Positions 1 to 24,901 of a stretch of 24,901 bases of DNA are shown here, piece after piece (positions within the stretch are counted from its first letter, which is position 1; each line of letters begins with the position of its first letter). A model generated the notes under the pieces. It was given only the letters and a program-made list of their open reading frames with translations. It was not told where the DNA came from and did no database searches. The stretch is from Pseudobdellovibrionaceae bacterium (GTDB lineage Bacteria > Bdellovibrionota > Bdellovibrionia > Bdellovibrionales > Bdellovibrionaceae): the NCBI GenBank assembly GCA_039810425.1, contig JBDHWW010000042.1:1-24901 (forward strand), in the 5' to 3' direction. The translations under genes were made by a program, and so were the position numbers.

Positions 1-76
1 GACACATGGATACACGGCGCCTATTCAAATATAGCAGCCTGGCATGAAACCTACCCACAGCTAAAACCCGAGAGGC
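1..76. repeat. Left copy of a 76-bp terminal inverted repeat (probable end of a multicopy IS-like element)
   Basis: 1-76 (gacacatgga...cccgagaggc) is the exact reverse complement of 24825-24900. Identity stops abruptly at 77/24824. Confidence 0.95.
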
Positions 77-161
77 GAAAGCAATACGTGCCGTTGTAGG
101 CGCAAAAGCGTCTAGTTTATGGGCAACAGCGCGTCCAGATGAGATTTATTGATTTTAGTGG

Positions 162-177
162 TGGCCCCCGGCTTGCA
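162..177 (+). promoter_or_regulatory. Putative sigma54 (-24/-12) promoter of the 214-1149 gene
   Basis: TGGCCCCCGGCTTGCA has GG(163-164)-N10-GC(175-176), matching TGGCAC-N5-TTGCW. GTCYA..TG(A/G)G-type half-palindromes lie upstream at about 110-124 and 133-145. Confidence 0.55.
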
Positions 178-213
178 CTTTTTGACCCTCAATAGAAGTG
201 AGGACCTGCGCCA

Positions 214-1149
214 GTGAAACTAAATAACAAATTCGCTTTAGCTTTTACCGGGGTGGCAATCAGCCTTTCTTCTCTAGTCTCGGTTGCCGTGGATACAAAG
301 CCTTGCCCGATGATGAAAGCTGGTAAGTATAAAGGCCAATGCATTGACACCTCCGGCAAGCGCGCTGTGAAAATCGTGGGCCAGTCCACAGACAGCCTCA
401 CGGTTTTAAACTTCCGCAAAGCCGGCGTTTTCTATAAAGCCGTGATTCCGCTAAGCGAAGTCGGCAGTCTCAGCTATGAAGTCGTCGACCTGGATGCAAA
501 GCCTGTCAACTTCTTGAGCCTCATCAATATCTCGCACACGGAAATGCGCTTTAAAATGAGGCCCGGTTCAGTGATTAAACTCTACCCTAACAATGAACAC
601 GATGGCGGTGCGCCGATTGAAACTGAAACCGATGTGATGGTTTCGATGAACTACATGGCGCCGGCGGGCATTCCTTATGACCCCGTCAAAGGCTTCAACG
701 AAGACCTTTACGCTTCAGTTTTGCAGATCTTTTCGACTCAGGATGAAGTGAAAAAACGTTTTGTCGAGACCAAGGCCAACGTTTACGAAATCGACCTCAA
801 CATCTCAGGTGAACAAGCCGGCGCTGTGATGCGTGAAGCAATGATGTTGAGCGACCGTATTCAGTACACCGTCGCCTACGATACTTGGTCGAGCAACTGT
901 ACGACGTTTTTGTTTGATATACTTGATTCCGGCCTGCACTTGAAAGGCCAAAAGCCGTATCGCTTCAGTGCCTTTATCGCCAGCGACACCGGCTTAAAAC
1001 CGGCCTTTAAAGCTCTCGTAAAAAGAAACCTGGCTTTGGAGTCAACCAAGGTGGAGCTGCTCAATGCTGAGTTCGGCTACGGTGTTTTCCCGAGCAACAG
1101 CAATCGCTACTTCAATTCTTGGATCGGTAAAAACGTCCACGGGAACTAG
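214..1149 (+). CDS. Secreted protein with a DUF4105 (Lnb N-terminal-like) domain
   Basis: 311-aa ORF with GTG start and hydrophobic signal peptide. YDTWSSNCTT resembles the DUF4105 YnxxxxNCTT motif, and an upstream SHTEMRF supplies a candidate His. Confidence 0.6.
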   Translation: MKLNNKFALAFTGVAISLSSLVSVAVDTKPCPMMKAGKYKGQCIDTSGKRAVKIVGQSTDSLTVLNFRKAGVFYKAVIPLSEVGSLSYEVVDLDAKPVNFLSLINISHTEMRFKMRPGSVIKLYPNNEHDGGAPIETETDVMVSMNYMAPAGIPYDPVKGFNEDLYASVLQIFSTQDEVKKRFVETKANVYEIDLNISGEQAGAVMREAMMLSDRIQYTVAYDTWSSNCTTFLFDILDSGLHLKGQKPYRFSAFIASDTGLKPAFKALVKRNLALESTKVELLNAEFGYGVFPSNSNRYFNSWIGKNVHGN

Positions 1150-1291
1150 TTGATGTCGTAGCTTTGAAAGTCGATGTCAGCTTGCCTCCCTGTATTGCAA
1201 GGTCCGCAAGTTCCGGACTGCGGCTACCGCCGTCTGCATTCGCAACTGAAACCAATAAAAGTGCAAAGAAAATCCACCAAACCGTCTTCAT
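1112..1291 (-). CDS. Small secreted protein or gene remnant (59 aa), not in the ORF track
   Basis: Hand translation gives MKTVWWIFFALLLVSVANA|DGGSRSPELADLAIQGGKLTSTFKATTSTSSRGRFYRSKN*. AGAGGGA lies just upstream of the ATG and there is a classic AxA signal peptide. The 3' end overlaps the convergent 214-1149 gene by 38 nt. Confidence 0.4.
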   Translation of the reverse strand: MKTVWWIFFALLLVSVANADGGSRSPELADLAIQGGKLTSTFKATTSTSSRGRFYRSKN

Positions 1292-1543
1292 AATCCCTCT
1301 ATGACAAAGCCGTGGGATTTAAGCCTAAATTTCGTCAAAAGGGACCTTGTTTGTCTTCTTGTTGTAATTTATTCCACTTGGCTCACGGACCCAGCATATA
1401 AAGAAACCCGTTTTTAAGTGGTTTGCCTCCCTCAGCCACAGAAATGATTTGTCAAAACACGTATTACCGAAGTGTCACGTGAGTTCCCCCATCGCCAGGT
1501 ATTAAAACTACTTCACAACAACAAATCCATAAGGAGGATTGGA

Positions 1544-1822
1544 ATGAAAAAGTTTTTAGCGTCAGCTTTGATGGTCATGTTTGCCACTTCCGCTCTAGCA
1601 GCAGAGACGGCTTATGTCATGGTACCACTTCACGTCGGTCCGGGCCAAGAGTACGTTGATCCATGCCCAGGCAATGCCCCAGTACCGGCAAACGGTATGT
1701 GCGGTGACGGCCGTACCTGCCCTGTCGGCTACGAGCCAACGAAAAAAATGTGTTGGGACGGCCACTGGTTCAGCGAGTGCGGCATCACATGTAAAAACAT
1801 GCATCTTTGGGACGCGCCTTAA
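1544..1822 (+). CDS. Small secreted cysteine-rich protein (92 aa)
   Basis: Strong RBS AAGGAGG at 1531-1537 before ATG 1544, preferred over the track start at 1472. Signal peptide MKKFLASALMVMFATSALA. The mature part has six Cys, and a terminator follows. Confidence 0.8.
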   Translation: MKKFLASALMVMFATSALAAETAYVMVPLHVGPGQEYVDPCPGNAPVPANGMCGDGRTCPVGYEPTKKMCWDGHWFSECGITCKNMHLWDAP

Positions 1823-1830
1823 GGCAAAAT

Positions 1831-1865
1831 AAAAAGGCTTCGTAATTTCTTACGAAGCCTTTTTT
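1831..1865. terminator. Bidirectional rho-independent terminator
   Basis: AAAAAGGCTTCGTAA-TTTC-TTACGAAGCCTTTTTT is a perfect stem with A/T tracts on both sides, between convergent genes. Confidence 0.9.
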
Positions 1866-1910
1866 GTTTCTATAAGTCCTCTTCTTGCAAGATGAAGTGG
1901 TTTTGGAGAA

Positions 1911-2204
1911 CTACTCTTTAATCTGCAAAGATTCGACACTGCAAGAGCTGTCTAAGCCAACTTGAATTTGGTAGCCTGCTTTATAGATGAACCCAACTAC
2001 TGTGTATAATGTGGCGCCTGTTTCAGCATTTTCACTGACCTTTTTTAAAGTATTTGCGGCAATATCGCTAGAGTCGAAACTATAGGCCTTCGCCTTAGAA
2101 TCAAGATTTAATTTTGCGATCTCTAGCGCGGCCTTCTCACAGTTAGCGGCGAAGACGGTTGATGAAATTGACACTAGACTCAAAATTGCGATTAAAGCTT
2201 TCAC
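1911..2204 (-). CDS. Small secreted hypothetical protein (97 aa)
   Basis: GTG start with AAGGAG RBS, signal peptide ending VFA, and two Cys (possible disulfide). Confidence 0.8.
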   Translation of the reverse strand: MKALIAILSLVSISSTVFAANCEKAALEIAKLNLDSKAKAYSFDSSDIAANTLKKVSENAETGATLYTVVGFIYKAGYQIQVGLDSSCSVESLQIKE

Positions 2205-2414
2205 AAAATACTCCTTATTGGATTTGGGTAGTGTTCCAAAGGTTTCGGAATGGGCTACCGTGTAAATGTTAAATTGGGGTTTATTATACCAGAAGTTTCA
2301 ACATCGTACTGTTGGATTTTCAATTTTGAACTTATTGCCTGGGTCGGCGTCAAGAGCTCAGAAACTGATCCCTTACGCTGTTGATGGCAAAGGGGTTGCA
2401 TAAGTCTCTCTGGG

Positions 2415-2680
2415 ATGTTGCCAGAGTGTGTATATTGCATAAAAGAGACAAATCCGTCCGCAGGAGTCCGGACGACGGTGGTGAAGTTCGGAAGCTTTGT
2501 CAGAAAAGCTGATGGCAAAATCGTTTCCCGTTACCGCTGTAAGGCTTGTCAGAAGACCTTTTCTTTAACCACATTGTCTCGCTGTTATAAACAAAAGAAA
2601 AGACACCTTAATCCGCAAATATATCTCCAACTCGTAAGTGGCACCTCTCAACGAAGAATAGCTCGGATTTTAAGGATTTA
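2415..2680 (+). pseudogene. Truncated transposase N-terminus (IS1/InsA- or IS1595-like zinc ribbon plus HTH start)
   Basis: CVYC...KFG.F...RYRCKACQKTFS zinc ribbon followed by SGTSQRRIARILRI (HTH). The frame then runs into the antisense of the DHS-like gene at 2678. No catalytic DDE domain is present. Confidence 0.7.
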
Positions 2681-3658
2681 CCAGCCGAGGACGTATCCAA
2701 AAATCAAAGGTGCCACGATAGTCGCATCGGATTCAACAATGTAACTCGGTGTCGTCGGAGCCAATTTACCCCAAGTGATTTTCTCATTTGGGATCGCGCC
2801 CGAGTATGATCCGTAGGATGTTGTAGAATCAGAAATTTGCGCGAAGTAACTCCACAGTGGAACATCGTCGTGACCCAAATCTTGTTCTAACATCGGAACG
2901 ACGCAGATTGGAAAGTCCCCCGCTATACCACCGCCAATTTGGAAGAAGCCAACCGGGTTTTTTTTCGAAGCGCCCATGTACCACTCCGCCCAGGTCTTCA
3001 TGTACTCGATGCCCCCCTTAACAGTGGTCGATTTCTTGATATCACCTTTAATGCAGTGACCTGCAAAAATATTCCCCAAGGTTGAGTCTTCCCAGCCTGG
3101 AACAACCATTGGAAGGTTCTTTTCAGCAGCGGCTAATAACCAAGAATTTTTTGGATCGATTTGGTAGTACTGATTCAATTTACCAGAGAGCAAGATTTTA
3201 TACATGAACTCGTGGGGGAAGTAAGACTCACCTTTTTTGTCAGCTTCTTGCCAGTATTCCAGCACAACATTCTCGATACGGCGAATCGCTTCTTCTTCCG
3301 GGATGCAAGTGTCCGTTACGCGGTTCAAATGCTTTTCCAAAAGCTTTTGCTCATCTTGCGGAGTTAAGTCACGGTAGTTCGGGATACGCACGTAATGATC
3401 ATGGGCAACTAAATTGAACACGTCTTCTTCAAGGTTTGCGCCTGTGCATGAAATCGCGTGAACTTTTCCTTGGCGGATCATTTCAGCCAAGCTTAAACCC
3501 AATTCCGCAGTTGACATAGCGCCCGCCAATGTCACAAGCATCTGACCTTTGTTGTCGATGTGCTTTTTGTAACCAACCGCAGCGTCTTTCAAAGCGGCCG
3601 CATTAAAGTGGCGATAGTGGTGATCAATAAACTTGGTAATAACTCCATTGGTATTCAT
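2678..3658 (-). CDS. Deoxyhypusine synthase-like protein (possible homospermidine synthase)
   Basis: DHS family motifs TLAGAMSTAELG, ISCTGANLEED, RVTDT, QIGGG and SYSGAIPNEKITWGK (catalytic Lys region), plus ESDATIVAPL. Confidence 0.92.
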   Translation of the reverse strand: MNTNGVITKFIDHHYRHFNAAALKDAAVGYKKHIDNKGQMLVTLAGAMSTAELGLSLAEMIRQGKVHAISCTGANLEEDVFNLVAHDHYVRIPNYRDLTPQDEQKLLEKHLNRVTDTCIPEEEAIRRIENVVLEYWQEADKKGESYFPHEFMYKILLSGKLNQYYQIDPKNSWLLAAAEKNLPMVVPGWEDSTLGNIFAGHCIKGDIKKSTTVKGGIEYMKTWAEWYMGASKKNPVGFFQIGGGIAGDFPICVVPMLEQDLGHDDVPLWSYFAQISDSTTSYGSYSGAIPNEKITWGKLAPTTPSYIVESDATIVAPLIFGYVLGW

Positions 3659-3740
3659 AGCTTAGCCCTCTTTTTTTGAAGCCCTCAGTCATACCAGAAC
3701 CAAAGCTAAAGACAAGCCCTAGTTTTAGGCAAAAGAGCCC

Positions 3741-3755
3741 GTCTCATTTTGAGGC
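3741..3755. promoter_or_regulatory. Palindromic operator/enhancer-like site GTCTCATTTTGAGGC
   Basis: 14/15 identical to the site at 11918-11932. It lies about 75 bp upstream of a sigma54-like promoter. Confidence 0.55.
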
Positions 3756-3829
3756 GTCTAAAACTCCCGTGTGTAGCTGACAATCCTCGTCTGGGTGTTC
3801 ACCATTTCTATTTAAATCCGCAGAGATAC

Positions 3830-3845
3830 AGGCACGGCCTCTGCA
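3830..3845 (+). promoter_or_regulatory. Putative sigma54 promoter of the 3859-4368 lipoprotein gene
   Basis: AGGCACGGCCTCTGCA has GG(3831-32)-N10-GC(3843-44) with a GGCACG core. Confidence 0.55.
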
Positions 3846-3858
3846 TTGGCAGAAGCTT

Positions 3859-4368
3859 ATGTTTATGCGAAAGTTTTCACTCTTTAGCTTTATTTATTTC
3901 TTTGTTTTGGTCGCCTGCCAAAGCGGGGGGCCCCTCGCGCCTCCGGAATGTGTCGCCGGATTCGTGAAAACGTCCAACGGCTGCCGCTCTGTGAAGTCGC
4001 TTTCCAGTGACGAGCTCTATGAAGCGGACTCCCGCCTGTCTTCGCAAATTCAAGCCAGCGAAGCCGATCTCGCCACCCGTATTGAAACTAAAAAAATGAT
4101 TGAGAAAATGAAAGAAACAGAAGCCGCCAACCGCCGCACCCAAATGGCAGAGGCCCGTATAGTTTCTGAAGGCACCGCCGCCACTAGTAGCAACTACTCC
4201 CGCAATCAGATTCCGGTGGGCTTTATGGATAAAAGAACGACTCCTTCCGCTCCTCGAGTCACGGAAAAGGCCGCCCTCCGCAACGAACTCAAAGAAAATT
4301 TTGCCAGCGAGCTTCGCAGTAAAAACTACCAACCCGGCAGTTCCCTCCGCGCCAATGGTTTCCAGTAA
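3859..4368 (+). CDS. Hypothetical lipoprotein with a coiled-coil region
   Basis: Lipobox LVAC after a hydrophobic stretch, a CxxGFxxxxxGC mini-motif and a charged helical middle. The start may be 3865. Confidence 0.7.
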   Translation: MFMRKFSLFSFIYFFVLVACQSGGPLAPPECVAGFVKTSNGCRSVKSLSSDELYEADSRLSSQIQASEADLATRIETKKMIEKMKETEAANRRTQMAEARIVSEGTAATSSNYSRNQIPVGFMDKRTTPSAPRVTEKAALRNELKENFASELRSKNYQPGSSLRANGFQ

Positions 4369-4404
4369 GAGCCGTCCACAGTTTTGGCAGAAGAGATTTA
4401 GCGC

Positions 4405-4432
4405 TTGAAACAGAAAGGGCCTTTGCTATATT
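4405..4432 (+). promoter_or_regulatory. Putative sigma70 promoter
   Basis: TTGAAA-N16-TATATT with a TG extended -10, about 30 bp upstream of ATG 4464. Confidence 0.45.
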
Positions 4433-4463
4433 GGTCCGTAAAAGCCAACCCTGGGGTGGACCT

Positions 4464-5024
4464 ATGAAAAACTTTTTATTGTTATCTTTAGTTGTTTTAA
4501 CTTCAGCTTGCGGTATCCGCAAAGCCAGTGACGAAGTTAAAGAACGTATTGCAACTGAAAAAGCTGACGGAGCGTGGGATCGCCGTCCCGAGGTGGCTCT
4601 GGACAAAAAACTTATCTATAAGCAAGTCGGCTCTTGTGAAACGAACAACTTGGCGTTTAACGGTGTCACGGTTGTCGTGGCCGCGACTCAGGCAAAGCCT
4701 GCGTACTTGGTGAATATTTATCTGAATGCTGATCACTCTTACAAAGCTCTTTGGTTCGCAGCCCTTTCAGATCAGCCAGGGCATTGGGATACCAACAACC
4801 CAACAACAACAGAAGGTCCTTGGAATGTGACAACAACCTGGAGTGTGATGATCCGAAAACTGGGCACGGCTCAGTTTGATGCAAATATGGACAAAGGAAC
4901 CGTCACATTTGAAGCCGCCAGTGTAGCGAGTTTGACGGATGCTCCGACCGCGCCCATTACGATCGAGAATCAGCGCAACGATATCGTCGGCCGTTCTGCC
5001 GACGATATCTGTAAAGGCAAGTAA
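4464..5024 (+). CDS. Hypothetical lipoprotein (186 aa), beta-rich
   Basis: ATG 4464 follows GGGGTGGA. Lipoprotein signal MKNFLLLSLVVLTSAC. Two further Cys. Confidence 0.8.
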   Translation: MKNFLLLSLVVLTSACGIRKASDEVKERIATEKADGAWDRRPEVALDKKLIYKQVGSCETNNLAFNGVTVVVAATQAKPAYLVNIYLNADHSYKALWFAALSDQPGHWDTNNPTTTEGPWNVTTTWSVMIRKLGTAQFDANMDKGTVTFEAASVASLTDAPTAPITIENQRNDIVGRSADDICKGK

Positions 5025-5032
5025 AACTGGAA

Positions 5033-5179
5033 CTAAAACCCGATTTTGGATTCAGGGCCGACTTTCCCGGCCTTTTTCTTTTGCGACTCTATGTAGTGAT
5101 GGCGATAGCCATGAATCACGGTGATAAGACCGACAACAATCACGATACTGACGCCGCCGAAGAAGATGATGATACTCAT
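5033..5179 (-). CDS. Small single-pass membrane protein (48 aa), not in the ORF track
   Basis: ATG overlaps the tcdA stop (ATGA, 5176-5179). MSIIIFFGGVSIVIVVGLITVIHGYRHHYIESQKKKAGKVGPESKIGF* has one TM helix followed by a basic tail. Confidence 0.6.
   Translation of the reverse strand: MSIIIFFGGVSIVIVVGLITVIHGYRHHYIESQKKKAGKVGPESKIGF
5055..5081 (+). terminator. Probable rho-independent terminator of the 4464-5024 gene
   Basis: GGCCG-ACTTTCC-CGGCC followed by TTTTTCTTT. Confidence 0.5.
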
Positions 5180-6024
5180 GCCTTCACCACTTCCTGCACG
5201 ATCCACGAAGCGATATTAAGACCGAAAGCTCCTGTCACAAAGCTGGCCGTTCCCCAGGTCACATTGCGATGTTCACAGCTATGCAGGTTGTTTTGGTTTT
5301 GCGGGCAAACGCATTTAAAGCCTTCGCCATTGTCGTACTTGAGTTCCACAGGCCGAATCGGTTCTTCGTCAGAAAACACACACTGGATGCCGAAGGCGCC
5401 TTTTGCAGGCCAGTCGTATTTTTGGCGCAGGATCTTGCGCAGCTGTTGCGCCATGGGATCGCCATACGTGTCCGCAAGGTCTAAGCGCTTGATCTGCATT
5501 GGATCTAGGCGAGCCGCCGCTCCCGCACTTGTAATCACTTTCAATTTCTGTGTACGGCAAGTGTGGAGCAAGTGAGCTTTCGCTGTGAGGTTGTCGATGG
5601 CATCTACAATGACGTCCGCCTTGCGGGAAAGGATCACTTCAGAGTTTTCCGCATTATAAAACATTGGCATCACTTCGACTGTCATCTGCGGGTTGATTTT
5701 ACGAAGACGCTCGCCCATGACCTCGGCTTTCTTTTTGCCGACCATACCCTGGATCGCGTGCAACTGGCGATTGGCGTTCGTGATACAAACTTCGTCGAAA
5801 TCCACGAGGGTGATTTTACCCACGCCGGAACGGGCCAGAGATTCCGCCGCCCAAGAACCGACACCGCCGATACCGATAATCATCACATGGGATTGAAAGA
5901 GCTTCAACATCGCATCATCGCCGACGAGACGGCCCATACGGTCAAAACGACGATGCAATACGTATTTGGTTTCTTCCGGTTGGACGGGATTCGGGGCCAC
6001 AGCTTGCGTATTTGTTTCCATCAT
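5176..6024 (-). CDS. tcdA: tRNA threonylcarbamoyladenosine dehydratase (ThiF/E1-like family)
   Basis: GIGGVGSWAAESLARSGVG, DFDEVCITNANRQ, VDAID, GAAARLDP, DP+A..LRK.LR, VFSDE and GTASFVTGAFG. The start is uncertain (6021/6024/6036). Confidence 0.9.
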   Translation of the reverse strand: MMETNTQAVAPNPVQPEETKYVLHRRFDRMGRLVGDDAMLKLFQSHVMIIGIGGVGSWAAESLARSGVGKITLVDFDEVCITNANRQLHAIQGMVGKKKAEVMGERLRKINPQMTVEVMPMFYNAENSEVILSRKADVIVDAIDNLTAKAHLLHTCRTQKLKVITSAGAAARLDPMQIKRLDLADTYGDPMAQQLRKILRQKYDWPAKGAFGIQCVFSDEEPIRPVELKYDNGEGFKCVCPQNQNNLHSCEHRNVTWGTASFVTGAFGLNIASWIVQEVVKA

Positions 6025-6046
6025 ACCTTGTTCCACTTAAGTTCGC

Positions 6047-6838
6047 CTAAAAGCGAAACACTCTTTTAAAATTTTGGGTCGCGATTTCCAATACTTCTGG
6101 TGTTGAAATCCCGCGGATCTCGGCGATTTTCCCGGCAACATCCCACAAAGAGGCCGGTTGGTTCAAGCTTTGTTTGAACCGGGGCGGCGGCTGATCAGGA
6201 GAGTCGCTCTCAAGCAGTAAAAATTCCATGGGCATCTGCTTGATCACCTCGTGAAGTTTTTCATTCTGGGCCCAAACCACCGGCCCGCCAATAGATAAAC
6301 ACAAACCCCTTTTCAGAAAATCCTGAGCCTTCCCCCAACTGCCATTAAACGAGTGCACGAGGCCTTTGGCCGCCGGAATGCCCCACACATCCATGATTTT
6401 CAGACTCTCTTCGTGGGCCTGCACCAGGTGCAAAACCATGGGCTTTTGCGTGGCCTCAGCAAGTTCCAATTGCTGCTCAAAAATGCTGATTTGGCGGACT
6501 TTAGAGTCCTTCATGATCTGCGGGCGGAAATCCAGGCCAAGCTCTCCGATTCCGAGAGCCTCCGGCAAGATCGGCGCAAGCTGGTCCAGGGCGATCTCGC
6601 AAAGCTCGCCGTCGTGGGCCGCCACCCAGTACGGATGAAGCCCAAAGCAGAGGCCGAGCTTATCAGGATACTTTTTGGCGAGCTCACGCTGGCGTTGCCA
6701 GTCTTCGGGGCCGACTCCGCCTTGCATGAAGAATTTAATCCCTAGACTTTCAGCCTCGCGAATCACTTCGTCCAGCGAGTTCTCCAAGCGCGGGTCCGCT
6801 AAATGGCAATGGGCATCGATCCACTGGTTGTTGGTCAT
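6047..6838 (-). CDS. tatD: TatD family metal-dependent hydrolase/DNase
   Basis: IDAHCHL, GLHP, IGELGLDF, VLH, HSFNG and LLESDSPD motifs. Confidence 0.92.
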   Translation of the reverse strand: MTNNQWIDAHCHLADPRLENSLDEVIREAESLGIKFFMQGGVGPEDWQRQRELAKKYPDKLGLCFGLHPYWVAAHDGELCEIALDQLAPILPEALGIGELGLDFRPQIMKDSKVRQISIFEQQLELAEATQKPMVLHLVQAHEESLKIMDVWGIPAAKGLVHSFNGSWGKAQDFLKRGLCLSIGGPVVWAQNEKLHEVIKQMPMEFLLLESDSPDQPPPRFKQSLNQPASLWDVAGKIAEIRGISTPEVLEIATQNFKRVFRF

Positions 6839-6865
6839 GTTCAAAAAATTACCACAATTCCCGAC

Positions 6866-6892
6866 TCATACAATCTTTGATGCTACCGATAA
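6866..6892 (+). promoter_or_regulatory. Possible sigma28 (FliA)-type promoter of the 6935-7993 gene
   Basis: ACCGATAA at 6885-6892 (consensus GCCGATAA) with TCAT 15 nt upstream. The -35 is weak. Confidence 0.35.
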
Positions 6893-6934
6893 GATTCCAA
6901 TAGAAAGCTTTGTATTTGTTTTCACGGAGAGAAA

Positions 6935-7993
6935 ATGAAAAAAGATAAAATCCAGCTTGGTTATGAAATCGTTGTCGACAAAGGCCCTATCGCAAAGCCG
7001 GCAAAACTCGAATTTTGGAAAAACCCGACAAGCCACGAAAAATGGACACAAACAGCGCCGTTTAAATATATGGCGGATGCCCTTGTGGGACTTTCTCTGT
7101 TTAAAATGAATGATTACCTGAAAAGCCCTCTCGTGTGCCCCGAGCTGAATTACAATTTCTGCGCTGAGGCTTGGCGCGCGTTGGACCCTCACTACGAGCT
7201 CTTCCAGCGCACAACCGTTCGGGTGAACTCATTGAAAGATCACGCCCCGAAAGCCGATCCAAAACTCGTGGCTGCTTTGGAAAATTCTTTGAATGAAATT
7301 ATCACAAATGCCCAAAAGCCCTGGGGCCTGGATTTGAAAGAGCTCTTCGCGATGAATGATGCGATTGCACATTTCGAAAATAAATCCGGCACGCACCTTA
7401 TTTACAACTTCGGCCTGCACTTCTCAAAAGGCTTCAGCGAAAAGCTTTTGCAGATTTTCTCTTGCTTGTTCCACTTGCGCTCCTTGATTGCCTTGGACTA
7501 CAACGCGCACACTCACGATGCGACTTTTGAGGCGGTCAAAGTGGATGCGATTTCAGATTATCTCCATAAACCAGATTACGTCGTTCATGATGCCTTGTTG
7601 TACTTGAACTTTAAGCGTCTGAGCCAGCCGTTTGCGGCCCAGAAGAACGACGCCCGTATTGACAAGCTTTTGGTTGCGCCAATGCAGAAAGCGTTTGAGC
7701 AATACACTCACAATGCTTATTTCCTGGTTGAGCAATTGCCAAAGAGCTTTCTGAACTCTTTAAATCACGCCGAGCTCGAAGATGCATTGTACATGGTTCA
7801 AACGGACTGGCTGCTCGGCTCCGAAGCCGGCGTGCTGTTTAAGATCCGTGAAGAACTCTTTGGCTTGGAATACGGCTATGAAAAGATCTTCTGGCACGAC
7901 CTAGAAAAGCGCCCGACGTTCAAACCAGGGAATTTAAGCATCTGCTGTGAAGTGGATGACTCAGACATCTATGGCGGCTCGCACGCCGCCTGA
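6935..7993 (+). CDS. Hypothetical cytoplasmic protein (352 aa, mostly helical)
   Basis: Long ORF with GGAGAG RBS and normal composition. No motif recognised. Confidence 0.8.
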   Translation: MKKDKIQLGYEIVVDKGPIAKPAKLEFWKNPTSHEKWTQTAPFKYMADALVGLSLFKMNDYLKSPLVCPELNYNFCAEAWRALDPHYELFQRTTVRVNSLKDHAPKADPKLVAALENSLNEIITNAQKPWGLDLKELFAMNDAIAHFENKSGTHLIYNFGLHFSKGFSEKLLQIFSCLFHLRSLIALDYNAHTHDATFEAVKVDAISDYLHKPDYVVHDALLYLNFKRLSQPFAAQKNDARIDKLLVAPMQKAFEQYTHNAYFLVEQLPKSFLNSLNHAELEDALYMVQTDWLLGSEAGVLFKIREELFGLEYGYEKIFWHDLEKRPTFKPGNLSICCEVDDSDIYGGSHAA

Positions 7994-8013
7994 TCCACGC
8001 CCGCACCATGGAA

Positions 8014-8691
8014 CTAGTGGCTCTCTTGTTGTTCTTCTTTGATGAAGTAATTTTTAATTTTCTTTGCCAGGAAGGCGATCAAGAGAATGCCGATAATGCC
8101 CGCCAAGACCATCTTAAATTGGTGCAGGCGCTTAATGATCGGTTCGCCATAAATGGCGAGCAAATAAATTTGCGTTGGCACGCTGATCAGAACCGCGATC
8201 CCGTCAATCAACGCAAACTTCCAGATCGGAAAATGCATCATGCCGCAAGCTAAGTGCCCCGGGAAACGAATGCCCGGAGTAAAACGAAAGATCCCACAGG
8301 CCCATGAGCCATACTTCTTTGTCCAGGCCTCAACTTTCCCCATCATCTCTGGAGAAATAATCTTTTGCATGAAAGGCTTCTGTAGCACTTTCCGTCCCCA
8401 GATCCGGCCGATCATGTAGATGAGAAAATCCGCCCCAAAGACCGCCAGCACCGCGACAACGGCGGCGGTATGCATGTTCACGACCGGCGCGCCTTCGTAG
8501 GGCGGTGGGAAGTGCTGAGGGTTGCCGCCCATAAACGCCAGCACACCAATACTTACAAGTGTCACCTCTTCGGGAAGCGGCAGACCTATCGCCGACATCA
8601 GCATCATGCCGACAAGGGCCGCATAAACGAGTTCTGGCTGATACGCGTACTGGGATAACCACTGGAATATAGGCTCTTGGAAAATGCTCAA
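8014..8691 (-). CDS. dedA: DedA family membrane protein
   Basis: GLPLPEE, GAD..IY.IGR.WG and FRFTPGIR motifs with TM segments. GGAG RBS. Confidence 0.92.
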   Translation of the reverse strand: MSIFQEPIFQWLSQYAYQPELVYAALVGMMLMSAIGLPLPEEVTLVSIGVLAFMGGNPQHFPPPYEGAPVVNMHTAAVVAVLAVFGADFLIYMIGRIWGRKVLQKPFMQKIISPEMMGKVEAWTKKYGSWACGIFRFTPGIRFPGHLACGMMHFPIWKFALIDGIAVLISVPTQIYLLAIYGEPIIKRLHQFKMVLAGIIGILLIAFLAKKIKNYFIKEEQQESH

Positions 8692-8777
8692 ACTGCTCGG
8701 CTCCTATGGTTTCTACTATGGACTTTATTGCATCACTTGAACATAATCGTCACGGTGTGCTATCACAACAAAAGGTC

Positions 8778-9647
8778 ATGCAGAGCGATAACAAACTTGT
8801 GAATCAATATAATAGTGGATTTGAGTATGGTGTTAAACACATCCTCAGTCCAAAGTCTGGCTTATTAAATGATATTTTAATAAGCAGTCTTGAAATTTCA
8901 TTTTCTGAAATTGAAGAGCTTTTAAAATTAGGAAGTATTTATCTCGAAGGCCGACGCACGCGTGAGAATCAGGAAATTCTTGAAGGTGCGTATGTTCGCG
9001 TCCACACCAAACCTCGACGTTTTCCTGCGAATGATTACCATTGGGAAGAGCGAATTGTTTATCGCGATGAAAACTTCGTCGTCGTCAACAAACCGGCGGC
9101 ACTGCCAGTGCATCCAAGCGTCGACAACTGCCTTGAAAACTTGCAAGCCTATTTATCAACGCACTTGCAACAAGAGGTTTTGGTCACTCACCGCCTGGAC
9201 CTTCCCACGAGCGGCCTTCTTGTGCTGGCACGAAACCGCGAGTTCTTGGCGCTGTTTAATCGCCTGCTCGCCACCCGCGGGGTTAAGAAGTTTTATCGCG
9301 CACGCGTGCAAGGCCGCAAGCTTCAACCCGGGCTTTTGACTCATTATATGGAACCATCCCCGCGCGCGCCAAAAAATGTGAGCCTCCAGGCCCAGCCCGC
9401 ATGGCAAGAATGCCAGTTAAGAATTCTCACTGCGACCGATTTTGCCGAAGAGAACGAACAAGAAGTCACGATAGAGTTGCTCACCGGGCGCACCCATCAG
9501 ATTCGTGCACAGTTGTCTGCTTTAGGAGCGCCGATCTGCGGTGACATCATGTATGGAGCCGCAAAAAAATACGGCCTCGAGCAAATTGATCTCGAGGCCG
9601 AAACTCTTGAATTCTTAGATTTTAAATTTACAACGAAGCGTTCGTGA
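8778..9647 (+). CDS. RluA/RluD family RNA pseudouridine synthase with an S4-like N-terminus
   Basis: VVNKPAALPVH, HRLDLPTSG (catalytic Asp), TGRTHQIRAQL and PICGDIMYG. The start is uncertain (8706-8778). Confidence 0.92.
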   Translation: MQSDNKLVNQYNSGFEYGVKHILSPKSGLLNDILISSLEISFSEIEELLKLGSIYLEGRRTRENQEILEGAYVRVHTKPRRFPANDYHWEERIVYRDENFVVVNKPAALPVHPSVDNCLENLQAYLSTHLQQEVLVTHRLDLPTSGLLVLARNREFLALFNRLLATRGVKKFYRARVQGRKLQPGLLTHYMEPSPRAPKNVSLQAQPAWQECQLRILTATDFAEENEQEVTIELLTGRTHQIRAQLSALGAPICGDIMYGAAKKYGLEQIDLEAETLEFLDFKFTTKRS

Positions 9648-10503
9648 TCAAGAGAACGTTGTTCTCTTCTGGCCGCCCGACAGCGACGTCATCGCGACGG
9701 TCCGCAACTGAAAACTTATTCTCGGCACTGAGTGTGAAGTTCAAACCCTTCATCGCAAAGATATCCAAGCCCACAGCCAGCTTCGCACTGGTGGCGCGAG
9801 AGCTTACGCGTGGATTTTGCGACTTATTGTAGAACGTATCGATAAAGCCAACAGATGGCTTCAAAGTGAATGTCTTATTGAAGCTCAAGCCATACTCCAC
9901 GTAGTGCTCGATTTCAAAAACCTTGGTGGTGTTTTCTTGGCCTTTAGCATTGAAGTTTGAGAAGCGGGATTGAACATAAAAATCCGGCTTCATAGCGTAG
10001 GTCAAAGAATCAAAGCGGCCGATGGTCATAGAGATAAAAGTTTCAGGGCGGAACTTCAGGATCATCCCTTGCGCTTGGGAAGAATCACTTGTCGGCGCAT
10101 AGAATTTGAAGCTGGTAGAAACGTTTGCGGGTCCCAAACTCGCAATTTCGTAATCGGCATAAACGATGTGAGCGTCGCCGAGAACCGTGCCGTCGTTAGT
10201 GACCTGGTTACCGCGGTTATCAGTGCCTTGAGACGTGTATTGGAACACGGGGCGGACCGACAGACGCCGCGTCTTTGAGAATTTATAGTTCAGTGCGAGG
10301 TAGTTGTAGGCAAAGACGGAAGCTCCTTGGCCGATTTGATTTTGTGGAGCTGTTGCCAAGCTAAAGAAGCTGACCCCCCAAGGAGAAACGGGCGCCGAAC
10401 TGGCCTCCACCATACGGATGCCTGAAGTCCCCTCTTGAGCTTGAACTGTCAGGGCAGCCGTGAAAAGAGCCGCAATTACTAGAAGAGAACGCCACAAAAC
10501 CAT
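9628..10503 (-). CDS. Secreted hypothetical protein, probable outer-membrane beta-barrel
   Basis: ATG 10503 follows GGTGGGGGA. Signal peptide ends VQA and there are many alternating amphipathic strands (YNYLALNYKF, YVEYGLSF, LAVGLDIF, LNFTLSAEN). It overlaps the RluA stop by 20 nt. Confidence 0.7.
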   Translation of the reverse strand: MVLWRSLLVIAALFTAALTVQAQEGTSGIRMVEASSAPVSPWGVSFFSLATAPQNQIGQGASVFAYNYLALNYKFSKTRRLSVRPVFQYTSQGTDNRGNQVTNDGTVLGDAHIVYADYEIASLGPANVSTSFKFYAPTSDSSQAQGMILKFRPETFISMTIGRFDSLTYAMKPDFYVQSRFSNFNAKGQENTTKVFEIEHYVEYGLSFNKTFTLKPSVGFIDTFYNKSQNPRVSSRATSAKLAVGLDIFAMKGLNFTLSAENKFSVADRRDDVAVGRPEENNVLLITNASL

Positions 10504-10662
10504 GAATCCCCCACCCGCTTGATTTGCACGATCTTCGTACAAAAACTCCATGGCCTTATGCCATATTTCGGCACTCTACACAATGCAACACTTTGCGCAA
10601 TAACCAATTCCTGACGGAACTACTGCTTGCCCCGCCTTAAAAACTCCAACATGCTGACCCCT

Positions 10663-11820
10663 ATGAAAAAATTACTCTCAAAAATGCCTGTTTTTGCAGC
10701 ATCCTCTGTCGCCATTTTCCTTCTCGCATGCACGACGTCCGGAACGAAAACATCGGCCACGGCCGATCTTGCCGGCACGACCAAATCTGCGAATGAAATC
10801 AGTGTTATGAATTTCAACGTCGAGAACCTCTTCGATGCGACTCATGACGAAAAACGCGATGATCAAACCTACTTGCCGCTGGCGCAAAAACAAACGCCGG
10901 AGCACAAAGCCCTCTGTGCGCAGATCGCTCAGATCCATTATCGCAATGAATGTCTCAAGCTCGACTGGAGCGAAGACGTCGTAAACGCGAAACTTAAAAA
11001 CGTGTCGCAAGTTATACTCGGTGTGGACGGCCAAGGCCCTGACATCCTCATCATGGAAGAAGTTGAAAACGACCGCATTCTTGGCCGCTTGAACAAGGAC
11101 TATCTCGCGAAAGCCGGATACCAAACCCAGGTTTTGATCGAAGGCCCGGACGAGCGGGGGATTGATGTCGCACTTCTTTCTCGCTTTCCGATGGTGGGCA
11201 CCGCGGATCTTCATAAGATTCCTTATCTTCCTAAGAACGATCATGACAAAGAGTGGATGGCCAAGTCCCGCGGCATTCTCGATGTGAAGCTGAAGCTTCC
11301 TAACGGCGAAACTTTGACAGTGCTCGGCGCACACTTCCCGTCTCAGGCGAATCCACGTTACTGGCGCGAACAGGCCGTTGAATATTTAACAAAACTTATT
11401 GCGGACAAATCAGCAAAAGGCATGGTGATCGCAAGCGGTGACCTCAATATCACTCACAACGAAGAAGTGGACGCCCGTTTCTTCCATGATGGTTTTTCGA
11501 AAGTGGCGCTGGTTTCCCACCTTGTTGGGTGCAAAAAGTGCGACGGCACTTATAACTACCGCAAAGAGTGGTCGTTCCTTGATGTCTTGATGTTCTCTAA
11601 AAATATGGGCGATCTGGGACCTTCGAGTTATAAGTTGGAACCCGACACTATCACGGTCGTAAATAAAGACCCGATTCATGTTTGGGGTCAGTATCCAAAG
11701 CGCTTTATGCCCGAGAAAAAAGAGGGCGTCTCGGATCACTTTCCTCTCTATGCAAGAATTATTTTGCGAGCGCCTGCAAAAGCCACCGCAGAGCCGGCCG
11801 TTCCCGCGGTCGCGAAGTAG
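10663..11820 (+). CDS. Endonuclease/exonuclease/phosphatase (EEP) family lipoprotein
   Basis: Lipobox LLAC and motifs NFNVENLFD, PDILIMEEVEN, D.RGIDVALLS, HFPS, GDLN, LD and SDHFP. The start is uncertain. Confidence 0.9.
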   Translation: MKKLLSKMPVFAASSVAIFLLACTTSGTKTSATADLAGTTKSANEISVMNFNVENLFDATHDEKRDDQTYLPLAQKQTPEHKALCAQIAQIHYRNECLKLDWSEDVVNAKLKNVSQVILGVDGQGPDILIMEEVENDRILGRLNKDYLAKAGYQTQVLIEGPDERGIDVALLSRFPMVGTADLHKIPYLPKNDHDKEWMAKSRGILDVKLKLPNGETLTVLGAHFPSQANPRYWREQAVEYLTKLIADKSAKGMVIASGDLNITHNEEVDARFFHDGFSKVALVSHLVGCKKCDGTYNYRKEWSFLDVLMFSKNMGDLGPSSYKLEPDTITVVNKDPIHVWGQYPKRFMPEKKEGVSDHFPLYARIILRAPAKATAEPAVPAVAK

Positions 11821-11868
11821 ATCAAAAAATTTTCACAAATAAAAACGCGTCTTCACGCGAGCGAGGGC

Positions 11869-11942
11869 GTCTCGTTGTGAGACTTTCTTCCGCCTCGCCC
11901 CGCAGCCCTGAAGAACTGTCTCATTTTGAGGTGAAATGAGAC
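11869..11942. promoter_or_regulatory. Cluster of GTCTCA-N3-TGAGAC-like palindromes upstream of the cytochrome operon
   Basis: GTCTCGTTGTGAGAC (11869-11883), GTCTCATTTTGAGGT (11918-11932) and a half-site TGAGAC (11937-11942). Confidence 0.6.
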
Positions 11943-11985
11943 CGCCTGCGAATCGCGCCAACAACAATTTATTTTCAATTTTCCC

Positions 11986-12013
11986 TACACGCTTCGCCCC
12001 CAAATGCCGAAAA
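11986..12013 (+). promoter_or_regulatory. Possible sigma28-type promoter
   Basis: TACA-N16-GCCGAAAA versus consensus TAAA-N15-GCCGATAA. It would place the transcription start near 12020. Confidence 0.35.
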
Positions 12014-12024
12014 ATAAGAGTCCA

Positions 12025-12160
12025 CTGATCAGAGATTTGACGCCTGATCAGCGTTCACTCGACACTCACAACTGTGCCTAGTCCCGCATTGAGAACGCGG
12101 GAGATTGTCTATTCTCAGCAGCGTCATACCGGGACACAATGGTTGTAGGTCTTGATGAAC
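12025..12160 (+). ncRNA. Candidate structured 5' leader RNA
   Basis: Nested complementary segments GTTCA/TGAAC, GAC/GTC, ACAAC/GTTGT, GTCCCG/CGGGAC and TGAGAA/TTCTCA, plus an alternative TCCCGC/GCGGGA hairpin. The outer stem ends immediately before the RBS. Confidence 0.45.
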
Positions 12161-12170
12161 AGGAGGGGGA

Positions 12171-13448
12171 ATGAAGTTCATCGTCTATTCACTCATTACT
12201 TTGGGGATCGCTGGAGTGTTGACAGAACTGGCAAACGCGCAAGTGAGGCCAGATATCTCTGCTGCCAATCCCACTGCGATGGATCAGAAAGCTCGCAAAA
12301 TATATGAGCGCCTGACTGGTACGAAACTACCAGCGGACAGCCCTGTCATCGCTCAAATGGTGGCTTTATTGAATAAAGGCGATCTGGCGGGAGCTGCTCA
12401 GATTGCAACAGCGGATCCTAATTTTTTAAACATCACTGTGAAGCTCATGGCGTTAGAAATGTCCACGCGAGATGAGACGATTAAAACTCCGCTCAATGAC
12501 ATGGTGGCTGGAATCATCGGGGTCACCCGGGACCAGACAGATGCCCGTGAACTTTTGACGGGTAACTTCTACTATGTTGGAAGTGGCACTAATGTTCGTG
12601 TTGATTTGAACGCAGACATCCTCCTGTCTAATAATCACTACGCGGATTTAGAGTCGACTCGCCAGGACTTGGCGGCAAATCTGGTTCGGGTTGAGGGACA
12701 AAAGATCGCGACAAGCGCGACGACCAACGTCGCCAACCCAGATCCGGCCGGTGTTTTGACTTCTCGTGCCTTCATGGGCGCCCATGCCTTGATGGGCACA
12801 AATCGCCGCTTGGTTGAATATACTTTCCGCGAGTTCGCCTGCGTGCCACTCAGTGAATGGGCGGACACGGGGGCTTCTGACTTGCGTATCGGCCGCGATA
12901 TCGACCGCTTCCCTGCCGCTGACCATATGAAGTTCTTAACTTCTTGTAAAGGCTGCCACACTGTGATGGACGGATTCCGCGGGGCTTTCGCCAACTGGGA
13001 CTTCGACGGCATGGGCCTTAAGAATGCGACAGTCAACACGAAAGGCGGCGCAAGCGCCTTCGTGATTGCCGCCGATGGCAACAACGTTGTTACGAAAATG
13101 AACCGCAACAACACGGTCTTCCCGTCTGGTTACGTCATGACGAACAATACGTGGGTGAACAATGCGATTCGCCCCGCCAACGCCTCGTTCTTCGAATGGC
13201 GCGGCAGCACTTCCGGGGAAACTCTCGGTGGCACTGGCGTGAAGTCGTTCGGTACCTTGGTGGCGAACTCGCGCCGTTTCAGCCAATGCATGGCCAAACG
13301 CGTGTATAAATCAGTTTGCCGCAAGGAACTCGATACGGTGGCAAATAAGGAAAAACTGAAACAATGGGGCGATGAATTCGAAGCTTCCGGTTACAAAATC
13401 AAGAAGCTTTATGAAAACGTGGCTACTAAAACTGAGTGCTTAAACTAG
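12171..13448 (+). CDS. Secreted mono-heme c-type cytochrome-like protein (DUF1588/DUF1585-like)
   Basis: RBS AGGAGGGGG, signal peptide ending ANA and CKGCH at 12945-12959. AGVLTSRAF...TNRR...F..FAC and a C-terminal F.QCMAKRVYK..C resemble DUF1588/DUF1585 modules. Confidence 0.75.
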   Translation: MKFIVYSLITLGIAGVLTELANAQVRPDISAANPTAMDQKARKIYERLTGTKLPADSPVIAQMVALLNKGDLAGAAQIATADPNFLNITVKLMALEMSTRDETIKTPLNDMVAGIIGVTRDQTDARELLTGNFYYVGSGTNVRVDLNADILLSNNHYADLESTRQDLAANLVRVEGQKIATSATTNVANPDPAGVLTSRAFMGAHALMGTNRRLVEYTFREFACVPLSEWADTGASDLRIGRDIDRFPAADHMKFLTSCKGCHTVMDGFRGAFANWDFDGMGLKNATVNTKGGASAFVIAADGNNVVTKMNRNNTVFPSGYVMTNNTWVNNAIRPANASFFEWRGSTSGETLGGTGVKSFGTLVANSRRFSQCMAKRVYKSVCRKELDTVANKEKLKQWGDEFEASGYKIKKLYENVATKTECLN

Positions 13449-13457
13449 GAGGGGACT

Positions 13458-14129
13458 ATGACGAATAAATATTTAAAAATCATGTTAGTTCTAGTTCCTT
13501 CAATGGCGGTTGCGCTCTTCGGCTTCAATAACTGCGGACGCTATGGCGCCCTTCAAGATTCCGGTTCTTCAGACAGCTCCTCTTTAGGAAGCAGTTCTGC
13601 AGACGAAGTAAACTCCGAGAAGCTGGGCCTTCCTTATGCCCTTCTCTCGGCAGAGCAGACCCTTTCGTCGATGCTAAAGCTTGGCAACGTAACTACTGCC
13701 AGCACCGCGGTTATCAATGAATATAACAGCCGTTATGGCTCACTGGCTGCGGGAAATGACCTCAGTATGGTGAACGGTCCATTGATGCTGGGCTCGACAA
13801 GCCTTGCCGGTGAGGTCTGCAACAGCGTGGTCGCTCAAGAAAGGGCGATTACGGATGTCACCCAAAGAAACTTCTTTGGAAGCATCAACTTTGCCACCGG
13901 CGTCGCCGGCATTTCTGATGAAAACTTCGAAGCGGCTGTTCGCGGCATGGCTCGGCAGTTCTGGGGCCGCAACGAAAACATGGATGAGCTGACAATGTTG
14001 AAACAGTATAAAACTGAGTTCAGCGATGCCTTGGCTGCCAACGTGCGCACTCAAACGGCCTCGGCCAGCAACTTGATGCTGGCGACTTGCGCGGCAATGC
14101 TTTCAGCGGTGGATGCGATTTCATACTAG
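13458..14129 (+). CDS. Hypothetical lipoprotein (operon gene 2)
   Basis: RBS AGGAGGGG, lipobox FNNC and a Ser-rich linker. The helical C-terminus (ARQFWGRN...ATCAAMLS) is reminiscent of DUF1595-like partner domains. Confidence 0.8.
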   Translation: MTNKYLKIMLVLVPSMAVALFGFNNCGRYGALQDSGSSDSSSLGSSSADEVNSEKLGLPYALLSAEQTLSSMLKLGNVTTASTAVINEYNSRYGSLAAGNDLSMVNGPLMLGSTSLAGEVCNSVVAQERAITDVTQRNFFGSINFATGVAGISDENFEAAVRGMARQFWGRNENMDELTMLKQYKTEFSDALAANVRTQTASASNLMLATCAAMLSAVDAISY

Positions 14130-14174
14130 GTTTTTAAAATTCTAAGAGAGTTGTTATTTTCTCGGGGGGAGAAG

Positions 14175-15590
14175 ATGAGTAAAAACAAAAAAGACATACC
14201 TATGTGGGCGAAAACCGGTCATGCAAAACCGGTCACCCGCCGTGACTTTCTCTCTGCCGGCCTGATTCCGTTTGCGGCGAATATGTTTGTACCTAACTGG
14301 ATGTCCCTTTTGATCGGAAACAATGCCTTTGGCCAAACAACGGCTGCGGACTGCCCTGCTCCGGCATCGCTCATTCCCTTTGTGACCGTGAACCTCTCAG
14401 GTGGCGCGGCGATGGCGAGCAACTTCGTGCCAATGGATGCGGGTCGGCAACCTATTTCCAGCTACAACAAACTCGGTCTTGGCGACAACAAGGTGCCCCT
14501 TGAAACAGAATTCGGGAATGCGACTTTTGCCGCAAACCAAGTCAGTAAATTCCTCGTCGGCGTGCGCGCTCAAGCCATGGCCGCAACGATTGCAAATACG
14601 ACTTTCATTGGGATTCCTTGCGACTCCCAGAACGATACGAACACCAATAAATTCGATATTTCCGGCGCGATCACGAAAGCTGGTTTGGTAGGGTCCAACT
14701 TGCCAAATATGGGCCGCGTGAATACGCGCACCGGCATCAATCAAATGGCGGCCGTGGTTTCCCCGCCTTCCCCGCTCGTGGTGAACAATTACAACTCCTT
14801 GCTCACTTCGATTGGTTATAGCGCTTCGTTAGGAACCGCATTAAATCAAAACCAAAAGAACTCTTTGGCAAAACTGATGAGTAACTTGAGCGACAGTCAG
14901 ACTCGTAAGTTGGCTGCGATCCAAGGTGGTGAGGGTGTGAAGAAAGTTTTGGACTGCGCCGGCATTAAAAACGTCGACGTTGTTCAAAAAGGCTCTGCCA
15001 TCGTGGATCCACGCCAGAATACCGCGTTTGCCGGCGTTTGGGGCGTGAATACCAACACCAACGTTGGGACGCGCGAGTTGATTTTCGGTGCGATGATTTA
15101 CAATACCTTGATTGGTCAAGCTGGCGTTTCAAATCTCGAACTGGGTGGTTACGACTACCACGACAACACTCGTACCAGTGGCGATACGAAAGACCAAGAC
15201 GCCGGTGTTGTTGTCGGCCGCATCTTACAAAGTGCGGCTGTGCTGCAAAAGCCTGTGATGGTCTACGTTGTTTCTGATGGTTCTGTTTCTTCGTCTGAAT
15301 CAACGGCAAGAAATGCTCCCTGGGCCGGCGACCGTGGCTCTAACGGCGTGGCTTACTTGCTGTACTACGACCCGAGCGGCCGACCCGCAACCAGTGACTT
15401 CCAGATCGGTCAGTTCAATGACAACCAGGCCGCGGATCCTACGTTTGTGACGGGCGCAAATCCTGAACTTACGGCGGCTGCGGTGTTTGCGAATTGGTGT
15501 CAAGCCAACAAACGTAACGACTTGTTTGAGCGGGTGGCGGGCCGTATTCTGGACACCAACCAACTGGCGCAAGTTATTAAGATAGCGTAG
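14175..15590 (+). CDS. Tat-exported DUF1501/DUF1552-like putative metalloenzyme
   Basis: ATG 14175 follows GGGGGGAG. Twin-arginine TRRDFL at 14235-14252. NLSGGA, GGYDYHD and VVSDG parallel the DUF1501 motifs LxGG, GGWDTH and SEFG. Confidence 0.7.
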   Translation: MSKNKKDIPMWAKTGHAKPVTRRDFLSAGLIPFAANMFVPNWMSLLIGNNAFGQTTAADCPAPASLIPFVTVNLSGGAAMASNFVPMDAGRQPISSYNKLGLGDNKVPLETEFGNATFAANQVSKFLVGVRAQAMAATIANTTFIGIPCDSQNDTNTNKFDISGAITKAGLVGSNLPNMGRVNTRTGINQMAAVVSPPSPLVVNNYNSLLTSIGYSASLGTALNQNQKNSLAKLMSNLSDSQTRKLAAIQGGEGVKKVLDCAGIKNVDVVQKGSAIVDPRQNTAFAGVWGVNTNTNVGTRELIFGAMIYNTLIGQAGVSNLELGGYDYHDNTRTSGDTKDQDAGVVVGRILQSAAVLQKPVMVYVVSDGSVSSSESTARNAPWAGDRGSNGVAYLLYYDPSGRPATSDFQIGQFNDNQAADPTFVTGANPELTAAAVFANWCQANKRNDLFERVAGRILDTNQLAQVIKIA

Positions 15591-15638
15591 TCTTTGATAG
15601 ATCGCATTTCTGGTACGTTTTTGTTTTTTGGGGGAAGA

Positions 15639-16826
15639 GTGAACTCTATATTAAAGCTAAAACACATGCTTTGGGCAGCAGGAGCCATCGTGCTCGTTGT
15701 GGCCTTTAATAACTGCGGCGAAGGATTCGTCGCGCAAAATCTCAGCAGCCTCTCCGGCGGCTCCGCGCTGTTCTCCAGGGCGCCAGGGGAAAGCTGCGAA
15801 GATGCCCTCGTGAAGGTCTATGCCAACACTTACCACCCTTTCCTTAGCCAGACATGTAACAGCTGCCACATCAACGGTCCGGGCCTCGGTGTTTTCGCGA
15901 GCTCTAACGTCGCGACTTCTTACACTTCTTTTTCATCCATCGGCGCTGACAAAATCAGCAGCCAGGCTGTGAATGACTCTCACAAACCGCCTTATACGGG
16001 CTCGCAAAACACGGATCGCATTAACGAACTGAAATCCTACTGGGCCGCTGCTCAGACGGCTTATGCCGCTTGTTCTGCTGAGGCCGGCGGTTCAGCCGGC
16101 GGCTTCGCGGTTAAATCAACAGACCGACAAGTCGCCGCGACCCTTGCGACGACTTTCACCCGTATGGAGTGGGACCTTGAAACTCAAAGTAATGGGAAAG
16201 TTCCTTTGATTGCGGGCATCGACATTCGCCGTGCCGTTTTGGCAGGCGTGACTCGAGGTTATGAGTTCCGCAATCCAACTCTGCGTTTGAAAAACGCGGC
16301 TTCTGGCAACTATCAGGCACGCGCCCTCGCCATTTATATCAACGGAACATTACAATCAGAAGTAACGACTTATGCCAATATCGACCAAGTGATCTCAACG
16401 ACTACGGATATGAATCTGTCCGCGGGAACCGCCAATGCCTTGGCGGTGATGACTCCGAGTACGACCGATATGATAGCGATCGAGTGGCAAAAGCTCGGTT
16501 CAACGACTGGAGCGGCGAACCCTGGCGGAGGTGGCGGCGGTGGTACAGGAACGCCGACACCGACTCCTGTGCCTTCGGGTCCGGTGACGTACGCGCAGCT
16601 TTCTGCTAATGGCGGCCTTTTTGCGACATATTGCTTCAACTGCCATAAAGGCGCTGGGGCTAGTGGTAGCTTGGATTTGACGGTCTATGCGAACGCCAAG
16701 AATGCCGCGCAGAATATCAAGTCCCGCATTAACAACCAGAACAATCCAATGCCTACGGGCGGCTTGCTCCTGCAGGCTCAACGTGATGTGATTAGCGCTT
16801 GGGTGGACCAAGGAGCTCCGCCGTAA
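15639..16826 (+). CDS. Di-heme c-type cytochrome lipoprotein
   Basis: GTG 15639 follows GGGGGAAG. Lipobox FNNC, CNSCH (15855-15869) and CFNCH (16632-16646), a G7-TGTPTPTP linker, and a C-terminal MPxGxL...I..WVxQGA cytochrome domain. Confidence 0.85.
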   Translation: MNSILKLKHMLWAAGAIVLVVAFNNCGEGFVAQNLSSLSGGSALFSRAPGESCEDALVKVYANTYHPFLSQTCNSCHINGPGLGVFASSNVATSYTSFSSIGADKISSQAVNDSHKPPYTGSQNTDRINELKSYWAAAQTAYAACSAEAGGSAGGFAVKSTDRQVAATLATTFTRMEWDLETQSNGKVPLIAGIDIRRAVLAGVTRGYEFRNPTLRLKNAASGNYQARALAIYINGTLQSEVTTYANIDQVISTTTDMNLSAGTANALAVMTPSTTDMIAIEWQKLGSTTGAANPGGGGGGGTGTPTPTPVPSGPVTYAQLSANGGLFATYCFNCHKGAGASGSLDLTVYANAKNAAQNIKSRINNQNNPMPTGGLLLQAQRDVISAWVDQGAPP

Positions 16827-16847
16827 CAAGTGTCGCGTGAGGATATC

Positions 16848-17459
16848 ATGATTCAAATTTACGGGTCTCCAAAAAGCAGCGCAGGTCGCTGCTTTTTGAT
16901 GTTAGAAGAATGTGGTTTAAACTATCAAGTCATGCCCCTGGATATGGGAAAAAAGGAACACAAGGCTGAGCACTTCTTAAAGCTCAACCCCAACGGCAAA
17001 GTTCCGTGCATTGTCGACGACGGCTTCGTGTTGTGGGAATCGGCCGCCATCGTTCAATACCTGGCGCAGAAATATAAGCCTGAAATGCTGGGTACTAGCC
17101 TGAAGGACAAAGCGATGGTTCAGCAATGGTCATTCTGGACTATGACAGAGGCGCAACCTCCCCTCGTGGATATCCTGATTCAAAAGGTTTTCATGCCAGC
17201 GGATAAGCGCGATCATGCGTTGATTGAGCGTTGCGAGAAGAAGCTGCCGAATCTTTTTGTCGTTTTGGAAAATGAACTAAAAAACAAAAAGTTCTTGGTC
17301 GGCGAAACTTATTCCGTGGCGGACGTCATGGTCGCTTCAGCAACGAACCTAGCGCTGAGCCTCGGGATTGACTTTAGCCAATACCCAAACATCAAATCCT
17401 GGATGGCCGAAATTTCCAGCCGGCCTGCATGGCGCAAATTCGCCGAGCTTCGCATGTAG
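16848..17459 (+). CDS. Glutathione S-transferase family protein
   Basis: LNPNGKVP, LWESAAIVQYLA and FLVGETYSVADV motifs. GAGG RBS before ATG 16848. Confidence 0.93.
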   Translation: MIQIYGSPKSSAGRCFLMLEECGLNYQVMPLDMGKKEHKAEHFLKLNPNGKVPCIVDDGFVLWESAAIVQYLAQKYKPEMLGTSLKDKAMVQQWSFWTMTEAQPPLVDILIQKVFMPADKRDHALIERCEKKLPNLFVVLENELKNKKFLVGETYSVADVMVASATNLALSLGIDFSQYPNIKSWMAEISSRPAWRKFAELRM

Positions 17460-17470
17460 CTATGGTTTGT

Positions 17471-17507
17471 GCGGAGCCCTGAGCGGCTCCGCCGGCCTTC
17501 GCGAGGC
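17471..17507. repeat. GC-rich tandem hairpins (REP-like or terminator element)
   Basis: GCGGAGCC-CTGAGC-GGCTCCGC followed by GCCT-TCGCG-AGGC, between convergent genes. No U-tract. Confidence 0.45.
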
Positions 17508-17639
17508 GAGCGACTGGACAGCCAATCCCGAGTTGAAAATTGCATCACTCATTCCATCCGTCAATCCCCAGTAACTGAGGGGATACAAATGTCCTGTAAC
17601 TGCAATAACGCCTCTAAATTAGAAACACTAAATTAAGAT

Positions 17640-18854
17640 TCAGACCTGGTATTTATATTTCCGGGCGAAGATGAGGCAGAGAACTTCCAAGCCGCCGTTA
17701 CTGAAGGTTAGGCCCTTTTGTTTTTTGTAGCCTTCGGGGGGCTTTAGGCTCCGTACGCTTGTTTTGTTTGGCAATAACACGCCGATTTTTTCCGCCGCGA
17801 ATTTGTCGGCTATTTTTTGGATCAGGGCTTGATATGAGAACTCCGCTTGGCCCTCGACATTCAAACGCTCTCCGTACGGCGGATTCGCTAAACACCATAC
17901 AGGGCCCAAGGTCTTCTTTTCACCTCCAAAAAGATTCGCCACTTCGAACCGGACTTTGAGATTCTTGACTTCGACCCTTGATTCCAACTTCGCCAGATTT
18001 TCGCGCGCAGCCTCGATCACATCAGCATCTATATCAAAACCCCAGTAAGCTTTAAACGGGGCGGTGTCTGGAATTTGCTTGTAGTTTTTCTTCAATAGCG
18101 GGCTCTTGAAAATCTTCGGCGTGTTTTTCCACTCGAGAAATGCGTACGCGCGATCGAAAACCGGTTGCCACAGACTTGTCGCCTCCAACACCAACGTGCC
18201 CGAACCACACATGGGATCGACGAAAGCCACCTGCTGGGTTTTTGTCGCCGGCACGCCCTCCATCATTTCCATAATCATGTATGCGGCCAGCGTCTCGCGC
18301 AAAGGCGCTTCACCCTTTAAGAGGCCCCAGCCGCGTTTGTGGAGGTGCTCTCCGGTGCTATCCAGGCTCAATGTGCAAAGGTCATCATGTAGACGCACAT
18401 AAACCGTTTGCTTTGTCTTTGCTGGCCCTTGGATTTTACCCGCAACCTTCGCAAAGGCCTCCGCGCAAACGTCTTCGATGCGCTTTTCGTTGTTCAGGCG
18501 CGATTTGCTGGCCGCGACCTGCCACTCGATACCGGGGCCATTTAAAAAGTGGTCCCAGGGTATCCTCTGAATTTTCTCAAAGAGCTTTGGGAAGTCGCGG
18601 ACTTTAAACTCCGCCAAACGCCATAGCACACGATGCGCGGTTTTCAGAAAGAAATTCAGCTGCAGACCTAAAGGCAGCGGAGCTCTCACCAGAACACCCC
18701 CGTTGCCGAGAACCATCTCCGGCAACGGTGCCCGATTCGGCTGGCCGTTGATTTCAATCATCAGAGGCCAGGCTCGGCGAACCTCCGCCGCGACGGACTC
18801 TTCCAAACCTAAAGCGCAAGAAATATAAAATGACGAAACTGTTTCAGCGGCCAT
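17640..18854 (-). CDS. THUMP-domain class I SAM-dependent RNA methyltransferase (RlmL-like)
   Basis: CALGLE, LSLDSTGEHLHKRGW, APLRETLAA, DPMCGSGT, GFDID and NPPYGERL motifs. Confidence 0.92.
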   Translation of the reverse strand: MAAETVSSFYISCALGLEESVAAEVRRAWPLMIEINGQPNRAPLPEMVLGNGGVLVRAPLPLGLQLNFFLKTAHRVLWRLAEFKVRDFPKLFEKIQRIPWDHFLNGPGIEWQVAASKSRLNNEKRIEDVCAEAFAKVAGKIQGPAKTKQTVYVRLHDDLCTLSLDSTGEHLHKRGWGLLKGEAPLRETLAAYMIMEMMEGVPATKTQQVAFVDPMCGSGTLVLEATSLWQPVFDRAYAFLEWKNTPKIFKSPLLKKNYKQIPDTAPFKAYWGFDIDADVIEAARENLAKLESRVEVKNLKVRFEVANLFGGEKKTLGPVWCLANPPYGERLNVEGQAEFSYQALIQKIADKFAAEKIGVLLPNKTSVRSLKPPEGYKKQKGLTFSNGGLEVLCLIFARKYKYQV

Positions 18855-19873
18855 CAGAACCTCCAGTAGAGGTCGGCATTAAAGTAATAACCGTCTTTCA
18901 CGTTATAGATCAGGTTCGAGATATCCGTCGTGCTCACTCCTGATAATAAATGCATGTGATCCCAAATCCACATGTAAGAAACGTAACCCCCGACGGTTTT
19001 ATTTTGAAAGTTGTACGAAGGGCCCAGCAATACCCGGTTCCAGTCACTCATAATAAACTCATACCCGGACTGCAAAGAGCTTGTTCCGGCGATTTTTAAA
19101 GCCGTCTGGTTTTTGGCGCTGTCGTAGGTCGCCAGAGCCAAGGTTAAGTTCGTATGTGAAATCACATTCTCCGAGGATACGGAGTCCCAAAACACGGTCA
19201 TATTGATGGCACCCTCTTTAGTCTCTGGGGACTGATAGGCATTCATCCCGAGGGAAACGACATTGGAATCCGAATCGATGAATTTATACTTCCCTTGAAG
19301 GTTTGGCGCATCCAGAAAGTTTCCCGGCAAAACGCTGCCGACGGTGAACTTCGAAGTCACGCCATAGTCGAAGTAGCCGACAATATTAATCAGATACTCC
19401 CCTGCGCGAAGAGTCTGTGCCGTTTCACCGACACTTAAACCCATGAACACGAGCGCTTTATAGCTCGACGACGCCGCCGGATCTTCGTTCTTCATGATCA
19501 ACTCAGTGGTACCTCGGTATTCTTGATGGAATGTATTAAAGTCCATACGATAAAGGACGTCCCCGAGTTGGATCATCGCGAATTTCGAATGGCGAATAAG
19601 GCGGGCTCTCAAATGAAACTGTCCATCCCCTTCCGTCATTACGCTTTCAATTTGCACGAAGCCAATAATACCTTGAGAAGTGTCACGGCTTTGAACGACC
19701 AGGATCTCGCCGATTTTAAATTCCGAATAGGCGGTCAGTACCGTGAGCGTAGTTGCGGTGTCGATGGACTGCACGTATCCCCGCGCCCAATCATTGTCGA
19801 AAGCCAGGCTTTTATCCAGAGCCCACGCCCGCCAAGAAAATAAACTCAGGATTAAACACGCAATGTACTTCAT
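18854..19873 (-). CDS. Probable outer-membrane beta-barrel protein with an N-terminal beta domain
   Basis: Signal peptide ending AWA, amphipathic strands and C-terminal YFNADLYWRF (BAM-type terminal Phe). It overlaps both neighbours. Confidence 0.7.
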   Translation of the reverse strand: MKYIACLILSLFSWRAWALDKSLAFDNDWARGYVQSIDTATTLTVLTAYSEFKIGEILVVQSRDTSQGIIGFVQIESVMTEGDGQFHLRARLIRHSKFAMIQLGDVLYRMDFNTFHQEYRGTTELIMKNEDPAASSSYKALVFMGLSVGETAQTLRAGEYLINIVGYFDYGVTSKFTVGSVLPGNFLDAPNLQGKYKFIDSDSNVVSLGMNAYQSPETKEGAINMTVFWDSVSSENVISHTNLTLALATYDSAKNQTALKIAGTSSLQSGYEFIMSDWNRVLLGPSYNFQNKTVGGYVSYMWIWDHMHLLSGVSTTDISNLIYNVKDGYYFNADLYWRF

Positions 19874-21021
19874 AACGCCTTTTTAAAAACCTTCTCAAAG
19901 CTCATAAGCATCACAAATGAAACGGCCAGGGCCACAGGCCCCACCCATAACGCCATACTAATTCCGTAGCGATCCGTCAAATATCCCACAAGACCGTGCA
20001 TGCACACAGTAAAAAATGACTGTATTGCCATGCTGTATGAAACAGCTAAGTCCATGTTCTTTTCGTAATGGCCGGCCGTGTACAAAACCGCCAGTGGATA
20101 GAACGGAGCCATAAACAGCCCCGAAAGCGCTAAGAAGAAGGGAAAACCCTGCAAACCAATCGCGCAGGCTAGCATTGAGCTCACCAAAAAGAACCCGAGC
20201 ATCCGGCGCAGCCGCCATTTAAAGTGCACAAATGTAAACAACAACCGGCCTGCCAAAAGAAAAAAGAAGAAACCGGTTAAGTAATAACTCGACTGTTGAA
20301 GGTCCATCTCCAGTTCACGACGGACAAAGAGCGGCAAACGCGATGACACCATAATTTCCGCAAGAACATAAAATGCCAAAGTCACGGCCAGATAAATCTG
20401 CCCAAAGTGATCCTTACGGGTCTGTGGCGCCGGCGGAGTCAACGCCGACACCGCGGACTGGCGCTCTGCCGTGCCACGATCATGCCAGAAAAAAGAGCCC
20501 ACCAGCAACGCCACAGGCACAGTCGCCACGACATAAAAAACCTGGCGCCATGAACCCAGCCAAGAACTAAAAACCGCCACTGTGAGAGGGGCTAAAACCG
20601 AAGCCAGGCCATAATTGGAATGCAGCCCCGCCAGCATCTGCTGACGTTTGTTCGGTAACGACCCCACGCTGACAAGGACGTTCTGAATCACACCGACAAT
20701 CCCGAGGCTTGCTCCGAAGATCGCCGAAAAAAAAAGCATCCAGCCAAAGTCTTGAACCGACCCCATGCCGCCCAGGCCCACGGCCATCAAGAAGAGTGAA
20801 AACTGCAGAGTGCGAATGCGGCTCCAACGCAGAAGCAACAATCGCACCAAGAGGCTCCCGAGGATACCGCAGAAAGAACTGATCGCGTAGTAAACCGCGC
20901 CTTGAGTATCGCTGACGTGAAAAGCTTGGATGATCTCTGGGAATAACGGACCACGAATATTGTCACTAATCCCTAAAGCAAAGAGACTTAAGTACGCTAA
21001 AACGATGTATCCCCAAATCAC
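19870..21021 (-). CDS. MFS transporter (FucP/TsgA-like)
   Basis: About 12 TM segments with GPLFPEI, LHSNYGLASVLAP and GRLL motifs. GTGA/ATGA overlaps with neighbours. Confidence 0.88.
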   Translation of the reverse strand: MIWGYIVLAYLSLFALGISDNIRGPLFPEIIQAFHVSDTQGAVYYAISSFCGILGSLLVRLLLLRWSRIRTLQFSLFLMAVGLGGMGSVQDFGWMLFFSAIFGASLGIVGVIQNVLVSVGSLPNKRQQMLAGLHSNYGLASVLAPLTVAVFSSWLGSWRQVFYVVATVPVALLVGSFFWHDRGTAERQSAVSALTPPAPQTRKDHFGQIYLAVTLAFYVLAEIMVSSRLPLFVRRELEMDLQQSSYYLTGFFFFLLAGRLLFTFVHFKWRLRRMLGFFLVSSMLACAIGLQGFPFFLALSGLFMAPFYPLAVLYTAGHYEKNMDLAVSYSMAIQSFFTVCMHGLVGYLTDRYGISMALWVGPVALAVSFVMLMSFEKVFKKAL

Positions 21022-23357
21022 TTCGTGGCCGCCTGACTCTTCAAAACATTGAAAACTTGAAGAATCTTATCACGGCCCACATCCTCCAGGCTACCAAAAG
21101 CCTTTTGCGTTTGGAACAAAGTGTATTCCCCGAGCGTTGGTTTTTTTCCTTTATAGACGAGGAACAAGAAGAAATCCGTCACCATAAAGTCCGCCTTGAC
21201 CGGCGATACGCTTTTCATAAACTCAAGAAAGCGCGGCGCGGCCTTTTTGAGTTCTTCCCTATTCAACTTGCCGTCATGGTTTTCATCATAAACGCTCATC
21301 AGACTTTCAGTGTAATGCAAAAGCATCACCGCTGTCCGCAGCTCCGAAGTTTCGACTTTGCCCCCTTGAGAGGGCGCCGCCCGCGCCGAGGCCATCAAGT
21401 TGCCGTAGAAGGCCTTCCACTGATCGTCTTTCATAGGCATGATTTCGAGAACCATGCCCGGAAGATTGTTAAAGTATCTTGGAAAATTTCGGCGCAGAAC
21501 GGCGCTAAAACATGTTTCGTCCATCCAAGGATAGTCAAAAACATCACGATCGTTTAAAGCACATGTTTTCAGCAAATCCAGGCGAATGGACTCCGCCGAA
21601 GACATTCCCCCGGAAACGAGGAGGCTGACGAAATCAAACGTCTCGTTGGCATCCATCACGTTGTCACCGTTACCACCAGAAGTAAAAAAATTCGCTTCTT
21701 TAAAACTGCGGGCTCCGGAGTTCACGCTGCGCGGATCAAAAGCTTTGAGTTCAACACCGAGTGTATTGAAGTCCGAGTACCACTGTTCAAGGCCAGACTC
21801 GACAATGTTTTCCCGAGAAAGAACCGGATTGTGGGTATTGCCGTAGCCCAAAAGCATCGCTCGGCTCAAAGCACGCATGACGTTCCAGCGAGTGAGGGAG
21901 CCCCATGTCTGACGATACAAATCCGGGCGTCCCATGATGACTTGACGGCCATCCTGATTAAAGAAAACCGGAAACTTACGAATAAGAAGCGCCTTGCCCT
22001 CAATCCAGGCCTCGCGCAGAGCCTCTTGTTCCAAACTTTCAACGGAATAATTATCCGCAATGGCTTTGTCGGCGTTAAAGCCCTTTACCGCTCCGTCGAT
22101 TTCAGTAAAACTGATCGTGCTTTGGGCATCGAATTTTAAACTGTCGATAAACTCCTGATGGAGTTGAAAGATTTTAACTTCGTGCTTAAGGGCCACGATG
22201 TGGTTGCGCTCAAGCCCTACGAGGCCGCGTGAGTCGCCCCGGCGCTGGGGATCCAGCATCCTTAAGATGACTTTCTTATAAGTTTCTTTGATCGATGCCG
22301 AGCTGAGACCCCTTGGCATAAAACCACGGGTTTCCATGGTATCGAGGAGGTTGTCGATGCTTGCAAACGAAATGACGCCATCACGCTGAACCGGCAAGCT
22401 CTTCTCGAGAAGGTCCAGCGCGTCTTTGAATACAAGCACCACCGCTTTTTCCAGTTCCAGCGGACTCATTTGTTTTGGTTTAAAAAGCCCCAGGGGAAAC
22501 TGCGTCGCCGGGTCCTCGATTTTAATGAAGTAAACATAGCGCAAAGCCTCGCGATAAACACCCATAACCGTGTTGAGGGCCACATGCCAGTCTTGAGTAT
22601 TTCTGAGGTTGTTGCGATCTCCAATCAAAACATTTTTTGCGGCCTCCACCAGGACAAAGTGACTGCCAAGTTTTGCCGTCAGATAAAATGGTTCCGCCAC
22701 ATTGATGAACTTCTCCAGACCGTCCATGAACTTCTTAAGATCCTCGAAAGAATAATTGGAGTTCGCCACGTCGATTTGCTTAAATATCTGCCAGATCCCC
22801 TCGGAAAACTGATCCGTGGCCTGATCCACCTGAATCCAAGTCGGCTGTTTGTTTGCAGCCAGAAGTGTCGGCATATAAGGCGCCACTTTCGTGGCTTGAT
22901 CGCGAACAACATCAAGAAGTTCCACCAGACGCTGAATCTCGGTTTTGGTGATATACTTGTCTGAACCGCCGAGAAGAACTTGTTTTAATTTAAACAACTC
23001 GCCGCCAAACTCGGAGCTCACGTTGTTCTTTTTAAGAAAGTACTTACCGAAGAAGTTACGCAAGTCTTCCATGGTGTAAGCATCTGGAAAAGTCCCTTTG
23101 GTTTTATTCTTAAAATAAACCAAAGCATCTTTGGCGCAGTCAAATCCGCCGTGAATGTCGCTATCACTGACCGTTCCTTGCAGGAACTGGTTAATTTCTT
23201 CAGGCAGAGCCTGCAAGCACGTAAAACGCGCATTGGACATTTCAATCGTCTGCGGAGACTCCCGTTTTTCATCTAAAAAATTAGTGCAGGACACCGCCCC
23301 CGCCAAGGTGACCGCCAAAAGCAAACTCACGGAAGAGAGCGTCTTCTTAGAAAACAT
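21018..23357 (-). CDS. Large helical lipoprotein with EF-hand calcium-binding loop(s) (779 aa)
   Basis: Lipobox-like AVSC at residue 24, a canonical EF loop DENHDGKLNREE (21252-21287) and a degenerate loop GGNGDNVMDANE. Confidence 0.8.
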   Translation of the reverse strand: MFSKKTLSSVSLLLAVTLAGAVSCTNFLDEKRESPQTIEMSNARFTCLQALPEEINQFLQGTVSDSDIHGGFDCAKDALVYFKNKTKGTFPDAYTMEDLRNFFGKYFLKKNNVSSEFGGELFKLKQVLLGGSDKYITKTEIQRLVELLDVVRDQATKVAPYMPTLLAANKQPTWIQVDQATDQFSEGIWQIFKQIDVANSNYSFEDLKKFMDGLEKFINVAEPFYLTAKLGSHFVLVEAAKNVLIGDRNNLRNTQDWHVALNTVMGVYREALRYVYFIKIEDPATQFPLGLFKPKQMSPLELEKAVVLVFKDALDLLEKSLPVQRDGVISFASIDNLLDTMETRGFMPRGLSSASIKETYKKVILRMLDPQRRGDSRGLVGLERNHIVALKHEVKIFQLHQEFIDSLKFDAQSTISFTEIDGAVKGFNADKAIADNYSVESLEQEALREAWIEGKALLIRKFPVFFNQDGRQVIMGRPDLYRQTWGSLTRWNVMRALSRAMLLGYGNTHNPVLSRENIVESGLEQWYSDFNTLGVELKAFDPRSVNSGARSFKEANFFTSGGNGDNVMDANETFDFVSLLVSGGMSSAESIRLDLLKTCALNDRDVFDYPWMDETCFSAVLRRNFPRYFNNLPGMVLEIMPMKDDQWKAFYGNLMASARAAPSQGGKVETSELRTAVMLLHYTESLMSVYDENHDGKLNREELKKAAPRFLEFMKSVSPVKADFMVTDFFLFLVYKGKKPTLGEYTLFQTQKAFGSLEDVGRDKILQVFNVLKSQAATK

Positions 23358-24699
23358 AAGCAGCTCCCACCATGAACCGGTCTAAGTTTTTATACTGGGC
23401 GATTTCGTTCTGATTTTTCGCCGTCAGCTCACCCGCGCGAACAAGCTCCAGTTCGCTAAAGCCGCTCCAAAGTGAGCTCAAACGATAATTCAACATCCAC
23501 TGAATATATTCAAAGTCATTCTGTGCGCTCATGGTATAGCTGGCATGCGAGGTCAGACGGCGGTTGTTCTTCAGTAAGAACCGGTTGTCCATGGAGACCT
23601 TCACCGCCTGTTGGAACGGGTAGCGCATCGTCAGCGGCGCCCGATCCGCGCTTGCCATATCTCCGACCTCACGCACTTCGCCGCCATAAATATGGATCCC
23701 TTGCAACGAGATCGTGGTTGTTTTGAAAATCAGTTCCACAAACGGGCTCACCAAGGTCGCATCTTGGAATTGCGGATACGTCCACTTCCCATCGAATTCG
23801 AGATCTTTTTGCGGGCGATCGTAAACGCCGCTCAAGCCATATCGAAAGTATCCCATCTTATGGGACAAATCGAGACCGCCCAATGAATGGAAAAACACTT
23901 GCGGCTTCAAATCCACAACCCCGCGGAGCTTGCTTGTATCCAGCAAGCCACTATAGCCGAGGGCGAGCTCGTTTGAAGGCTTATACATGTAAGACATCTG
24001 CGCAAAAGCCTCCTCAGGATTCCCGAAGTTTAACTTTGCACCGTAGCTGGTTTGGAAAACCACTTGGGTTTCTTGCGGACGCTCGAAGTTATAATCGACA
24101 TCCGTCACTTCTTGGAAAATACGTACTGACTCCGGTGGACGACGGAACCATGGATTGCCACGCACGAAGACACCGTTAGAAATTTCAAACGTCGGCCCTT
24201 GATTTGGAATAAACAGCGGGGAGGCGAACATCGTTACCGAATAAAACTCACGGTCGGCCTGCCAGAAAAGACCTGAAAGACCTTGTTGCTGCGGACTCAG
24301 CGGGTTCCACTGAAAGAGCGGTTGCCACAAACCGAAATCCCAGCGCCGATCGAGCTCATTCCAATTCATCAACTTACGGCCAATGAAGAGCTTTTCGTTC
24401 TCGGAAGGCTTCGTTTGAAAATAAATTTCCGTGATGTTTAAGGAGTTCAGCAATGGTGCACCGAAAGCCACCGCACCGTCGATATCCATCTTTAGCATAT
24501 CATCGGTCAACGGCGAGCTCTTCAGGCCCAAGCCCACGAATTGATAGCTCGATTTCTGATTGGCCTCAAAGGATGGACTGATAAAGGAGTCCGAGAACAG
24601 GCGAAAATCTGAACGCAATTGCGCCATAGCCTGACCACCCAAAAAGGTCAGTCCCAGGATCAGGGTAATGGCTCTAGGCAATACGTTCTTTCTCAGCAT
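23347..24699 (-). CDS. Probable outer-membrane beta-barrel (porin/exporter-like) protein
   Basis: ATG 24699 follows CAGGAG. Signal peptide ends AMA. EIYF...LFIGRKLMNW...D.W is typical of porin/alginate-export-like barrels, and the C-terminus is GAAYVF. Confidence 0.75.
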   Translation of the reverse strand: MLRKNVLPRAITLILGLTFLGGQAMAQLRSDFRLFSDSFISPSFEANQKSSYQFVGLGLKSSPLTDDMLKMDIDGAVAFGAPLLNSLNITEIYFQTKPSENEKLFIGRKLMNWNELDRRWDFGLWQPLFQWNPLSPQQQGLSGLFWQADREFYSVTMFASPLFIPNQGPTFEISNGVFVRGNPWFRRPPESVRIFQEVTDVDYNFERPQETQVVFQTSYGAKLNFGNPEEAFAQMSYMYKPSNELALGYSGLLDTSKLRGVVDLKPQVFFHSLGGLDLSHKMGYFRYGLSGVYDRPQKDLEFDGKWTYPQFQDATLVSPFVELIFKTTTISLQGIHIYGGEVREVGDMASADRAPLTMRYPFQQAVKVSMDNRFLLKNNRRLTSHASYTMSAQNDFEYIQWMLNYRLSSLWSGFSELELVRAGELTAKNQNEIAQYKNLDRFMVGAAYVF

Positions 24700-24724
24700 G
24701 AATTCTCCTGCCAGGGCCTTAATC

Positions 24725-24740
24725 ATCAAATCCTATGCCC
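24725..24740 (-). promoter_or_regulatory. Putative sigma54-like promoter (GG-N10-GA variant)
   Basis: Minus strand reads GGGCATAGGATTTGAT. The palindrome TGTCAAATATTGGACA lies upstream at 24780-24795. Confidence 0.4.
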
Positions 24741-24824
24741 GAAAAACCTGGCCCTAGCGCCAATTCTCCCCTCTTGGGGTGTCAAATATTGGACAGGCGA
24801 CGTTTTTCGGCCCTCGTGAAGAAA

Positions 24825-24900
24825 GCCTCTCGGGTTTTAGCTGTGGGTAGGTTTCATGCCAGGCTGCTATATTTGAATAGGCGCCGTGTATCCATGTGTC
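24825..24900. repeat. Right copy of the 76-bp terminal inverted repeat
   Basis: Exact reverse complement of 1-76. Confidence 0.95.
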
Positions 24901-24901
24901 T

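What the first reader, a model, noticed from the sequence alone, without database searches (positions are those of the whole stretch)
12171..16826. Uncharacterised four-gene envelope redox system: three c-type hemes, two lipoproteins and a Tat-exported putative metalloenzyme
Seen: four co-oriented genes with gaps of 9, 45 and 48 nt and G-rich RBSs, all exported. They encode a Sec protein with CKGCH, an FNNC lipoprotein, a TRRDFL Tat substrate and an FNNC lipoprotein with CNSCH and CFNCH. Established: DUF1501/DUF1552 Tat proteins regularly sit beside DUF1592/1588/1585-type cytochrome proteins in Planctomycetes and Myxobacteria, with unknown function. From memory (needs checking), gene 3 resembles a marine gammaproteobacterial family mislabelled GspF. 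Inference: a membrane-anchored periplasmic or surface complex coupling a cofactor-loaded catalytic subunit to a heme electron relay. This is the best candidate for an undescribed system here.
Basis: partly seen in the sequence, partly recalled or inferred. Interest (0 to 1): 0.85.

Follow-up and report, generated by a model that had tools for sequence, protein, structure and literature searches.

The report
Split cytochrome and phosphatase-fold enzyme cassette
Four neighbouring genes of a Bdellovibrio-like bacterium stay together across its phylum and are a split, reshuffled form of a long-unexplained cytochrome-plus-enzyme module; they likely build one membrane-anchored complex, predicted to pass electrons between a metal site and three hemes, on a substrate still unknown.

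Summary
In detail: four co-oriented genes, gaps of 9/45/48 nt, and all motifs as described. The cassette is conserved: 128 of 301 genomes of the phylum carry gene 3, and 122 of 126 gene-3 hits with enough flank have all four genes in order.

Profile comparison shows what it is. Gene 2 matches PSD3+PSD5, gene 1 matches PSD4+PSCyt3+PSD2, and gene 4's N-terminus matches the N-terminal cytochrome of the one-chain 'DUF1592-family' protein. In relatives mislabelled 'GspF', genes 4 and 2 are fused around a LamG domain (46 of 46 loci). So the genes are very likely one machine.

Gene 3 is predicted to have an alkaline-phosphatase-superfamily fold with an invariant Asp/His site, but it is neither DUF1552 nor DUF1501 by Pfam. 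Gene 1 models confidently (pLDDT 92) with no solved structural relative found.

Best reading (0.5): a lipid-anchored periplasmic oxidoreductase that couples gene 3's metal site to a heme relay. Heme loading, binding, substrate and role in predation are untested. It is a new variant of a known but uncharacterised module, not a new kind of system.

The parts
12171..13448 (+). G1, 425 aa: Sec-type signal, one CxxCH (C259, C262, H263). Corresponds to PSD4+PSCyt3+PSD2 of DUF1592-family proteins. Two likely disulfides (C224-C373, C383-C423).
   Evidence: hhalign G1 34-422 to canonical 327-652, probability 98.1, E 6.5e-14; reversed and shuffled controls at most 0.5; Pfam PSD2 in 21 of 39 and PSCyt3 in 6 of 39 members at E<=0.05; AlphaFold2 pLDDT 92.3; no PDB match, best Z 5.0; C224 lost in all 4 rows that lose C373.
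13458..14129 (+). G2, 223 aa: predicted lipoprotein (FNNC, Cys26). Corresponds to PSD3+PSD5. Invariant C121 and C211, a likely disulfide.
   Evidence: hhalign G2 56-222 to canonical 166-310, probability 95.9, controls 0.0-0.1; alignments; forms the C-terminus of the fused protein in GspF-type loci, probability 99.4.
14175..15590 (+). G3, 471 aa: twin-arginine signal; predicted alkaline-phosphatase-superfamily fold; invariant D154, D327, H329, D368, G369 and near-invariant D386, N158, T/S155. Same family as proteins mislabelled 'general secretion pathway protein GspF'.
   Evidence: Model pLDDT 81.6; Foldseek best TAB5 alkaline phosphatase E 4e-4; VIA-align Z 12.1, rmsd 4.1, 218 aligned to Xac NPP; column counts; GspF link.
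15639..16826 (+). G4, 395 aa: predicted lipoprotein with two CxxCH domains. Heme 1 likely bis-His (H77, H115); heme 2 class-I-like, likely His/Met (H336, M371); a conserved middle domain lies between them.
   Evidence: Pfam Cytochrome_CBB3 E 3.6e-7 at 326-389; PSCyt1 in 18 of 45 members; H115 45 of 45, M371 24 of 45; matches the N-terminal hemes and residues 544-644 of the fused GspF-type protein, probabilities 98.1 and 99.6.
11985..12012 (+). Weak sigma-28 (FliA)-like promoter site, 158 nt upstream of G1, 4 mismatches to the consensus; tentative.
   Evidence: a related locus (L150) has a perfect site at the same distance; 28 of 110 upstream regions have at most 2 mismatches, against 4-12 in ten shuffles.

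Best explanation
The four genes are a conserved, split and reordered form of the PSCyt3/PSD cytochrome plus exported-enzyme module, and they likely assemble into one lipid-anchored periplasmic oxidoreductase. Shown by sequence and profile comparison: G2 and G1 together rebuild the PSD3-PSD5-PSD4-PSCyt3-PSD2 chain; G4 supplies the extra cytochrome domains; these parts are fused in other genomes. Predicted: G3 has an alkaline-phosphatase fold with an Asp/His metal site. Inferred: G3 is loaded with metal in the cytoplasm and exported folded by Tat. It docks on the G2/G1 scaffold, so that its metal site and G1's single heme, beside an invariant G-T-N-R-R, Asp- and Arg-rich patch, form the catalytic centre. 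G4's two hemes then carry electrons to or from the periplasmic cytochrome pool. The lectin- and adhesion-type domains plugged into relatives (LamG, PA14, Calx-beta, FG-GAP) suggest an envelope or polymer substrate, which is not identified.
For: One machine: collinear, non-overlapping tiling of a canonical 659-aa protein (controls); G4-LamG-G2 fusion with G1 upstream in 46 of 46 GspF-type loci with room; all four genes in order in 122 of 126 hits; G1 and G3 found in 27 of 37 genomes of the family and missing from the same ten. Redox: three conserved CxxCH with candidate distal ligands on G4; further cytochrome genes next to the cassette in 24-28 of 115 loci; a divergent di-heme HZS-alpha-domain gene in 40 of 40 GspF-type loci with room. 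Metal site: alkaline-phosphatase fold with D154, D327, H329, D368 invariant in 110 of 110 and 26 of 26 sequences.
Against: No activity, heme loading or expression was measured. Every structural neighbour listed for G3 is, by its title and my knowledge of the families, a hydrolase, mutase or transferase, none a redox enzyme. A Thr/Ser next to the invariant D154 (103 of 110; 26 of 26) could be an ordinary nucleophile. 20 of 113 G4 orthologues have only one heme motif, and one paralogous G1 has lost its CxxCH (L070).
Confidence: 0.5

Rival explanations
1. G3 is a conventional alkaline-phosphatase-superfamily hydrolase or phosphotransferase, with Thr155 as nucleophile, acting on an envelope phospho- or sulfo-ester. 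The heme proteins anchor it or gate it by redox state.
For: Fold; D154-T/S155 recalls the Asp-Ser nucleophile pair of alkaline phosphatase (recalled, not from a call); D327-x-H329 and S-D368-G fall in register with metal-ligand motifs of DUF1501-like proteins and NPPs in low-probability alignments.
Against: The His that follows the Asp in the NPP S-D-H-G motif is an invariant Gly (G369); position 73 on the first strand is Asp in only 19 of 110. I know of no hydrolase of this superfamily that needs three c-type hemes.
Confidence: 0.22
2. A maturation pair in the manner of MauG or MbnH: G1's heme, fed by G4, oxidatively modifies a residue of G3 (for example Tyr328 in the invariant D-Y-H) to build a protein-derived cofactor.
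For: G1 has no invariant His, Met or free Cys besides the heme motif and keeps several invariant Arg and Asp residues; Y328 is kept in 108 of 110.
Against: G1 shows no structural likeness to MauG or cytochrome c peroxidases in the PDB searches (a missing match is weak evidence). Tat export suggests G3 gets its cofactor before export.
Confidence: 0.12
3. An electron-transfer conduit across the envelope, with G3 as a non-catalytic metal-binding subunit, working with the heme-bearing putative outer-membrane barrel often encoded next door.
For: A ~389-aa protein with an N-terminal CxxCH and a barrel-like C-terminus lies near the cassette in 28 of 115 loci; two homologues sit elsewhere in this genome.
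Against: It is missing from 87 of 115 loci as fetched and from this window, and lacks the Cyc2 consensus. Strict conservation of G3's Asp/His site argues for catalysis.
Confidence: 0.08
4. A predation-specific machine that modifies the prey envelope in attack phase.
For: Wide spread in Bdellovibrionota; FliA-like sites enriched upstream, 28 of 110 against 4-12 in shuffles, FliA marking attack-phase genes (PMC3627812, passages).
Against: Not found in 10 of 37 near-complete genomes of the same family. Homologues are named from Teredinibacter, Cellvibrio and Glaciecola, which to my knowledge are not obligate predators. The window's own site has 4 mismatches, and related loci are not independent.
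Confidence: 0.08

Closest known systems
PSCyt3/PSD 'Group III' proteins (DUF1587, DUF1595, DUF1592, DUF1588, DUF1585) next to DUF1552 (He et al. 2017, PMC5615132; passages of main text and supplement read)
   Same: Same domains by profile alignment, in the same N-to-C order once G2 and G1 are laid end to end; an exported cytochrome beside a twin-arginine partner; function unknown in both.
   Different: Split over three genes and reordered (G1-G2-G3-G4); sequences below Pfam cut-offs in the window; the partner is not DUF1552; two lipoprotein anchors.
DUF1501 with PSCyt1/PSCyt2/PSD1 modules of PVC bacteria (Kamneva et al. 2012, PMC3542564; passages read)
   Same: Twin-arginine enzyme-like protein next to a cytochrome-motif protein with plug-in carbohydrate-binding domains; electron transport was proposed there too. 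G3's GGYDYH lines up with DUF1501's GGWDTH.
   Different: G3 has no DUF1501 Pfam hit (0 of 52) and the profile match is not significant (probability 12.6); the cytochrome here is of the PSCyt3 type.
Proteins annotated 'general secretion pathway protein GspF' (Teredinibacter, Cellvibrio, Glaciecola) with DUF1585- and LamG-domain neighbours
   Same: Same family: 29% identity to G3, same invariant residues, G1 upstream.
   Different: Three genes (G4 and G2 fused around LamG, both hemes of the bis-His type); a divergent HZS-alpha-like gene; His at position 160 in 26 of 26 where the window has Phe. The GspF name is unsupported: no Pfam family hit the one example scanned.
Alkaline phosphatase superfamily (NPP, sulfatases, phosphoethanolamine transferases, iPGM)
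   Same: Core fold of G3 (Z 9-12 for the 50 listed chains) and Asp/His residues at motif-equivalent places.
   Different: About 10% identity; altered ligand set; Tat export and constant heme partners.

Membership tests
PSCyt3/PSD (DUF1592-family) + DUF1552 module | Homology to PSD3, PSD5, PSD4, PSCyt3, PSD2 with a conserved CxxCH | tested here: met
   hhalign probabilities 98.1 (G1) and 95.9 (G2) to 19 canonical proteins; controls at most 0.5.
PSCyt3/PSD (DUF1592-family) + DUF1552 module | Pfam matches above the curated cut-offs | tested here: not met
   Window G1: PSD2 E 0.044 and PSCyt3 E 0.074, below cut-off; G2 none. One orthologue passes PSD2 (L040).
PSCyt3/PSD (DUF1592-family) + DUF1552 module | PSD and PSCyt3 domains on one polypeptide | tested here: not met
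   Split between G2 and G1, with G1 first.
PSCyt3/PSD (DUF1592-family) + DUF1552 module | Adjacent DUF1552 (HXXSHH) gene | tested here: not met
   0 of 52 G3 members hit PF07586; against 19 canonical partners only the N-terminal region aligns, probability 3-41.
DUF1501 (PF07394) | Pfam match | tested here: not met
   0 of 52 members.
DUF1501 (PF07394) | Shared LxGG, GGxDxH and S/T-E/D motifs in register | tested here: inconclusive
   Motifs align but probability is 12.6 against 27 DUF1501-like proteins; ESM Atlas 0.93 to a cluster 45% of whose members carry DUF1501.
Alkaline phosphatase superfamily | Core alpha/beta fold | tested here: met
   Predicted model: Foldseek E 4e-4; VIA-align Z 12.1, rmsd 4.1, 218 aligned.
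Alkaline phosphatase superfamily | Ser/Thr/formylglycine nucleophile and full two-metal ligand set | tested here: inconclusive
   Invariant D154, D327, H329, D368; T/S155 in 103 of 110; His after D368 replaced by Gly. No coordinates were available to place them.
Type II secretion GspF | T2SSF domains of an inner-membrane platform protein | tested here: not met
   No Pfam hit for window G3, for 52 members or for one GspF-type protein; twin-arginine signal and soluble enzyme fold instead.
c-type cytochromes | Conserved CxxCH in an exported protein | tested here: met
   a CcsA/CcmF-type W-rich motif was found on contig C41 by a crude pattern.
c-type cytochromes | Covalent heme actually attached | not testable with these tools
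   Needs heme staining or mass spectrometry.
Lipoproteins (G2, G4) | Conserved Cys after a signal peptide | tested here: met
   Cys26 at least 90% conserved; a loose pattern matches 102 of 116 G2 and 108 of 113 G4, against 7 of 116 G1. FNNC is not the textbook lipobox; lipidation itself is untested.
Cyc2 cytochrome-porin (accessory neighbour only) | AxPxFAR[Q/K][T/Y] motif before CxxCH | tested here: not met
   Neighbours read YPxFI...CxxCH; motif definition from 10.1101/228056, passages.

The most novel reading that the evidence does not exclude
The founding example of a new class of envelope oxidoreductases: an alkaline-phosphatase fold repurposed from hydrolysis to redox chemistry, working with a heme-c protein of an unsolved fold and a di-heme relay. 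It would be switched on in the attack phase of predatory bacteria, and its natural split form would explain the whole PSCyt/PSD-DUF1501/1552 superfamily.
Probability: 0.25. Interest if true: 0.85.

Novelty: new variant of a known kind. Interest (0 to 1): 0.55.

Why it matters
PSCyt/PSD plus DUF1501/1552 modules are abundant in several phyla and were called functionally unknown in the two papers I read passages of (2012, 2017); my searches found no later functional study. This cassette ties three seemingly unrelated annotations into one machine: Bdellovibrionota hypothetical proteins, 'GspF' with LamG in Gammaproteobacteria, and DUF1592 proteins. It is single-copy in this genome, which has no canonical module to mask a knockout. 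It is also naturally cut into small subunits, so it is a good handle for biochemistry. It flags 'GspF' as a misannotation and G1 as a structure target.

Tried and rejected
1. Complex prediction of G1+G2+heme with G3 as partner: no verdict, so not used either way.
2. The 1.84-billion-protein profile search never ran, so the range outside Bdellovibrionota rests on named hits and metagenome loci only.
3. PDB sequence searches for G3 and G1 found nothing significant; the cytochrome P460 rows (E 0.25-0.31) cover only the CxxCH region. G1 fold searches found no match, which does not prove a new fold.
4. Cys as G1's distal heme ligand (SoxA/TsdA-like): rejected, because C224 and C373 are lost together and C383/C423 are both invariant.
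5. G3 against an NPP profile: probability 1.8, uninformative.
6. Sigma-54, Fur and Pho boxes: not general upstream (4, 0 and 0 of 71); sigma-70 and terminator scans at shuffle level.
7. Plasmid search: no match. RNA runs: no RNA holder listed.
8. B. bacteriovorus proteome supplements (PMC12546842) hold no DUF1585/1588/1592/1552 label, so the orthologues were not mapped; one file was unreadable and one was cut.
9. The downstream glutathione transferase (3 of 115 loci) and upstream nuclease-like gene (4 of 115) are not part of the cassette.
10. The G3 tree is a quick, unrooted one: no direction of split or fusion is claimed. Correlated identity matrices reflect kinship and were not used.
11. Literature searches (listings only unless cited) showed no description of this four-gene form or a function; most subscription papers are not covered.
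Full report
1. Observation. The four genes, gaps (9, 45, 48 nt), ribosome sites and motifs are as described. Named homologues place the genome among Bdellovibrio relatives. Pfam and NCBIfam give almost nothing: a cytochrome c domain at the end of G4 (E 3.6e-7) and sub-threshold PSD2 and PSCyt3 hints on G1. The cassette is single-copy in this genome.

2. Conservation. A G3 profile hits 128 of 301 genomes of the phylum at E<=0.001 and a G1 profile 122 of 301 at E<=1e-30. In the own family both find 27 of 37 and miss the same ten. I examined 60 loci from genome handles and 80 from a genome scan. Of 142 G3 hits, 126 had room on both sides and 122 of those showed G1-G2-G3-G4 in order. Three of the four exceptions are long G2 fusions without a separate G4 (L064 twice, L068). 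Two caveats: the sets overlap, and the G2 and G4 profiles were built from genes picked by position in the first set. Single-sequence searches recover most of them independently.

3. What the parts are. I collected 19 canonical PSCyt3 proteins and their 19 partners from the same phylum. One example has PSD3 172-233, PSD5 256-311, PSD4 327-455, PSCyt3 473-567 and PSD2 584-653, with a DUF1552 partner. Profile alignment tiles that chain: G2 56-222 on 166-310 (probability 95.9), G1 34-422 on 327-652 (98.1), G4 15-81 on 50-108 (92.9; this last covers mainly the lipobox and heme motif, so it is weaker). Reversed and column-shuffled controls score at most 0.5. G3 does not align with the DUF1552 partners beyond its N-terminal region.

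4. The GspF link. ESM Atlas neighbours of G3 include a 631-member cluster named GspF (0.98) and of G1 clusters named DUF1585. Named GspF proteins from Teredinibacter, Cellvibrio and Glaciecola were retrieved with a divergent G3; the window's G3 is 29% identical to one. In 80 metagenome loci of that type (taxonomy not given), all 46 with at least 4.2 kb upstream have G1 followed by one ~835-aa protein carrying G4-like hemes, a LamG domain, G4's middle domain and G2. All 40 with at least 5.5 kb have a divergent di-heme gene. Its profile was built from these loci, but Pfam HZS_alpha confirms 5 of 5 scanned. So G4 is fused to G2 in one lineage and G2 to G1 in another, which is the main evidence for a single complex. 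In a quick unrooted tree of 71 G3 sequences the GspF group is one well-supported clade among Bdellovibrionota sequences; I claim no direction.

5. Structures. G3 (pLDDT 81.6) matches the alkaline phosphatase superfamily: Foldseek E 4e-4; VIA-align Z 12.1, rmsd 4.1 over 218 residues, with all 50 listed rows being families I recognise as that superfamily. D154, D327, H329, D368 and G369 are invariant in 110 of 110; D386 in 109; T/S155 in 103; all seven positions are invariant in 26 GspF-type sequences. GGYDYH falls on DUF1501's GGWDTH and SDG on NPP's SDHG, but at non-significant probabilities. G1 models at pLDDT 92.3 with no PDB relative found. Its four non-heme cysteines pair up, leaving no invariant His, Met or Cys as distal ligand; H156 and K309 remain candidates. 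G4's first heme has an invariant second His, and its second heme usually a Met.

6. Context. Recurrent neighbours among 115 loci: a heme-motif putative barrel (28), an FG-GAP lipoprotein (28), mono- and di-heme cytochromes (24 each), a CARME-like methyltransferase (15; also 15 of 57 GspF-type loci), YceI (11) and signal peptidase II (10). G1 or G2 orthologues carry PA14 or Calx-beta insertions. FliA-like sites (consensus from PMC3627812, passages) are enriched upstream: 28 of 110 with at most 2 mismatches, against 4-12 in shuffles, 8 on the reverse strand and 7 of 116 in coding controls; the excess fades at 3 mismatches and the window's own site has 4.

7. Mechanism. Shown: genes, motifs, conservation, homology, fusions. 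Predicted: folds. Inferred: one anchored complex (about 0.85); metal in G3 (about 0.8); redox catalysis with G4 as relay (0.5 overall). Rivals: ordinary hydrolase or transferase (0.22), MauG-like maturation (0.12), electron conduit (0.08), predation-specific machine (0.08).

8. What is known. PSCyt3-PSD genes beside DUF1552 and PSCyt2 beside DUF1501 are described as of unknown function (PMC5615132, main-text and supplement passages, one supplement file unreadable; PMC3542564, passages). HZS-alpha homologues outside anammox lack catalytic residues (PMC12758564, passages), so that neighbour gives no substrate. My searches showed no account of this four-gene form.

9. Verdict. Real, conserved and uncharacterised. 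It works like the PSCyt3/PSD module but fails its membership on architecture and partner: a new variant of a known kind. Interest 0.55.

Noticed in passing
L221:199-2937 and other GspF-type loci: A ~900-aa di-heme beta-propeller protein with a hydrazine-synthase-alpha middle domain is divergently encoded next to G1 in 40 of 40 loci with room; not found beside the Bdellovibrionota cassettes.
   Followed up: partly
L055:1959-3296; L291:8682-10010: A ~445-aa CARME-like methyltransferase lies near the cassette in 15 of 115 Bdellovibrionota loci and 15 of 57 GspF-type loci; not found in this genome.
   Followed up: partly
G000:C50:7307-10088 and G000:C40:7291-9848: Two clusters of a YceI-like protein, a cytochrome c and an N-terminal-CxxCH putative outer-membrane barrel. 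Cyc2-like in layout but without the Cyc2 motif; adjacent to the cassette in 28 of 115 other loci.
   Followed up: partly
L070:7941-10292: A second, paralogous cassette in G228 whose G1 has lost both cysteines of its heme motif while G4 keeps two motifs.
   Followed up: partly
L049-L054 (genus g4): G1 is 616-635 aa and matches the profile in two pieces, pointing to a ~200-aa insertion near residue 310; several of these genomes also carry a canonical DUF1592+DUF1552 module.
   Followed up: no
window 11918-11942: Perfect 9-bp inverted repeat with a 7-nt loop upstream of G1; its half-site occurs in 25 of 71 upstream regions against about 10 in shuffles.
   Followed up: partly
window 16842-17459: Glutathione S-transferase gene 15 nt after G4 on the same strand, possibly co-transcribed here; present in only 3 of 115 loci.
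   Followed up: partly
L071:3391-4233: A signal peptidase II homologue follows G4 in 10 of 115 loci, fitting a need to process unusual lipoboxes.
   Followed up: no
window 18854-24729: Minus-strand run with an unannotated 460-aa barrel-like protein, a 779-aa predicted lipoprotein with one EF-hand-like motif, a membrane transporter-like gene and an unannotated 339-aa protein.
   Followed up: no
window 2415-2744 and 2678-3658: A short zinc-ribbon ORF resembling a transposase remnant overlaps the end of a gene I recall as deoxyhypusine synthase-like; both labels are recalled, not from a call.
   Followed up: no
L273:9446-15554: A >2000-aa FG-GAP/SpvB/RHS-repeat protein follows G3 in one metagenome locus; not a conserved neighbour.
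   Followed up: no
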